A program made the translations under genes and the position numbers. Positions 1 to 64,000 of a stretch of DNA of 64,000 bases are shown piece by piece; the first letter of the stretch is position 1; each line of letters opens with the position of its first letter. Below the pieces are notes generated by a model. The model saw nothing but the letters and a program-made list of their open reading frames with translations. It was not told where the DNA came from and searched no databases. Origin of the DNA: Microcystaceae cyanobacterium (lineage in GTDB: Bacteria; Cyanobacteriota; Cyanobacteriia; Cyanobacteriales; Microcystaceae); NCBI GenBank assembly GCA_041746575.1, contig JBGTGT010000113.1, positions 1 to 64,000 of the forward strand, in the 5' to 3' direction.

Positions 1-141
1 TTTTTCTTGTCTAAGCAGTTGTTTGAGTTCTGCTTCGCTTTCTGATATGTCTATCCGATAAACTCCTGCCATATTTTTTCTTGAACTCTCCTTAGATATA
101 ATCTACACTATCTGTAGTCAAAATTTCAAGAATTGGTATTA
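1..141 (-). mobile_element. IS630-family insertion sequence: left end and transposase N-terminus (truncated by window edge)
   Basis: Minus-strand ATG at 72 gives MAGVYRIDISESEAELKQLLRQEK, recognised as a cyanobacterial IS630-type transposase start. Plus strand ...AATTGGTAT (131-139) is followed by TA (140-141), consistent with an IS630 end and TA target. The other end is outside the window. Confidence 0.7.
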
Positions 142-297
142 CAAATATCGTTGCTTCAACCGAAGATAGACAAACCACCCATTTTACAACAGAAGAATCT
201 ATCATTTTATGAACGATTAGAAGTGATGAAAACTATCGTAGTACCCAACACTTATTGATGAAACTCGACTCTTTGCATAGATACTGTAAACTGAAAA

Positions 298-2043
298 TTA
301 AGCTTCTTCCTCGAACTGCTGAGCATAAAATTGAGCATAACGTCCTTCTTTCGCCAATAATTCGCTATGATTGCCGGATTCTATTATTTGTCCTCCTTCT
401 AAGACGAGGATATTATCCGCTTTGCGTACTGTACTCAAACGATGGGCAATAATAAACACCGTTCTGTCAATCATAACTCTTTCGAGGGCTTCCTGCACCA
501 ATGCTTCTGATTCCGAGTCAAGGGCTGATGTGGCTTCATCTAACACCAGAATACGAGGATTTAAGAACACAGCACGGGCGATCGCAATCCGTTGACGTTG
601 TCCTCCTGATAGGTTAACCCCCCGTTCTCCTACCCAAGTACAATAACCTTGAGATAATTGACTGATAAAATTATGGGCGTTGGCAATCTTAGCGGCAGCT
701 TCCACCGCTTGTAAATCGAAGTCAATTTGACCATAAGCGACGTTTTGGGCAATTGTTCCGGAAAAAAGCGTTGTATCTTGAGGAACTGTACCAATTTGGT
801 GCCGCAGACTGGTTAAAGTAACCTCCCGAATATCTAATCCGTCAATCAAGATTTGTCCTTGTTGAGGATCATAAAAACGAGAGAGTAAGTTAATAATCGT
901 GGTTTTTCCTGCACCAGAATGACCAACAAGAGCAATAATTTCCCCAGGAGAAGCAATGAAGCTTAAATCTTGTAGAACGGGTTGATTCTTATGATAACCA
1001 AAAGTAACATGATTGTACTCGACTTTTCCTGTAATATCGGTTAACGTAATAGCATTGTCTTTCTCTGGTAATAAAGGTTGAATATCTAATAACTCAAAGA
1101 CGCGATCAACAGATGCCTCTGTTTGTTTAAACTCATTATAATTACTGGTGACTAAATCGATGGGTTGCAATAATAAAGCCACTGCCGCTAAGTAACTAAT
1201 AAATGCTTGAGGGGTTAATTGATTTTGAGAAATTTGCCAACCCCCAATTAAGAAAAGAATCATAATACTGATAGCTTCTAAAAATCCAACGACGGGATAT
1301 TGAGTCGCTTTCAAACTTTCGGCGCGGTATTTTGCTTGACGATTGTGTTCAGCTTGTTGAGAAAAACGGCTCACTTCATAATCAGATGCGGCAAAGGCTT
1401 GTACGACTCGAATTCCACTAAAAACTTCAGTTAATAATGAGGCTAAATTAGAAATTTGATTTTGACTTTTATGGGATAATATTAACAATCTTCTGCCAAA
1501 TTCTCCGATTAACCAAGCCATCAAAGGAGCTAAAACTAAGCCAGCAATCGTTAATTGCCAATTAAGGAAAAACATATAAGCAGGAATAACAATTAGTTGC
1601 AAAGCACAGGAGAGAAACTGATGAGATAGTTTGTCGATAACTTCACCAATACGATCAATATCTTCCGTTAAACGATAGGTCAAATCTCCTGTTTTCGCTT
1701 GAGCGAAATAATCAAAACTTAGTTTATGTAAATGACGATAGACATTTTTTCTTAGGCTTAATGCCATATTTAAGGCCGCCGCAATCATCCAAATATTTTG
1801 ACCATATTGGAATGCCCCCCGTACCAAAAAAACAAGAGCGGCAATTCCTAACCAATAAGCAATTTTTTCGACATTTCCTGCTCCCATATATTGAGCAATT
1901 TTCCCTGTGATAAAAGGAAGTAACACCGTTGTTAATACAAAACCAAGAATACAGATAAACCCTTGTAAGAATAATCTCCAGTGAGGGTACATAAAGGGTA
2001 ATAGTTTCCAGTAGTTTGAGCGTTTTTGTTCTGTTTTTTTCAT
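298..2043 (-). CDS. ABC exporter, fused permease/ATPase (MsbA-like)
   Basis: TM domain, Walker A GHSGAGKT, signature LSGGQRQR, Walker B LVLDEAT. ATG at 2043 preferred over TTG 2109. Confidence 0.9.
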   Translation of the reverse strand: MKKTEQKRSNYWKLLPFMYPHWRLFLQGFICILGFVLTTVLLPFITGKIAQYMGAGNVEKIAYWLGIAALVFLVRGAFQYGQNIWMIAAALNMALSLRKNVYRHLHKLSFDYFAQAKTGDLTYRLTEDIDRIGEVIDKLSHQFLSCALQLIVIPAYMFFLNWQLTIAGLVLAPLMAWLIGEFGRRLLILSHKSQNQISNLASLLTEVFSGIRVVQAFAASDYEVSRFSQQAEHNRQAKYRAESLKATQYPVVGFLEAISIMILFLIGGWQISQNQLTPQAFISYLAAVALLLQPIDLVTSNYNEFKQTEASVDRVFELLDIQPLLPEKDNAITLTDITGKVEYNHVTFGYHKNQPVLQDLSFIASPGEIIALVGHSGAGKTTIINLLSRFYDPQQGQILIDGLDIREVTLTSLRHQIGTVPQDTTLFSGTIAQNVAYGQIDFDLQAVEAAAKIANAHNFISQLSQGYCTWVGERGVNLSGGQRQRIAIARAVFLNPRILVLDEATSALDSESEALVQEALERVMIDRTVFIIAHRLSTVRKADNILVLEGGQIIESGNHSELLAKEGRYAQFYAQQFEEEA

Positions 2044-2137
2044 CAGGTTTAGAGACTTAGTTTTGCGATAGATTGTATAAGTTAGAAATGAATTACTTTT
2101 CTGAATCAAAAATTTTAATTAAGGATTGCCGATCAGA

Positions 2138-2485
2138 TCAAGCCAAAAAGTTTTGCAAACCCTCTAAGATAGTCACAATCAGTCCGACTAAAACACTTCT
2201 ACTGACAAATTTTGGGGTTTTAAGATGTTTATCTAATTCGTAAAAACGTTCATCCATTTTATCCAATCTTCTATCAATTTTTTCTTCAAATTTATCTAGT
2301 TGTGTCTTAGTTTTCCGATCTAGTTGGTTGAATTGTGCTTCAAACTTTTCTTCTAGTTGATCCAGTTTAACTTCAAACTTTTTATCTAAGTGAGTTTTGC
2401 GATTATCAATTTTATCCAGTTTTTGATCAATCTGACTGAAGACTTTACCGAATTCTGTTGTAGTCGTAATTGGAGAATTAGACAT
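2138..2485 (-). CDS. Small coiled-coil repeat protein with C-terminal TM anchor, C-terminus probably frameshifted
   Basis: Heptad-like LDK/FEEK repeats, hydrophobic tail; see finding on 3' lesions. Confidence 0.65.
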   Translation of the reverse strand: MSNSPITTTTEFGKVFSQIDQKLDKIDNRKTHLDKKFEVKLDQLEEKFEAQFNQLDRKTKTQLDKFEEKIDRRLDKMDERFYELDKHLKTPKFVSRSVLVGLIVTILEGLQNFLA

Positions 2486-2568
2486 TGTTTTTGATTTAAA
2501 AGAATTTTGCTAAAGGGTTGGGATGTCAAGTTTCAGATTTGACAATCCTAAAGAATAACTCTTCACTA

Positions 2569-3759
2569 TTAACTATCTAAGTAGTCTAGCAAAGTTTGGC
2601 TAATTCTTAAGGATGCGCCTGACGTACCTAATCTTTCTTGTCCATTTTTAAGACAGTTTTCTAAATAATCAGTATTCGCTAACGTTTTCGCTACAACTTG
2701 CGCCGCTTCTTTTAATATCTTTAAATCAGCCGGTTTTGTACCAACGGTTTGAGCCGATAATCCCAAAAGACGAGTCTGCGCTTCTGCGAAAGCGTAAGTA
2801 AACTGAGGACCTTCTCCCGGCACTTGAATGACAGGTTTTCCCAATGCTACCGCTTGATCTACTGCCAATCCTGCCATTCCTAATACTAAATCTGTTTGAT
2901 GTAAAATATCACTAAAGGCATCGCTGTAACAAATTACTTCTATTTTTGGTGAATTGAAGATTAATTTATTATTATTTATTATGAATCTTGTTTCTTCGGC
3001 AATTTCTTCTATTTTCTCCATCAGACGAGGGACTAAAGCCGCCCGAAACTGTATTTTATCTTCTCCCATAACGTTAACAATCTCTTGTGTCCATTGCAAT
3101 TGAAGTTTAAAGTTACGAATCGCTTCGGGTAAACGGGATCCCGGTAATAAGGCAAGCATGGGAATCGCTGGGTTAAGTTGTAAATCTTTACCAGCAGGAG
3201 ACAATTTATCTAAAGAAGGAATTCCTCCAAATTTTGCTTTTTTAAAGCCTTTTTTAACCAAATCTTCGGCAGTATAGGGATCACGAGTAAAGACATTAAG
3301 ACAACGAGGCGATCGCAATACATGACGAATAATCGGACCTAAATACAACGATCCTTCATATAAAGCAGAAAGACAAGAAATAAAAGAAACAAAAGGACGA
3401 TAAGTCAAATAAGCAAAAGACTGAGATGTCGTATCTCCAGTAGCCATAATTAAATCACATCGAGGAGCATAGTCCAAAACGGCTTGTAGTTGCCGCCACG
3501 TTAAGCCAATTAAGCCCGATTGAATATCTTTCAATAACTGTAAGCGATCCATATAAGAAAAGCCACCAGAAGGCATATTTTGAGTAGGACCAATAATCGG
3601 GATATTCAGACGACGATAGGCATTTCCTTCGCCAATTAGCGGCATAGCAGCGATATTGAGGGATGGACGCAATTCTAGAAGTGTTTGGATAATATAGGAG
3701 GAGTGATTGTCCTCGCCATGACCATTACTAATAAACAGGAGACGCTGGGCGGATGACAT
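2569..3759 (-). CDS. Lipid-A-disaccharide synthase-related protein (LpxB-like, GT-B fold)
   Basis: SNGHGED, MPSGGF, LLPGSR and GPQFTYAFAEAQ motifs. Confidence 0.8.
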   Translation of the reverse strand: MSSAQRLLFISNGHGEDNHSSYIIQTLLELRPSLNIAAMPLIGEGNAYRRLNIPIIGPTQNMPSGGFSYMDRLQLLKDIQSGLIGLTWRQLQAVLDYAPRCDLIMATGDTTSQSFAYLTYRPFVSFISCLSALYEGSLYLGPIIRHVLRSPRCLNVFTRDPYTAEDLVKKGFKKAKFGGIPSLDKLSPAGKDLQLNPAIPMLALLPGSRLPEAIRNFKLQLQWTQEIVNVMGEDKIQFRAALVPRLMEKIEEIAEETRFIINNNKLIFNSPKIEVICYSDAFSDILHQTDLVLGMAGLAVDQAVALGKPVIQVPGEGPQFTYAFAEAQTRLLGLSAQTVGTKPADLKILKEAAQVVAKTLANTDYLENCLKNGQERLGTSGASLRISQTLLDYLDS

Positions 3760-3844
3760 AGAAACTCAGTTATTTTAAGATGAATTAGGCATCAATTTAT
3801 TATCAGGGATTCAGTCCCTTATCACAACCAAAATTTTATTTTTT

Positions 3845-4309
3845 ATGTCTGCGATGCAAACCCTTGAACAATCTATTGTTATTAAAGCGAGTGCCATTAT
3901 TGTTGAACGATGTATCACGGATTTAGACTTAATGCATCGTTGGTTAAATCCCCTTTTACAATGTAATCCTATCGGTCAATGGTCAACCGAAGTAGGGGGA
4001 AAAAGTCGTTTTATGATCAAAGTTCCCTTGATAAAACCCACGCTTAAGAGTGTCGTGATTGAACGAGAACCGGGATTAATTGTTTGGTCATTTGATGGCT
4101 TTTTTCAGGGATGCGATCGATGGGAATGTCACCCCACGATTAACGGCACAAAATTAATCAACCGTTTTGAATTTTCGATTCCCAATCCACTCGTTCAATG
4201 GGGATTTAATCAGTTTGCTTCTCGCTGGACAAACCAAGATATGCAAGCGCAATTAAGACGATTAAAACGGGTTGCAGAAGAAATCTATCAACTCGAATGT
4301 TCACAATAG
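3845..4309 (+). CDS. SRPBCC/polyketide cyclase-like family protein
   Basis: 154 aa; LMHRWLNP, GFFQGCDRWEC and C-terminal helix QLRRLKRVAE. Confidence 0.75.
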   Translation: MSAMQTLEQSIVIKASAIIVERCITDLDLMHRWLNPLLQCNPIGQWSTEVGGKSRFMIKVPLIKPTLKSVVIEREPGLIVWSFDGFFQGCDRWECHPTINGTKLINRFEFSIPNPLVQWGFNQFASRWTNQDMQAQLRRLKRVAEEIYQLECSQ

Positions 4310-4341
4310 AGGTTGTTAGTCAACAAGAAATTTTCAGTCCC

Positions 4342-7300
4342 TTACCGATGAATCGCCGAATTGCTGAAACCTTGAGTTCGGTCTGATTTTTTTAACCAAG
4401 GACGACGTAACCATTGATAGAAATTATAAATATAAGAAAAGACCACGGGAACAACCACTAAAGTCAGCAACGTAGAGGTGGTTAATCCCCCAATCACCGC
4501 AATAGCCATCGGACTTCGGACTTCCCCATCTGCACCTAAACCGAGGGCAATCGGCATCATTCCCGCAATCGTCGAAAGGGTCGTCATAATAATCGGACGA
4601 AAACGGGATACACCTGCCTCTAGTAGGACATGAAACAGTTTTTTCCCCTCATTGGTTGCAACTAGAGCAAAATCTACCAATAAAATCGCATTTTTGGTCA
4701 CTAATCCCATCAGTAAAACAATGCCAATCAGGGCAAACAAGGCCAGTTCCTTTTGCGCTATCATCAAGCCAAGTAAAGCTCCGCCGATAGACAAGGGCAT
4801 AGAGACCATAATTGCGAAAGGATAGAGAAAATTGCTATAAAGTAGTACTAAAATGGCATAAATCGCTAATACAGCAAGACCCAACGCACTGCCGAAACGA
4901 CTAAAAATATCCCGCATGATTTTGGCATCACCAAAGGGAATTTCTTTGACATCTGGCGGCAAAGGAGTCATGGCAGGAAGGGAACGAACTTGAGTTAAAG
5001 CGTCTCCAAGCGCGATTCCTTGTAGATTTCCGCCGATTTCGACTTGACGACTTCGATCAAAGCGTTTTATCTCCGCCGGACCACTGCCTAGGCGAATATT
5101 AGCCACCGCACTTAGGGGAACCAGTGTTCCTTGAGAACCGGGAATACGTAAATTACGAATCGTATCAATATCTTCCCGCTCGCCGGATTGAATTTTGACC
5201 CGTATGGGAATTTGACGGTCAGGGAGGTTGAATTTAGCTAGATTGAAGGCATTATCTCCCAAAAACGCTAGAGATGCAGTACGAGCAATCGATTGTACCG
5301 ATACGCCCAAGTCCGCCGCCCGTACTGGGTCAGGTTCGATGACGATTTCGGGCTTAACAAGGCTTACGCTAGAAGTAACATCCGTTAATCCGGGCAAAGC
5401 TCGCATTTGCTCCTCTAAAGCAGTGGCCGTGCTGGTTAAGGATTGAGGATTTTCACTGGTCAACAAAATAGAAACATCCTTACTACTTCCGCCTGCCCCG
5501 CGACTAGCAAAGCTCACCCTTGCGCCCGGAATCTGTTGAAAAGTTGGCCGCATTTCCGTTTCAAATTCTTTGAGAGAGACTGTCCGTTCAGCTTTAGGGA
5601 TCAGTTTAACGTACATTGTGGCGGCTGTTACGCTTTCACTGCCAATATTTCCTAAGACAGAGCGCACCGCCGGATTTTTCTCTAATGCTTGACTGGCTCG
5701 CAAAACCACCCCTTCCGTTTCCTGTAAGGTTGAACCGGGGGGCAATTCCACGTTAACGGTACTTAATCCTTCATCACCTTCCGTAAATAACCCCTTAGGA
5801 ATATAAGGAACAAGTTGCAGGCTACCGATAAAAAAGACAAGAGCTAAAATCACTGTGATAATGCGGTGACGTAATGCCCACGTTAATAAACTGCGATAGG
5901 GGGTTATACGACGCTTAGAGGATGGACGGTGACCATTAACGTTCTCTTCTACCTGATTTTTGACTTTCGGCTTTAATAAATAAGCACTTAACATCGGTGT
6001 CATGGTAGTGGCTACCAAGGTGGAAAACATGGTCGAAACCGCCACTGTCACGCCAAACGGTTGGAAAAATTGCCCCGGAATTCCCCCCATAAACGCTACA
6101 GGTAAGAATACAGCCACAATCGTCGCTGTTGTTGCTACAATTGCCAAACCAATTTCTACTGCCCCATCCCACGCCGCCTGTCGAGGCATTTTGCCCATTT
6201 GCAGATGTTTATCGATATTTTCAATCATACAAATAGCATCATCTACCAAATTTCCGATCGCTAAAGCCAACCCCAACAAAGTCATGCCATTAAGGGTGTA
6301 ACCCAAGGATTTCATTACCCAAAAAGTGGGTATAATAGATAAAGGTAACGCCATACCCGTAATCAGAGTGGCGCGCCAATCCCGAAGGAAGATTCCCACT
6401 ACCAACACCGTTAATACACATCCGGCAATCAGGGCATCAATCGTCCCTTTGTAGGTTTCTTTGATATAGCCGGCGCGGGTAAAAATTAATTCAAATTGAA
6501 TATCTTGGGGCAATTCTTTATGTAATCTCTCAATTTCTTGCCTGACTGCTTCTTCGACCACCGTTAAGGTACTGCCTGTACTGCGTAGCACTGAAAAACC
6601 GACCACAGGTTTCCCATTCAAAAAGGCCGACTGTCGCGGATCTTCATAACTATCTTGGACTTCTCCTAAATTAAAAAGAGAAACCGTGTCGCCATTATTC
6701 AGAATAATGGGATAATTCCGTAAATTATTAACCGTTTCCGCACTGCCTAAGGTTCGCACATTTTGTTCACCCCCGCCAATTTCTGCTCGTCCCCCCGATA
6801 AATTAATATTAAAATTGCGAATCTGATCATTGACTTCAGTGGCGGTAATACCGTAAGCTAATAGACGACTGGGTTCTAAATCAACCCGAATTTCCCGATT
6901 GACGCCCCCTACTCGATTAACTTGGGCTACCCCTTCAATATTTAATAAGGTGCGACTGATTCGCCGATCTACCAAATCACTGAGATATTCCACGCTACGC
7001 TGGTCGGAAGCCACTGCATAGGTCACGATTGCCCCCCCAGCGAACTCTACCTTCTCAACAGTGGGATCATTGATATCTTGGGGCAAATCTTGGCGGATTT
7101 GAGCGATCGCATTTCTGACATCGTTGGTGGCTTGATCACTATCCGTTCCCAAGAGAAAGAGAATGGTCGTCACTGTTTTACCATCCGTTACGTTGGAGGC
7201 AATACTGTCAATATTGCCCAATCCTGCCACTGCATCTTCAACTTTTTTCGTGACTTGAGTTTCTAATTCTGTTGGACCTGCCCCCTGTTGCGTTACCGTT

Positions 7301-7446
7301 ATCATAACGGTCGGAACATCAATATTTGGATTATTATCAATTCCTAAGCCTAAAAAAGAGAGAATCCCTACAATCCCTAGAACGAGAAAAGTAACCAGAA
7401 CAGCGACCGGATTTTTGATTGACCAAGTGGATAAATGGAATGACAT
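4342..7446 (-). CDS. RND efflux permease (AcrB/AcrD/AcrF family)
   Basis: 1034 aa; GNLVDDAI, GLVTKNAILLVD and RFRPIIMTT motifs. No MFP gene adjacent. Confidence 0.92.
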   Translation of the reverse strand: MSFHLSTWSIKNPVAVLVTFLVLGIVGILSFLGLGIDNNPNIDVPTVMITVTQQGAGPTELETQVTKKVEDAVAGLGNIDSIASNVTDGKTVTTILFLLGTDSDQATNDVRNAIAQIRQDLPQDINDPTVEKVEFAGGAIVTYAVASDQRSVEYLSDLVDRRISRTLLNIEGVAQVNRVGGVNREIRVDLEPSRLLAYGITATEVNDQIRNFNINLSGGRAEIGGGEQNVRTLGSAETVNNLRNYPIILNNGDTVSLFNLGEVQDSYEDPRQSAFLNGKPVVGFSVLRSTGSTLTVVEEAVRQEIERLHKELPQDIQFELIFTRAGYIKETYKGTIDALIAGCVLTVLVVGIFLRDWRATLITGMALPLSIIPTFWVMKSLGYTLNGMTLLGLALAIGNLVDDAICMIENIDKHLQMGKMPRQAAWDGAVEIGLAIVATTATIVAVFLPVAFMGGIPGQFFQPFGVTVAVSTMFSTLVATTMTPMLSAYLLKPKVKNQVEENVNGHRPSSKRRITPYRSLLTWALRHRIITVILALVFFIGSLQLVPYIPKGLFTEGDEGLSTVNVELPPGSTLQETEGVVLRASQALEKNPAVRSVLGNIGSESVTAATMYVKLIPKAERTVSLKEFETEMRPTFQQIPGARVSFASRGAGGSSKDVSILLTSENPQSLTSTATALEEQMRALPGLTDVTSSVSLVKPEIVIEPDPVRAADLGVSVQSIARTASLAFLGDNAFNLAKFNLPDRQIPIRVKIQSGEREDIDTIRNLRIPGSQGTLVPLSAVANIRLGSGPAEIKRFDRSRQVEIGGNLQGIALGDALTQVRSLPAMTPLPPDVKEIPFGDAKIMRDIFSRFGSALGLAVLAIYAILVLLYSNFLYPFAIMVSMPLSIGGALLGLMIAQKELALFALIGIVLLMGLVTKNAILLVDFALVATNEGKKLFHVLLEAGVSRFRPIIMTTLSTIAGMMPIALGLGADGEVRSPMAIAVIGGLTTSTLLTLVVVPVVFSYIYNFYQWLRRPWLKKSDRTQGFSNSAIHR

Positions 7447-7592
7447 GATTTTTAATATCAGATTTTAGGGATCAGCTAGAGAAAAAAAATAACTTACTCA
7501 TGACCAATATAACGAAGACTGAACACTGACTTCCTCTTTTCCCTTTTCGCTACTTTGTAAACCCCATTGAGAATTATTGCGGGTTATATAGC

Positions 7593-7622
7593 AAAAAGGA
7601 TCCTCAGTAGGGAGAACCCTTT
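7593..7622 (-). terminator. Intrinsic terminator downstream of pirA
   Basis: Minus strand AAAGGGTTCTC-CCTACT-GAGGATCCTTT followed by T residues. Confidence 0.65.
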
Positions 7623-7645
7623 AAAAAATTAAGTAATCTGACGAA

Positions 7646-7792
7646 TTATTGACCGTAGTAACGTTTTTCGGCTTCTAATTGCTTAATGAGAAGGATATTA
7701 CCCGTATCATTAGCGGTTGCCAAACGATGCTCCCAACTTTTGACCAGATTATCACGATGCACTTTTTGGGCGGTTTTAGATAGATTTGTCAT
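7646..7792 (-). CDS. pirA: PII-interacting regulator of arginine synthesis PirA homolog (48 aa)
   Basis: MTNLSKTAQKVHRDNLVKSWEHRLATANDTGNILLIKQLEAEKRYYGQ fits the PirA pattern HR.N....L.HRL..A...GN..L..QLEAE..YY; SD AGGGAG upstream. Confidence 0.75.
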   Translation of the reverse strand: MTNLSKTAQKVHRDNLVKSWEHRLATANDTGNILLIKQLEAEKRYYGQ

Positions 7793-7811
7793 AGTAATAG
7801 CGTCTCCCTGC

Positions 7812-7955
7812 TTATTCTTGTCCAATTTCTTCTGAAGAGCGTTGCAACATAGATAATTGACGATTCTGTTGCGATGCACGATGTTGGCGCATCAGAAAAC
7901 GCGCTTGACGATTAATCGGACGTAAAGACTGGGTGGGTTGATTTTGGAAATTCAT
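7812..7955 (-). CDS. Glutamine synthetase inactivating factor-like micro-protein (IF7-like, 47 aa)
   Basis: Manual translation MNFQNQPTQSLRPINRQARFLMRQHRASQQNRQLSMLQRSSEEIGQE contains the IF7 core QAR.LM..H....NRQ.SML.R...EIG; SD GAGGTG 6 nt upstream. Confidence 0.8.
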   Translation of the reverse strand: MNFQNQPTQSLRPINRQARFLMRQHRASQQNRQLSMLQRSSEEIGQE

Positions 7956-7987
7956 AAAATTCACCTCTTATGGTTTGTAGATCACCT

Positions 7988-8049
7988 GAGGTGCGTTCCT
8001 TCGGAAGATAAACTTCCTACTGCCGTCTGTACTGAACAGATGAACGATT
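7988..8049 (-). ncRNA. Glutamine riboswitch (glnA RNA motif)
   Basis: Minus strand AUCGUUC-AUCUGU-UCAGU-ACAGAC-GGCAGUA-GGAAG-UUUAU-CUUCC-GAAG-GAACG-CACCUC: P1, P2, P3 and E-loop AGUA/GAA; lies upstream of an IF-like gene. Confidence 0.88.
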
Positions 8050-8070
8050 TATCCTTATTTGCCTATTACT

Positions 8071-8079
8071 AATATAACA
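8071..8079 (-). promoter_or_regulatory. Extended -10 element for the riboswitch transcript
   Basis: Minus strand TGTTATATT about 22 nt upstream of the aptamer. Confidence 0.5.
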
Positions 8080-8236
8080 GATGATCGCTTTTTTCGGGGT
8101 ACGGTTTTCCGATGATTGAATCAACAAGCGTTTTTTTGATCATTTGTGCTTATCTTTTTTTCTTGCCAATTTAATCCGTTACCCTATTAGAAAATCCTGT
8201 ACTCTTTGCCTTTCTACATCAATGCTGTACCTCAGT

Positions 8237-9205
8237 CTAGTTAGACAGTTCTAACATTCGTTGAATCGGACGTAAAGCTCTCTGTTGAATAGCAGATGGA
8301 ATGGTAATTTCTGGGGTTTTATTTTTCATGGCTAAATATAACTTTTCGAGGGTATTGAGTCGCATATAAGGACACTCATTACAGTTACAGTTATTAATCG
8401 AGGGAGCAGGAATAAATCGCTTATTGGGGGCTTCTTTTTGCATTTGATGAATAATTCCTGGTTCAGTCGCTACAATAAAGATATTTTGCTCACTTTGTAA
8501 ACTGTATTTCAATAAAGCGGTGGTTGACCCAATATAATCAGCATGATTTAAAACCGTTTCTTCGCACTCAGGATGGGCAATAATTTCGGCTTCAGGATGG
8601 GTTATTTTTAGCTGAACAATTTGCTTTTCTGAGAAGGTTTCGTGGACAATACAACTTCCTTGCCATAAAACCAACTCTCTACCCGTTTTTTCCATCACAT
8701 AACGTCCTAAATTGCGATCTGGCGCGAAAATAATCGGTTGATCTTCAGGAATTTGTTTAACAATTTTGACCGCATTAGAACTGGTGCAAATAATATCACT
8801 CATTGCTTTGATTTCTGCTGTGCAATTAATATAAGAAATCACCAAATGAGCGGGATAGTTTGCTTTGAATCGAGCAAATTCTGCGGGCGGACAACTATCG
8901 GCTAAAGAACATCCTGCGTCTAAATCAGGCAATAAAACTTGTTTATGGGGATTTAAAATTTTCGCCGTTTCCGCCATAAAGTGAACCCCCGCAAACACAA
9001 TCACATCCGCTTGGGTTTGAGCGGCTTGTTGGGAAAGTCCAAGGGAATCGCCAATGTAATCTGCAATGTCTTGAATGTCAGGGTCTTGGTAGTAATGCGC
9101 TAAGATAACGGCGTTTAGTTCTTGTTTTAATTCATTAATTGCCGAAAATAGGTCAAGAGGCAAATCGAGGGAGGAGGGAAAAGTCGGTCGAACAGTCGTA
9201 AACAC
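8237..9205 (-). CDS. nadA: Quinolinate synthase A
   Basis: [31 protein letters not shown] and CPYM motifs. Confidence 0.96.
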
Positions 9206-9231
9206 CAGTCGTAAACACTCCTAAGCAAAAA

Positions 9232-9279
9232 TTATAGTTGTTTTTACCATTAATCTTATTATAGTTGATTTAACCAAAA
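9232..9279. promoter_or_regulatory. Two tandem NrtR-like operator sites upstream of nadA
   Basis: TTATAGT-N7-ACCATTA (9232-9252) and TTATAGT-N7-ACCAAAA (9259-9279), imperfect palindromes of the TTATAGT-N7-ACTATAA type. Confidence 0.65.
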
Positions 9280-9429
9280 TTGCCCACTGCTGGATAGGAT
9301 GAGGAGACGGGAAGAATTAAGGGATGGCTGTTTACGGTTTGACGAATTACTGTTTACAATGGAGAATCGGTTAATCTTATCTAGGATTTCCCTGTTCGTT
9401 AGTTCATTTTTCCACTAAGCTAATCTAGG

Positions 9430-10059
9430 ATGAATCCGACTACCAACCCAATGGCCGACGCTCAAGCCAATTTTGATGATAAACCGATCATTTTGCATAT
9501 TTTGCCTGATTTTCCGATTACAGGCGCAAGAAGTGCTGCTCATATCCAACAGCACATAGATTTGATTTTATTAACGATTGAAGCATTGGACGTGGGAGCT
9601 TCAGAGTCCATGTTACAGTCCACACAACAGCTTCAACTGGACAAAATTATTAAAAATCGTATTGCGCTTTGGCGTTTACGCTGTAGTAACCCTTGGCGAC
9701 GGTCTTATACCCGTAAAATCTTGACGCTGGATCAAGCAAAAGCACTGGTTATCCTAGCGCATCATCGTGCTAAACAGTTATCCATGCCGATTCGTCAACT
9801 GTTACTAGAAGAACAGAAAATGCGGGCCAAAAATCTGCCGATTACAGGAAATTTTCTTTTATCTGACTATTTAGAGCGGTTTCGTTCTCATTTCTATAGT
9901 CGGATGAATCCCCGAAGAGCAAAAGTCGCTTTCTTTTTAGAAAATGAAGCTGAATTTCATGATTTTGCGTTGTATATGTTAAACCAAGTCTTATTCTTAA
10001 CGGGAACGATGGGTTTACAGCGTTTTTGGGTTAGTTTATTTGATGGAGAAGTCCGATGA
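9430..10059 (+). CDS. DUF3038-type conserved cyanobacterial protein
   Basis: DLILLTIEAL, NRIALWRLR..NP.RR, YLERFRSH..SRMNPRR and G.QRFW.SLFDGE motifs. Confidence 0.8.
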   Translation: MNPTTNPMADAQANFDDKPIILHILPDFPITGARSAAHIQQHIDLILLTIEALDVGASESMLQSTQQLQLDKIIKNRIALWRLRCSNPWRRSYTRKILTLDQAKALVILAHHRAKQLSMPIRQLLLEEQKMRAKNLPITGNFLLSDYLERFRSHFYSRMNPRRAKVAFFLENEAEFHDFALYMLNQVLFLTGTMGLQRFWVSLFDGEVR

Positions 10060-10694
10060 GCAATGTGAGACGACAATATAGTTTACCGAATTGTACTCTC
10101 GTTCTCGATGGACTAGAGGGGGAATCTTTGGGGACTGATGGGGGAGATAATCGGCCGATATTAGATATATTAACGAACATGGAGTGTTATTTTAGCGGTT
10201 TATCTCAAAAGATGGCGGGAGGACGAACTTTACTCGAAAATTTAGTTAAATCAGTCAATTCTTATGCCCAAGAGTGCTTAAGTGGCCTTCCCCATGAGCA
10301 AGAATTAGGAACAGTCGAAAAAGTTGATCAAGTCAAATTAGAAAGAATTGAAGCCAGTCATCTGCATCGTCTAACATGGTGGAGTGAAGGTTTGGAAAAG
10401 CCCCAATCCCTTGACTTAACGACCGTTCAATTATTCGATCTCATTGAAGCCATCGATCAATTTGTAGCAGATAATCGCACTATCCCCAATTTATCGGTTT
10501 CCTTAAACCCTTTGCCACGCCGTTATCGTCTATCCGAAGAATCTCTGCCACAACGGCTTGTTCCTGCTACCGTCGGACTGCTCAGTTTATTGATTGTCGC
10601 TTCACTGGGTTATCTATTACCGATTCCAGAAGTCGAAAAACCAACACCGACTCCAACACCGATTCCCACGCAAAGCACTCCTGACAGTAATTAA
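10056..10694 (+). CDS. DUF4335-type protein with C-terminal TM helix
   Basis: RQYSLPNCTL start, LTTVQLFDL.EAIDQF; ATGA overlap with the upstream gene. Confidence 0.8.
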   Translation: MSNVRRQYSLPNCTLVLDGLEGESLGTDGGDNRPILDILTNMECYFSGLSQKMAGGRTLLENLVKSVNSYAQECLSGLPHEQELGTVEKVDQVKLERIEASHLHRLTWWSEGLEKPQSLDLTTVQLFDLIEAIDQFVADNRTIPNLSVSLNPLPRRYRLSEESLPQRLVPATVGLLSLLIVASLGYLLPIPEVEKPTPTPTPIPTQSTPDSN

Positions 10695-10737
10695 TGAGCG
10701 TTGGAGATAGTAGCAGTAGCCCGATTGGGGTCAATTA

Positions 10738-11073
10738 TCATTGATAGCCACAACAATAATCAAGGCCTAGACTATCTAAAATTAGCTCACTAACGGCATT
10801 GGCGATCGCGAATTCACTGAAAAAGCTTTCACGGAAGTCAAAGGCTTGCATTTCCGTTATAATGGCAATGACTAACGATCCTAAGTCATTTTCCCCTTCT
10901 AATCGCTGTCTGACAAAGATTTGGGCGGCACGGCAAGCGATCGTTTCATTAACGGATTCTGGAATAAACTCTTGATCAAGCCATTTTTGTAAAGAAGTTC
11001 GTAACCATTCTCCTTCTTGTTGAGGATCTTGGATTGGTGGTAGAGTAATAGGAGGAATAGGGTCAGTTTTCAT
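10738..11073 (-). CDS. Conserved hypothetical protein
   Basis: 111 aa ORF; WLDQEFIPE and F.IANAVS motifs. Confidence 0.7.
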   Translation of the reverse strand: MKTDPIPPITLPPIQDPQQEGEWLRTSLQKWLDQEFIPESVNETIACRAAQIFVRQRLEGENDLGSLVIAIITEMQAFDFRESFFSEFAIANAVSELILDSLGLDYCCGYQ

Positions 11074-11140
11074 GATTGAATCTACGGGAATCTGATCAAC
11101 TGAGCTTAATTTAACGACTTTAGGAAACGTTTAAAGATTC

Positions 11141-11719
11141 ATGAACATTGGTTCGATTGGGTCTATTATACAGGCTTACGCTCAAGGTTATTTTTTGATG
11201 GCAGATGAACAGGGGCAACTTGGATGGTACACCAGTCGCCAACGAGCGTTGATTCCCCTAGATGGGCGTTTTCGCTATCCCAAGTCTCTACAGCGTGTTC
11301 TCAATCAAAATCGTTTTACTGTTGCTATTAATCGGGATTTTAAAGCCGTCTGTGAAGGATGCGCCAATCGGGAAATTACATGGATTTCTCAGGAATTAAT
11401 GGAGGTGTATCTGGCTTTAAATGAAGCAGGATGGGCATATAGTTTTGAAACATGGCAGGACGATCAATTGGCAGGGGGGATCTTGGGCATCGTCATTCGG
11501 GGGGCATTTATCGGCGAGTCTATGTTTTTTCGTATTCCCGAAGGCTCAAAAGTGGCGATGGTTAAATTAGTTGAACATCTACGCCAACGCCAGTTTATGT
11601 TATTTGATGCTCAATTACAAAATGAACACTTAGAACGGTTTGGTTCTTATGTTGTGAGGGAGAAAGATTATCAAATTTTATTAAAAAAAGCGTTAGCGAT
11701 TCCCTGTCAGTTTCCCTAA
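11141..11719 (+). CDS. aat: Leucyl/phenylalanyl-tRNA--protein transferase
   Basis: AYAQGYFLMA, TWIS, FIGESMF, SKVAM and HLERFG motifs. Confidence 0.92.
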   Translation: MNIGSIGSIIQAYAQGYFLMADEQGQLGWYTSRQRALIPLDGRFRYPKSLQRVLNQNRFTVAINRDFKAVCEGCANREITWISQELMEVYLALNEAGWAYSFETWQDDQLAGGILGIVIRGAFIGESMFFRIPEGSKVAMVKLVEHLRQRQFMLFDAQLQNEHLERFGSYVVREKDYQILLKKALAIPCQFP

Positions 11720-11731
11720 AGAAATAGAGGT

Positions 11732-11935
11732 TTAATTGTCTTGCTTTTCTTCGTCGGGTTTCATTTCTGGGATAAAATCAGGCCGTTTTGTGTTTTCCCA
11801 GCCGGCAGGTCGCTTTGAGTTGTACCAGGCAACCGAACCGATGGTAACCGCCGCAATAAAGCCAATGACATAGACAGCTACAAAATAAGTTGGAAATTCT
11901 CCAGCAACGCCTAAAAAATATGGCAATATGTTCAT
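11732..11935 (-). CDS. psb35: Photosystem II assembly protein Psb35
   Basis: One TM helix followed by GSVAWYNSKRPAGWE. Confidence 0.75.
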   Translation of the reverse strand: MNILPYFLGVAGEFPTYFVAVYVIGFIAAVTIGSVAWYNSKRPAGWENTKRPDFIPEMKPDEEKQDN

Positions 11936-12036
11936 TTTTAATCTGTCCTAATTCATTTTAGTTAACGCTATTTTATCAAAAAAGGTTCAGTTACCGCAAA
12001 CGATCGCTTGGTGTTAGCCCTTTTCTACCCTTTTGA

Positions 12037-12420
12037 CTATCCGCCCGGTTTACAAACATTGTAATCTTCATGGGAAATGACGGCTTCTGGCACAAGTAAG
12101 CTTCCTTGATCTCGACAAATTAGTCGATAATGACGAGTGACAGGAATACTAATAATAAAGCGATCATGACGCAATCGCTTACCTCGAAAAGCTCTATAAT
12201 TCTGCTGATTTTGCAACCCCTGAATAATTTGCCTAGCTTTTAGGACTACATTTCTGGGTAAATTGTGTAAATCAATAGGATCTTGGTCGAAAGTGGACTC
12301 CCACGCCTGCTTTTCCTGTTTTTTGATCTCCCAGTCTGATTGTTCTTGGGCGCATCGATGACAAACTTGACCATAACCTCGATGACCACAGGGAAATTGT
12401 TTTTTTTGTCTCCTCGCCAT
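12037..12420 (-). CDS. Hypothetical protein: Cys/His metal-binding motif plus possible RelE/ParE-like C-terminal domain
   Basis: FPCGH..YG..CHRC; C-terminal GKRL...ISIPVTRHYRLI...SHEDYN. ATG 12420 preferred. Confidence 0.65.
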   Translation of the reverse strand: MARRQKKQFPCGHRGYGQVCHRCAQEQSDWEIKKQEKQAWESTFDQDPIDLHNLPRNVVLKARQIIQGLQNQQNYRAFRGKRLRHDRFIISIPVTRHYRLICRDQGSLLVPEAVISHEDYNVCKPGG

Positions 12421-12668
12421 ATTGCCATCACCCCTATCAGCATTGTTCAATGACTGCGCAATAAGCAGTTAAGACATTAATCTTTCTGTTGACAGATAAC
12501 GAAGGATTTTATTCTGAAACTGCTTTTGATTCTCCTTTCAGCATACTAGAAGTATTCTCCCTAACCAAATGACAAATTGTTAAAGAGATATTAGGTTTTT
12601 ATCTTCCCTCTTAATCCCGATGTTATTATGGGATTTGAAAGAGAATTTTAGCAACTAAGGTCAGAAAA

Positions 12669-12884
12669 ATGACGGAAAATTTACAAAAAAACGATCCTAA
12701 CGCTGAATTTCGTGACTTAGATTCTGCTGACCCCGTAAAAAGAGCCGTATGTCGAGAAAAAGCCCAAGACATCATTGCCAGTCCTGAAATTAATCTCGAA
12801 GAAAGAGCGGCCGTCACAGACCGACTTCTGGAAGCAAATCAAACCTTAACCTTCAAAAATGTCACGAAAGATGAAAGTTACTAG
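12669..12884 (+). CDS. Small hypothetical protein
   Basis: 71 aa ATG ORF in an otherwise empty gap, protein-like composition. Confidence 0.6.
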   Translation: MTENLQKNDPNAEFRDLDSADPVKRAVCREKAQDIIASPEINLEERAAVTDRLLEANQTLTFKNVTKDESY

Positions 12885-13042
12885 GTGAAAGTGTGAAATA
12901 CGAGGTTTAATCTTGACATCCTTAACCCCTTATTTTCTTTCTCCCCAATTTTTCCGACCGCCTGCCGATCGTCATTAATAACGCCAAAAAGAGATGATAT
13001 GATGGTAAGGTTTACCCTTTTTGATCTCCGTGCGGATAGAGA

Positions 13043-14224
13043 ATGACTGCTAGTTGGATTTGTCGTGCTGATCGTTTATTAAATCTCCCTCCCTATGTTT
13101 TTGCCCGTTTAGATGAATTAAAAGCTAAGGCAAAAGAACAAGGACTGGACTTAATCGATTTAGGCATGGGTAATCCCGATGGCATGGCACCTCAACCGAT
13201 TATTCAGGCGGCAATCCAGGCGATGTCCATGCCTCGCTATCATGGATATCCTCCCTTTGAAGGGACAGCTAGTTTTCGTCAAGCGATTACAAATTGGTAC
13301 AAACGCCAATATGACGTTGACTTGAACCCAGACAGTGAAGCCTTACCCCTATTGGGATCAAAAGAAGGACTAGCGCATCTTGCTTTAGCTTATATTAATG
13401 CAGGAGATACGGTCTTAGTCCCTAGCCCCTCTTATCCTGCTCATTTTCGGGGTCCCATGATTGCAGGCGGCAAAATTCACCCGATTATGCTCTCTGCTGA
13501 CCAAGATTGGCTCATTGATCTTTCAACTATTCCCGAAAGTGTCGCCCAACAAGCGAAAATTCTTTATTTTAATTATCCGAATAATCCGACAACGGCAGTC
13601 GCACCTAAAGCATTTTTCGAGGAAATTGTGCAGTGGGCGCATCATTATGAAGTGATTCTCGTTCATGATCTGTGTTACGCAGAATTAGCCTTTGATCGTT
13701 ATCAACCCACCAGTCTTTTGGAAATTAAAGGCGCAAAAGAATTAGGCGTCGAATTTCATACCTTATCGAAGACTTATAACATGGCGGGTTGGCGAGTGGG
13801 TTTTGTCGTTGGCAATTCCGACTTAATTCAAGGATTACGCACCCTCAAAACCAATATGGATTATGGCATCTTTTCAGTGGTGCAAGCGGCGGCAGAAAAA
13901 GCATTACAGTTACCCCGTTCTTACATTGAAATTGTCCAAGAACGCTATGCAAAGCGACGAGATTTTATCATTAAGGGGTTAGCAGAATTAGGTTGGCAAA
14001 TTAAGCCCTCTCAAGCCACTATGTATTTGTGGATTCCTGTGACAAGGGGGATGAATTCAACGGATTTCGCTTTGGATGTTTTAGAAAAAACGGGCATTGT
14101 TTTTACTCCCGGTCGTGCTTTTGGGGAAGGGGGAGAAGGGTATGTTAGAGTGAGTTTGATTGCTGATTGCGATCGCTTAGGGGAAGCCTTATCTCGTCTC
14201 AAGCAAGCCGGAATTCGCTATTAA
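13043..14224 (+). CDS. PLP-dependent class I/II aminotransferase (aspartate/LL-DAP aminotransferase-like)
   Basis: DLGMGNPD, NYPNNPT, HDLCY and TLSKTYNMAGWRVG motifs. Confidence 0.92.
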   Translation: MTASWICRADRLLNLPPYVFARLDELKAKAKEQGLDLIDLGMGNPDGMAPQPIIQAAIQAMSMPRYHGYPPFEGTASFRQAITNWYKRQYDVDLNPDSEALPLLGSKEGLAHLALAYINAGDTVLVPSPSYPAHFRGPMIAGGKIHPIMLSADQDWLIDLSTIPESVAQQAKILYFNYPNNPTTAVAPKAFFEEIVQWAHHYEVILVHDLCYAELAFDRYQPTSLLEIKGAKELGVEFHTLSKTYNMAGWRVGFVVGNSDLIQGLRTLKTNMDYGIFSVVQAAAEKALQLPRSYIEIVQERYAKRRDFIIKGLAELGWQIKPSQATMYLWIPVTRGMNSTDFALDVLEKTGIVFTPGRAFGEGGEGYVRVSLIADCDRLGEALSRLKQAGIRY

Positions 14225-14301
14225 GCTCTACAGTTGTAGATAGAAATTAGGGTGCTTGGGAACGTTTGCGGTAGTGATAGTAGCGGGTTGTAGCCCGATG
14301 A

Positions 14302-14475
14302 ACAGACGGGAATATTGCCGCTTTAGCTCGTCATCTGAACATGAGAAAAAATGCGCTCTGGTTATGATGTAATGGAAAAAATCAGCCTTCTTTAGAAGCT
14401 TTATTGAGGATTTGCTATCAATTAAAGATAAAGTTGATGGAGCTATTACTAAATACAGATTACTCTTTGAGTTAG
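14302..14475 (+). pseudogene. Fragment of an XRE-type HTH, resembling the C-terminal HTH region of cyanobacterial TniQ/TnsD proteins
   Basis: TDGNIAALARHLNMRKNALWL*CNGKNQPSLEALLRICYQLKIKLMELL; internal TGA at 14365 and no start codon. Confidence 0.55.
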
Positions 14476-14529
14476 AAAAGCCTTTCAAGAGGCTAGAGAG
14501 CGTTTATGTAATCCTCGTTTATCATTAAA

Positions 14530-14568
14530 GGAAGCATATCGTTTCCGTCATCAAAATAATATGCTTCC
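14530..14568 (-). terminator. Stem-loop downstream of tRNA-Ala
   Basis: Perfect 10-bp inverted repeat GGAAGCATAT...ATATGCTTCC. Confidence 0.5.
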
Positions 14569-14607
14569 CGTCTCAAAAATTTTAGAACAAAAAAACCTAA
14601 AATTAAA

Positions 14608-14680
14608 TGGAGGTTAGCGGACTTGAACCGCTGACATCCTGCTTGCAAAGCAGGCGCTCTACCAACTGAGCTAAACCCCC
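14608..14680 (-). tRNA. tRNA-Ala(UGC)
   Basis: GGGGGTTTAGCTCAGTTGGTAGAGCGCCTGCTTTGCAAGCAGGATGTCAGCGGTTCAAGTCCGCTAACCTCCA; cloverleaf with G3:U70. Confidence 0.97.
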
Positions 14681-14793
14681 TTAGGATGGAAAAATCTTTG
14701 AGCCAATTGGTTCAGAAATTTATTCACCTTTGCTATTATACACACAGACGCAAAAAATGATCAATCTTTTTTATTGAGAATTTGGTTAACCTC

Positions 14794-15696
14794 ATGACCC
14801 GAACTGTTGCAACATTCTACCAATTTGTCTCTCTACTGGATTGTGAAGCTAAAAAAGCAGAAATTAAAGCTTTATGCCAGCAATTAAACCTAAAAGGAAC
14901 GGTATTACTGGCAGAAGAAGGAGTAAATGGCACAATTGCTGGTTTTCAAGCCGATATCGAGCAGTTTTTTGGGCAGTTGTCATCGGATCATCGATTTTGC
15001 AATCTAGCGATCAAATTTTCCTCAGTGGAATTTTGCCCCTTTGAGCGGTTAAAAGTGAAAATCAAGTCAGAAATCGTTACCTTTGGTCAACCTCAAGCGA
15101 ATCCTACTGAAAAAGTCGGTATTCACGTTTCTCCCCAAGAATGGAACAACCTCATTCAAGATCCCGATCTAGTGGTCATTGATACTCGTAATAATTACGA
15201 ATTCGCTATTGGTAGCTTCAAGGGAGCGAAAAATCCAAAAACCCGCACCTTTCGAGAATTTCCGGCTTATGTCCAGCAAAACCTCGATCCACAACGGGAG
15301 AAAAAAATTGCTATGTTTTGCACAGGGGGGATTCGGTGTGAAAAAGCGTCTTCTTATTTGCTTAATCAAGGATTTGAGCAGGTTTATCAACTTGAAGGCG
15401 GAATTTTAAAATATTTAGCAGAAATTGATCAGCAAGAAAGTTTATGGGAAGGAGAATGTTTCGTCTTTGATGAACGGGTTTCAGTGACGGAAAAGACAGC
15501 AGTGGGTCATTATAAATTATGTTTAGGCTGTGGTTATCCCTTATCCCCCCAAGAGACGCAATTGCCGCAATATGAAGAGGGAATCTGTTGTCATCATTGC
15601 TACGCCGAATTAACCCCCCAAAAGCGTCAACGTCAGGTCGAAAAATTTAAACAACATTTGAGACAACAATCCGCAAACAACAGACTAATCTCTTGA
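14794..15696 (+). CDS. trhO: Oxygen-dependent tRNA uridine(34) hydroxylase (rhodanese, UPF0176)
   Basis: DTRNNYE..IG.F, MFCTGGIRCEKAS, LEGGILKY and GECFVFDERV motifs. Confidence 0.9.
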   Translation: MTRTVATFYQFVSLLDCEAKKAEIKALCQQLNLKGTVLLAEEGVNGTIAGFQADIEQFFGQLSSDHRFCNLAIKFSSVEFCPFERLKVKIKSEIVTFGQPQANPTEKVGIHVSPQEWNNLIQDPDLVVIDTRNNYEFAIGSFKGAKNPKTRTFREFPAYVQQNLDPQREKKIAMFCTGGIRCEKASSYLLNQGFEQVYQLEGGILKYLAEIDQQESLWEGECFVFDERVSVTEKTAVGHYKLCLGCGYPLSPQETQLPQYEEGICCHHCYAELTPQKRQRQVEKFKQHLRQQSANNRLIS

Positions 15697-15705
15697 TCCC
15701 TTTTT

Positions 15706-17727
15706 CTAATCATGAGATAAAAGGGAAATTGTATGAGTATCGGTAAGGGGAAGCGGAAGAGGACAGAAGGCGCGTTCTTGATATACCACTAAATCAAACC
15801 AAAAAGTTGTTCCTATACCTACTTCACTAATTAGATAAATTTGACTGTGGTGTTTTTGAATAATATTTTTAACAATTGATAAACCTAAACCCGTTCCTTC
15901 TAAGGTATGTACCCGATTTTCCACGCGATAGAAGCGGTCAAAAATAGCGTCTTGATCTTCTTGATCAATGCCGATTCCTGTATCTGAAATTTCAACTCTA
16001 ACTTGAGGGTAAGAACGCAGATCAGCAGTTTCAAAATGCGTTGGAATTTGATAGGCACGAATCGCAACTTTTCCGCCTGATTCTGTAAACTTTAAGGCAT
16101 TTCCTAAGAGGTTAGTCATCACTTGTAAAAGTAAATCATAATGACCTAAAACCATTGGTAAATCGGATTCAATATCTTGAATTAATTCTAAATTTTTGTC
16201 CTTAGCATTGAGTTGATAGGTGCGCAGGGTTTGTTCGATGAGTTGCCCTAAATCTACTTGATCTAAGTGGTATATTTTAGAAGACTCTAAGCGGGATAAA
16301 TCGAGAACATCGTTGACTAAACGAGTCAGGCGATCTGTTTCGTGATTAGCCGTCGCTAGAAATTCTCTGCGTTCTATTTCTGTTAAATCTTCCCCAAATT
16401 CAGATAGCGTTTCAATGAAAGATTTAATATTAAATAAAGGAGTTCTTAATTCATGGGAAACATTACTAATAAATTGACTCTTTGCCTCGTTTAATTCAAC
16501 TTCGCGCGTAATATCTTGCACTGTCATCGCAATCCCTTTTGGATTTTCTTTATATTGATCCAATACCTGCGTTAACATAATACGAACTGTTCGAGAATTC
16601 GGCGGTTTTAGGTGAATCCGAAATTCTCCGGTAGAAGTCTCTCCTTCTGTTTCAGCATTATCTAGCATTTGATGCGTCTTTTCTTCATACTCTAATTTTC
16701 TAAGCGATAATTTTTGCAGAGAATTTTTGATTTGATGAATAATTTCGGAAGGCAAATAATCCAAGATATTTTGACCAATCACCTCTTGATTTTCCCAATT
16801 TAGAATTCGTCTGGCTGTCGGGTTGACTAAGAGAAGATTTAAGTTAGTATCCAACAAAAGTGCGCCATCAGCAATAGTCGAAACCAATGTTTCTAATTTT
16901 GCTTTTTCGGCGGTCATTTCTTCAATATTTTGCTCTTCATAGTTAGCCAATTTTTCAGCCATTTCATTAAAACTAACGATCAGTTCTCCTAGTTCTCCTC
17001 CAAAGGGCAAACCAATTCTTTGCTTGAAGTTTCCTGTCGTAATGTTTTTAACCCCGACTAAGAGTTCTTTAATCGGTTTTGTGATGGTTAGCGCATTAAA
17101 AACACCTCCCAAAATGACCATCGCCCAAATTGAGACAAAGACAGCAATCGTTACGTCGCGAGTGAGATTAGAAGAAGCAACAACCGTAGGATTAGGGTTA
17201 ATCCCAATAGCTAAAACGCCGAAGTCTTTTCCTCCCTGTTTTAGGGGAACAAAAACATCGGTTACTTCCCCATCTGGACTTTGATGTTGACGCACGACGG
17301 GTAGATCAGCATGATTAGAATTATGCTCGGGAATTTCAATTCGTCTTTCTAACGTTAAAGAGTTATGAACTTCAGCTTGAGAATAGGGAATACCAAAAAA
17401 GATTTTACCTTCAGGATCAGCATAAATCAGGTAGCGAACGCTAGAAGTACTCTCAAAAAAACGGCTAGAAAAACGGGCAACTTCAGTTAAATTATTTTCG
17501 ACAATTAGAGGAGTAACATTTGAGGCAAGGAGTAAACCCAAATCTCGGCCGAAACGAGTATCACTGATACGGGCATCCTCTTGTATCGTATTAACTGCCC
17601 AAAAAGTAAGGCCACTCATCAATAAAGATACAGCAAGGGTTGCGGCGGCCATCAGTTTCGTTTGTAAGGTAAATTCAGACCACCAGCGAGCAAGGGCTTC
17701 TCCCATGGTTTGAAATAGCGTCAACAA
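15706..17727 (-). CDS. nblS: Sensor histidine kinase NblS/Hik33 (HAMP-PAS-HisKA-HATPase)
   Basis: WWSEFTLQTKLMAAATL, TRFGRDLGLLLA, SHELRTPLFNIKSFIETL and RVHTLEGTGLGL motifs. Confidence 0.93.
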   Translation of the reverse strand: MLTLFQTMGEALARWWSEFTLQTKLMAAATLAVSLLMSGLTFWAVNTIQEDARISDTRFGRDLGLLLASNVTPLIVENNLTEVARFSSRFFESTSSVRYLIYADPEGKIFFGIPYSQAEVHNSLTLERRIEIPEHNSNHADLPVVRQHQSPDGEVTDVFVPLKQGGKDFGVLAIGINPNPTVVASSNLTRDVTIAVFVSIWAMVILGGVFNALTITKPIKELLVGVKNITTGNFKQRIGLPFGGELGELIVSFNEMAEKLANYEEQNIEEMTAEKAKLETLVSTIADGALLLDTNLNLLLVNPTARRILNWENQEVIGQNILDYLPSEIIHQIKNSLQKLSLRKLEYEEKTHQMLDNAETEGETSTGEFRIHLKPPNSRTVRIMLTQVLDQYKENPKGIAMTVQDITREVELNEAKSQFISNVSHELRTPLFNIKSFIETLSEFGEDLTEIERREFLATANHETDRLTRLVNDVLDLSRLESSKIYHLDQVDLGQLIEQTLRTYQLNAKDKNLELIQDIESDLPMVLGHYDLLLQVMTNLLGNALKFTESGGKVAIRAYQIPTHFETADLRSYPQVRVEISDTGIGIDQEDQDAIFDRFYRVENRVHTLEGTGLGLSIVKNIIQKHHSQIYLISEVGIGTTFWFDLVVYQERAFCPLPLPLTDTHTISLLSHD

Positions 17728-18035
17728 AATCTATCCTACACAGTTATAATGATTACAGGGATTTTAGCGTTTCTTAATTATATCGTTTCTGTTGTCTTTA
17801 CTGTAAATGATTCATCCCTAACCTGTGAGTATTCTTTAGAAAAAACTTTTTCTCTCTCATTACTTTGCTTAACGCTTCATCGATTGATTATCGTTTAAAG
17901 AGATTAGAAGTCTATTAGATAAAATTAGCTCTTAATTGCAGTTTAAGACCTTTTTTTTTTATTTATTCAAATTTAGGACGATTTTTAACATTATAATTTT
18001 AATCATTCCATTATGAAATCAAGATAGTTGAACTC

Positions 18036-20108
18036 ATGAAGCTTCTCTCTCTAAAACTCTGTAACTTTCGACAATTTTATGGGAAAACCCCAGAAATTAG
18101 TCTCGCCGCAGAAAAACAAAATACCACGATCATTTATGGTAATAATGGCGCTGGAAAAACCACTCTTTTAAATGGATTTACATGGGTTCTTTATGAACAA
18201 TTTACGAACGCTTTTACCTCCCCCCATTTATTAGTGAATAAACGAGCCATCACCGAAGCAGATTGTGGCGCATCTGTAGAATGTTGGGTGGAAATTCATT
18301 TTGAACATGATCATAAACGTTATCAAGCAAAACGGCTTTGTTATGCCTGTCGAGACCAACAAGGTAAAATTCAGTATAGTCAGTCCCAATTTTTTATGTT
18401 AGTCGGTGACGAAATGGGAAAATGGTATCCTCCCCTCGAACAACCAGCAGAAATTATTAATCAAATTTTACCTGAAAGCCTGTATCAATATTTTTTCTTC
18501 GATGGTGAACATATTGATCATATTTTTCGTAGAAGCGACCGCAGAAGTATTGCCGAAGATACCAAAGAATTATTAGGAGTTAAAGTATTAGATCGCTCAA
18601 TTGAACATCTTCGGAAAGTAAAGCGAATATTTACAGAAGAATTGGGACAAATAGGAGATATTAATATCAAAAATCTTTTGCAAAAACAAGTTGAATTAGA
18701 ACAAAAAAAAGAGCAATTGATCCAAAGAAAACAAGTTTTAGATCAGCAATTAAAACAACAAGAAGAAGCAAAAAAGCGTCTAAATCAACAACTTTTAGAA
18801 TCAAGAGGTTCAGTCGAGCTTAAAAAACTCAAGACTAAACTGGATAAACAAGAAAAAGTACTTCGTCAAAACTTGGCAAATGCAAAACAATGGGTCAAGC
18901 AACTAATTTCTAGTCAAGGTTATACTGTTCTCTCTTCAAGTATCATCGACAAGTTAGATTATTTCATGAGAGAATTGCGACAAAGAGGAGAATTATCTAG
19001 TGGAATTAAAAAGCCTTTTGTTCAGCAATTATTAGACCGTCAACGTTGTATTTGTGGTCAAGAATTAAAGGAAGGCAATCATTCCTTTAACGAAGTAAAA
19101 TGCTGGATGAATAAAGCAGACTTGGCCGATGTTGAAGAAGCGGCTATTCGCTTAGAAACCCAAACGATTAATATTAAACATCAAGCGTCAGAATTTTGGT
19201 CAGAAATTGATCAACAACAAGCAAAAATACAACAATATCGCCTTGAATTATCCCAAGTTGAAAAAGAGTTAGATCAGTTGAGTCAGCAATTTAGAACTTA
19301 TCCTGATGAAGATATTCAAATATTGCAAAAAAGAATTGATAACTTGGAACAAAATATTCGAGAATGCGTCTTAGATCAAGGAGTAACCCAACAGCGAATA
19401 GACAGTCTAGAAACCAAAATTAATCAACTGAGTAAACAGATCGCTAAACAAAAACTGAAAGAAGATAAACAAATCTTAATTCAACGACGCATTAAAGCAA
19501 CCCAAGAAGCAATTGAATGCCTTCAAGAGGTTAGAAGTCGCTTAGAAAAACAATTTCGTTTATCGTTAGAAAAGCGTCTTCAAGAAATTTTTAGTATGAT
19601 ATCTTTTACGCCTTATATCCCGCGCCTCAACTCTGAATATGAATTAACCCTCGTCGAAAATACCTCCGGCATAGCCATCCCTGTTGCTGCTTCAACGGGA
19701 GAAAATCAGATTCTAAGTCTATCTTTCATTGGGGCGATTATGGATAGGGTTCGCTTATGGAGTCAGCAAAATACCTTAGTAGGAATTGATAGCAGTACCT
19801 TCCCCATTGTGATGGATTCTCCTTTCGGAAGTTTAGATGAAATTTATCGAAGACAGGTTGCCAAAGCCATTCCCACTTTAGCAAATCAATTAGTGATTTT
19901 AGTAACAAAAACCCAGTGGCGTGGCGAGGTTGAAACTGAAACTAAACCCTACGTCGGCAAAGAATATGTTTTAGTGTATTATTCTCCTAAAGCAAATTGT
20001 GAAGAAGATAAAATCACTCTTGATGGTGTTGTTTATTCTCTGGTTAAACAGAGTTCCAACCCATTTGAATATACCGAAATTCAAGAAGTAAATCGTTGTA
20101 GAACTTAA
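18036..20108 (+). CDS. SMC/Rad50-like ATPase (DndD/SbcC-like) with coiled coil and CxC hook
   Basis: Walker A GNNGAGKTT, YFFFDGE, central CICG, signature ASTGE, Walker B IVMDSPFGSLD. Confidence 0.85.
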   Translation: MKLLSLKLCNFRQFYGKTPEISLAAEKQNTTIIYGNNGAGKTTLLNGFTWVLYEQFTNAFTSPHLLVNKRAITEADCGASVECWVEIHFEHDHKRYQAKRLCYACRDQQGKIQYSQSQFFMLVGDEMGKWYPPLEQPAEIINQILPESLYQYFFFDGEHIDHIFRRSDRRSIAEDTKELLGVKVLDRSIEHLRKVKRIFTEELGQIGDINIKNLLQKQVELEQKKEQLIQRKQVLDQQLKQQEEAKKRLNQQLLESRGSVELKKLKTKLDKQEKVLRQNLANAKQWVKQLISSQGYTVLSSSIIDKLDYFMRELRQRGELSSGIKKPFVQQLLDRQRCICGQELKEGNHSFNEVKCWMNKADLADVEEAAIRLETQTINIKHQASEFWSEIDQQQAKIQQYRLELSQVEKELDQLSQQFRTYPDEDIQILQKRIDNLEQNIRECVLDQGVTQQRIDSLETKINQLSKQIAKQKLKEDKQILIQRRIKATQEAIECLQEVRSRLEKQFRLSLEKRLQEIFSMISFTPYIPRLNSEYELTLVENTSGIAIPVAASTGENQILSLSFIGAIMDRVRLWSQQNTLVGIDSSTFPIVMDSPFGSLDEIYRRQVAKAIPTLANQLVILVTKTQWRGEVETETKPYVGKEYVLVYYSPKANCEEDKITLDGVVYSLVKQSSNPFEYTEIQEVNRCRT

Positions 20109-20128
20109 TTAAAAAAGGACAGTTTCAT

Positions 20129-20653
20129 TTAGCGAATTTCTGCAGAAAAATTTTCAAAAATAGCCTCTGTCAGTGCTTTTTGAGCTATTAAAGCTTGTTG
20201 ATCTTCTCTTTGCAACTGATTGAGGGTTTCTAAAAAGTCTTTAATGCCTTGAAATTTACCGTAAACTGAAGCGAAGCGAATATAAGCAACTTCGTTTTCA
20301 TGACGCAAATATTGTAAAACAATTTTGCCAATTTCATGGGTAGGAATTTCCCGTTGTCCTCGTTGTTGTAATTGAGCTTCAATAGTATCTACAATTGCCT
20401 CTAATCGCTTTAAAGAAACTCCTGTTTTTTCACAGGCACGAATCATTCCTCGCAAGACTTTTGATCGATCAAAAAACTCTTTTTTTCCATTTTGTTTAAT
20501 GACGGTAATCGGAACTGATTCAATCCTTTCGTAGGTCGTAAAACGATTTTTGCATTGTAAACATTCTCGACGACGACGAATGCTTTGACCATTTTCCGCC
20601 GAACGGGATTCTAAGACGCGACTATTGGTATGCTGACAAAAAGGACACTGCAT
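20129..20653 (-). CDS. nrdR: Transcriptional repressor NrdR
   Basis: MQCPFC...RRRREC..C..RFTTYE, ATP cone, [10 protein letters not shown]. Confidence 0.96.
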
Positions 20654-20794
20654 AAGTCATCAAACGATTTGAAGAACAAGTAAATGCGGAAACCCGAGCC
20701 GTTATCTGATTTATCCTAAAAAAGAATAAATAATAGAAAATCGGCTCAGAATGATGTAATATTTACGGAATTGATTGAATTTAAAAGAAAATGA

Positions 20795-20890
20795 TTATTT
20801 TTCGATGCGGGGAGGTTCCCGAAAAGCGATCGCAAAAAAGAGAACCGCTAAGGACATCGTTAAAACTAGAATGTAGGCTGCACTTTCCAT
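20795..20890 (-). CDS. psbT: Photosystem II reaction centre protein T
   Basis: Manual translation MESAAYILVLTMSLAVLFFAIAFREPPRIEK. Confidence 0.95.
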   Translation of the reverse strand: MESAAYILVLTMSLAVLFFAIAFREPPRIEK

Positions 20891-21010
20891 GTTAAAACTT
20901 CCTAAAATTATGACCTTGACACTTTTATAGTTTAACAACAAATTGACGGTTTCCCTCGTTAAACTTTAAGCTAAAATCAGGAATCTTGCTGTGTTCGTAG
21001 GTCAACCTTG

Positions 21011-21229
21011 ATGAATTCAACAGATCAAATTACGATTCAAGTCAACGGAAGAGAAACAAACTGTCAAAAGAATCTAACCTTACCGCAGTTTTTGCAAGTA
21101 AATAATCTAAATCCCCGTTTAATCGCTGTAGAATACAATGGGGAGATTTTGCATCGTCAATTTTGGGAAAAGACGCCATTGCAAAATGGCGATCGCTTAG
21201 AGATTGTCACGATCGTAGGGGGAGGATAA
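21011..21229 (+). CDS. thiS: Sulfur carrier protein ThiS
   Basis: IAVEYNGEIL and C-terminal LEIVTIVGGG. Confidence 0.92.
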   Translation: MNSTDQITIQVNGRETNCQKNLTLPQFLQVNNLNPRLIAVEYNGEILHRQFWEKTPLQNGDRLEIVTIVGGG

Positions 21230-21230
21230 T

Positions 21231-22154
21231 TCAGTGATCATCGGGGAGCGTCAATGTTCCTTGACTCACCAAAACCGTCGCACCACCGACTCGAATTAGC
21301 GTTATTTCCCCTGCTTTTTTGTCAACTTCCAATCTCAAAAGACTAGGTCTTCCCATTTCAAAACCTTGTTCAATAACCCATGTTGAGGTTCCCGTTTGTA
21401 ACGGATCTCTAACCCCTAAATATCCGCCTAACGCCGTAACTGCCGCTCCTGTCGCTGGATCTTCTTCAATTCCCATAATCGGGGCAAACATCCGCGCTCT
21501 AATATTCGATTCAGGTAATTCTGGGTCTTCTGTCAACAAATAAATTGAATTTGCCCAGTTTTGACGAAGTAAACTCTCCCAAAGAGAGACATTTAACCTT
21601 GCTTTCTGTAACGCTTCCCGATTCTTTAAAGGAATAAAAAGAAAAGGCACACCGCAGGATACCGCCTGAGGGGACATTTCCCCTGTTAAAACGTCCGTAG
21701 GGGCTAAGTATAGCATAGCGGCTAATTCTTCAATCGAAGGAAGACTGCTATGGAATTCTGGCAATTGTGCCGCCGTCAACTCAGTATATACGGGTTTTTG
21801 GTTCATGGTGCGAATTTTCACAGGGACAAGTCCAATTTTTTCCTCGAAAATTATGTCAAATTCTGTCTTTTCAATGGGTATTATGCCAAAAGCTGCTAAA
21901 ATATAAGCAGCTCCTACCGTGGGATGGCCAGCAAAAGGTAATTCGGTTTTTGGGGTAAAAATGCGGAGTTTTTTTGTTCCTTGAGGGGTTTGAGGAGGGA
22001 AAACAAAGACTGTTTCCGAGAGGTTAAATTCTGCCGCAATTTTTTGCATGGTTTCAAAGGATAACCCTTCTGCTTGGGGAAAAACAGCAAGGGGATTGCC
22101 ACCAAAGATTTGATGGGTGAAAACATCGGCAGTATAAAAAGAATAATTTGTCAT
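21231..22154 (-). CDS. PhzF-family isomerase
   Basis: DVFT...[23 protein letters not shown] and EDPATG motifs. Confidence 0.92.
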
Positions 22155-22477
22155 CAGGATATTGCCTAAATTAACGATATTGATCGCCCTAAAATTAATA
22201 TTTTAACGGTTAAATCTGTCTTAGGAAATCTTTTTATCTTTGAAAAAAGACAGGAGGCAAAAGACAAGCGTTTTTTATCTTTAAGCTATCTATCTTTCAG
22301 AAGAATAGGGAAGTCGCCTTGAGTAACACTTTATGGAAGACACAGTGTTGATCGAAATCACTCAACTTGAGGTGGAAATATCACTGCTGAGAGGTGAATA
22401 ATTTCTTATCTTAGAGGGAATATTCTAGACACCAATTTCCTTATCTCGACAACGTTTCTGTTGGAGGAGTAATCTTC

Positions 22478-22864
22478 ATGGAAAATCCATTCGATTCCTA
22501 TAAATATCGAGATAAATTTTTACAGTGTAATTATTCTTTAATTGCATGGTTTGCCCTGCAAAATTTAGAAGGAAAAAGAGGGGTTGTGATAATTGATGTC
22601 AGCGATCGCACTCATCCTCGCTTTATTTTTAAACACTCAATTGACGAGTTTGCCAATCTGCCGCCGTTGCTGAAACAAACTTGGAAAAATACTGATATTA
22701 ATAAAAAATTATTAGTCGGTTTTCAAATTCATTCAACGGCTGATCCCTCTTATTATCATGCCATTGGCTCATCTACTTTTCCTGTTACTGTTGCCGCTTG
22801 TTTTGCTCAATGTGTATTTGAGCAAGAAATGTACAGCAATGAGGAAAATTCAGAAGCGGCTTGA
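22478..22864 (+). CDS. Hypothetical protein
   Basis: 128 aa ORF with strong SD GGAGGAG upstream; no recognised motif. Confidence 0.6.
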   Translation: MENPFDSYKYRDKFLQCNYSLIAWFALQNLEGKRGVVIIDVSDRTHPRFIFKHSIDEFANLPPLLKQTWKNTDINKKLLVGFQIHSTADPSYYHAIGSSTFPVTVAACFAQCVFEQEMYSNEENSEAA

Positions 22865-22913
22865 TATTGATCATTAATCAAAGACAAAGCTTTCTTTCGG
22901 TATAGGCAGTCAA

Positions 22914-23192
22914 TTAACTCCAGTCTTCTTGATCCCCTTGTCCACTTCGATAAACTTTGCCCGTAGCGTGAATTTTTTGGGTTTGTGTAAATAATTCTGC
23001 TTCATTGAGTTGCCATTTTTGCAAAACAAAATCGAGATCCCGTTGAATATCTCTTGCTCCCGGAAAATTGCGATAGCGAATCCGCAGACGGGCTAATTCT
23101 ACTAAGTGATAATCGTCGGGTTGTGCTGTTAATAAACGATTAACGACGTCTCGATCAGGTTTTTCTTGGGGATGTTTTTGCTCTTGAGGCAT
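22914..23192 (-). CDS. DUF3288-type conserved cyanobacterial protein
   Basis: ELARLRIRY.NFPGARDIQ.DL and C-terminal EDWS. Confidence 0.8.
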   Translation of the reverse strand: MPQEQKHPQEKPDRDVVNRLLTAQPDDYHLVELARLRIRYRNFPGARDIQRDLDFVLQKWQLNEAELFTQTQKIHATGKVYRSGQGDQEDWS

Positions 23193-23233
23193 AGCTTCTC
23201 TAATTATTTAATTTGAAACGTCAATTGCTTTAA

Positions 23234-24047
23234 TTACCAATTATACACTGTTCCTAATAAAGTAAAAAGTTGCTGATTATAAGGCTCATAAAAAGACTTT
23301 AATAATTGCTTAACGCTTTCAGGAATTTTCTCTTTTTCGTTACTTTTACGAGTAACCACAGGAGTAAAAATGAATGTCTCATCAATATTTAAGAATATAC
23401 ACATATTTTTAAACACCGATGTTTGATTATTAAGAAGTTGGTCGTGAGAAATAATAAATAAGGATGAGCGGGAAAAGTATTGAAAGTATCGGGCTAATTG
23501 TTCTACATAAATTCCTCGCTTAACATAAGCTATTGGGTCTTTTTGCCAATGACTTTTTTGAAGATGTTTAATTTCTTGTTTAACTGCCTGTTCAAAATTT
23601 CTTTTGTCTCCTCGATTTTTTTGTTTAGGTCTTTTGATTGACTAAAATGATGGTACATTTGCCAAGCAGAAAAAGAGCGGGCAACCGGTTCTCTTAGAAC
23701 AACAATCAATCGCATATCGGAAGAATAGTCATAAATCTTGGGGGGCATTCAGGATAATATAAATAACTGGGACTAGCTTCAAAAGTGATTTTATTAGGCT
23801 TTAAGTGGTGAGGCAAAGGAAAGCAAGTGTGATACTGCCAGTGTGGCTTTTTATAACGCAAACAAACATCATCAAAGTAGTGAAGTTCTTTCCTTTTAGG
23901 AGAGACAATTTGAGGATGTTGACACAGGATTCTATAGAGAGCAGTTGTTCCTGCTTTTTGCGCACCAATAATCATAAATACTGGCTTTGAATGATAGCCG
24001 AGACGAACGAGCCGATGCTTAGGAACTAGATCCAATAGATGATCCAT
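23234..24047 (-). pseudogene. PAPS-dependent sulfotransferase, split by two frameshifts
   Basis: Three frames carry IIGAQKAGTT/KELHYFD/FEASPSY, then LREPVARSFSAW, then YVKRGIYVEQL..YF...FYEPYNQQL. Confidence 0.85.
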
Positions 24048-24163
24048 TTAATTTATTCCCAATAATACTTTTAAAAGGGATAATTCTTTGCTTCCTGTAT
24101 AAAGGAAATGGCTGAATTAGTTATATCGTCAGATAGAGAGTGAATGAGCCTACAAAAAAATGC

Positions 24164-25342
24164 CTATTTTTTTTCTTCAATAATGATATCATCAGACGGT
24201 ATTACGGGATTTTCATCAATTGGTGTTTTTTCGGGTTCTGTCTCTGGTTTAAGGGTCGGAGCAATAGGTCTTAAAGCGGTCATTTCAATTTCCCAAAGGT
24301 TAATCATGCCTGCAAAATCACCACTCGCTAAATAGCGACCATCAGAACTAAAGGCAAGGGCTTGCACCCAATCTTTAGGGTAGGTAAAGTATTTAAAAAG
24401 CCGTTTTTCCGGTAAATTCCAGATGCGAATTCCATCGTCACTGGAACTAGCCAATAAGCGACCATCTGGACTGAGGGCGATCGCTCTGATCGTATTAGTG
24501 TGTCCTTCAAAAGTATATATTAAGTCCCCCGATGCAATATCCCACACTTTAATCGTCCGATCTTGACTGGCTGAAATGAGTTGTTTGCCATCTGGAGTGA
24601 TGACTAAGCCGGTAATCGTCTCTTGATGAGGAAAAAACTGAGAAATCAACTGAGCTTCTCGAATATTCCAAAAACGTACCCTTCCTCTTTCGTTGCCACT
24701 GGCTAAGATATACCCGTTGGGATGTAAAGCCATCGCATAGGCGGTATCTCCAAAATCCGTCAGTTGATACAGGAAACGAGAGGGGGTGACAGTCCACACA
24801 CGAATCCCATCAAGGCCACCACTCACCGCAATACGGCTATCGGGAGTCACCACAAGGGCTAAAATATCACTGGTGTGATCGAGAAAAACGGCTTTGTTTC
24901 GGCGAGTTTTTAGATCCCAAAAGTGTATATCTTCATCTTCTCCACTGGTGACCACTGTTTCTCCATTAGGAACGACAGCTAAAGCCGAAATTGCTGAACT
25001 TTGCGCCCTGACTGCTCCGATTTCTCGGCCGTCCGTCACTGACCAAAATCGCATAATCGGTTCGTTCGTACTGCCCCCACTGACCAAAATTCTGCCTTGA
25101 GGCGCAAAACCGAGGGATTGAACAGGAGTTTTATAAGCTTTTATAGTATGAATGAGTCGGAATGTTGTAAATTCTGAACCCAGAGATTGACTGTCTTCTA
25201 TTATTGGTGTTTCGTCTATAATATCTGTCGTTTGCGCTCCGATTGAGGAGGAATAAGCCCACGTGACTAAGCTTGCGGCGATCGCCATTACGTCTCTAAA
25301 CCGTCGCCATCGGCGTTGTTTGCTCAATTGTGGTCGCTCCAT
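24164..25342 (-). CDS. WD40 repeat protein with signal peptide
   Basis: About 7 WD repeats (SASQDRTIKVWD, GHTNTIRAIALSPDG). Confidence 0.9.
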   Translation of the reverse strand: MERPQLSKQRRWRRFRDVMAIAASLVTWAYSSSIGAQTTDIIDETPIIEDSQSLGSEFTTFRLIHTIKAYKTPVQSLGFAPQGRILVSGGSTNEPIMRFWSVTDGREIGAVRAQSSAISALAVVPNGETVVTSGEDEDIHFWDLKTRRNKAVFLDHTSDILALVVTPDSRIAVSGGLDGIRVWTVTPSRFLYQLTDFGDTAYAMALHPNGYILASGNERGRVRFWNIREAQLISQFFPHQETITGLVITPDGKQLISASQDRTIKVWDIASGDLIYTFEGHTNTIRAIALSPDGRLLASSSDDGIRIWNLPEKRLFKYFTYPKDWVQALAFSSDGRYLASGDFAGMINLWEIEMTALRPIAPTLKPETEPEKTPIDENPVIPSDDIIIEEKK

Positions 25343-25442
25343 GCTTCACTCCCAAGACCCTTAAATAAATTGATTTTATCGCAAGAACGGTAGAATAGTA
25401 TGGAAAAACAAATAGGTCTCTCGAACCTTAACCTGAATCTGG

Positions 25443-26957
25443 ATGGACAATAATAACTATTTAGAGCGAATTTTAACAGCAAAAGTTTACGATGTTGCTC
25501 AAGAAAGTCCCCTTGAATTTGCCCCCATTCTATCGACTCGTCTTCAGAATCTCTTGTATTTAAAACGGGAAGATTTACAGTCCGTTTTCTCCTTTAAACT
25601 GCGGGGGGCTTACAATAAAATGTCGCAAATTTCAGCAGATTTGTTGCAAAAAGGAGTGATTGCCGCTTCTGCAGGAAACCATGCTCAAGGGGTTGCTCTA
25701 GCGGCGCGTAAGTTAGGCACAAGAGCAATTATTGTTATGCCTGTTACAACACCTCAGCTTAAGGTGAACGCAGTACGGGCCAGAGGGGGCTTAGTAGTGC
25801 TACACGGAGATAGCTTCGATGAAGCCTATTTTTATGCGCGTGAATTAGAAATTTCCAAGGGATTGACCTTTATTCATCCGTTTGATGATCCTGATGTAAT
25901 TGCAGGACAGGGAACGATCGGCATGGAGATTTTGCGACAACATCAAAAGCCAATTCACGCCATCTTTGTTGCGATTGGGGGAGGGGGATTGATTAGCGGA
26001 ATTGCCGCTTATGTTAAACGATTGCGACCTGAAATTAAAATTATTGGTGTTGAGCCTGTTGATGCGGATGCCATGTATCGCTCCCTCAAGGCGGGAAAAA
26101 GAGAACGTTTATGCCAAGTTGGGTTATTTGCTGATGGGGTGGCGGTGAAGGAGGTGGGAGAAGAAACCTTTCGTCTTTGTCAGCAATATGTAGATGAAGT
26201 GATTTTAGTGGATACTGATGACACTTGTGCGGCGATTAAAGATGTTTTTGAAGATACTCGTTCAATTGTAGAGCCAGCTGGGGCATTAGCGATCGCTGGG
26301 GCTAAAGCGTATGTCGAACGAGAAAAAATCACCGATGAAACCTTAATTGCTGTGGCCTGCGGTGCTAATATGAACTTTGACCGACTGCGCTTCGTTGCGG
26401 AAAGGGCAGAATTCGGCGAAGGCAGAGAAGCGATCTTTGCCGTAACCATTCCCGAAAAACCGGGCAGTTTACACCAATTTTGTCAATGTATTGGTAAGCG
26501 AAATTTAACAGAATTTAACTATCGCATTGCTGATGAGAAAGAAGCTCATATCTTTGTGGGGGTACAAATTGAAAATAAAGCACAAGCCGCAGAAATGGTC
26601 GAAAAATTTACACGAAATGGCTTAAAAACGCTGGATTTAACCGATGATGAATTAACCAAGTTGCACCTTCGCCATATGGTGGGAGGTCGCTCTATCCTTG
26701 CGGAAAATGAATTACTGTATCGCTTTGAATTTCCTGAATATCCGGGGGCTTTGATGAAATTTGTCGCTTCTATGAGTCCTAACTGGAATATTAGCCTATT
26801 TCATTACCGCAATAACGGTGCAGATTATGGACGAATTGTGGTAGGCGTACAAGTTCCCCCCAACGAAACCAGCGAATGGCAAGCGTTTTTAGAGACATTG
26901 GGCTACCGTTATTGGAACGAAAGCGATAATCCTGCTTACCGTCTGTTTTTAGCTTAA
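25443..26957 (+). CDS. ilvA: Threonine ammonia-lyase, biosynthetic
   Basis: KREDLQ.VFSFKLRGAYN, SAGNHAQGVA, two ACT-like domains. Confidence 0.96.
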   Translation: MDNNNYLERILTAKVYDVAQESPLEFAPILSTRLQNLLYLKREDLQSVFSFKLRGAYNKMSQISADLLQKGVIAASAGNHAQGVALAARKLGTRAIIVMPVTTPQLKVNAVRARGGLVVLHGDSFDEAYFYARELEISKGLTFIHPFDDPDVIAGQGTIGMEILRQHQKPIHAIFVAIGGGGLISGIAAYVKRLRPEIKIIGVEPVDADAMYRSLKAGKRERLCQVGLFADGVAVKEVGEETFRLCQQYVDEVILVDTDDTCAAIKDVFEDTRSIVEPAGALAIAGAKAYVEREKITDETLIAVACGANMNFDRLRFVAERAEFGEGREAIFAVTIPEKPGSLHQFCQCIGKRNLTEFNYRIADEKEAHIFVGVQIENKAQAAEMVEKFTRNGLKTLDLTDDELTKLHLRHMVGGRSILAENELLYRFEFPEYPGALMKFVASMSPNWNISLFHYRNNGADYGRIVVGVQVPPNETSEWQAFLETLGYRYWNESDNPAYRLFLA

Positions 26958-27102
26958 TTCTTGTAGTTGTAATTAATATTACAGTAAATTGCAAGTCAGG
27001 CACCGGCACACTTCACTTCTTTTTTAGACGCTTCGCGAAAATCGGTGACATAGACTTAAGAATCTATTAGGATAGAAGGGATAAAAGCTTGCAGGAAGAC
27101 TT

Positions 27103-27534
27103 ATGGAGATGACCTCAGAACAACAAGTTAAACACTACCTTGCCTGTTGGTTTCTCTTAGGCAAAAAAGTGTTATTACCCAGAGAACAAGATGCTATTTG
27201 CCCTCGTTGGGTTTTTAAAGGGGAAAAATATTCCCCCGAATTTGAGCAATGTTGGCAAAGACTTATTGAAGGCAATAATCAGGATTCCTATTTAGAAGGA
27301 ACAGAACAAACGATTCGAGACCTTTTATCGACAAAATGGGAAATTGTTGATTGTGCCAAATGCCAAATGCCCGTCCCTATTGTTTCACTAGGATCACAAT
27401 CCAATGGTTGTCCTTGTTGCGACTTAGAATTTTGGCCGAATACCGAACTCCCTCAACCGAAACGTCCTGTTAATGATCAAGCGCAAATCAATCGCATTCG
27501 GGAAAAACTAAGTCAATGGGGTGAGCAAGAATAA
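27103..27534 (+). CDS. Conserved cyanobacterial hypothetical protein, Cys-rich C-terminus
   Basis: YLACWFLLGK, YLEGTEQTI, CAKC...CPCCDL..WPN motifs. Confidence 0.7.
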   Translation: MEMTSEQQVKHYLACWFLLGKKVLLPREQDAICPRWVFKGEKYSPEFEQCWQRLIEGNNQDSYLEGTEQTIRDLLSTKWEIVDCAKCQMPVPIVSLGSQSNGCPCCDLEFWPNTELPQPKRPVNDQAQINRIREKLSQWGEQE

Positions 27535-27593
27535 TCGGTTTTAAATTTTTATTAATCTTTTTCAACTTCAACTGCCCGAAGTGAGTCGTCGAT

Positions 27594-28961
27594 TTAGGTT
27601 GCTTCTGACTTTAAGTGGCTGACTTTTGCGGTAATTGTCCCCATAATATCGTGTCGAATCCACCAATAAGATCCTAAACCCACGGCTAGATTCGCCACTA
27701 AAGTCGCCCCGAAAATTCCTTGAATTCCCCAGATCCAACTGCCTAGATAAGCTAGGGGAACATATAATAAGACCATTCGCGTAAAATTAATGATCATTGA
27801 GGGAAAAGGCTTTCCTAAGGCATTAAAAGTGGCGGCCGATACAAAAATAATACCCGATGCGCTATAACTAACAGGAACGATTCTGAGATACTGAGAAGCG
27901 ATCGCAATGACATCGGCATTCTGATTAAACAAAACTACTACAGAAGGGGCAATCAGGGCTAAAATGAGAGCCACGCTGAGTCCCCACGCCAAAGACCAGC
28001 GAAAACTGATATTAATAGATTGACGGACTCTCTGATACAGTTTAGCTCCCCAATTCTGTCCAACAAAGGGGCCAATACTGGCTGATAACCCCAGTAACCC
28101 TAATAGGGCAAAAGCTTCTAGACGCGAAGCGACACCAAATCCTGCCACCGCTTCTGCACCATAGCTGGCCATCAGTTGGGTGATAATTGCCGCCGAAAAA
28201 GGACTAATCATATTAGTGGCTGTTGCCGGTAAACCAATTGCCAGAATATTACGCCAACAGGCTAACAGGTTCGGCCACTGAGGACGTTCCCACAGCAGTA
28301 AATTTAAGCGAAAATGCAAAAACCAAATAGAAACAACTAAAGTAATCGCACGGGCAAGAACTGTGGCGATTGCCGCTCCTCTTAATCCCAATCCGTCAAA
28401 ATTGCCGATTCCAAAAATGAATAAGGGATCAAGTACCCCATTGGCAACTGCCGCCACCGTCATGGTTAAGCTCGGAATTAGAGTATTACCAGCCGCTCGA
28501 ATTGCACTATTCCCTACCATCGGCACCACGAGAAACATCATCCCCCAGTACCACGGGGTCATGTATTCGTGAATTAAGGGCAAAATCTGCTCATTTGCTC
28601 CTAATCGGCTAAAGAGGGGGTCAATGGTGCTTAGACCGACTAATGCAAAGATCACGACCACCAGAAGCGATAAACTTAAACTGTGGGTTGTTAACTGTTT
28701 GACTTGGTGGCGATCGCCTTCCCCAATGGCACGAGCAATCACAGAGGATGCCCCAATTCCTAATCCCATGGAGACACTGCCCAAAATCATAACAACGGGA
28801 AAGGTAAAACTAATAGCGGCTAATTCTTGCGTGCCTAACTGACCGACAAAGTAAGTATCGACTAAATTAAAACCAATGACCGCAAAAACGCCCCATACCA
28901 TCGGCAGGGTTAAGTGAAGTAATTGGGTATTGACCTTCCCTTGGGTGAGCGAACTTTTCAT
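27594..28961 (-). CDS. MATE family efflux transporter
   Basis: About 12 TM segments; VDTYFVGQLG, LDPLFIFG and GQNWGA motifs. Confidence 0.92.
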   Translation of the reverse strand: MKSSLTQGKVNTQLLHLTLPMVWGVFAVIGFNLVDTYFVGQLGTQELAAISFTFPVVMILGSVSMGLGIGASSVIARAIGEGDRHQVKQLTTHSLSLSLLVVVIFALVGLSTIDPLFSRLGANEQILPLIHEYMTPWYWGMMFLVVPMVGNSAIRAAGNTLIPSLTMTVAAVANGVLDPLFIFGIGNFDGLGLRGAAIATVLARAITLVVSIWFLHFRLNLLLWERPQWPNLLACWRNILAIGLPATATNMISPFSAAIITQLMASYGAEAVAGFGVASRLEAFALLGLLGLSASIGPFVGQNWGAKLYQRVRQSINISFRWSLAWGLSVALILALIAPSVVVLFNQNADVIAIASQYLRIVPVSYSASGIIFVSAATFNALGKPFPSMIINFTRMVLLYVPLAYLGSWIWGIQGIFGATLVANLAVGLGSYWWIRHDIMGTITAKVSHLKSEAT

Positions 28962-29041
28962 TAAGTTTTTTTACAAAGTATTGACATGCTCGCATTTTAA
29001 CCCAAGCAGTAATCGGTTACCACTCATCGGTGGACTGATCG

Positions 29042-30145
29042 TCAATAATCAACAGAGGTTGAATCCATGGGGATATCTTCGTCTCGTGGCTCATTGGAAA
29101 CGCGGTTATCGTCCCTGTTGAGTAATAAGTCTAAACGGGGGGGCATCTGGAGATTAAGCTGATTTAAGGCCCATCTTGCCGTTGCTTTGACTTCTTCGTC
29201 TTGGTCGTCAATGGCGTGACACAGGAGTTGACTGACTTGGGACATCATATCGTAAAGACGCGTAAGATCCCGAATGGCATTTTTGCGGACTTGAGGATTT
29301 TTATCTTGTAAGGAAAGGGCTAAAGCCTGATTCATGGGTTTAATGGTGCGGGCACTAATCTGCGAGAGGGCTTCTAAGATCAAATTACGCTCAAACGAGT
29401 CGCTATCAATCATTAACTCGACTAAGGGTTTCATTGCCCGGGAATCTGCTTTTTGGGCTAGTTTCCAAATGGCTTTGCGCCGTCTTTTGGGATCGGGATT
29501 TTGTAATTCTCGAAGCAATTCTTCGACGAATTCTGGGGTGGGAATACGGGTCGTTTTTTGGAGGGGAAAGGCGGACTCCCCCATCTGAGATTCTTCGTCC
29601 CTGTCCTCAGGGGAAAAACGGGTTTCTTGGGAAGGAAGGGGCAAATGATGCTCAATAACCTCTTCTTTTTGGAATTCAGGCGGTTTTGCCTTCGGCTTAC
29701 GATTCAGAAAATAGAGGACGGCAGCGATCGCACCAATGAAACCTACTCCACTTAAAATTATCCATCGTGGATCTTGTAAAAAAATAGGCCACGAATTTCT
29801 GGGTGAGCTTAAACGTAGCACTTCGACATTCTGAATCGCTTGTTTAGCGTATATATTATCGGGTTTGACTTGTAGGGCTTTCTTAAAACTTTCTAGGGCT
29901 TTATCATAATTTCCGGCATCTGTTGCGGTATAACCTTCCTTCATGTATGTGTCATAACCTTTTGGATTAAGGATTTCAAGCGGATCAACTTCAGTAGGAG
30001 CAGGAGCAGAATCTTGAGCAAAGTATTGACTTGCTTTTACTTCATTTACCCTATTTTCAGCTTTAGATGACTGAATTTGTTCAAACATCACACTCCAACC
30101 GGCAAAAGCGGTCGCCACGAACATCAATAAACGGTAGTGAATCAT
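29042..30145 (-). CDS. Membrane protein with periplasmic TPR and cytoplasmic HEAT repeats
   Basis: TPR (YDKALESFKKALQVKPD), TM helix, HEAT repeats (LQNPDPKRRRKAIWKL; LQDKNPQVRKNAIRDL). Confidence 0.8.
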   Translation of the reverse strand: MIHYRLLMFVATAFAGWSVMFEQIQSSKAENRVNEVKASQYFAQDSAPAPTEVDPLEILNPKGYDTYMKEGYTATDAGNYDKALESFKKALQVKPDNIYAKQAIQNVEVLRLSSPRNSWPIFLQDPRWIILSGVGFIGAIAAVLYFLNRKPKAKPPEFQKEEVIEHHLPLPSQETRFSPEDRDEESQMGESAFPLQKTTRIPTPEFVEELLRELQNPDPKRRRKAIWKLAQKADSRAMKPLVELMIDSDSFERNLILEALSQISARTIKPMNQALALSLQDKNPQVRKNAIRDLTRLYDMMSQVSQLLCHAIDDQDEEVKATARWALNQLNLQMPPRLDLLLNRDDNRVSNEPRDEDIPMDSTSVDY

Positions 30146-30384
30146 AAGGATTTAATTATATAAAAGCGGCAGATAGAGGGAGGTGAGAAAAGTAAGGCTT
30201 TGTGACTATTTTATGAGATGAATTTTATTATGTCCCTATTGGTCAATAAGACCTTGGTTAGTTGGCTTTTGAGTAAGCTCTACCGTCCATTTTTTAGCAT
30301 ATTGTGAGTTAGAATACAAGAAATTTGATTAATACGATGTTTAATTAAGCAATATTGTTTTAAATTTCTCGCTAAAACCTTCTT

Positions 30385-32049
30385 TTAATTAATCGGACTG
30401 GTGTCCCAATGTTCTCCCTTAATTAGCGTGTGAACTTGCCATTGAGCGTCGGTTTTAGGGTAATCTAAACGATAATGACCTCCTCGACTTTCTTGGCGAA
30501 ATAGCGAGCTTTTTAGGATCAAATCAGCAATATCGAGCAAATTCATCGTTTCAGTCCCTAAGCGAACCGATAATTCTTCTTGGGGTGATAATAACACAAC
30601 GGTCTCCCTCGAATGACTGAGCATCTGACGGAGAAAAGTATGTTGAAAAGATTGGTGCCATTGGGATACTTGGGTGATCGCTGTTTCTAATCCGATTTGG
30701 TTACGGCATATTCCGGCTTTTTGCCAAATTAACTGGGGTAAATCTGCTCTTATCTGTTCAAATTGTTGAACATCAGCTTCAGAAAACTTGAAAGTTCCTC
30801 TTTTTAGGGTTTCTACTTCAGCTTTATTTTCTAAGGTTAGGGGTAAATAAGCCAATTGCGCCGCAAAGACGATACATTCTAATAAAGAATTACTCGCGAG
30901 ACGATTCGCCCCGTGAACTCCTGTACTAGCCGTTTCACCGATGGCATATAATCCGGCAAGGGAGGTTTGGTTCATTTGATCGGTCATCACGCCCCCCATC
31001 CAATAATGAGCCGCCGGCGCAACGGGAATCGGTTGCTGCAGAATATCAATGCCCCACCGTTGACAAACCCGAATAATATTGGGAAAGCGGCGACGGATGG
31101 TATCGGGAGCAATGGGGCTTAAATCTAGATAAACTTGATGGGAATCCGTTTTTTGCAGGTGGTCAAAAATGGCACGACTAACTATATCTCTAGGGGCTAA
31201 TTCCCCTGATGGATGGTAATCAAAGGCAAAGCGGTAGCCAGTGTGATCAATAAGGTGTGCGCCCTCTCCTCGTACTGCCTCACTGATTAAAAAACAGGGT
31301 GCGCCTTCTTTCGTTAAAGCGGTGGGATGAAACTGCACAAATTCCACATCTCGAATTTTCGCCCCTGCACGCCATGCTAAAGCCACCCCGTCCCCTGTAC
31401 TTACCTTGGGGTTGGTGGTTTGGGCAAAAACTTGGCCACCCCCCCCTGTGGCTAAAATAACCGCCCTCGCTTGCACCCACCGAATTTGACGCTGATAGAG
31501 GACTTGAACCCCTTGACAGGTGGAATTGTGCCGATTAAGCCAGAGATTTAACACAAAAGCTTGGGGAAAAATCTGAATATTTCTTCTTTCCAGCACTTTT
31601 GCGGTTAGGGTGCTAATAATCGCTTTGCCTGTTGTATCAGCCGCGTGTAGCACTCTCGGACGGGAATGGGCGGCTTCTAAGGTCATGGCTAAATGATCGT
31701 CTTTGCGATCAAAGGCTACGCCGAACTCGACGAGGGAGGTAATGGCATGGGGGGCATTTTCGACTAAAAATTTTACGGCTTGGGGATCACAAAGACCTGC
31801 CCCTGCATTGAGGGTATCTTGAAAGTGCATCAATGGGGAATCGTGAGGATCTACGGCTGCGGCAATCCCACCCTGCGCCCAATCACTCGCCCCGGTTTTT
31901 AGGGTATCCTTAGTCATTAAGGCGACTTGGTAATGAGAAGGTAAGCATAACGCTGCATACAGTCCAGCCGCTCCTGAACCAACGATAATGACGTCAAATC
32001 GGCAGGAAAGGGGTTGTTCGGGGTTCGAAGATGAATCTGAAGAAGTCAA
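30385..32049 (-). CDS. nadB: L-aspartate oxidase
   Basis: GSGAAGL, WAQGGIA, EAAHSRPR, QFHPT and GVHGANRLASNSLLE motifs. Confidence 0.95.
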   Translation of the reverse strand: MTSSDSSSNPEQPLSCRFDVIIVGSGAAGLYAALCLPSHYQVALMTKDTLKTGASDWAQGGIAAAVDPHDSPLMHFQDTLNAGAGLCDPQAVKFLVENAPHAITSLVEFGVAFDRKDDHLAMTLEAAHSRPRVLHAADTTGKAIISTLTAKVLERRNIQIFPQAFVLNLWLNRHNSTCQGVQVLYQRQIRWVQARAVILATGGGGQVFAQTTNPKVSTGDGVALAWRAGAKIRDVEFVQFHPTALTKEGAPCFLISEAVRGEGAHLIDHTGYRFAFDYHPSGELAPRDIVSRAIFDHLQKTDSHQVYLDLSPIAPDTIRRRFPNIIRVCQRWGIDILQQPIPVAPAAHYWMGGVMTDQMNQTSLAGLYAIGETASTGVHGANRLASNSLLECIVFAAQLAYLPLTLENKAEVETLKRGTFKFSEADVQQFEQIRADLPQLIWQKAGICRNQIGLETAITQVSQWHQSFQHTFLRQMLSHSRETVVLLSPQEELSVRLGTETMNLLDIADLILKSSLFRQESRGGHYRLDYPKTDAQWQVHTLIKGEHWDTSPIN

Positions 32050-32085
32050 CAGGGGGGTTAGGTCTTTTTGTCTTAAATTTATTAA

Positions 32086-32106
32086 TCATAGTATAAAAGA
32101 TCAAAA
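32086..32106. promoter_or_regulatory. Candidate NrtR-like operator upstream of nadB
   Basis: TCATAGT-N7-ATCAAAA, same orientation and spacing as the nadA site TTATAGT-N7-ACCAAAA. Confidence 0.45.
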
Positions 32107-32112
32107 CTGATC

Positions 32113-32331
32113 ATGAAAATTCAAGTGAAGGTCAAACCCAACGCTAAACAGCAGAAAATCGAAGAAACCGAAAAAGGGGGATTGATTGTTTCTTTAAAGT
32201 CTTCGCCTGTTGAGGGGAAAGCGAATCAAGAATTAATCCAATTATTGGCCAAAAAATATCATGTTCCTCGCTCTTCGATTACGATTAAATCCGGTGTATC
32301 TTCTCGGCTGAAGTTAATTGAAATTGAGTAG
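32113..32331 (+). CDS. DUF167/YggU family protein
   Basis: [19 protein letters not shown] and G.SSR.K motifs. Confidence 0.88.
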
Positions 32332-32446
32332 ATTATTCCCGTTCGTCTGGGGGGCGATTTAAGAACACTCTCTTTATAAAAAAAGACAAAAGCAAAGAGC
32401 ATAAGTATCTCCTCCCTTTTGTCCCTTAGATAATCAAATGACAAGG

Positions 32447-33253
32447 CTATTTTTTGCCTTTTTTACCTTTTCCTTTCGTTCCTCTAGGGGGTGCTTTAGC
32501 CTCAGGTTTCGTTTCCGGTTCGGGATCAGCCTTAACTTCAGGTTCAGGTTTCGTTTCCGGTTCAGCCTCAACTTCGACTTTGGGAATTTCTGTTACTTTT
32601 TGACCCGTTTGAGCGGCGACTTCATCAGCAAAGTTAGTGACTTCTTTTTCGATGCCTTCTCCGAGAACAAAACGGACAAAGCGACGAACTTGAATATTTT
32701 CGCCAAGGGTGGACACGGCTTTTTTCAGTAACTCATCGACGGAAATGCCTTGATCTCGAATAAAGGGTTGATCCATAAGAGATAAGTCCTTTAATCCCTT
32801 GTCAATTCGACCCTGAACGATTTTTTCTCGAATATTTTCTGGTTTATTCGCTAAATCGTCCCGGCCCATTTCAATTTCTTTCTCTTTGGCGATGACTTCG
32901 GCAGGAATATCCTCGACTTTAACGTATTCCACATTCGGACAGGCGGCAATTTGCATGGCTACATTCCGAACGAGTTCTTTAAACTCATCACGACGCGCCA
33001 CAAAATCAGTTTCACAGTTAACTTCCACCAGAACGCCAATTCGCCCTCCGGTGTGAATATAACTATCAACCAACCCTTCGGCGGCTACGCGACCTGCTTT
33101 TTTCTCGGCGGAGGTAATGCCTTTTTGACGAAGCCACTCAATGGCTTTCTCGGTATCTCCATTACTTTCGGTCAGTGCCTTTTTGCAATCCATCATGCCG
33201 GCACCGGTTTTGTCACGGAGGTCTTTAACTTGTTTTGCTGATATCTCTGCCAT
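32447..33253 (-). CDS. tsf: Elongation factor Ts (short cyanobacterial type) with C-terminal extension
   Basis: [16 protein letters not shown] and [10 protein letters not shown]; follows rpsB. Confidence 0.97.
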
Positions 33254-33307
33254 GTTGACTTCTGGTTTCTACTCTAATGTTTATCTTAGTCCAAATGGGA
33301 TAACGCG

Positions 33308-34168
33308 CTAGTTTTCATTCGTTTCGTCATCGTCATCCTCATCGTCGTTGTCGCTATCGTCTGCTTCGTCGTTGAAGTCTTCTACGGCGTCGACGTCGTC
33401 TTCGTAATCGTCTTCGTAGTCATCTCCTTCGTCATCCCCAGCGAGACTTTCTTCAAATTCCTCATAGTCTTCATCACTCTCGAGTTGACCATGGCGACCT
33501 TCATAAATGGCATCTGCTAGTTTACCGACAATGAGCTTGACAGAACGAATGGCATCATCGTTAGCTGGAATCGGAATATCGGCATAATCAGGGTCACAAT
33601 TGGTGTCTAATAGGGAAATAATCGGAATTCCTAATTTTTGACATTCCTGAATAGCATTGTACTCCCGTCGTTGGTCAACGATAATCACGATATCGGGAAT
33701 CCGACGCATGGTTTTGATGCCACCCAAGTATTTTTGCAGTTTAGCCATTTCTCGGCGCAAAACCGCTCCTTCTTTCTTGGGACGTCGGTTAATATTGCCG
33801 CTTTCTTCAAGGGATTCCAATTCTTTGAGTCTTTCGACGCGATTTTTGATGGTTTCCCAATTCGTTAGCATTCCCCCTAACCAACGCTGGTTGACGAAAT
33901 ATGCCCCGCAACGAGCGGCTTCCTGTTTAATAATTCCGGCGGCTTGACGTTTTGTCCCCACAAACAGGAATCGTTTGCCTTTTTCTGCGGACTTGCGCAC
34001 AAAATCATACGCATCTTCCAGTAAGGATGCGGTTTGGACGAGGTCGATAATATGAACCCCGTTTCGGGCAGTGTAAATGTAGGGATCCATTTTGGGATTC
34101 CAGCGACGGGTTTGGTGGCCAAAATGGACCCCAGACTCTAGCAACTCTGCAAGGGTAACGACGGACAT
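33308..34168 (-). CDS. rpsB: 30S ribosomal protein S2 with acidic tail
   Basis: [24 protein letters not shown] and [10 protein letters not shown] motifs. Confidence 0.98.
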
Positions 34169-34185
34169 TTGTAATTTTCTCCTTT

Positions 34186-34248
34186 ATTCGGGTTTTTCCT
34201 CCATTCAGGGGATTTCAGCAGTGAAACACCCGAAAGCCTGAATGTGCG
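34186..34248 (-). promoter_or_regulatory. rpsB (S2) leader RNA
   Basis: Minus strand CGCACAUUCAGG...UCGGGU...CCUGAAUGGAGG-AAAAACCCGA: stem CAUUCAGG/CCUGAAUG plus UCGGGU/ACCCGA pairing; extended -10 TGCTATGCT at 34268-34276. Confidence 0.65.
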
Positions 34249-34411
34249 AAATTTAGACAACTCTCCTAGCATAGCACAAAGTCGGCCTTGCTTACCGTTT
34301 CTTGTGCCGTTTTTTGTGAATTCATAGGGATGGACAAGCGAATGTCATTTTTAAAATTGCGGCTCTCAAAAAAAATTGAATCGATTGTCATCAATAATAA
34401 TGGGAGGCAAC

Positions 34412-35458
34412 TTAACGAATATGCAAAGCGGGAAAATCGGTAAGAGCCAGCGAAGATTTAACAAGGTGCATTCCTGCATCGGCAAACCGTTGAAAGGCGG
34501 CATCTGCTTGAGGGGTAAAATCAACGATATTGGGGACAACCACGGGAGAAGTACAGTCTTCTAAGAGATAAACTTTTTGGGCTAAATTGGCATCTTGTAC
34601 TAGAATTTCTCTGAGTAAATCATCAATCGTCCAGGCGACACAATGACTCTTAGCTTGTCCTGCCACAATGATGGCATCAAAATCTAGTAATCTTTGGATA
34701 AAACGGGTATTTTTCTGAGCAATAGAACGACCTTGATTATCTTCTAGTACTTCAGGACGTAACGCAGAATAGTTTTCAGTTAATGGGTTTCCTCCTTTTA
34801 TGGCAAAATGAGTTTGACTATAACGGGTAAGATTGTGGAAAAATAAGGCTTCTTCAATAGATGACACTAAACTATGACCGATTCCGCCTAATAGGCCATG
34901 ATAAGGCCAAATTGTTAAAGGATACTTTCCTTCATCATGGAGTTTTCTAACATAATGAATAGCATATTGTTGCAACTCATCCTCCTTTTTGTTGGCGACA
35001 TTATGAGCAATAGCAGGATTGACTTTCCATCTTCCTTCTTGAATATCTTCAACGTTAATTATGCTATGGGGTTGAGGGTGTTCTCCTAAATCATTTATCC
35101 AAAAAATAGAATGGAAAATTTGCATGACCGTATGGGTATCCATGGTTGGCGTAATTTCTGTAATTGCATTTAAATTACGATAAATAAACTCACACAAGCG
35201 AATGTTATCATCGATCGCTCCTCGTCCAGATTGTCCCCTCACAAATAGTTCAAAATCAGGAAGGCAAAAGGTATTTTGGACATCAATGATGACTAAGCAA
35301 ATACGAGTTTTATCTTGTGCCGCAGGTTTAATTTGATATTGTTTTGCCCAATTTTGAGCATCTAATGCTCTAGCTTGATAAGAAACACGCCAAATTATTT
35401 CAACTTTTTTAAAATCAAAAAAAGTGGGAACTGGCAAGTTTTTAAGGGTCACAGACAT
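34412..35458 (-). CDS. Isochorismatase/nicotinamidase-like cysteine hydrolase (long form)
   Basis: IIDVQNTFC, TMDTH, IWPYH, TENYS, AGQAKSHCV and LEDCTS motifs. Confidence 0.85.
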   Translation of the reverse strand: MSVTLKNLPVPTFFDFKKVEIIWRVSYQARALDAQNWAKQYQIKPAAQDKTRICLVIIDVQNTFCLPDFELFVRGQSGRGAIDDNIRLCEFIYRNLNAITEITPTMDTHTVMQIFHSIFWINDLGEHPQPHSIINVEDIQEGRWKVNPAIAHNVANKKEDELQQYAIHYVRKLHDEGKYPLTIWPYHGLLGGIGHSLVSSIEEALFFHNLTRYSQTHFAIKGGNPLTENYSALRPEVLEDNQGRSIAQKNTRFIQRLLDFDAIIVAGQAKSHCVAWTIDDLLREILVQDANLAQKVYLLEDCTSPVVVPNIVDFTPQADAAFQRFADAGMHLVKSSLALTDFPALHIR

Positions 35459-35523
35459 GATCAAAATTCTCTGAGGAAATAAATATAAAATAGGAAATAC
35501 GCTTTGAATTCAAACCCTTTATT

Positions 35524-36954
35524 CTAAACAAAAGCTTTTTCTTTTCGTTCTTTAAGATAGGCAAAAAATTCTCTTCCTTCTCGTAAACGACGGACTAACA
35601 TTTGAGGGTCTTCCAACATCTCTTGTACGATCGGAATAATTGCTTTCGGACGAAAATAGAAACGACGATACATCTTTTCTACGGCATTCTCAATTTGTGT
35701 AGCAGAGAGATTTGGATAGGCTAACGTCGATAATTGAATGCCCGAAGACGTAACTAAGTCTTTGCTCGTAAACCAGCCATTTTCTTGCGCTTGGTGGTAT
35801 AATTCCGTTCCAGGATAAGGCGCGGCAATCGACACTTGAATAGTATGAGGATTAACCTCACAAGCAAAGCGAATGGTTTCTTCGATGGTTTCTTGATTTT
35901 CGTTGGGAAGACCAATAATGAAGGTTCCATGCACTTTGATGCCCAATTTTTGGCAATTTTCCATAAATTTACGGGCAACTTCTAATTTAATCCCTTTACG
36001 AATACCTTCAAGAATGTCCTGATTTCCCGATTCAAAGCCGACTAAAAGTAGCCTCAAACCATTATTTTTCAGCGTTTTTAGGGTATCGTAATCTAAATTG
36101 GCACGAGCATTACAACTCCACGTTAAGTTTAACCGCTTAAGATGTTCACTAATGGCGATCGCTCTTTGTTTATCGATAGTAAAAGTATCATCATCGAACA
36201 TATACTCCCTAACTGTATCTTCAAAGAGGTATTTCGCTTTTTCCATTTCTTTTCCCACGGCTTCGGGACTTTTTGCCCGATATTGATGCCCCCCAATGGT
36301 TTGCGGCCATAGGCAAAAGCTACATTTAGCGGGACATCCGCGCCCCGTATAAAAGGAAATATAAGGATGAAGAAGATAACCAATGAAATATTTTTTAATA
36401 TCAAGATCTCGTTTATAAATCGGTAATACGCTTGGCATAGCGTCCCAATCGTGGATTAATTGCCGTTCTGCAGTATGTTGAATCTTCCCTGTTTGATCTC
36501 GATAGCTTAATCCCTTAATGTCATTGTAGGGCTTTCCTTCGGCTAATTCTTGACAGGTATAGTCGAACTCATTGCGGCAGACAAAATCAATGACTGGGTT
36601 TTCTTCTAGGGTTTTTTGGGGTAAAACTGCCACATGCGCCCCAATTAAGCCAATTTCAGTGTCTGGCTTGTGCGCTTTAATCGCTTCTGCACATTGAATA
36701 TCATTGAGTAAAGAAGGGGTGCTGGTGTGCATAATCACCAATTCGTAATCCTTAGCAATTTGTAGGACATCTTCTACACTTTGATGATGAGGGGGCGCAT
36801 CAACGAGCTTACTGTCAGGCACTAAGGCAGCAGGTTGTGCTAGCCATGTCGGATACCAAAATGATGTGATTTCCCGTTTTGCTTGGTATCTTGCCCCTGC
36901 ACCACCATCGAAACCATCAAAAGAAGGAGGACTGAGAAAGAGGGTTTTTTTCAT
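35524..36954 (-). CDS. hpnJ: Hopanoid biosynthesis-associated radical SAM protein HpnJ
   Basis: PPSFDGFDGGAGARYQAKREITSFWYPTWLAQ and GRGCPAKCSFCLWPQT motifs. Confidence 0.93.
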   Translation of the reverse strand: MKKTLFLSPPSFDGFDGGAGARYQAKREITSFWYPTWLAQPAALVPDSKLVDAPPHHQSVEDVLQIAKDYELVIMHTSTPSLLNDIQCAEAIKAHKPDTEIGLIGAHVAVLPQKTLEENPVIDFVCRNEFDYTCQELAEGKPYNDIKGLSYRDQTGKIQHTAERQLIHDWDAMPSVLPIYKRDLDIKKYFIGYLLHPYISFYTGRGCPAKCSFCLWPQTIGGHQYRAKSPEAVGKEMEKAKYLFEDTVREYMFDDDTFTIDKQRAIAISEHLKRLNLTWSCNARANLDYDTLKTLKNNGLRLLLVGFESGNQDILEGIRKGIKLEVARKFMENCQKLGIKVHGTFIIGLPNENQETIEETIRFACEVNPHTIQVSIAAPYPGTELYHQAQENGWFTSKDLVTSSGIQLSTLAYPNLSATQIENAVEKMYRRFYFRPKAIIPIVQEMLEDPQMLVRRLREGREFFAYLKERKEKAFV

Positions 36955-37014
36955 CTTAATTTTTTTTCACAACCGTACCCAATGATATAATGATAAATGA
37001 TCAATGGAGAGACG

Positions 37015-37392
37015 TTATAATTTTTTCACCATAAGAAGGGTTAAAAAAGTTGCAGAAAACCCCCAGAAAATACTCATTAGAGTATAAATCATAGATAACA
37101 AATATTCAGAATCTTTCACCAAAGCATTATTCTCCAAAGCAAAAGATGAAAAAGTAGTAAATCCGCCACAAAATCCTGTAATGAATAATAAATTAAAGTA
37201 GGGACTTAATAAGTATCTTTCTGATAGTCCGGCAAAAATTCCAATTAGAATACAGCCTATTATATTAACCGTAAAGGTTGCCAAAGGAAAGTCCGTGGCT
37301 ACTTTAGTAGAAATTAGAAAACTCAATAAATAACGGGTAAGACTGCCTAATCCTCCTCCGATAAAAATAATTAATAATTCAACGAATTTCAT
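37015..37392 (-). CDS. crcB: Fluoride channel CrcB/FluC
   Basis: GGGLGSLTRY, FP.ATF.VN..G and GFCGGFTTFSSF motifs. Confidence 0.93.
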   Translation of the reverse strand: MKFVELLIIFIGGGLGSLTRYLLSFLISTKVATDFPLATFTVNIIGCILIGIFAGLSERYLLSPYFNLLFITGFCGGFTTFSSFALENNALVKDSEYLLSMIYTLMSIFWGFSATFLTLLMVKKL

Positions 37393-37521
37393 TCCTTTAA
37401 ATAAATAGGGTTTCTACCAGAATACTAAAACTTGAACTTAATAATATTGAGATAAAGTTACTTTGACTGTAAGCTAGGTTATTGAAGCCGAATTATTGAA
37501 CAATTTTTATTACTTAGCATT

Positions 37522-38286
37522 ATGGCCGGTCATAGTAAATGGGCAAACATTAAACGCCAAAAAGCCAGAGTTGACGCTAAAAAAGGCAAAACCTTCACTC
37601 AAATATCCAGAGCAATTATTGTTGCCGCTAGAGAGGGATTACCCGACCCAGACGCTAATTTTCGCTTAAGAACAGCCATTGACAAAGCGAAGGCGGCCGG
37701 TATTCCCAATGATAACATCGAACGGGCGATCGCTAAGGGAGCAGGAACATATGAAAATGATAGTCAGTATGAAGAAATTCGCTACGAGGGTTATGGTGTG
37801 GGAGGAGTTGCCATTTTGATTGAAGCCTTAACAGATAATCGTAACCGTACTGCTGCCGATTTACGGTCAGCTTTTAGTAAAAATGGTGGAAATCTTGGAG
37901 AAACAGGGTGTGTAAGTTGGATGTTTGAACAAAAAGGGGTCGTACAACTTGAGGGAGACATTGATGAAGAGAAACTACTCGAAGTCTCCTTAGAAGGAGA
38001 AGCTGAACGTTATGAACTTTTTGATGATGAAACTGAAAAAGGGGTAGAAGTCTTTACAGAGGTCGTAAATCTTGAAAATTTAAGCAGTACCTTAGAAAAA
38101 AAAGGATTCAATGTCACTCAAGCGGAATTACGCTGGATTCCCAGTAATATTATTAATGTTGACGATGAAGAGATGGCGCAATCCTTAGTGAAATTGACGG
38201 ATGCTTTGGAAGAATTGGATGACGTGCAGAATGTTACCGCTAATTTTGAGTTATCAGACAATTTCATTAAAAATTATGAATTATAA
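37522..38286 (+). CDS. YebC/PmpR family protein
   Basis: MAGHSKWANIK, YEGYG, TDNRNRT and DDVQNV motifs. Confidence 0.95.
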   Translation: MAGHSKWANIKRQKARVDAKKGKTFTQISRAIIVAAREGLPDPDANFRLRTAIDKAKAAGIPNDNIERAIAKGAGTYENDSQYEEIRYEGYGVGGVAILIEALTDNRNRTAADLRSAFSKNGGNLGETGCVSWMFEQKGVVQLEGDIDEEKLLEVSLEGEAERYELFDDETEKGVEVFTEVVNLENLSSTLEKKGFNVTQAELRWIPSNIINVDDEEMAQSLVKLTDALEELDDVQNVTANFELSDNFIKNYEL

Positions 38287-38392
38287 ATTTTATCTGAGAT
38301 ATTAAGGGAAACAAATAAGGGAGTAATGGCTATATTATTATTGAAATAAAAGGCTTAATGAGATCTATTGAAATACCCAAATAACTTACTCT

Positions 38393-38905
38393 TTAATCAA
38401 ATTTAACCCTTGCCATTAAATAAGCATTAACATATTTTCCTTGACGAAAAGCAAATTTTTTAAGGGTTCCTTCAATGACAAAATTATATTTTTTATAAAG
38501 TGAAATGGCTGATTCATTATCACAATAGACAAAGAGTTCTAATCGTTGTAAATTTAACCAATTTTCAGCTAAATTAATTAAGGATGCTAAGAGTTGAGAG
38601 CCAATTCCTTGACCCTGATAATCATCACGAATAGCCATCCCTAACGCGGTGACATGAGAGCGTCTTCCTTGTTGAGTTTCTAAGCTACCGATTCCAACGA
38701 CGGTATCTTGATAAATCGCCACTAAACCATGACCTTCTGTGGCAATTTGTTCAGTTTTTTTACGCAATTGATCCCGAGAAGTATAGGGAATTTGGAGGGT
38801 TCCCCATTGACAACGAGGAGAAAGAAGTATTGTCGCAATATCTTCCCAATCGGTACTTTCTACGCCTCGAATCACAATAGAAGAAGGTTGATGTTGAGTA
38901 TCCAT
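38393..38905 (-). CDS. GNAT acetyltransferase (YhhY-like)
   Basis: YQGQGIGSQL, WLNLQRLEL.VY.DNE.AI.LY motifs. Confidence 0.88.
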   Translation of the reverse strand: MDTQHQPSSIVIRGVESTDWEDIATILLSPRCQWGTLQIPYTSRDQLRKKTEQIATEGHGLVAIYQDTVVGIGSLETQQGRRSHVTALGMAIRDDYQGQGIGSQLLASLINLAENWLNLQRLELFVYCDNESAISLYKKYNFVIEGTLKKFAFRQGKYVNAYLMARVKFD

Positions 38906-38977
38906 AAAATAGCTAAGGAGTCAGACCAAAATTTTATGATTATTCGGTTAAGAAATAGAAAAATCATCGTGCCTTTT

Positions 38978-41491
38978 TTAATCCCCTTGACTCTGATCAA
39001 TAAAAGTCTGTACTTTTTGCCGATAATCTCGTAAGGATTGATCTACCCATTCGCGATCTTCACTATTAGCATAAATATGAACTAACGGTTCACCGCCATC
39101 AGGTAAGATTAAAACCCAATTATCATTTTTTGGATTCATAATTTTAACGCCATCGGTTAATCTTAATTGTTCGGGGGTATGAATTTCTAACATATAACGC
39201 ATCACCGCTCCTTTCACTTTCCACGGACAACGAATCGTACAGGATTTATGACAAACTTTGGGGAGTTCTGCGCGCAGTTGCACTAAAGATCGCCCTTGAA
39301 TCGTTAACATTTCTAATAACTTAGCAATACTAAACATGGCATCGAAGCCAGGGTGCAATTTAGGGAAAATAAAGCCGATTTCTCCACTTCCCCCTAGCAC
39401 TACATTGGGGTTATTTTGGGCGACCTCCATTAAAGCCGTTGGGTTCGCTTTGGTGCGAATAACACAGCTATCGTGGCGACGGGCAATCTGTTCAACCGCG
39501 CTAGACGCATGGACAGGAACTACCACCGTTCCCTTGGGATTTTCCGTGAGAATGACACTGACCATCAAAGCTGTCAACTGCTCCCCTCGCACGCTCAGCC
39601 CTCCTTCATCCACTAAAATAAACTGTTCTCCGTTGGCAGACACTTGTACGCCTAAATTGGCTTTCAAGACTTCCACCACTTGCCCCAGTTGCAACAAAAG
39701 CGTTTCTTTTTCGACAGGAGACACTGCCGATTGACGGAGACTGGCATTGAGAACAACGGCGTCACATTCAAATTTGGCAAGAATTTGCGGTAAAATTGCG
39801 CCTGAAACCCCATAAGCGTAATCAAGAACGATTTTTGTCTGACTGTTACTGATCGCGCTAATGTTCAATTGCGTTTCAAAGACCTTACGGTAAACCTCAA
39901 TGACCTGTGCGGGATAGGACATATCCCCGATGTTTTCTAGTCCCACCCGTCGTAAATCTTCTTTGAAATAAGCTCCTTCGATTTTTTTCTCGATCGATTT
40001 AGAGATATTAATCCCTTTTTCGTCAAAAAATTCAATTAAGATGTAATCTGGGCGGTCTGGATGCGCTCTGGCGTGGACTCCCCCAATGACCCCTAGACGA
40101 GGGGCAAGGGTGCGAGAAATGGGTAAGGCGGTCGCTTGGAGGTTCTGTATATTGACGCCCACCGACATTAAGCCGGCAATCAGGGAACGACTCACCATAC
40201 GAGAAACCCCGCGTTGGTCACGGGAAACAATGACTTGAGAACCGATTTTGAGGGTTGAACCGTAGGCTGCACCAAGTTTTACGGCAAATTCTGGGGTAAT
40301 ATCAATATTGGCTAATCCGGTGACCCCTCTCTGCCCAAAAAGATTACGGTGAGCCGTGTTTCCCCATATCAAATTAATATTAAGGATTGCCCCTGATTCA
40401 ATGCGCTTACTTGGCCAAACTCTGACATTCGGACTAATTTGCGCTTCTTCACCGACGGTAGAAAGGGGTCCAATAACAACCCCTTCTAAAACTTGAGCGC
40501 GACGGTCAACCCGAGTGCCTCTCGCAATGACACAGGCAGCTAAATAGGCTTCATCCCCAATTATCACCCCATTCCAAATAATCGGGCGTTTCAGGTCGGC
40601 ACCTGCTCCAATGGTGACATTGTCCCCAATCACCGTTCCCCCTTCAATAATGACCCCTGCCCCAATCCGACAGTTATCGCCAATAATGGTGGGGGATTCA
40701 ACGATGGCACTGGGATCAATATAGGTATTGTGACCAATCCATAGACCGGGCGACCGTTCAGGATAGGCAACATCGAGTTGCACTTTGCCGTATAAGGCAT
40801 CATATTGGGCTTCCCGATAAGCATCAAGGTGTCCTACATCGCACCAGTAACCCTCCGCAATAAAACCATACATCGGCTCTTCTTTTTCTAGTAATAAAGG
40901 AAAAAGATCCTTAGAAAAGTCACATTCTTCTGAGGAAGGTAGGTAGTCCAAAACGGACGGTTCGAGAATATAAATGCCCGTGTTGACGGTGTCAGAAAAA
41001 ATTTCACTGGCGGCAGGTTTTTCCAAAAAACGGCGAATTCTTTGGTCTTTGTCGGTAATGACGACCCCAAACTCAATAGGATTGGGGACACGGGTTAAAA
41101 CGAGGGTCGCCTTTGATTGTTTTTCGTGGTGAAAAGCGATCGCCGCTTGGAGGTTAAAGTCAGTAATACTATCACCACTGATTACGATAAAGGTATCCTT
41201 CAACCATTCTTCAATTTTCTTGACACAACCGGCGGTCCCCAATGGTTGTTCATCTTCTACTGAATAGCGGATACTTAGACCAAATTCTGAACCATCTTGG
41301 AAGTAATCCTTCATCGTATCGGGTAGATAATGCAGCGTTGCAATAACTTCGGTAATTTCGTTTTTTCTAAGAAGATTAATAATATGTTCAGCAATGGGAC
41401 GATTGAAAATGGGAACCATGGGTTTAGGAAGATCACACGTGAGGGGTCGTAAGCGAGTTCCTGAGCCACCTGCCATTAATACTGCCCGCAT
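38978..41491 (-). CDS. Mannose-1-phosphate guanylyltransferase fused to a phosphohexomutase-like domain
   Basis: MAGGSGTRLRPLT..LPKPM, hexapeptide repeats, LFGQRGVTG; the catalytic S-H-N serine motif of the mutase is not evident (RAHP). Confidence 0.9.
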   Translation of the reverse strand: MRAVLMAGGSGTRLRPLTCDLPKPMVPIFNRPIAEHIINLLRKNEITEVIATLHYLPDTMKDYFQDGSEFGLSIRYSVEDEQPLGTAGCVKKIEEWLKDTFIVISGDSITDFNLQAAIAFHHEKQSKATLVLTRVPNPIEFGVVITDKDQRIRRFLEKPAASEIFSDTVNTGIYILEPSVLDYLPSSEECDFSKDLFPLLLEKEEPMYGFIAEGYWCDVGHLDAYREAQYDALYGKVQLDVAYPERSPGLWIGHNTYIDPSAIVESPTIIGDNCRIGAGVIIEGGTVIGDNVTIGAGADLKRPIIWNGVIIGDEAYLAACVIARGTRVDRRAQVLEGVVIGPLSTVGEEAQISPNVRVWPSKRIESGAILNINLIWGNTAHRNLFGQRGVTGLANIDITPEFAVKLGAAYGSTLKIGSQVIVSRDQRGVSRMVSRSLIAGLMSVGVNIQNLQATALPISRTLAPRLGVIGGVHARAHPDRPDYILIEFFDEKGINISKSIEKKIEGAYFKEDLRRVGLENIGDMSYPAQVIEVYRKVFETQLNISAISNSQTKIVLDYAYGVSGAILPQILAKFECDAVVLNASLRQSAVSPVEKETLLLQLGQVVEVLKANLGVQVSANGEQFILVDEGGLSVRGEQLTALMVSVILTENPKGTVVVPVHASSAVEQIARRHDSCVIRTKANPTALMEVAQNNPNVVLGGSGEIGFIFPKLHPGFDAMFSIAKLLEMLTIQGRSLVQLRAELPKVCHKSCTIRCPWKVKGAVMRYMLEIHTPEQLRLTDGVKIMNPKNDNWVLILPDGGEPLVHIYANSEDREWVDQSLRDYRQKVQTFIDQSQGD

Positions 41492-42026
41492 TCTATCCTC
41501 CTTATGCTTTAATTTTGTTAAATTTTCCTTCGTTAATCATCTTTACTTGTCTTTGTTAGGAAGAAAATCATCACTTTATCTTAGCATTGACTTTTAAAGC
41601 CGGAAATTATAAAAAAAAATTATCTTTATCAAGATCAATAATATTTATTTTTAAAGATTGTCAGGAAATTCTGATTTTTAGTGACTCAACGATAGAATAA
41701 GGCTTTCAGACTTCATCTTCTCAACGAAATAATTAGGGTTTTCGCCTGCCGCTTGAAAAAACATTTCATTTTTATGATATAATACAAGTAAAATAGGGTT
41801 ATAGTGACTTTAAAAATTAAACAAAACGAAAAACCGTTACTGTACAAGGGTTTCGAAAAAAGCCCTCTTTTTTTTGTCAACAATTCTTAACTTTTGTAAT
41901 GATAATTTTTTCAAATATGCTTTTAAGTATTTAATCATTTAAAATCATACATTTATTTTTTGTATGACCGAACTTTCATTTAATCTAAATAATCTAAGTA
42001 ACTATAAAAATTTTCCGTAACTGCCT

Positions 42027-43154
42027 GTGACTACCATTCCCCCTGTTGACCTAGCCCGACAATACCAACATATCCGCCAAGAAGCAGACATAGCAGTGTT
42101 AGACGTTCTCCATTCTGGCCGCTACATTGGGGGTCAAGTGGTTAGCGATTTTGAGGAACAATTTGCCGCATATACAGGAGTTGACCATTGTTTAGCTTGT
42201 AATTCTGGAACAGACGCTCTTTATCTTGCGCTCAGAGCGTTAGAAATGGGGCAAGGGGATGAAGTAATAACCTCAACCTTTACCTTTATCGCCACTGCCG
42301 AGACGATTACCCTAGCAGGAGCAACCCCTGTTTTTATTGATATTGATTTAGAAACCTTCAATTTAGACCTCAATCAATTAGAAAAAGCCATCAATCCCCG
42401 TACTAAGGCGATTATGCCTGTCCACTTGTTTGGACAACCCGTTAATATGACTCAGGTGCAAGCCATTGCCGAGAAATATCACCTTTATATAATAGAAGAT
42501 TGCGCTCAAGCGACAGGAGCGACATGGCAAGGTAAAAAAGTCGGAAGTATCGGTCATATTGGCTGTTTTAGCTTCTTTCCAACGAAAAACTTAGGAACAT
42601 GCGGCGATGGAGGAGCAGTTACTACCGATGATCAAGCGATCGCAACAAAAATTCGCACGATTAAAGAACATGGTAGCCAAGTGCGTTACCGCCATGATGT
42701 AGTGGGCATTAATAGTCGTTTAGACGGCGTACAGGCGGCAATTTTGCAGGTTAAATTACGCTATCTAGACCAATGGAATGAACAAAGGGTCAAAATTGCC
42801 CATACTTACCAACGTTTACTAGAGCCGTTGCCTCACATAAGTTTACCTCAAGAAATCGTTGGGGGTGACCACGTGTGGAATCAATATACAATCTTGGTTA
42901 AAAATCAACACAGTCAAGATCATTCAACTAGAGATCAATTGCGAGAAAACTTACAGAAAAAAGGAATTATTTCGATGGTTTATTATCCCATTCCTTTACA
43001 TTTGCAACCTGTCTATCAAGGATTAGGTTACCCAAAAAGATGTTTTCCTAAAGCAGAAAAAGCCTGTTTTGAAGTATTATCTTTGCCGATGTTTCCCGAT
43101 TTAACCTTTGAAGAACAACAACAAGTGGCTTATGCTTTGAAAGAATTAATCTAA
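42027..43154 (+). CDS. DegT/DnrJ/EryC1/StrS aminotransferase
   Basis: NSGTDAL, IEDCAQA, FSFFPTKNLG and NSRLD motifs. Confidence 0.93.
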   Translation: MTTIPPVDLARQYQHIRQEADIAVLDVLHSGRYIGGQVVSDFEEQFAAYTGVDHCLACNSGTDALYLALRALEMGQGDEVITSTFTFIATAETITLAGATPVFIDIDLETFNLDLNQLEKAINPRTKAIMPVHLFGQPVNMTQVQAIAEKYHLYIIEDCAQATGATWQGKKVGSIGHIGCFSFFPTKNLGTCGDGGAVTTDDQAIATKIRTIKEHGSQVRYRHDVVGINSRLDGVQAAILQVKLRYLDQWNEQRVKIAHTYQRLLEPLPHISLPQEIVGGDHVWNQYTILVKNQHSQDHSTRDQLRENLQKKGIISMVYYPIPLHLQPVYQGLGYPKRCFPKAEKACFEVLSLPMFPDLTFEEQQQVAYALKELI

Positions 43155-43225
43155 GTTAACATCATGCCTAAAGGACGAGTCGAACAAAGACAAAGAAAAA
43201 TGATAAATACGTTGTATTGTAAAAT

Positions 43226-43882
43226 ATGACTCAAGAATATATCAATCAGATTGACTTAGATCTCTATAATCATTCTAACTGCGAAGAATTGGCAACTCAA
43301 GCGGTTAAAGGAAGGCATTTGAAGCTTTTATCCTCCTCTGTTAACGCCGCCCTTCAAATATGCCTATGTGAAGACCAATATCAGGCATGGTTACCGCAAC
43401 CTCAGTTAAGCTATCTTCAACCCACGAATCAAACGTATCAACCCGTTTCCTTCACTCGTTCACAAATTGAAGCGAAAATTCCCGAAATTATTGCTTTTAC
43501 TGAAGCGGCAAAGGCTGTTCCCAATCAATACTTATGGGGAGGCACGTTACCCCCCCATTATGACTGTTCGGGATTAATTCAGTCTGCCTTTGCCTCCGTT
43601 GGAATTTGGATTCCGAGAGATTCTTATCAACAGGAAGCATTTGTCCACAAAATCACACAAGAAGAGCTAGAAGACGGGGATTTGATTTTTTTTGGTAAAG
43701 AAAAAGTAGATCATGTTGCCCTGTATTTAGGACAAGGCCATTATATTCATAGTTCAGGCGCAAAAGAAGGACGTAATGGCATTGCGATCGATCCTTTATC
43801 CCCTCAAGGTGATCAGATTAGTCAGCATTATTACCGTAAATTGCGGAGTTTTGGCCGAGTAGTGCAGAGTTTTCGCCAATAA
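43226..43882 (+). CDS. NlpC/P60 (C40) peptidase
   Basis: YLWGG...YDCSG, IPRDSYQQ and HVALYLG...IHSS motifs. Confidence 0.9.
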   Translation: MTQEYINQIDLDLYNHSNCEELATQAVKGRHLKLLSSSVNAALQICLCEDQYQAWLPQPQLSYLQPTNQTYQPVSFTRSQIEAKIPEIIAFTEAAKAVPNQYLWGGTLPPHYDCSGLIQSAFASVGIWIPRDSYQQEAFVHKITQEELEDGDLIFFGKEKVDHVALYLGQGHYIHSSGAKEGRNGIAIDPLSPQGDQISQHYYRKLRSFGRVVQSFRQ

Positions 43883-43905
43883 TTTAAGATACCCGTTAAT
43901 CCTAC

Positions 43906-44463
43906 CTACTTCTTTTCAGAAGGGATAGAGGTTAAATTCAACAAGAATAAAGCGGCTCTTTGCGCCGTTGCCTCAGATAATCGGATTTGTTTAAGGGTAA
44001 CAAGACCATCTGTCCTAAAAGAATCTCGAACAAGGGCTTTTTCTCCCACATTAAAGCTTGTTTCGTAAAAAATAGTCTTAATTCCCGCCGATATGACCAA
44101 CTTTAAACAACTCAAACAAGGTTCGAGGGTGACATAAATACTTGCTCCTTGGGTACTAATACCATGTTTTGCCGCCTGTGCGATCGCATTTGCTTCTGCA
44201 TGAACAGCGCGAGACGGTAACTGACTTGAAGCGTCGCAACTACTCAATCCCGGATAACAAAACCCTTGTGCCGTACAATGAACCGATCCCGACGGTGACC
44301 CATTATAGCCTGTCGCCAACACTTGACGATCTTTAACAATGACTGCGCCAACCGGAAAAGCTAAACACGTCGAACGAGTGGCCGCCAGTTTTGCCATCAT
44401 CAAAAAATATTCATCCCAAGTTGGCCGTTGTTCTTCTAGATTCATTGAGGTATTCTTCAGCAT
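43906..44463 (-). CDS. dCMP deaminase (ComEB-like)
   Basis: RPTWDEYF, TGYNG, HAEANA and PCLSC motifs. Confidence 0.92.
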   Translation of the reverse strand: MLKNTSMNLEEQRPTWDEYFLMMAKLAATRSTCLAFPVGAVIVKDRQVLATGYNGSPSGSVHCTAQGFCYPGLSSCDASSQLPSRAVHAEANAIAQAAKHGISTQGASIYVTLEPCLSCLKLVISAGIKTIFYETSFNVGEKALVRDSFRTDGLVTLKQIRLSEATAQRAALFLLNLTSIPSEKK

Positions 44464-44466
44464 TAT

Positions 44467-44907
44467 TTAGACTTTTACCTCAATTCCCGTTGATCCAAAG
44501 CCTCCTGCACCCCGTTGGGTGTCCTCAAGCTGGATTACGTCTTGAATTTCCACCCGAATAATCGGACAGATTACCAATTGGGCAATTCTCATCCCCTTAT
44601 TGATTTTAAAGGTTTTTTGACCATGATTAATCAAGATCACGCCGATTTCTCCCCGATACCCTTCATCGATAGTGCCGGGGGTATTTAGCACCGTAATTTG
44701 ATATTTTAAAGCCAATCCACTGCGAGGACGAATTTGTGCCTCTGTTTGTGGGGGTAATTGAATAGCGATTCCCGTACGAATTAAGCGACTTTGGGCAGGT
44801 AAAAGCTCTTTATCTTCAATTGAGATCAAATCTAACCCAGAATCATCAGGATGCTCGTATTGAGGAATAACCGCATCGGGATTCAACTTGAGAATTTTGA
44901 GGTACAT
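44467..44907 (-). CDS. dut: dUTP diphosphatase
   Basis: GLDL, RPRSGLA, GTIDEGYRGE, RIAQL and RGAGGFGSTG motifs. Confidence 0.96.
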   Translation of the reverse strand: MYLKILKLNPDAVIPQYEHPDDSGLDLISIEDKELLPAQSRLIRTGIAIQLPPQTEAQIRPRSGLALKYQITVLNTPGTIDEGYRGEIGVILINHGQKTFKINKGMRIAQLVICPIIRVEIQDVIQLEDTQRGAGGFGSTGIEVKV

Positions 44908-44942
44908 TTTGAGTTTTAGATTTTAGATGATTATCCTACTGT

Positions 44943-45236
44943 TTACTGTAGTCTTGTGGCCATTGTCATTAGTCCCTGCTGTCCGAGTAATAATTCCCGT
45001 AACAAGGTAATCAAAGCAACCCAAAGAATCGGACTAATATCTACGCCGCCTAAAGGAGGAATCAGCTTACGCATCGGAATTAATAAGGGTTCTGTCGTAA
45101 TAATCACTAAATTGACAGGAAAACGCTGTAAATTAATCGGGGGATACCATGTCAAGACGATCCGAATAATCAAGAGAACTGTCATTAAGCTAAAGAGTAG
45201 CCCCAAAAAAAACATGGCCAAGGGAAGTAAGTTCAT
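44943..45236 (-). CDS. YggT/Ycf19 family membrane protein
   Basis: RIVLTWYP and TEPLL.P.RKLIPPLGGVDISP motifs. Confidence 0.9.
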   Translation of the reverse strand: MNLLPLAMFFLGLLFSLMTVLLIIRIVLTWYPPINLQRFPVNLVIITTEPLLIPMRKLIPPLGGVDISPILWVALITLLRELLLGQQGLMTMATRLQ

Positions 45237-45321
45237 CGAAAATTCAATTACAATTTGTTACAGAATCTAGATTTATTTTACTGTTATTGTGAATTTTGCG
45301 GGACAAGACGATGGGTTAACC

Positions 45322-45768
45322 ATGACCAAAGAAACTTTGATTGAAACCCCTCAGCAACAACCCTTATCAGAACAAATCCAAGGGTTAGGACTGAATCAGA
45401 TTCAACGCCATTTGTTTCTGTGCGCCGACCAAACTAAACCCAAGTGTTGTACGAAAGAGGAAGGGTTAGCGGCATGGGATTATTTAAAACGTCGTCTCAA
45501 AGAACTAGAATTAGATAAAGTCACAGAAGCTCACTCTCACCTTGTTTTTCGTACTAAAGCGAACTGTTTGCGTGTTTGTATAGCCGGCCCAATTTTGTTA
45601 GTGTATCCCGATGGCGTTTGGTATCGTCAAGCCACCGCCGAAGTCATTGAACGGATTTTGCAGGAACACCTTATGAAAAATCAAATCGTCGAGGACTACG
45701 CTTTCGTTAAAACGCCCTTACCGATAACTCTTAATTTTTCTCAAGCGTCGGAGAAATCAGCGCAATAA
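45322..45768 (+). CDS. Thioredoxin-like (2Fe-2S) ferredoxin
   Basis: HLFLCADQTKPKCC and KANCLRVC..GP...VYPDGVWY; start uncertain (45289-45322). Confidence 0.88.
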   Translation: MTKETLIETPQQQPLSEQIQGLGLNQIQRHLFLCADQTKPKCCTKEEGLAAWDYLKRRLKELELDKVTEAHSHLVFRTKANCLRVCIAGPILLVYPDGVWYRQATAEVIERILQEHLMKNQIVEDYAFVKTPLPITLNFSQASEKSAQ

Positions 45769-45937
45769 AGCTTAACTTTCCAAAAGGTTAGAACATCAAT
45801 AGAGTAAACTAACATAGTTATTAGAGAGCTAATCGCTGATTGACTGATGGGTGTTTCTGTTTCTCCTGAATCAAGAATATCGTCTTTTCTGTCTTCTACA
45901 AGAAATGACCCTGCTTAACTTTGTAATGTGATGTATT

Positions 45938-46567
45938 ATGAAAGATAAAGATAGCAAAAGTCTCCTTTTAGTGGATGATGACCCCAATTTAATTTTGTTG
46001 GTGAAGGATTATCTCATCTATCGAGGCTATGACGTTCGTACGGCTGATAATGGACGAGAAGCCCTAGAAATCCTCGAAAAACAAATCCCAGATTTGATCA
46101 TCTGCGATGTCATGATGCCAGAGATGGATGGTTATGCCCTCGTCGAAAAGGTTCGTCAAGATCCGCGAACGAATTGGATTCCCTTTATGTTCCTATCGGC
46201 GAAAGGACAGAGCCAAGATAAGATCAAAGGGCTTAATGCGGGGGCTTATGTCTATATGGTAAAACCCTTTGAACCCGAAGAACTCGTCGCTCAAGTTGAA
46301 TCCTTATTAAACGTAGTACAGAAAAGACCTTTACATACCGTAAGCGATGAAAGTCGGATTCATGTGCCAAGTTCCGTTGAATTAACCCCTACTGAACTCA
46401 AAGTGGTGCAATTAGTCGCTCAAGGGATGGCCAATCGTGAAATTGCAGAACGTTTAAACGTCAGTCAACGCACCATTGAAAGCCACGTCTCGAATATGCT
46501 CAATAAAACCAATTTGCATAATCGCACAGAACTGGCACGGTGGGCAATTGAAAGTAACCAAGCGTAA
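45938..46567 (+). CDS. NarL/LuxR-family response regulator
   Basis: LLVDDD, CDVMMP, KPF and LuxR HTH LTPTE...TIESHVSNML.K. Confidence 0.93.
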   Translation: MKDKDSKSLLLVDDDPNLILLVKDYLIYRGYDVRTADNGREALEILEKQIPDLIICDVMMPEMDGYALVEKVRQDPRTNWIPFMFLSAKGQSQDKIKGLNAGAYVYMVKPFEPEELVAQVESLLNVVQKRPLHTVSDESRIHVPSSVELTPTELKVVQLVAQGMANREIAERLNVSQRTIESHVSNMLNKTNLHNRTELARWAIESNQA

Positions 46568-46685
46568 AAATGGTTTTATGCCTTGAATGTCCTTTAACTA
46601 AGCACAATAAACTTTAAAAAGGAACTTTCATCCTGTTCTCGAAATTTGCTATGCTAGATCAGGCGATTTTAGAAAGCTTAGAAAT

Positions 46686-46758
46686 GCCTGTTTAGCTCAG
46701 TTGGTAGAGCGGCGCACTTGTAATGCGTAGGTCAGGAGTTCAAGTCTCCTAACAGGCT
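46686..46758 (+). tRNA. tRNA-Thr(UGU)
   Basis: GCCTGTTTAGCTCAGTTGGTAGAGCGGCGCACTTGTAATGCGTAGGTCAGGAGTTCAAGTCTCCTAACAGGCT cloverleaf. Confidence 0.96.
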
Positions 46759-46895
46759 TTGAGTTATCCCAACAAAACCCTCGTAGTTCGGCAAGTATTT
46801 TTCCGTAATTTTGTCTATTTCATGCTCAAATCAGCATTAATAGTTCGTTTACGGGTTAAAATATCGAAAAAGTTTTGTATTGGAGGCCATAGAGA

Positions 46896-47666
46896 ATGAG
46901 TGTCGTCCTAAAAGTTGGTGATCAATCCTTTGAAGAAAAAGACTTATACCCCCTTTTGGGAAAGTACCGCCTTTTACCCCAATTAGCCAAAGAAATTCTC
47001 CTCGATCAAGCGATCGCTGATGTGATTTGTTCTGCCGAAGAAGTGCAAGTCACCCGTCAACAACTCTATCAACATCTGCAAATTACCACCGATGCTCAAC
47101 GACAGGTCTGGTTAGAACAGAATGGGATGACGCAAGAACAGTTAGATGAATTAGCCATTCGGGAACTCAAAATTGATAAATTTAAAGAAGCGAAATGGCA
47201 TGACCAACTGAATAACTACTTCCATCAATGCAAAAAACAACTAGATCGGGTGGTTTATTCCCTCATCAGAACCAAAGATAGCGGAATTGCCCAAGAATTG
47301 TATTTTCGCATTCAAGAAGAAGAAGCGAAATTGGCAGACTTAGCGCGGGAATACTCCGAAGGAGCAGAAGCTCAAACCGGGGGATTAGTCGGTCCTGTTG
47401 AATTAAAAGCCCCCCATCCCCAAATTGCCCAATTGTTGTTCAATAGCCAACCCGGTCAACTCTTACCTCCTACCCGTATTGGAGAATGGTGGATTATTCT
47501 ACGCCTAGAAAAATATATTTCCGCAGAACTCGACGAACCCACCAGTAAACGGTTGCTAAATGACCTCTTTCAAGGGTGGTTAATGGGACAAATCCAGCAA
47601 TTTGTCTATTTTTCTCCCCAAACCCTTGCTTTACCCGAAGCCCCCCCTCTCAATCACCCTAACTAA
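46896..47666 (+). CDS. Parvulin-like peptidyl-prolyl isomerase (cyanobacterial type)
   Basis: LDRVVYSLIR...AQELYFRIQE, LAREYSEG.EA.TGGL.GP motifs. Confidence 0.85.
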   Translation: MSVVLKVGDQSFEEKDLYPLLGKYRLLPQLAKEILLDQAIADVICSAEEVQVTRQQLYQHLQITTDAQRQVWLEQNGMTQEQLDELAIRELKIDKFKEAKWHDQLNNYFHQCKKQLDRVVYSLIRTKDSGIAQELYFRIQEEEAKLADLAREYSEGAEAQTGGLVGPVELKAPHPQIAQLLFNSQPGQLLPPTRIGEWWIILRLEKYISAELDEPTSKRLLNDLFQGWLMGQIQQFVYFSPQTLALPEAPPLNHPN

Positions 47667-47684
47667 ATCTAAAAATATCGCAGT

Positions 47685-49265
47685 CTAGTGCAGAGAAATC
47701 CGTAAGTGAGTCGGTTTTCCGACATCCCCGCTTAAAATCACACCGCGATGATTGGCCGCTAAATGGCGCACAATCTTATAAACGGCTTCAATTTGAGTCG
47801 CTGCCCCAGCTCTTTCTGCTAATGTTTTTAAATCTAAGGGAGAATCAGCCGTTTTTAAGACCGACATAATCTGAGCTTGTAAGGTCAAAACAGAGGCGGC
47901 GGCCTTTTTTCCCGCTTCTACTCCAGGCTGATGATAAGCATTAATATTGACCAAAGCCGCATAAAAGCTCACTGCCCGCTCATAAAGGGCGATTAACGCC
48001 CCGACGATTCGAGGATTCACCGTTTTTATCGTAATCGTGATGGATTCTCGTCCATTTTCAAATAACGCCTGACGAGTTCCCTGAAGCAATCCTGCTAAAT
48101 AGTCTCCTGCCGTTACCCCCGATTCAACTTCCACCGATTCCCCTTGACGATCTTGTAATACTTCAATAAAAGTTACAAAAAAATTGGCAACCCCTTCTCG
48201 CAATTGCTGAACATAGGCGTGTTGATCAGTAGAACCTTTGTTCCCATAAACGGCGATCCCCTGATGAACGACTTTCCCATCAAGATCCGTTTCTTTACCC
48301 AGAGATTCCATGACTAACTGCTGAAGATAACGACTAAATAACAATAAACTATCTTTATAGGGCAAAATCACCATATCTTTTTCTCCCTTACCCTTACCAG
48401 CATAATACCAAGCCATCGCCAATAAAGCGGCAGGATTATTTTTGACGGCTTTAATTCGGGTTGACTCGTCCATTTCTTTTGCCCCCGCCAACATGGCATC
48501 GATGTCAATCCCTTGTAAAGCGGCAGGGAGTAAACCAACGGCGGATAGAACGGAAGTTCTTCCTCCCACCCAATCTTGCATAGGGAAGCGTATTAACCAA
48601 TTTTCTGCCACTTTATCCAATTGACTACCGGGCATGGTCACTGCCACCGCATATTTCTTAAAATCAAGTCCTTTTTTCTCATAGGCGGTTTTTACTTCGA
48701 TCATCCCGTTGCGGGTTTCGGGCGTGCCGCCTGACTTACTGGTGACAATGACTAGGGTACTTTGTAAATTACCCCCTAAACGGCTCACCCTGCGATCAAT
48801 GCCTGCTGGGTCGGTATTATCGATAAAAAGCACTTCTAAAGGCGGAAAATCAGGGGATAACGCTTCTGCAACAAATTGAGGACCGAGGGCCGAACCCCCG
48901 ATACCAATGGAAAGAACATGGGTAAATTTAGCGGCGGTGGGGGGTTTAATGATGCCATTGTGAACCTTACTGACAAAATCCTTAATTTTCGCTAAAGGTT
49001 CTTGGATTTCTTGTCTAATATCATCATTGGGGGCTAATTCGGGGGCGCGTAACCAATAATGTCCCACCATCCGATTTTCATCAGGATTAGCGATCGCGCC
49101 TGCTTCGAGATCGTCCATTAACTGAAAAGCATGGTCGAATTTGGGCTTAAGCATTTGAAAAAACGAATCATCAAAGCCCATACGGCTGATATCAAGATAT
49201 AAATCTAAATTGTTTTGATAGTAGAGCCAATCTTGATAACGTTGCCATAGCATTGCTGTGTCCAT
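47685..49265 (-). CDS. pgi: Glucose-6-phosphate isomerase
   Basis: [36 protein letters not shown] and [12 protein letters not shown] 49265 preferred. Confidence 0.96.
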
Positions 49266-49416
49266 AATGAATTCAGTCCCCAAAATGAAAAAAACACAAG
49301 TAAAATTGAAGGGAGATCGATATTCTCTCACTTATTAACGCTTTATCCTAGCAAAATCCGAGCAATCAGGAGGCTTGAAAGTCGCTAGATGGGGCAGAAA
49401 AGGGAGATTTAAGGGG

Positions 49417-50292
49417 TTACTGTTCATCGATACGATAGGCGCGAATCATCGCCGGTGTCCCTTGTTCGTCTCCTCCCATGCTTTGTACCTGTTTAAATAG
49501 GGAATTTGCTAATTTTAAACCGGGTAAGTCTAAATCTCCCATACTTTCCTGAACTAAGCGTAAATCCTTAAGAATGTGTTTAATCATAAAGCCGGGGGCA
49601 AAATCAGACGTCGCAACTTTTTCCCCCAAATTCGCCAAAGCCCAAGAGCCGGCTGCCCCACTACCACAGACGTCTATCATGAGATTAGGATCAAGATTGA
49701 ACTGTTGCGCCAGTTGCATTGCTTCACATAAGGCCACCATGTGCAGAGAACAGAGGACTTGATTACAGAGCTTGACCGCTTGTCCGCTACCTTGTGAGCC
49801 ACAATAAACAATTTTCTTGCCCATTGCCCCTAATAAGGGTATAGCTTCTTCATAATCAGCTTTTTCGCCCCCCACCATGATGGTCAATGTGCCGTTTTGT
49901 GCGCCAATGTCTCCACCAGAGATAGGAGCATCTAGAAAGCGCAATTTTTTATCTTTCAAAGAATCGGCAATTTCGAGAACGGCTGAAGTTCCAATGGTAC
50001 TAAAATCAATGATTAAAGCACTAGGGTGCGCATGTTCTGCAATTCCGCCTTGACCCAAAATCACCCTTTTAACATCGTCAACATCACTGACGCAAGTACA
50101 AATAAGGGCAGTATCCTCCTTAATAGCTTCAGCAATAGAAGGGGCGAGATTGACGCCATTTTCGGCGGCTTGTTGTACCAGTGGACGGTTTGAGGTACGA
50201 TTCCAAGCTGAAACGGGGTAACCTGCTTTAACGAGGTTTTGCGCCATAGGACTCCCCATTACGCCTAATCCGATAAAAGCAACATTTTTCAT
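49417..50292 (-). CDS. Beta-hydroxyacid dehydrogenase (3-hydroxyisobutyrate / tartronate semialdehyde reductase family)
   Basis: FIGLGVMGSPMA, LDAPISGG, K.CNQ and F.IKHILKDL motifs. Confidence 0.9.
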   Translation of the reverse strand: MKNVAFIGLGVMGSPMAQNLVKAGYPVSAWNRTSNRPLVQQAAENGVNLAPSIAEAIKEDTALICTCVSDVDDVKRVILGQGGIAEHAHPSALIIDFSTIGTSAVLEIADSLKDKKLRFLDAPISGGDIGAQNGTLTIMVGGEKADYEEAIPLLGAMGKKIVYCGSQGSGQAVKLCNQVLCSLHMVALCEAMQLAQQFNLDPNLMIDVCGSGAAGSWALANLGEKVATSDFAPGFMIKHILKDLRLVQESMGDLDLPGLKLANSLFKQVQSMGGDEQGTPAMIRAYRIDEQ

Positions 50293-50361
50293 GCTGATTT
50301 CTCCCTTTAAATTCATCATTTATCAAGATAACAGGGAAAGATGCTATGAAGTCCAGACTTA

Positions 50362-52011
50362 TTAAATAACTAGCAATAAATCAATAAATTGATGCCATGT
50401 TAAAGATTCATATCCTGTTTTATGCTTTAAAAACTTAATTTCTTGAGGGAATAAAGGAGGTTCTCCTACGCTCTGCAAAACCCGATTCATTTCTGCTGAA
50501 TCGATTAACCCGTCTTCATTATCATCAATAGGAATAAAATAAGTCACCAATTCATTATAGTTAGTGGTTAAGCGTTGGTGTCGTAAGATTAATTCTCCAA
50601 ATTCTTCAAAGTCAATTTTCCCACTATTATCAAGATCAATACTGTTAAATAAGTCGTTAATTTCAGTATCTAGCAGCGTGTCATGGGCAAGTCTTAAGTA
50701 GGTTTTTAATTCTGATAGTGAAATTTTTTCATTGCGATCACTATCAATAGCATTAAAAATATATCGGAGGTCTCCTTTAAGTTCAGCACTCGCTTTTTGA
50801 AAGAGCAAAAAAGTTGTTTTTTCTACTATCGCTTCTTGAAGTTGATAGCGAAAACTGACAATAATCTCTTTGGCAATTTGATAACGTTTATAATGTTCTT
50901 CAGGGCAAGTAATTGTATAAAGTGCAACAGGAACTAGAGAAGGAATCGAATGTTTTACAATGAAAAAAGCACCCATCGTTGTTATCGTAAATGCTAAAGC
51001 TAATGGCGGTAACCCAAGGGGAGCAAAAACCAGAAGTAATTCCCAATGTACCCACGCACAAACGAAAGAGGCTAACAGTGCAATGCCAATACTGCGAGGT
51101 AGCGGCGCATAAAAAATTCCTCCCAAGGCAATCGCTGTCAAAACTGAGTTCAATTCCCATAATCCTAGATAGACAGATTGTAAGTCAATACCCAGAGCGA
51201 TCGCTACTATAGCACTTATCAAAGCCCCCATTAATCCCATTCCTGCACTAATAGGAGAACAGATAAAAACCCCCGTTAGAATTAATAAACTCGAAATCAG
51301 GTTTAGACTAAACAAGATACTGCCAAAGCTTCTGGGAAAAGAGAATAATAATTGTAAGCCATCTAGCGAAGTAATCGGCGGGCTTATTGGGGGACTTCCT
51401 AACTCAAATAATGGCTGAGGAATATATAATATTGCGCCATAAAAAAGAAGCGTTATTAAATGAAATGGAATCCCTAAAATCGAAATTTTAAAATAGGTTG
51501 TAATCCAAACTCTCAAAGTATTCGCTAAAATAGTGGTTAATATCGCTAAAATAATAACGGCAAATGCCCATAGAGGACTACCGTTTCCATTGCCCCACAA
51601 GCTAAATGTTCCGACGGCTAATCCCCCTAAAGTTCCATTAAAGCCCCAAACGCCATTCCGAATAGCGTCTATATTGACTTTTAGGAAAATAGCGGTTATT
51701 GTTGATGCGATCGCTCCTAATAATCCGCAGAGTCCAACCCAAGGAGAGTGAATAAAAGTTGCCACTAAAAATATTAATCCAGTCAAGGGATTATTGCAAA
51801 AAATGACCTGACCTATGCCGCGTAATGTAGCATTAATTCCGTCGAAAAAAGAGGATGGAACTAACTGCTCATTTAGCCATTGCATTGTACCTGTAATCGG
51901 CAGAAAGCGACGAGTTGAACTTTGAGCAGGAGCATCCAAAATTTTAGCCAGTAGCGCTTGCAAGGATAAAGATTGATGATGGGGGTTTTCTGTCGAATTT
52001 GATTCACTCAT
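50362..52011 (-). CDS. Urea transporter (UT/Utp) family membrane protein fused to a C-terminal EF-hand domain
   Basis: LRGIGQVIFCNNPLTG and GVWGFNG in repeat 1, about 10 TM segments; EF loops DSDRNEKISLSE, DLDNSGKIDFEE, DDNEDGLIDSAE. Confidence 0.85.
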   Translation of the reverse strand: MSESNSTENPHHQSLSLQALLAKILDAPAQSSTRRFLPITGTMQWLNEQLVPSSFFDGINATLRGIGQVIFCNNPLTGLIFLVATFIHSPWVGLCGLLGAIASTITAIFLKVNIDAIRNGVWGFNGTLGGLAVGTFSLWGNGNGSPLWAFAVIILAILTTILANTLRVWITTYFKISILGIPFHLITLLFYGAILYIPQPLFELGSPPISPPITSLDGLQLLFSFPRSFGSILFSLNLISSLLILTGVFICSPISAGMGLMGALISAIVAIALGIDLQSVYLGLWELNSVLTAIALGGIFYAPLPRSIGIALLASFVCAWVHWELLLVFAPLGLPPLALAFTITTMGAFFIVKHSIPSLVPVALYTITCPEEHYKRYQIAKEIIVSFRYQLQEAIVEKTTFLLFQKASAELKGDLRYIFNAIDSDRNEKISLSELKTYLRLAHDTLLDTEINDLFNSIDLDNSGKIDFEEFGELILRHQRLTTNYNELVTYFIPIDDNEDGLIDSAEMNRVLQSVGEPPLFPQEIKFLKHKTGYESLTWHQFIDLLLVI

Positions 52012-52085
52012 TTTAAAATTAGAAATTGAGAATTAATTTAGTTTAGTGTATTATGAAAAGCTTGACTGAGTGCAGGTAATATGTT

Positions 52086-53804
52086 ATGAAACAAGACCAA
52101 AGATTATATGGCAAGACAATGACTACTTTACCGTTATACCTCCCTAGACCTAGAGAAGCGGAAGGCACTTATTTAAGAATTGTGTCTATTAATGATGTTT
52201 ACGAAATTAAAAACTATCCTTATATTGAAACTGTAATTCAAGGACTGAAGCAAACAGCAGAAGATGCAGTGGTCATTGCTTCTATGAGTGGGGATTTTCT
52301 CTCTCCTTGCCTGCTAACATCTTTGGATGGTGGGAAATCCATGTTGGATGTTCTTAATGTTGTCAATATCGATTATATTTGCTTTGGCAATCACGAATTT
52401 GATATCAATTTAGATGTCCTGCACGAACGGTTTAAGACCTATCGAGGAAAATGTCTAAACGGCAATATTCCTAACTTATCTATCGTTGATATAACAGGTA
52501 ATCCTCTGCCCAAATACGATCTTGTAAAAATAAAAAAACATCGAGTCGCCTTCGCCGGATTTTGTACCAACAATACTGATATTTTTCGACCGGGAACCAA
52601 TTTAACAATTCTGCCAATTTTTGAGGCTTTAAAACAAGTTTGGACTGAGTGTAAAAATGAAGCAACTATGTTAATTCCACTGACCCATCAAACCATTGCT
52701 GAAGATCGGGCATTAGCAATTCAAATTGCAGAAGATGACGAACTTCGAGGCCATATTCCGATTATTCTGGGTGGCCACGAACATGAAGTTTATATTGAAG
52801 AAATCGCCCAAAACTTTATTGTCAAAGCGGGCTCTGATGCTAAGAATGTTGTAGTGGCAGATGTGTGGTGGACAGCAGAGGATAAAGTACAAAGGGCGGT
52901 TCATTTATTACCAGCAAGTCACTTTGATGCCGATCCCCATGCTCAAATATTCGTCGAAAAAACGCAAAACTTTTTGGGTTCGTTAATAGATGTAGAGATT
53001 TTTCAAGTCAAAGAAACTATGTCTTCTAAGAGAACACGCTTCCAGCCAGAAAAAGTTGCCTCAACCCTCTGTTCTTATATTAAAAAAAGTTTACAAAATA
53101 TAAATATCGTTATATTGCAAGGAGGATGTGTCCGAGGCAATCGTGACTATCAAAAAGATTCATCATTTACCTATGGCGATTTGTTGGAAGAATTACCTTT
53201 TGATACGCAAATTGCCGTGATTAAAGTCCCCGGAAAAGTCTTGCAGGATGCCATCTCTTTAACACGAAGTACACCTGAGCAAGAAGCTCCCAACTTTTTA
53301 CACGTAGATCTTGATACCATTATTGAAGACTATCCCCGTTTAAAAATTGTCAGTATTAACCACGCACCTTTTGACCCTGAAAAGATATACAATGTTGCGA
53401 TTTATCAATTTTTGCTGACAGGTTTAAACGAGATTAAGCCTCTGCTAGATTATGTCAATACCCAAGGCAGTATTCCCTCTTTAGAGCAGTGTATTCCGGG
53501 GAAAAACTTAATTCTAGAAGCTTGTATGAAAGATGCTTGGCGAACCCTCGTTAATTTTGAGGAATGGGATAGCAATGGAGATGGAAATATTTCTAAATCC
53601 GAACTCGAACAAGCTGTTAAAAAAGCCTTTGCCTTTCTAGATCAAAACCAAGATGGACACATTTCACCCACAGAGCTGCAAACTGCAATTATCGAAAAAA
53701 CAGGGAATCGAGATCATGGCTTAATTAATATGATGTTTGAGATGCTTGATGCCGATAACGATGGTATGGTGTCAATGGAAGAATTAGCATCTTTAGCGAT
53801 ATAA
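52086..53804 (+). CDS. 5'-nucleotidase (metallophosphoesterase + 5'-NT C domain) fused to EF-hands
   Basis: NDVYE, GDF, GNHEFD, LTH, GGHEH, GGCVRG and ELPF; EF loops DSNGDGNISKSE, DQNQDGHISPTE, DADNDGMVSMEE. No signal peptide; start may be 52119. Confidence 0.88.
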   Translation: MKQDQRLYGKTMTTLPLYLPRPREAEGTYLRIVSINDVYEIKNYPYIETVIQGLKQTAEDAVVIASMSGDFLSPCLLTSLDGGKSMLDVLNVVNIDYICFGNHEFDINLDVLHERFKTYRGKCLNGNIPNLSIVDITGNPLPKYDLVKIKKHRVAFAGFCTNNTDIFRPGTNLTILPIFEALKQVWTECKNEATMLIPLTHQTIAEDRALAIQIAEDDELRGHIPIILGGHEHEVYIEEIAQNFIVKAGSDAKNVVVADVWWTAEDKVQRAVHLLPASHFDADPHAQIFVEKTQNFLGSLIDVEIFQVKETMSSKRTRFQPEKVASTLCSYIKKSLQNINIVILQGGCVRGNRDYQKDSSFTYGDLLEELPFDTQIAVIKVPGKVLQDAISLTRSTPEQEAPNFLHVDLDTIIEDYPRLKIVSINHAPFDPEKIYNVAIYQFLLTGLNEIKPLLDYVNTQGSIPSLEQCIPGKNLILEACMKDAWRTLVNFEEWDSNGDGNISKSELEQAVKKAFAFLDQNQDGHISPTELQTAIIEKTGNRDHGLINMMFEMLDADNDGMVSMEELASLAI

Positions 53805-53865
53805 ACCGTGTGCCTGTTCAAAACACTCACTTGTGAGAACAAGGAAGCAACGAGATTTTTTAATG

Positions 53866-54855
53866 TTAGGAAACGAATTGTTTAAAGAGTTGTAAGAACT
53901 TTTGAGTATCAACATCAAAACAGGCATCAACATTAGGGGGGTTTGCCAATTCATCACGCCGATTGCGTAAATCTGCTAAAGATAGCCCTTTGGTAAAACG
54001 GCCTTCCGTTTCCACTACCATATAAAGGGGTTCTGTTTTTACTAAGCTTGGATCGAGCACAACTGCTATCGCTAAAGGATCATGTAAATAACAGCCATAA
54101 AATCCCTCATTATCCCGATAAAATGCCATATAAATTTCTGTACAATCAGCAATAAACTGAGTGATTTTCGATGGAGAATTCCGTAAATTTTCCTCCACAA
54201 CTTTACGATGTAAAGGTGCTTTTATCGCAACATCTAAACCCACCAACGTTAATGGAATACCCGATTCCATTACCAATTGTGCGGCATGGGGATCAACAAA
54301 AAAATTAAATTCGGCAGCAGCTGAAATATTGCCCGGAACATTTACGGCTCCTCCCATAATAATAATACGCCCAATTTTTTTCAGGACTTCGGCATCTTTT
54401 TGCAGCGCAGTGGCAATATTTGTGAGGGGACCTAAAGCAACAATTGTTAAGTTTTTACCGTATTCCTGTGCCGCATTGAGAAGGATATCAATAGCACTTT
54501 CAGGAGAAAGTTTTAAGGCTAATTCAGGATAACGAGGAGAGCCATTTTTTTCTTGAAAACGGTGTAATTCTCCCAAACCATCCGCACCGTGAATTCCTGC
54601 CGCATCAAAGGGAGGATTAACTAATGGTTTTTTACAGCCTTTTGCCACCGTTGGCATTTTATTAGGAGCGACAACACTAACCACACGTAAGACATTTTGA
54701 GCCGCTTGCTCAACATTAATATTACCCGCCAAAACGGTGATCGCTTTCAGATCAATTTGTGGTGAATTTAAGGCCATAATCAAGGCTAAAGCATCATCTA
54801 CTCCGCCATCAGTGTCAATAATTATAGGGATCGAGGGATTGGGTAAACTCGCCAT
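53866..54855 (-). CDS. Inosine/uridine-preferring nucleoside hydrolase
   Basis: DTDGGVDDA, IHGADGLG, LGPLTN, AEFN..VDP.AA and LHDP motifs. Confidence 0.93.
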   Translation of the reverse strand: MASLPNPSIPIIIDTDGGVDDALALIMALNSPQIDLKAITVLAGNINVEQAAQNVLRVVSVVAPNKMPTVAKGCKKPLVNPPFDAAGIHGADGLGELHRFQEKNGSPRYPELALKLSPESAIDILLNAAQEYGKNLTIVALGPLTNIATALQKDAEVLKKIGRIIIMGGAVNVPGNISAAAEFNFFVDPHAAQLVMESGIPLTLVGLDVAIKAPLHRKVVEENLRNSPSKITQFIADCTEIYMAFYRDNEGFYGCYLHDPLAIAVVLDPSLVKTEPLYMVVETEGRFTKGLSLADLRNRRDELANPPNVDACFDVDTQKFLQLFKQFVS

Positions 54856-55060
54856 AGTACTCAAAATTTCCTAAAATCTGCTGTATCTGCTTTAATAGAA
54901 ATATTAATAATTTGAAGTTTACCATTCAATGGATAGCTAACTCGCCAGCGTGCAATTTTAGGCAGAGTGCTCACCAATTTGTCGTTGGACTCAATCAACT
55001 GCCATCGATTCGAGAATAGTCCTTAAATCTTGACATTCACACCCGTATTCCCTTAGAGCC

Positions 55061-55277
55061 ATGGAGTACCCCAGAAAAAGCCAGAGAATTACTGGCTCAA
55101 GAACGGTAACATGACCACCAAACCCCTGAAAAAATGGTTAATCGGGTGGTCAAAGAAGAGCAATCGCAACAACAAGAACTTAATAAAAAAGCACGGAAAT
55201 TACTAACCCAAGATCGTCAACACAAACAAAATCTTGACGAAAATATGCTAAGTCGTGCTGAATCCGAACTTCATTAA
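55061..55277 (+). pseudogene. Degenerate two-repeat IF7/IF17-like small protein gene
   Basis: Removing one G after ATG gives MSTPEKARELLAQER*HDHQTPEKMVNRV...KKARKLLTQDRQHKQNLDENMLSRAESELH*; internal TAA at 55107. Confidence 0.6.
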
Positions 55278-55443
55278 CCAGAATCTCTCACCATTGATTC
55301 AGGAAATATTAAAGCAATATGGCTATTTTCTTCGATCTTTTGCTTTTCTGCCTTTGAAACTTCTCCTTACAATCAGCAAAAAATCCTCCTAACGTTACGC
55401 TCGATCAACCAAAGATGCTACGATTGACCAGAGAGAAAGAAAC

Positions 55444-57624
55444 GTGATAGAAAAGGATAGACGCTTCATGAAGGAGTTTGAGAAGTCCATCTCTTTTGAC
55501 GGGAGAGATATTCGGCTAAAGATCGGAGCATTTGCCCCCCAAGCCGGGGGAAGCGTTCTGATTCAGTCTGGAGACACCGCAGTTTTAGTAACTGCAACCC
55601 GTGCAACCGCCAGAGAAGGCATTGATTTTTTGCCCCTAACGGCAGATTATGAAGAACGTCTGTATGCAGCAGGACGTATTCCAGGTGGATTCTTACGTAG
55701 AGAAGGCAGACCGCCCGAAAGAGCCGTTTTAATCAGTCGTTTAATTGATCGCCCCCTCCGTCCCCTTTTTCCCCAATGGTTACGGGATGATCTTCAAGTA
55801 GTAGCGACAACTTTATCCATGGATGAAGAAGTCCCCCCAGATGTCTTAGCGGTAACGGGGGCATCTGTAGCGGTTTTGTTGGCAAAAATCCCCTTTTATG
55901 GGCCGATGGCTGCTGTCAGAGTGGGATTAGTCGGGGATGATTTCATTATTAACCCCACTTACCGAGAAATTAACATTGGCGATCTCGATTTAGTGGTGGC
56001 CGGCAGTCCCAATGGGGTGGTGATGGTTGAGGCGGGTGCCAATCAGTTGCCCGAACAGGATATCATCGAAGCGATCGATTTTGGTTATGAGGCAGTGCGG
56101 GATCTCATCCAAGCGCAACACGATGTAATTAAAGAATTAGGCATTGAAATTGTCATCGAAGAACCGCCGTCGGTTGATGAAATGCTTGAACAATTTGTCA
56201 GCGAAAAAGCGACTCCTGCGGTCAAAAAAATCCTCTTACAGTACGATTTAACCAAGCAAGGTCGAGATGAAGCCTTAGATGTTGTTAAAGCTGAAGTTGA
56301 AGAAGCGATCGCTGCTTTGCCTGAAGATGACCCCATTAAGGCAACTACTAGCGAAAATGGCAAAGCATTAGGCAATACTTACAAGGGTTTGACCAAAAAA
56401 CTGATGCGGACGCAGATTGTCGAAGAAGGGGTGCGGGTGGATGGTCGTCAACTCGACGAAGTTCGTCCGATTTCTTGTGAGGTCTCCCTGTTACCGCGAC
56501 GGGTGCATGGCAGTGCCTTATTCAATCGGGGATTAACCCAAGTGCTGTCTTTAACGACCCTCGGCACCACAGGAGACGCTCAAGACTTAGCCGATGATCT
56601 CCATCCGGGGGACGAAAAACGCTATCTCCATCACTATAATTTCCCGCCTTATTCTGTCAGAGAAACCCGTCCCCTCCGTCCTCCCGGACGACGAGAAATT
56701 GGGCATGGTGCCTTAGCAGAACGGGCGATTTTACCCGTTTTACCCTCTCAAGAAGAGTTTCCCTATGTGGTGCGGGTGGTTTCAGAAGTCCTCTCTTCCA
56801 ACGGCTCAACGTCAATGGGATCAGTCTGTGGTTCTACCTTATCCCTGATGGATGCAGGCGTTCCTTTGTTAAAGCCCGTTAGTGGAGCGGCTATGGGACT
56901 AATCAAAGAAGGCGAAGAGGTGCGAATTCTCACGGATATTCAAGGTATTGAAGATTTCTTAGGGGATATGGACTTTAAGGTCGCTGGAACCGATGTGGGC
57001 ATTACGGCGTTGCAAATGGACATGAAAATTACGGGATTGTCCATGAATACGATTGCTAAAGCCATTCAGCAAGCCCGTCCGGCTCGTTTGCACATCCTTG
57101 AGAAGATGTTAGCGACACTTGAGAAACCCCGCCCTGAATTGTCGCCGTTTGCCCCCCGTCTGATGACGACCAAAATTGATCCTGATATGATTGGTTTAGT
57201 CATTGGTCCCGGTGGTAAAACGATCAAAGGCATTACGGAGCAAACCAACTGTAAAATCGACATTGCTGATGATGGAACGGTGACGATCGCCGCAACGGAT
57301 TCAGAAAACGCTAAACGTGCCAAACAGATTATCTACAATATGACCCGCAAACTCTCAGAAGGGGAAGTTTATTTGGGTAAAGTCACCCGCATTATTCAGA
57401 TTGGGGCATTTGTCGAAATTTTACCCGGCAAAGAGGGCATGATTCATATTTCCCAATTGGCCGAAGGCCGAGTCGGTAAAGTGGAGGATGAACTGGCCGT
57501 CGGGGATGAAGTAATCGTCAAAGTTCGTGAAATTGACGGAAAAGGACGGTTAAATCTAACCCGTTTGGGAATCCATCCCGATGAAGCCGCTCAAGCACGC
57601 CGTGCGGCATCTAACCTTTACTGA
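55444..57624 (+). CDS. pnp: Polyribonucleotide nucleotidyltransferase
   Basis: [27 protein letters not shown] and S1 domains; start may be ATG 55468. Confidence 0.98.
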
Positions 57625-57708
57625 TCTTTGCAATGGGGTAAAGTACAAAGCTTCTAAACCTTGAGAATCTAACCCCTAACTTCTCAAACTTGAAACCGAA
57701 AAAAGACC

Positions 57709-58593
57709 ATGAGCAATGTAATTGGGATTGATTTGGGAGGAACGGCCATTAAATTTGGCCGTTTTTTGCGAAATGGCAACTGTACAGCGACTTTAACCCT
57801 ACCCACTCCCCAACCCTCTACCCCCGAAGCCGTCAGAGAAACCTTAATAGCAGGGATTGATCAACTCAATCTTGACCAGCCATCTTGCGCCATTGGTTTA
57901 GGAACACCAGGGCCGGTAGATGCTACAGGACGTATTGCCAAGGTTGCCATTAATTTAACGGGATGGCACGATATTCCCTTAGCAAATTGGTTGGAAACAG
58001 CGACAAAATTACCAACTGTTTTGGCCAATGATGCTAATTGTGCCGGATTGGGAGAAGCTTGGTTAGGAGCAGGGAAAGGGTATAATGACCTTATTTTGTT
58101 GACGTTAGGAACGGGGGTTGGAGGCGCAATTATCCTGAATGGTCAATTATTTACAGGTCATCAAGGGGCGGCAGGAGAATTGGGCTTAATTACGCTGAAC
58201 CCAGAGGGCGCACCCTGTAATAGTGGGAATCAAGGTTCATTAGAGCAGTATTGTTCGATTCAAGCGATTAAGCAACTAACAGGACGAGATCCTGCTGAAT
58301 TAGGCAAACTAGCTAAGGCAGGTGACCCCACGGCTTTGGGTTTTTGGCGGGAATATGGTCAATTTTTAGGGATTGGCTTAACCAGTTTAATTTATGTGTT
58401 AACGCCTCAGGCGGTAATTATTGGAGGCGGCATCAGTGCTAGTGCCGATTATTTTTTACCCGCCACCCGTGCGGAAATCACTCAGCGCGTGTTACCGAGT
58501 TCTCGGCAGGGGTTGGTTATTTTAAGAGCAGCCTTAGGCAATCAAGCGGGAATGGTGGGGGCGGCAAAATTAGCATGGTCTAAGATGAATTAA
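57709..58593 (+). CDS. ROK family sugar kinase
   Basis: GIDLGGT, NDANCA, TLGTGVGG and GAAGELG motifs. Confidence 0.92.
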   Translation: MSNVIGIDLGGTAIKFGRFLRNGNCTATLTLPTPQPSTPEAVRETLIAGIDQLNLDQPSCAIGLGTPGPVDATGRIAKVAINLTGWHDIPLANWLETATKLPTVLANDANCAGLGEAWLGAGKGYNDLILLTLGTGVGGAIILNGQLFTGHQGAAGELGLITLNPEGAPCNSGNQGSLEQYCSIQAIKQLTGRDPAELGKLAKAGDPTALGFWREYGQFLGIGLTSLIYVLTPQAVIIGGGISASADYFLPATRAEITQRVLPSSRQGLVILRAALGNQAGMVGAAKLAWSKMN

Positions 58594-58632
58594 CAATTCG
58601 ACGTTAATTTTGAATTTCTAAGACCGCCTTTT

Positions 58633-58950
58633 TTAGAAGTCTATCCTGACCCATCCCATTGACTTTTGTTCGACTCGAAAAATAAGAGCACGGGCTAACC
58701 CTAATTCTTGGACAACGGCTTGTAAGATTAAAGATTGTGCTTTGGTGGATTCCAAAAAAGTAGGACATTGGCTAAAATCTAAACATAAAACGGTTGAACA
58801 GTCCCAAGGCTCTCGAAATACTCGACAATTACTGGGAAGAAACGTGACCAACGCCCGAAAGCGACTAAGTGCCGCCTGTTCAAATTGCGTAGCGGTACAA
58901 TCGGACGGCAAAGGTTGATTGCTCATAGAATCCTCATCAAGGCTCGCCAT
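58633..58950 (-). CDS. Conserved cyanobacterial hypothetical protein
   Basis: FEQAAL.RFR and C.VFREPWDCSTVLCLDF..CP motifs. Confidence 0.65.
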   Translation of the reverse strand: MASLDEDSMSNQPLPSDCTATQFEQAALSRFRALVTFLPSNCRVFREPWDCSTVLCLDFSQCPTFLESTKAQSLILQAVVQELGLARALIFRVEQKSMGWVRIDF

Positions 58951-59003
58951 GCTTATTGTAGATTGCTTCCCCCTTCTTTGCTGAATTCCTCAATAAAAGC
59001 TTA

Positions 59004-60189
59004 ATGACTCAACCCTTGACCAATTTGCCGATTTCTGTATTGCTAATTGACGACCAACCGATGATTGGGGAATCTGTTCGCCGAATGTTAGCGGAGGAAA
59101 GCGATATTGTCTTTCACTATTGCCGAGATCCGACCCAAGCAATCACTATGGCACAATATACCCAACCAACGGTTATTTTACAAGATTTGGTGATGCCCGA
59201 TCTGGATGGATTGGTATTAGTGCGTTTTTTACAGGCTAAAAATGCGCCAACCCGCCATGTTCCTTTGGTGGTGTTATCGAGTCGTGAAGACCCAGTGATC
59301 AAGGTAGAAGCGTTTAAATCGGGAGCGAATGATTATTGGGTAAAATTACCGGATCCGAAAGAATTCATTGCCCGTATTCGTTATCATTACTAATGCTTAG
59401 ATTAACTTTCTTAAACGTCAAGAAGCAGAAGAAAAATTAAAACAAGAAAATTTAAGATTGAGTGCAGAATTAGAAGTTACTCGCCGTCTGCAACAGATGA
59501 TTTTACCCAAAGATGAAGAACTGCGTCAGATTTCGACTTTAGACATTGCCGGTTTTATGGAACCGGCTTCGGATGTGGGAGGAGATTATTATGATGTTTT
59601 ACAACACGATCAGGCGGTTAAAATTGGCATTGGGGATGTTACCGGCCCTGGCTTAGAAAGTGGAGTAGTTATGATAATGCTACAGACAGCTATCCGAACA
59701 TTGATGATGCAAGATCCCGTAAAGTTTTTAGATGTTATCAATCGAACGATTTATGATAATGTTAAACGCATTAATTCTGATAAGAATTTAACCTTAATTT
59801 TGCTGAATTATCAACAAAATTGTCTTCGTTTAAGCGGGCAACACGAATCTGTTATTGTGGTGCGATCACAAGGAGAGATTGAACTCATTGACACCATTGA
59901 TTTAGGATTTTCCATCGGTTTAGACGAAGAAATTATAGATTTTATTGCCGAAAAAGAAATTTACTTAAATACAGGAGATGGCGTTGTTCTTTATACTGAT
60001 GGCATTACAGAAGCCGAAAACGAGGTAGGAGAATTTTATGGATTAGAACGATTGTGTGAGGTTATTTCTCAACATTGGTCAAAGCCATCTCAAGAGATCA
60101 AAAAAGCGGTGATTGAAAACCTTAGAAATCATATTGGTCGGCAAAAAGTTTATGATGATATTACCTTACTCATTCTCAAGCAAAAATAA
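59004..60189 (+). pseudogene. Receiver-SpoIIE (PP2C) phosphatase fusion, disrupted
   Basis: REC domain ends ARIRYH; a +1 shift and TAG (59398) separate it from the in-frame linker INFLKRQEAEEKLKQENLRLSAELEV and the PP2C domain (GGDYYD, YTDGITEA, DDITL). Confidence 0.82.
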
Positions 60190-60344
60190 TCTATCTCATG
60201 ATATTTTAAGTTTGATTTTTTATTTTGCCCCTTTTCAAGTCGCCAACAACAAAGTAATTATAACCGTCTCAGCGATGAAGAACAGGCGTTTCTTCCGTGG
60301 GATGATCTATAATAAAAGGCGATCTTTAAAGATGACCCGAAATT

Positions 60345-60569
60345 ATGAGCAACATCGAACAACAAATTGAAACGGAACGTGCTAACGCCAGAGCAGTTTG
60401 TAGTACAGAAGGTGCAAACTCTGGCGACTGTGCTGCCGCTTGGGATGCCGTTGAAGAATTACAAGCAGAAGCCTCCCACCAACGGGAAAGTCATCCCGAG
60501 AAAAGCTCTTTTGAAAAATATTGCGATGATAATCCCGAAGCAGCAGAATGCCGTATTTATGACGATTAA
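60345..60569 (+). CDS. cp12: Calvin cycle protein CP12
   Basis: CAAAWDAVEEL and YCDDNPEAAECRIYDD; both Cys pairs present. Confidence 0.95.
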   Translation: MSNIEQQIETERANARAVCSTEGANSGDCAAAWDAVEELQAEASHQRESHPEKSSFEKYCDDNPEAAECRIYDD

Positions 60570-60592
60570 GCTGAAATACTAATCGCTCGATC

Positions 60593-60633
60593 AGCGGTGG
60601 AATCGGCTCGCTTGCTGAATTCCACTGCTTTTT
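60593..60633 (+). terminator. Intrinsic terminator after cp12
   Basis: AGCGGTGGAAT...ATTCCACTGCT followed by TTTT. Confidence 0.7.
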
Positions 60634-60694
60634 GCTGATACGACCCTTTTTTCTTTTAAACTTAGCTTAGATTATCTCTATCATTTCATTTTTT

Positions 60695-61324
60695 ATGGAT
60701 ATTTGGTTTAATCCATTGGTTTGGCTCGATTATCGTTTAGCTTTTATTTTTGCCGTCATTATTCCCTTAATTTTACTGATTTGGTCAGCTTTTAGACAAG
60801 TAGAATCGATTCAGCGTCTTTTAATTATTTATTGGCGTGTGGCAAGTTTATTGATGATTACGGTTTATTTGCTGATTCCCCTATTTCCCGATGGGGACAA
60901 AACAGGTTTATTTCCCCGAATTCTCGCTTATGGCTTTGTAACTAGCTTTTTAGCGAGGGTACTTATTCCGCTATGCCTGTGGTTTTGGGTGGATTTGAAT
61001 GATGAAATTAAAGATTTGCCGATTACGTTATTAAAACTGGTGGTGACGTCGTGGCGTTGGGCAATTACCCTTTATTGTATCTTAGGAGCGATCGCCACCC
61101 TTCCCTTTGTAGCCTGTACCTTTTCCCCCCCTCAATTAGTGACGCCTTACTGTCAAGTCTGGTTACAAACACCTTGGCACTATAAGGAATGGTTTCACCC
61201 CAATATGTCGGCTGGATTCTTGGGTTTTTTGGGAATTATAGGCTTGGTTGTCTATTTTCTTTATTTTTTGACCTTTTTAGTCTTTCGTTTAACCAAAAAT
61301 GGTCGCTCAGCCTTAGAACAATAA
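60695..61324 (+). CDS. DUF3177-type membrane protein
   Basis: LVWLDYRLA, IYWRVASLLMIT, LWFWVDLN and C-terminal GRSALEQ. Confidence 0.82.
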   Translation: MDIWFNPLVWLDYRLAFIFAVIIPLILLIWSAFRQVESIQRLLIIYWRVASLLMITVYLLIPLFPDGDKTGLFPRILAYGFVTSFLARVLIPLCLWFWVDLNDEIKDLPITLLKLVVTSWRWAITLYCILGAIATLPFVACTFSPPQLVTPYCQVWLQTPWHYKEWFHPNMSAGFLGFLGIIGLVVYFLYFLTFLVFRLTKNGRSALEQ

Positions 61325-61497
61325 AAGCAATTGCTCCAATATGAGGGGACGGGATAAAATACGAAAAACGGATAACCCTAGTTCTTTCCTTGAGAGAAAG
61401 ACACAAGGGAAGGGGTTGAGAGTTTTTTAGCTATACTATTAAGTCAGATGAATCAAAAAACACCGTCAATTATTAACCATCTAACGATTAACGCTTA

Positions 61498-62187
61498 ATG
61501 GAAATCAGTGAGGTTAGCGATCTTTTTCCCTTATTCAGTACCACCAACACTGAAGTAATCGAATGGCTCTTATCAGTGATTGAAACCGAACAATACGCCC
61601 CCGGTGAGGTAATTATCCGAGAAGAAGATTGGGGTAAGTCCGTGTGTTTTATTGTATCAGGTTGGGTTAAGCTAGAATCTTACATGGGCAATCAGGATAT
61701 TACCCTTGATGTTCGTAGTAAAAGCGACTATTTCGGTGAAATTGCCGTATTGGATGAACCGATTCAGGCGACAGAGGCGATTGCTTTATCGGCGGTTTCT
61801 CTCCTCAGTTTATCAGCCCAGCGTTTTTTACAAATGTTATTCAAAGATCCTCAATTACAGCACAAAATTCTTCACTTAACGGTGAAAAGAATTCGCCACT
61901 GTTATCATCTTTCCCAAATTGCTCAGCAATCCCCCCAATTAAAACTGATTAAAACCCTCATTAATTTAGCCGAAATTTATGGACAATCCACAGAAAGAGG
62001 CATTGAAATTTTCAATATCCCTTCGCCCGATTTAGCTGATTTAGCGAATATTAAGCTAGAAGAAGCACAAGAAATTCTAATTAAGTTACAAAGCAAAGGT
62101 TGGGTTGAAGTCAATTCAGCCGCTCAAATCTTGTCCCTTCCCAATCTTAAAAATCTAAACCATTTTGTTAACCAACTTTTGGCTTAA
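61498..62187 (+). CDS. Crp/Fnr family transcriptional regulator
   Basis: cNMP-type domain (FIVSGWVK, FGEIAVLDE) plus C-terminal HTH. Confidence 0.85.
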   Translation: MEISEVSDLFPLFSTTNTEVIEWLLSVIETEQYAPGEVIIREEDWGKSVCFIVSGWVKLESYMGNQDITLDVRSKSDYFGEIAVLDEPIQATEAIALSAVSLLSLSAQRFLQMLFKDPQLQHKILHLTVKRIRHCYHLSQIAQQSPQLKLIKTLINLAEIYGQSTERGIEIFNIPSPDLADLANIKLEEAQEILIKLQSKGWVEVNSAAQILSLPNLKNLNHFVNQLLA

Positions 62188-62244
62188 TCCCATCCTTGCG
62201 CCTGATGCCCTGTCCTTTTATTGATGTGTCTATTAATTTTCAAG

Positions 62245-64000
62245 ATGACTGAAGCGACTGCCCTCAAACCGACAGAAAAAAGGCAAAATAAGCCTCGACT
62301 ATTCTATCAAGTCGAGATGCCTCAACCCACATCTCACCTATTTGAAGTAACCTTAAATATTACCCAGTGGCAGGGTTCGACTCTAAACTTAAAAATGCCA
62401 GTTTGGACACCGGGATCTTATCTTGTTCGAGAATATACTCGCCATCTTCAGGATTTTATTGCCCTAGAATCTCCGACAGAAAAGCCCTTATTTTTTCAAA
62501 AAGTCAGTAAAAACCATTGGCGAATTCAAACTGAAAAAATCTCAGATATCATCGTTCGCTATCGTATTTTTGCCAATGAATTAACAGTACGAACCAATCA
62601 TTTAGATAATAGTCATGGATATTTTAATGGTGCGGCTTTATTTTTCTATATTCCCACTCTTGAAAAAGAGCCAATTCAAGTTGAAATTATGCCCCCAGAC
62701 GGTTGGCAAGTGGCTACTGCTTTACCGAAAGTCTCGAAGACAGATTATCTCTATCAAGCCGAAGATTTCGATACATTAGTGGATAGTCCCTTTGAAATCG
62801 GGTTACATCAGTCTTATCAATTTACGGCTCACAATAAACCCCATCAATGGGTTATTTGGGGAGAAGGAAATATTAATCCGCAAAAAGTCATTGAAGATAC
62901 CCAAAAAATTATTGAAGCAGAAGCCTCCCTCTTCGGTGGATTACCTTATGAACATTATCTTTTCCTGCTTCATCTATCAGGAAGTGGGTATGGGGGACTG
63001 GAACATAAAACATCTTGTACGCTTAACTATCCTCGCTTAGGCTTTCGAGATAAAGACAAATATAACCGATTTCTTCAGTTAGTTGCCCATGAATTTTTTC
63101 ATCTCTGGAATATTAAGCGTATTCGCCCTAAAGCCCTAGAAATTTTTGATTATGATCAGGAGAATTATACTCCATCTTTGTGGTTTTTGGAAGGCGCAAC
63201 CAGTTACTACGATACCCTCATTCCTTTGAGGGCAGATATTTATGATCAGACTTTTTTCTTGAAAAATTTAGGCAAAGAAATTACCCGATTCTTACAAACC
63301 CCAGGTCGTTGGGTACAACCCCTGAGCGAATCTAGTTTTGATGCTTGGATAAAACTCTATCGCCGAGATGCCGACAGTGATAATTGCCAAATGTCTTATT
63401 ATTTAAAAGGTGAATTAGTCTGTTTATTACTCGATTTATTAATTCGTTTAAATACTAACCATCTTCAATCCTTCGATACGGTGATGCAGGTGATGTGGCA
63501 ACAATTTGGTAAGGCAGAAATTGGCTTTACCCCAGAACAATTGCAACAAACAATTGAAATCGTGGCTCATCAAGATTTATCAGACTTTTTTGATAATTAT
63601 ATTCATGGCCTAACAGAACTCCCCTTTGAGCAATACTTCGAGTCTTTTGGTTTGCGACTGAAACCCATTTTTGATTTGGAGCCTTATCCTGAATTAGGCA
63701 TTAAAGTTCAATCAGAAAATGGCAGAGAAATGATAAAATTCGTCGGAATGAATTCCCCCGCCTCTCTAGCAGGAATTAATGCAGAAGATGAACTCTTGGC
63801 GATTAATGGCATTCGCCTCAGCGCAGATCAACTTAATGAAAGGCTTAAAGATTATCAAGCAGGTGATATGATTTCCATAGCGGTGTTTCATCAAGACGAA
63901 TTGAAAACCTTCTCAGTTCGCCTCGGAGAACCGCAACCCCGTTGCTATGAAGTGATAGCGATCGCTAATCCCTCTAAACGTCAAAAACACAACCTAGTAA
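62245..64000 (+). CDS. M61 family metallopeptidase with PDZ domain (3' end beyond window)
   Basis: Manual translation: MPVWTPGSYLVREY, GGLEH, AHEFFHLWNIKRIRP, LWF.EG.TSYY and SYYLKG; frame open to the window end. Confidence 0.93.
   Translation, partial: MTEATALKPTEKRQNKPRLFYQVEMPQPTSHLFEVTLNITQWQGSTLNLKMPVWTPGSYLVREYTRHLQDFIALESPTEKPLFFQKVSKNHWRIQTEKISDIIVRYRIFANELTVRTNHLDNSHGYFNGAALFFYIPTLEKEPIQVEIMPPDGWQVATALPKVSKTDYLYQAEDFDTLVDSPFEIGLHQSYQFTAHNKPHQWVIWGEGNINPQKVIEDTQKIIEAEASLFGGLPYEHYLFLLHLSGSGYGGLEHKTSCTLNYPRLGFRDKDKYNRFLQLVAHEFFHLWNIKRIRPKALEIFDYDQENYTPSLWFLEGATSYYDTLIPLRADIYDQTFFLKNLGKEITRFLQTPGRWVQPLSESSFDAWIKLYRRDADSDNCQMSYYLKGELVCLLLDLLIRLNTNHLQSFDTVMQVMWQQFGKAEIGFTPEQLQQTIEIVAHQDLSDFFDNYIHGLTELPFEQYFESFGLRLKPIFDLEPYPELGIKVQSENGREMIKFVGMNSPASLAGINAEDELLAINGIRLSADQLNERLKDYQAGDMISIAVFHQDELKTFSVRLGEPQPRCYEVIAIANPSKRQKHNLV

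Follow-up and report, generated by a model that had tools for sequence, protein, structure and literature searches.

UT-family urea channels such as UT-A, UT-B and Desulfovibrio dvUT (PDB 8blo, 4ezc, 3k3f) share a ten-helix fold and the internal repeat motifs NNP..G and ..PF. Mutation of the Sm-site threonines in UT-A and UT-B blocks the flux of urea, water and NH3, according to the accessible part of PMC12171576. EF-hand domains C-terminal to UT are listed for 8-13 proteins of 'Bacillati' and stramenopiles, and their regulation by Ca2+ has been suggested, in the available portion of PMC12998343 (Biol Direct 2026; Table S3). A two-domain fold is common to the 5'-nucleotidases UshA, CD73 and NadN and to their leaderless relatives YunD and E. 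coli c4898 (1ush, 4h2i, 3zu0, 9a7h, 3ive), and enzymes of the UshA/CD73/NadN type carry the motifs GD, GNHE.D, His and GHxH together with a DxH motif I. Group I IU-type nucleoside hydrolases include E. coli RihA/YbeK and RihC and the Crithidia IU-NH; some IU-type hydrolases split nicotinamide riboside. Here, we describe a cyanobacterial locus that encodes a member of each of these families, two of them fused to EF-hands.

The locus occupies positions 50362-54864 of the 64,000-nucleotide stretch of Microcystaceae DNA analysed here (the window) and encodes three proteins. UT-EF, a UT-family channel with a C-terminal calmodulin-like domain (50362..52011, minus strand; 549-aa ORF), is divergent from NT-EF, a leaderless 5'-nucleotidase-family metallophosphoesterase with C-terminal EF-hands (52086..53804, plus strand; 572-aa ORF). 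IUNH, an IU-type nucleoside hydrolase (53866..54864, minus strand; 332-aa ORF from TTG), converges on NT-EF across 61 bp; an alternative ATG three codons inside the TTG would place its end at 54855, as given earlier. The divergent spacer (52012..52085) measures 74 bp, or 107 bp if NT-EF begins at Met12, the start of most homologues. The ORFs and Pfam assignments confirm the arrangement described in the original prediction, in which a UT-fold protein and a 5'-nucleotidase diverge from a 74-107 bp spacer and a nucleoside hydrolase converges on the nucleotidase. Within the spacer, TTGAGA-17-TATTAT (52026-52054, plus strand; 10/12 matches) resembles a promoter more closely than any other site in the region scanned, where such sites are no more numerous than in shuffles, and is a weak pointer to a promoter candidate. 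GC content is lower across the cassette.

UT-EF matches the UT family (PF03253) over residues 59-349 (50965..51837, minus strand; E 1.3e-65, 288/292 profile positions) in addition to EF-hand families. Comparison with solved UT-A, UT-B and dvUT chains gives E values of 1e-28 to 1e-33, and 3e-64 for a two-domain UT-A chain. The protein has the ten-helix fold and both repeat motifs of the family and scores below the Yut equivalog cut-off (159.6 versus 274.6). Unlike UT-A, UT-B and dvUT, it has both Sm threonines replaced, by Gly180 (51472-51474, minus strand) and Ala338 (50998-51000, minus strand) in the alignment to UT-A and UT-B, and its C terminus continues into a linker helix, itself conserved, followed by a domain of four EF-hands. 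In the AF2 model (pLDDT 84.7, pTM 0.82), the linker helix (residues 370-395; 50827..50904, minus strand) connects the last membrane helix to the EF-hand domain; its residues P370, E371, H373, R376 and F387 are invariant across 70 sequences, and it is a candidate gating element. The domain that follows (residues 409-548; 50368..50787, minus strand; Pfam EF-hand families and model) has loops at residues 423-434, 459-470 and 496-507, canonical in 69/70, 70/70 and 68/70 family sequences, respectively. The model has eight helices over this domain, including a fourth, degenerate helix-loop-helix, so that the tail is calmodulin-like and more than three loops; it matches calmodulin chains with E values of about 1e-15 to 1e-17. 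The three C-terminal loops described for each fusion are present in both, with this additional element in UT-EF.

In NT-EF, a metallophosphoesterase domain (Pfam Metallophos and conserved motifs, residues 30-234; 52173..52787, plus strand) precedes a 5'-nucleotidase C-terminal, substrate-binding domain (residues 319-449; 53040..53432, plus strand; E 4.9e-13), which is the only match to 5_nucleotid_C in the genome. Pfam and a loop scan place three EF-hand loops at residues 495-506, 519-530 and 555-566 (53568..53783, plus strand); they are canonical in 30/63, 55/63 and 52/63 family members, respectively, and the second and third have the spacing of a canonical pair. The AF2 model (pLDDT 90.9, pTM 0.81) shows the two-domain fold, and its top Foldseek matches are 5'-nucleotidases: 3ive (E 3e-29), then YunD, CD73, UshA and NadN. 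Matches to these 5'-nucleotidase structures span E 3e-29 to 1e-25 at a sequence identity of only 14-19%. The motifs GD, GNHEFD, His201 and GHEH are retained, as are the aligned counterparts of the CD73 segments ILNGGGIRS and LPFG, which carry the phosphate-binding Arg and a base-stacking Phe. Motif I reads NDVY and not DxH, with Tyr39 (52200-52202, plus strand) in place of the histidine, which could alter the metal bound or the chemistry. D37 and Y39 are present in 109/109 ungapped family sequences, N102, H103, D106, H201, H231 and H233 in 113/113, and the NDVY-type motif in 58/58 Bacteroidota relatives examined. A further difference from the UshA/CD73/NadN type is the C-terminal fusion of EF-hand loops to a leaderless enzyme: the first catalytic-domain strand begins at residue 29 in the model and the N terminus is polar, which leaves no room for a signal peptide, as predicted. 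Competent EF-hand loops and a cytoplasmic nucleotidase both fit the sequence. Relatives are ordinary genes in many algae, and one haptophyte relative of NT-EF (P0073) is fused to adenylate kinase.

IUNH is closest to the Group I hydrolases (IU_nuc_hydro, E 9.1e-94; RihA/YbeK 1yoe, E 1.6e-58). Its N-terminal Asp cluster, which forms the catalytic calcium site DTDGGVDDA, and the His of LHDP align with RihA, from which it differs by an insertion of roughly 10 residues after residue 100; against the equivalog models for RihA and RihC it scores 244 and 246, below the cut-offs of 433 and 382. The two enzymes might act on pyridine nucleotides: NT-EF would make nicotinamide riboside from NAD or NMN, IUNH would free nicotinamide, and a widened amide channel would pass it. 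Such a route would agree with the presence of NadN among the structural matches (3zu0, TM 0.64-0.65), a weak match to the NCBIfam nadN model, the cleavage of nicotinamide riboside by some family members, and the fact that nicotinamide, like urea, is an amide. We consider it quite improbable: the nadN score is 38 against a cut-off of 436, ORF clustering linked NAD salvage genes at no locus, and the algal adenylate kinase fusion indicates AMP.

The genes of the trio occur together in many cyanobacteria despite changes in their order, and the trio is conserved and laterally mobile. Neighbourhood conservation, proposed earlier as a check, was strongly borne out: across 22 cyanobacterial genome-contig loci with NT-EF (58-84% identity), IUNH adjoins it in 16 and UT-EF in 15, two of the latter being fragments and one split over several frames. 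The gene orders are UT>NT>IUNH (n=7), NT>IUNH>UT (n=3) and NT>UT>IUNH (n=1), and a window-like divergent order is found at L028; L044 is divergent too. Three loci (L026, L027, L037) have NT-EF and IUNH with no UT-EF within 10 kb, and at L041 NT-EF stands alone, with flanks of 5 kb or more in both directions. ORF clustering across the NT-EF loci revealed no fourth conserved gene. With all three UT-EF loops canonical in 68-70 of 70 family members and linkage recurring in other genomes, both features are far beyond chance. The EF-hands of the nucleotidase, present in the window as described, are an optional part of the module, since many clusters have a 493-aa nucleotidase that lacks EF-hands and carries the canonical DxH motif. 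Genome G061, from another family, has the window's arrangement at 72-83% identity amid different flanking genes, and NT-EF and UT-EF are rare in the phylum sample (2/401 and 14/401 genomes, respectively), which argues that the cassette moves as a unit. It is hardly credible that the members of the trio do unrelated jobs and that nothing but chance or shared regulation has brought them together: one member is missing at some loci, and the divergent and convergent genes of the window form no single operon, but the linkage survives at least four gene orders and distant cyanobacterial families, and the partner is tracked by pore class (see below). Patchy distribution of a mobile cassette, its GC dip and the predicted destruction of NMPs by a cytosolic enzyme could also suit a suicide module for stress or defence, in which Ca2+ entering upon membrane damage or infection sets off depletion of the nucleotide pool and the products escape from the cell. 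This too is highly improbable, given that defence-island genes are not conserved near the loci, that relatives are ordinary algal genes, and that the sister modules described next appear metabolic.

UT-EF channels are of two pore types, each matching its neighbouring enzyme. Threonine-bearing channels lie directly behind an EF-hand-arginase fusion at 37 loci, and channels of the window's type, with Gly and then Ala, Ser or Gly, lie beside 5'-nucleotidase and/or nucleoside hydrolase genes at 31; these counts include related sequences, which are not independent observations. In genomes, after removal of 6 duplicate loci, the 19 UT-EF genes that have an NT or IUNH neighbour encode Gly at 180 and either Ala or Ser at 338, whereas those linked to the arginase encode Thr180 in 11/11 (Thr/Thr in nine, Thr/Ala in one, position 338 unreadable in one). 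Among 79 metagenome-contig loci, 26 UT-EF genes adjoin one for an EF-hand arginase and encode Thr wherever readable (25/25 at 180, 24/24 at 338), and 11 lie beside NT/IUNH genes, with Gly at 180 in 10/10 and Ala, Ser or Gly at 338 in 10/10. Neither set contains a crossover. Channels with neither kind of neighbour comprise four Gly-type and one Ala-type gene (L140) in genomes and, in metagenomes, a complete gene of Gly type (L154), two of Ala type (L160, L161) and a number of partial reads. When 32 arginase-linked and 26 nucleotidase-linked full-length proteins were compared, positions 180 and 338 ranked in the top five of 549 columns for telling the two groups apart. Zero overlap is seen at 180 and equally at 85 and 549, and column 2 does as well as 338; of these, 549 and 2 are terminal columns rich in gaps. 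One Gly-type clade is sister to a Thr/Thr arginase-linked clade (UFBoot 96), and hence pore and partner switched together at least twice. UT-EF is more than a urea channel to which a tail has been added: the window's protein lacks both selectivity-filter threonines, and it is the Thr-bearing form that pairs with EF-hand arginases.

Loss of threonine is no proof of lost urea conduction, since threonine is not universal among 17 UTs without EF-hands (S 11, T 5, G 1 at position 180; T 8, A 6, S 2, G 1 at 338). The window's channel may still carry urea, NH3 or water in the nitrogen recycling first suggested, with the bases broken down further, eventually to urea or ammonia, and the pore differences tuning no more than rate or gating. 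This reading, which we regard as unlikely, draws on retention of the UT fold along with most of the pore motifs, on this variation in EF-hand-free UTs, on a urease encoded in the genome, and on the passage of NH3 and water through UTs (PMC12171576, in the part available). Links to genes for xanthine dehydrogenase, ureide metabolism or urease were among the checks first proposed; none was found at any locus, the urease lies on another contig, and no locus links purine or pyrimidine ring-degrading genes. Moreover, neither the match between pore class and partner nor their coupled switching on the tree would be expected if both classes carried urea.

We think it somewhat probable that this conserved, laterally mobile trio constitutes a Ca2+-switched route in the cytoplasm that takes nucleotides to nucleosides and these to base plus ribose, and that its channel passes a product that is small and uncharged but is not urea. 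When cytosolic Ca2+ rises, the EF-hands would be loaded, the tail of UT-EF would then open or close the pore by way of the linker helix, and the nucleotidase would be switched simultaneously. NMPs would be dephosphorylated and the nucleosides then split, the algal adenylate kinase fusion favouring AMP as substrate and the RihA-like hydrolase favouring pyrimidine NMPs. In the arginase modules the channel's cargo would be the enzyme's product, urea; by the same logic, the altered pore of the window's channel would pass a product of IUNH, with the free base as the most plausible candidate. Nucleobases far exceed urea in size, which counts against the base as cargo. Also counting against the proposed pathway are Tyr39 in motif I, the clusters whose nucleotidase has no EF-hands, the loci that lack a member of the trio, the Gly- and Ala-type channels with neither kind of neighbour, and the variation at the two pore positions in EF-hand-free UTs. 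As a whole, the original interpretation is partly supported.

A close parallel to the trio is the sister module (for example L126:7424-10550 and L122:6851-10128), in which an EF-hand-bearing hydrolase is likewise encoded beside a UT-EF channel with its Ca2+-binding tail. Its enzyme, an arginase-like ureohydrolase, bears its EF-hands at the N terminus and has true arginase as its nearest match (rocF 209.6 and 190.4 bits, cut-off 227.6); arginase yields urea. The two genes invariably follow one another on the same strand, and the module's channel retains both threonines, which the window's channel lacks. The EF-hand-arginase fusion is absent from the window's genome as searched. In contrast to the known urea channels, UT-EF of the window is accompanied by genes for nucleotide enzymes and not for urease. 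The literature searched yielded no description of the pair of EF-hand arginase and UT-EF, of the module in the window or of the pore dichotomy, so that the module stands as undescribed there, as first supposed; its fusion proteins do not, since both are annotated in databases and UT+EF-hand proteins are listed in PMC12998343. The main text of that paper does not use the words nucleotidase, arginase or cyanobacteria, nor does the portion available treat gene neighbourhoods or pore classes. The UT+EF-hand architecture was thus already catalogued there, and what is new here is that the pore type of UT-EF tracks the neighbouring enzyme.

The three-gene cluster claimed in the original prediction stands, with open reading frames spanning 50362-54864, Pfam domains in each product, short spacers, and a nucleotidase without a leader. 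The UT-family channel bearing a C-terminal EF-hand domain (UT-EF, 549 aa, 50362-52011, minus strand) and the 5'-nucleotidase-family enzyme with C-terminal EF-hands (NT-EF, 572 aa, 52086-53804, plus strand) diverge from a spacer that measures 74 bp, or 107 bp should translation of NT-EF begin at Met12, and the IU-type nucleoside hydrolase (IUNH, 332 aa, 53866-54864, minus strand) converges on NT-EF across 61 bp. None of the three products reaches an NCBIfam equivalog cut-off, and by sequence each is a member of its family lying outside the characterised subfamilies. The GC content falls to 0.385 and 0.377 in 50001-54000, compared with 0.42-0.48 in the flanking 2-kb bins. Counts of promoter and terminator sites in the scanned region were not above those of shuffled sequences. 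A gene resembling those for tartronate-semialdehyde and 3-hydroxyisobutyrate dehydrogenases (49417-50319, minus strand) shares the strand of UT-EF, begins 42 bp downstream of it, and is absent beside the module at the other loci. Two genomes of the same genus have a homologue of this dehydrogenase gene, unaccompanied there by any of the other genes that surround it in the window, and the comparison does not place the gain or loss of the cassette. Elsewhere in the window's genome, G000, are an arginase-family open reading frame about 3.5 kb upstream of urease alpha (C121:10908-16508), a second IU-type hydrolase (C69:10954-11835), and a 232-aa EF-hand protein (C110:17009-17473).

A scan of one genome per species recovered 22 cyanobacterial loci with NT-EF (58-84% identity), whose named hosts include Moorena, Okeania, Symploca, Caldora, Dapis, Hormoscilla, Leptolyngbya, and Nodosilinea. 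Neighbourhood conservation, which the original prediction had proposed as a check, was borne out: IUNH adjoins NT-EF at 16 of the 22 loci and UT-EF at 15, two of these UT-EF genes being fragments and one split over several frames. IUNH is missing from six loci, of which four are truncated at a contig end or very short, one is a gene fragment, and one, L041, has neither partner despite at least 5 kb on both sides. Three further loci (L026, L027, and L037) possess NT-EF and IUNH with no UT-EF within 10 kb, which counts against reading the genes as a module. Several gene orders occur: seven loci have UT>NT>IUNH, all on a single strand, three have NT>IUNH>UT, and one has NT>UT>IUNH, while the divergent and convergent layout of the window recurs at L028 and a divergent arrangement at L044. 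The NT-EF or UT-EF match is split over at least two frames at L026:10001-11690, L037:10001-11687, and L044:588-2225, which may reflect frameshifts or assembly errors. Clustering of open reading frames from 24 loci and the window revealed no fourth conserved gene; apart from shadow ORFs, the only other cluster to recur was an ABC ATPase, at four loci. With this recurrent linkage on one side and loci such as L041 on the other, we regard it as very unlikely that the three genes are unrelated neighbours.

The module is rare. Among 401 genomes from across the phylum, 2 had NT-EF and 14 had UT-EF; in a sample of 401 from across the order, 23 had UT-EF, and neither gene was found in two same-genus genomes (92% and 77% complete). 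A genome from another family, G061, possesses the same internal layout at 72-83% identity within different flanking genes. Taken together, this rarity, the different flanks in G061, and the dip in GC content point to a cassette that moves between genomes.

UT-EF is a full-length member of the UT family (PF03253, E 1.3e-65, residues 59-349, profile positions 1-288 of 292) that also matches Pfam EF-hand families. It aligns along the whole channel with solved UT-A, UT-B, and dvUT chains (E 1e-28 to 1e-33; 3e-64 for the two-domain UT-A chain), and scores 159.6 bits against the Yut equivalog (TIGR03441), below the cut-off of 274.6. In PMC12171576, primer sequences place the Sm-constriction threonines of bovine and mouse UT-B, T172 and T334, within PVFTLPFN and PPCTWPF, and replacement of these threonines by valine attenuated the flux of urea, water, and NH3, completely for the second threonine and in an isoform-dependent manner for the first. 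Both threonines are absent from the aligned window protein, which has Gly180 and Ala338 within LGIPFH and PLALAF. The AF2 model of UT-EF (pLDDT 84.7, pTM 0.82) contains a long helix, residues 370-395, behind the last membrane helix, followed by a tail of eight helices that form four EF-hands, three of them with canonical loops kept in 68-70 of 70 sequences. UT-EF and NT-EF each possess three loops of the canonical EF-hand type (12 residues; ligands at 1, 3, 5, and 12), and the models show the helices and the spacing typical of pairs. Five residues of the linker helix are invariant in the 70 UT-EF sequences, and we propose from the alignment and the model that the channel may be gated through this helix. 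A single predicted complex of the two EF-hand regions (UT-EF 366-549 with NT-EF 465-572) scored 0.01, a value that speaks neither for nor against binding of the two tails.

Analysis of the DNA around UT-EF genes lacking NT-EF revealed two types of partner. The first is a fusion of about 500 aa, comprising N-terminal EF-hands and an arginase-family domain (Pfam Arginase, E 1e-44 to 1e-50), encoded directly upstream of UT-EF on the same strand. Its closest NCBIfam model is the true arginase, rocF (209.6 and 190.4 bits, below the cut-off of 227.6). Such tandem pairs, with threonine at both Sm sites of the channel, occur at L122:6851-10128 and L126:7424-10550, and an EF-hand arginase adjoins UT-EF at nine further genome loci (L127, L128, L135, L137, L138, L141, L142, L144, and L146) and at 26 metagenome loci within L158-L207. 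This sister module looks like a calcium-tagged gene pair that makes urea and passes urea. In the second type, UT-EF is accompanied by one or two IUNH genes and a leaderless 5'-nucleotidase of 493 aa that shares only 22% identity with NT-EF, retains the canonical DxH motif, and is devoid of EF-hands. The EF-hands of the nucleotidase are therefore dispensable in many clusters, which counts against a calcium module. One such cluster, at L121, also contains a second, N-terminally shorter nucleotidase copy, and is bordered by a HAMP and cyclase fragment upstream and a cNMP-binding protein downstream (8401-8889 and 16057-16650). In large filamentous genomes (L122:1840-14289, L123:4255-8850, and L124:10727-14814) UT-EF lies among channel and signalling genes, including a CASTOR/POLLUX-like RCK channel, bestrophin, MscS-like channels, EamA transporters, and an ETR1_N-SpoIIE phosphatase with DUF6272.

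The residues aligned with the two Sm-site threonines, positions 180 and 338, match the partner enzyme. After removal of six duplicates, the 19 genome loci with a nucleotidase or IUNH partner all have Gly at 180 and Ala or Ser at 338. All 11 loci with an EF-hand arginase have Thr at 180; at 338 nine have Thr, one has Ala, and one is unreadable. Five loci with neither partner in the fetched DNA have Gly (four) or Ala (one) at 180 and Ala or Ser at 338. At one further partial genome locus, L145, which adjoins an IUNH gene, position 338 is Ser. The same rule was seen among 79 loci on metagenome contigs: the 26 arginase-linked loci have Thr at every readable 180 (25/25) and 338 (24/24), and the 11 loci linked to a nucleotidase or IUNH have Gly at 180 (10/10 readable) and Ala, Ser, or Gly at 338 (10/10 readable). 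The other EF-hand-bearing metagenome loci are partnerless in the available DNA, many of their contigs being short. No locus in either set combines the pore type of one class with the partner of the other. The two modules coexist in two genomes, G218 and G692, and there each module has the channel of its class. The arginase contig of G218 (L122), beside an intact arginase/Thr-Thr pair, has a second UT-EF copy of the Gly type that adjoins an IUNH gene and contains three in-frame TAG stops (L122:17253-18899; G218:C59:30273-31898). Some Gly-type channels occur without the enzymes, which counts against the module reading. At two loci of this kind, L023:2980-14624 (G009) and L024:7738-11972 (G017), there is no nearby nucleotidase or hydrolase; a small secreted protein follows, and by eye the surroundings contain an EamA-like transporter and a guanine-deaminase-like amidohydrolase, with a BMP-type ABC system also at L023.

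An unbiased scan of all 549 columns set 32 full-length UT-EF proteins with an arginase partner against 26 with a nucleotidase partner. Separation was best at position 180 (Thr in 32/32 versus Gly in 26/26), tied with columns 85 and 549. Position 338 was next best (Thr in 31/32 versus 13 Ala, 12 Ser, and one Gly), tied with column 2. Of the tied columns, 549 and 2 lie at the termini and are rich in gaps; positions 235, 181, 234, and 292 were among the top twenty. A tree of 33 context-typed UT-EF proteins, with four UTs lacking EF-hands as the outgroup, placed one Gly-type clade as sister to a Thr/Thr arginase-linked clade (IQ-TREE UFBoot 96, each clade 100), with a second Thr-type arginase-linked clade outside this pair; FastTree gave the same topology. 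The deeper nodes are weakly supported and re-rooting may have shifted the support labels there, and the values relied upon are the 96 and 100 inside this subtree. Because the Gly-type clade is sister to one Thr clade and the second Thr clade falls outside, pore class and partner switched together at least twice, more than one ancestral split would give.

Arginase produces urea. The arginase pairs are, on sequence, self-consistent: the product of the putative enzyme would be the cargo of the channel, the urea filter is intact, and both proteins bear predicted Ca2+ sensors. Carried over to the window, this logic gives the mechanism that we consider the most likely one. A rise in Ca2+ would switch NT-EF, which would dephosphorylate nucleoside monophosphates; IUNH would cleave the resulting nucleosides to base and ribose; and the channel, its constriction changed to Gly and Ala, would let a small neutral product of the hydrolase step through. 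Since IUNH is a steadier companion of Gly-type channels than either nucleotidase (18 of 19 linked genome loci and 9 of 11 metagenome loci), the cargo more likely comes from the hydrolase step than is phosphate. The best candidate is the free base, which is planar and ureide-like, although a base is far larger than urea. We put forward, tentatively and as an unlikely reading when taken whole, that the loss of both filter threonines and the change of neighbouring pore residues may have repurposed the UT fold in one branch of the calmodulin-tailed channels, so that Ca2+ gates the passage of a planar, ureide-like base (e.g., uracil, hypoxanthine, or adenine) released by the adjacent IUNH. The altered filter does not in itself separate this from a channel for urea or NH3 that serves downstream catabolism of bases: 17 UTs lacking EF-hands also vary at position 180 (11 Ser, five Thr, one Gly) and at 338 (eight Thr, six Ala, two Ser, one Gly), and the missing threonines therefore do not show missing urea flux. 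Such a urea or NH3 channel is possible, if doubtful, but it leaves the pore and partner rule unexplained, and the links to ureide or urease genes that the original prediction had proposed to look for did not materialise, as no ring-degrading or urease gene is linked at any locus.

The enzymes give some pointers to the nucleotides used. IUNH (PF01156, E 9.1e-94) aligns with RihA/YbeK (E 1.6e-58) and, as in group I hydrolases, keeps both DTDGGVDDA, the N-terminal DxDxxxDD catalytic Ca2+ site, and the histidine of LHDP; it falls below the RihA, RihC, and UriH equivalog cut-offs (244.4, 245.7, and 210.8 bits versus 433, 382, and 450). It is by sequence most like the pyrimidine-preferring RihA, and a pyrimidine route is a candidate. 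A Chrysochromulina (haptophyte) relative of NT-EF, P0073, is a 934-aa protein that joins an adenylate kinase (PF00406) to the NT-EF architecture, and this fusion points to AMP as the possible nucleotide. A route from NAD or NMN to nicotinamide is improbable; the NT-EF model does match NadN among solved structures, and its sequence falls below the NadN equivalog cut-off. Still less probable, in our estimate, is a Ca2+-triggered device that depletes nucleotides in stress or defence.

The cluster is real, conserved, and mobile. The original prediction knew of no description of the module, and this holds for the full-text literature searched, from which subscription journals largely fall outside; the EF-hand arginase and UT-EF pair is likewise undescribed there. 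The claim does not extend to the component proteins. For both bacteria and stramenopiles, a 2026 paper (PMC12998343, with its Tables S2 and S3) lists proteins in which EF-hand domains lie on the C-terminal side of UT, and it suggests regulation by Ca2+; the words nucleotidase, arginase, and cyanobacteria are absent from its main text. The channel architecture alone is thus already catalogued, and both fusion proteins are in public databases under the generic names 'urea transporter', 'EF-hand domain-containing protein', and 'bifunctional metallophosphatase/5'-nucleotidase'. As far as searched, what is new is the conserved module of channel, nucleotidase, and hydrolase, the sister module with an EF-hand arginase, and the exact match of two selectivity-filter residues to the partner enzyme.

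To our knowledge, few targets of calcium signalling in cyanobacteria are known, and two types of enzyme encoded together with a channel, with Ca2+ sensors of their own, offer concrete targets that can be assayed. The UT family includes the kidney urea transporters, and the match of pore residue to partner represents a natural experiment on selectivity in this family, predicting swap mutations that should interconvert the cargo. The module thereby gives a sharp, testable prediction both on Ca2+ control and on selectivity in UTs. An altered channel that did pass nucleobases would constitute a new transport route for them. If the base-channel reading is true, it would, together with the pairs of arginase and urea channel, represent a general enzyme-channel design in cyanobacteria, with algal counterparts, in which a product is both made and vented when calcium pulses.

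Relatives with the architecture of NT-EF are numerous at 34-43% identity, some labelled haptophyte or dinoflagellate and most from unnamed metagenome or transcriptome records; one, P0107, has a PH domain in addition. In a FastTree phylogeny rooted with Bacteroidota sequences, all 24 sequences of the cyanobacterial type group in a single clade (support 0.986) that falls within this algal and metagenome group. This fits a transfer, in either direction, between algae and cyanobacteria of a gene that was already fused. As the nucleotidase family is shared with haptophytes and dinoflagellates, the findings may bear on Ca2+-controlled nucleotide turnover in marine algae.

NT-EF contains the two-domain architecture of 5'-nucleotidases (Pfam Metallophos and 5_nucleotid_C) followed by three EF-hand stretches. 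A Foldseek comparison of its AF2 model (pLDDT 90.9) with solved structures gave 3ive as the best match (E 3e-29), then YunD, a Thermus enzyme, CD73, UshA, and NadN. Against the NCBIfam UshA, NadN, and CpdB-type equivalogs it is below the cut-offs, the best being UshA (59.8 bits versus 600). Four of the five dimetal-site motifs (DxH, GD, GNH[ED], H, and GHxH) are kept: GD, GNHExD, His201, and GHxH are invariant or nearly so in 113 family members of at least 480 aa drawn from the best 120 matches. Motif I deviates, reading N-D-V-Y, with Tyr39 in 109/109 ungapped sequences; other members of the superfamily have His at this place. The NDVY or NDFY motif is common to all 58 Bacteroidota relatives examined (L047-L104; about 25% identity), which lack EF-hands; one cluster representative opens with a lipoprotein-like leader, and no conserved neighbour genes were seen around these relatives. 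Because the motif is present in all 58 and EF-hands are absent there, Tyr39 marks a wider subfamily, as yet uncharacterised, and the EF-hand proteins would form its cytosolic branch. The EF-hand loops of NT-EF (495-506, 519-530, and 555-566) are canonical in 30, 55, and 52 of 63 family members, respectively. The last was considered as an orphan needing a partner, a notion rejected since the last two loops are at normal pair spacing and the first is extra. NT-EF has a polar N-terminus, and in the AF2 model the catalytic domain already enters its first strand at residue 29, which leaves no room for a signal peptide, as had been predicted. NT-EF thus differs from UshA, CD73, and NadN, periplasmic or surface enzymes with an export signal, and resembles YunD and c4898, 5'-nucleotidase relatives that are likewise leaderless.
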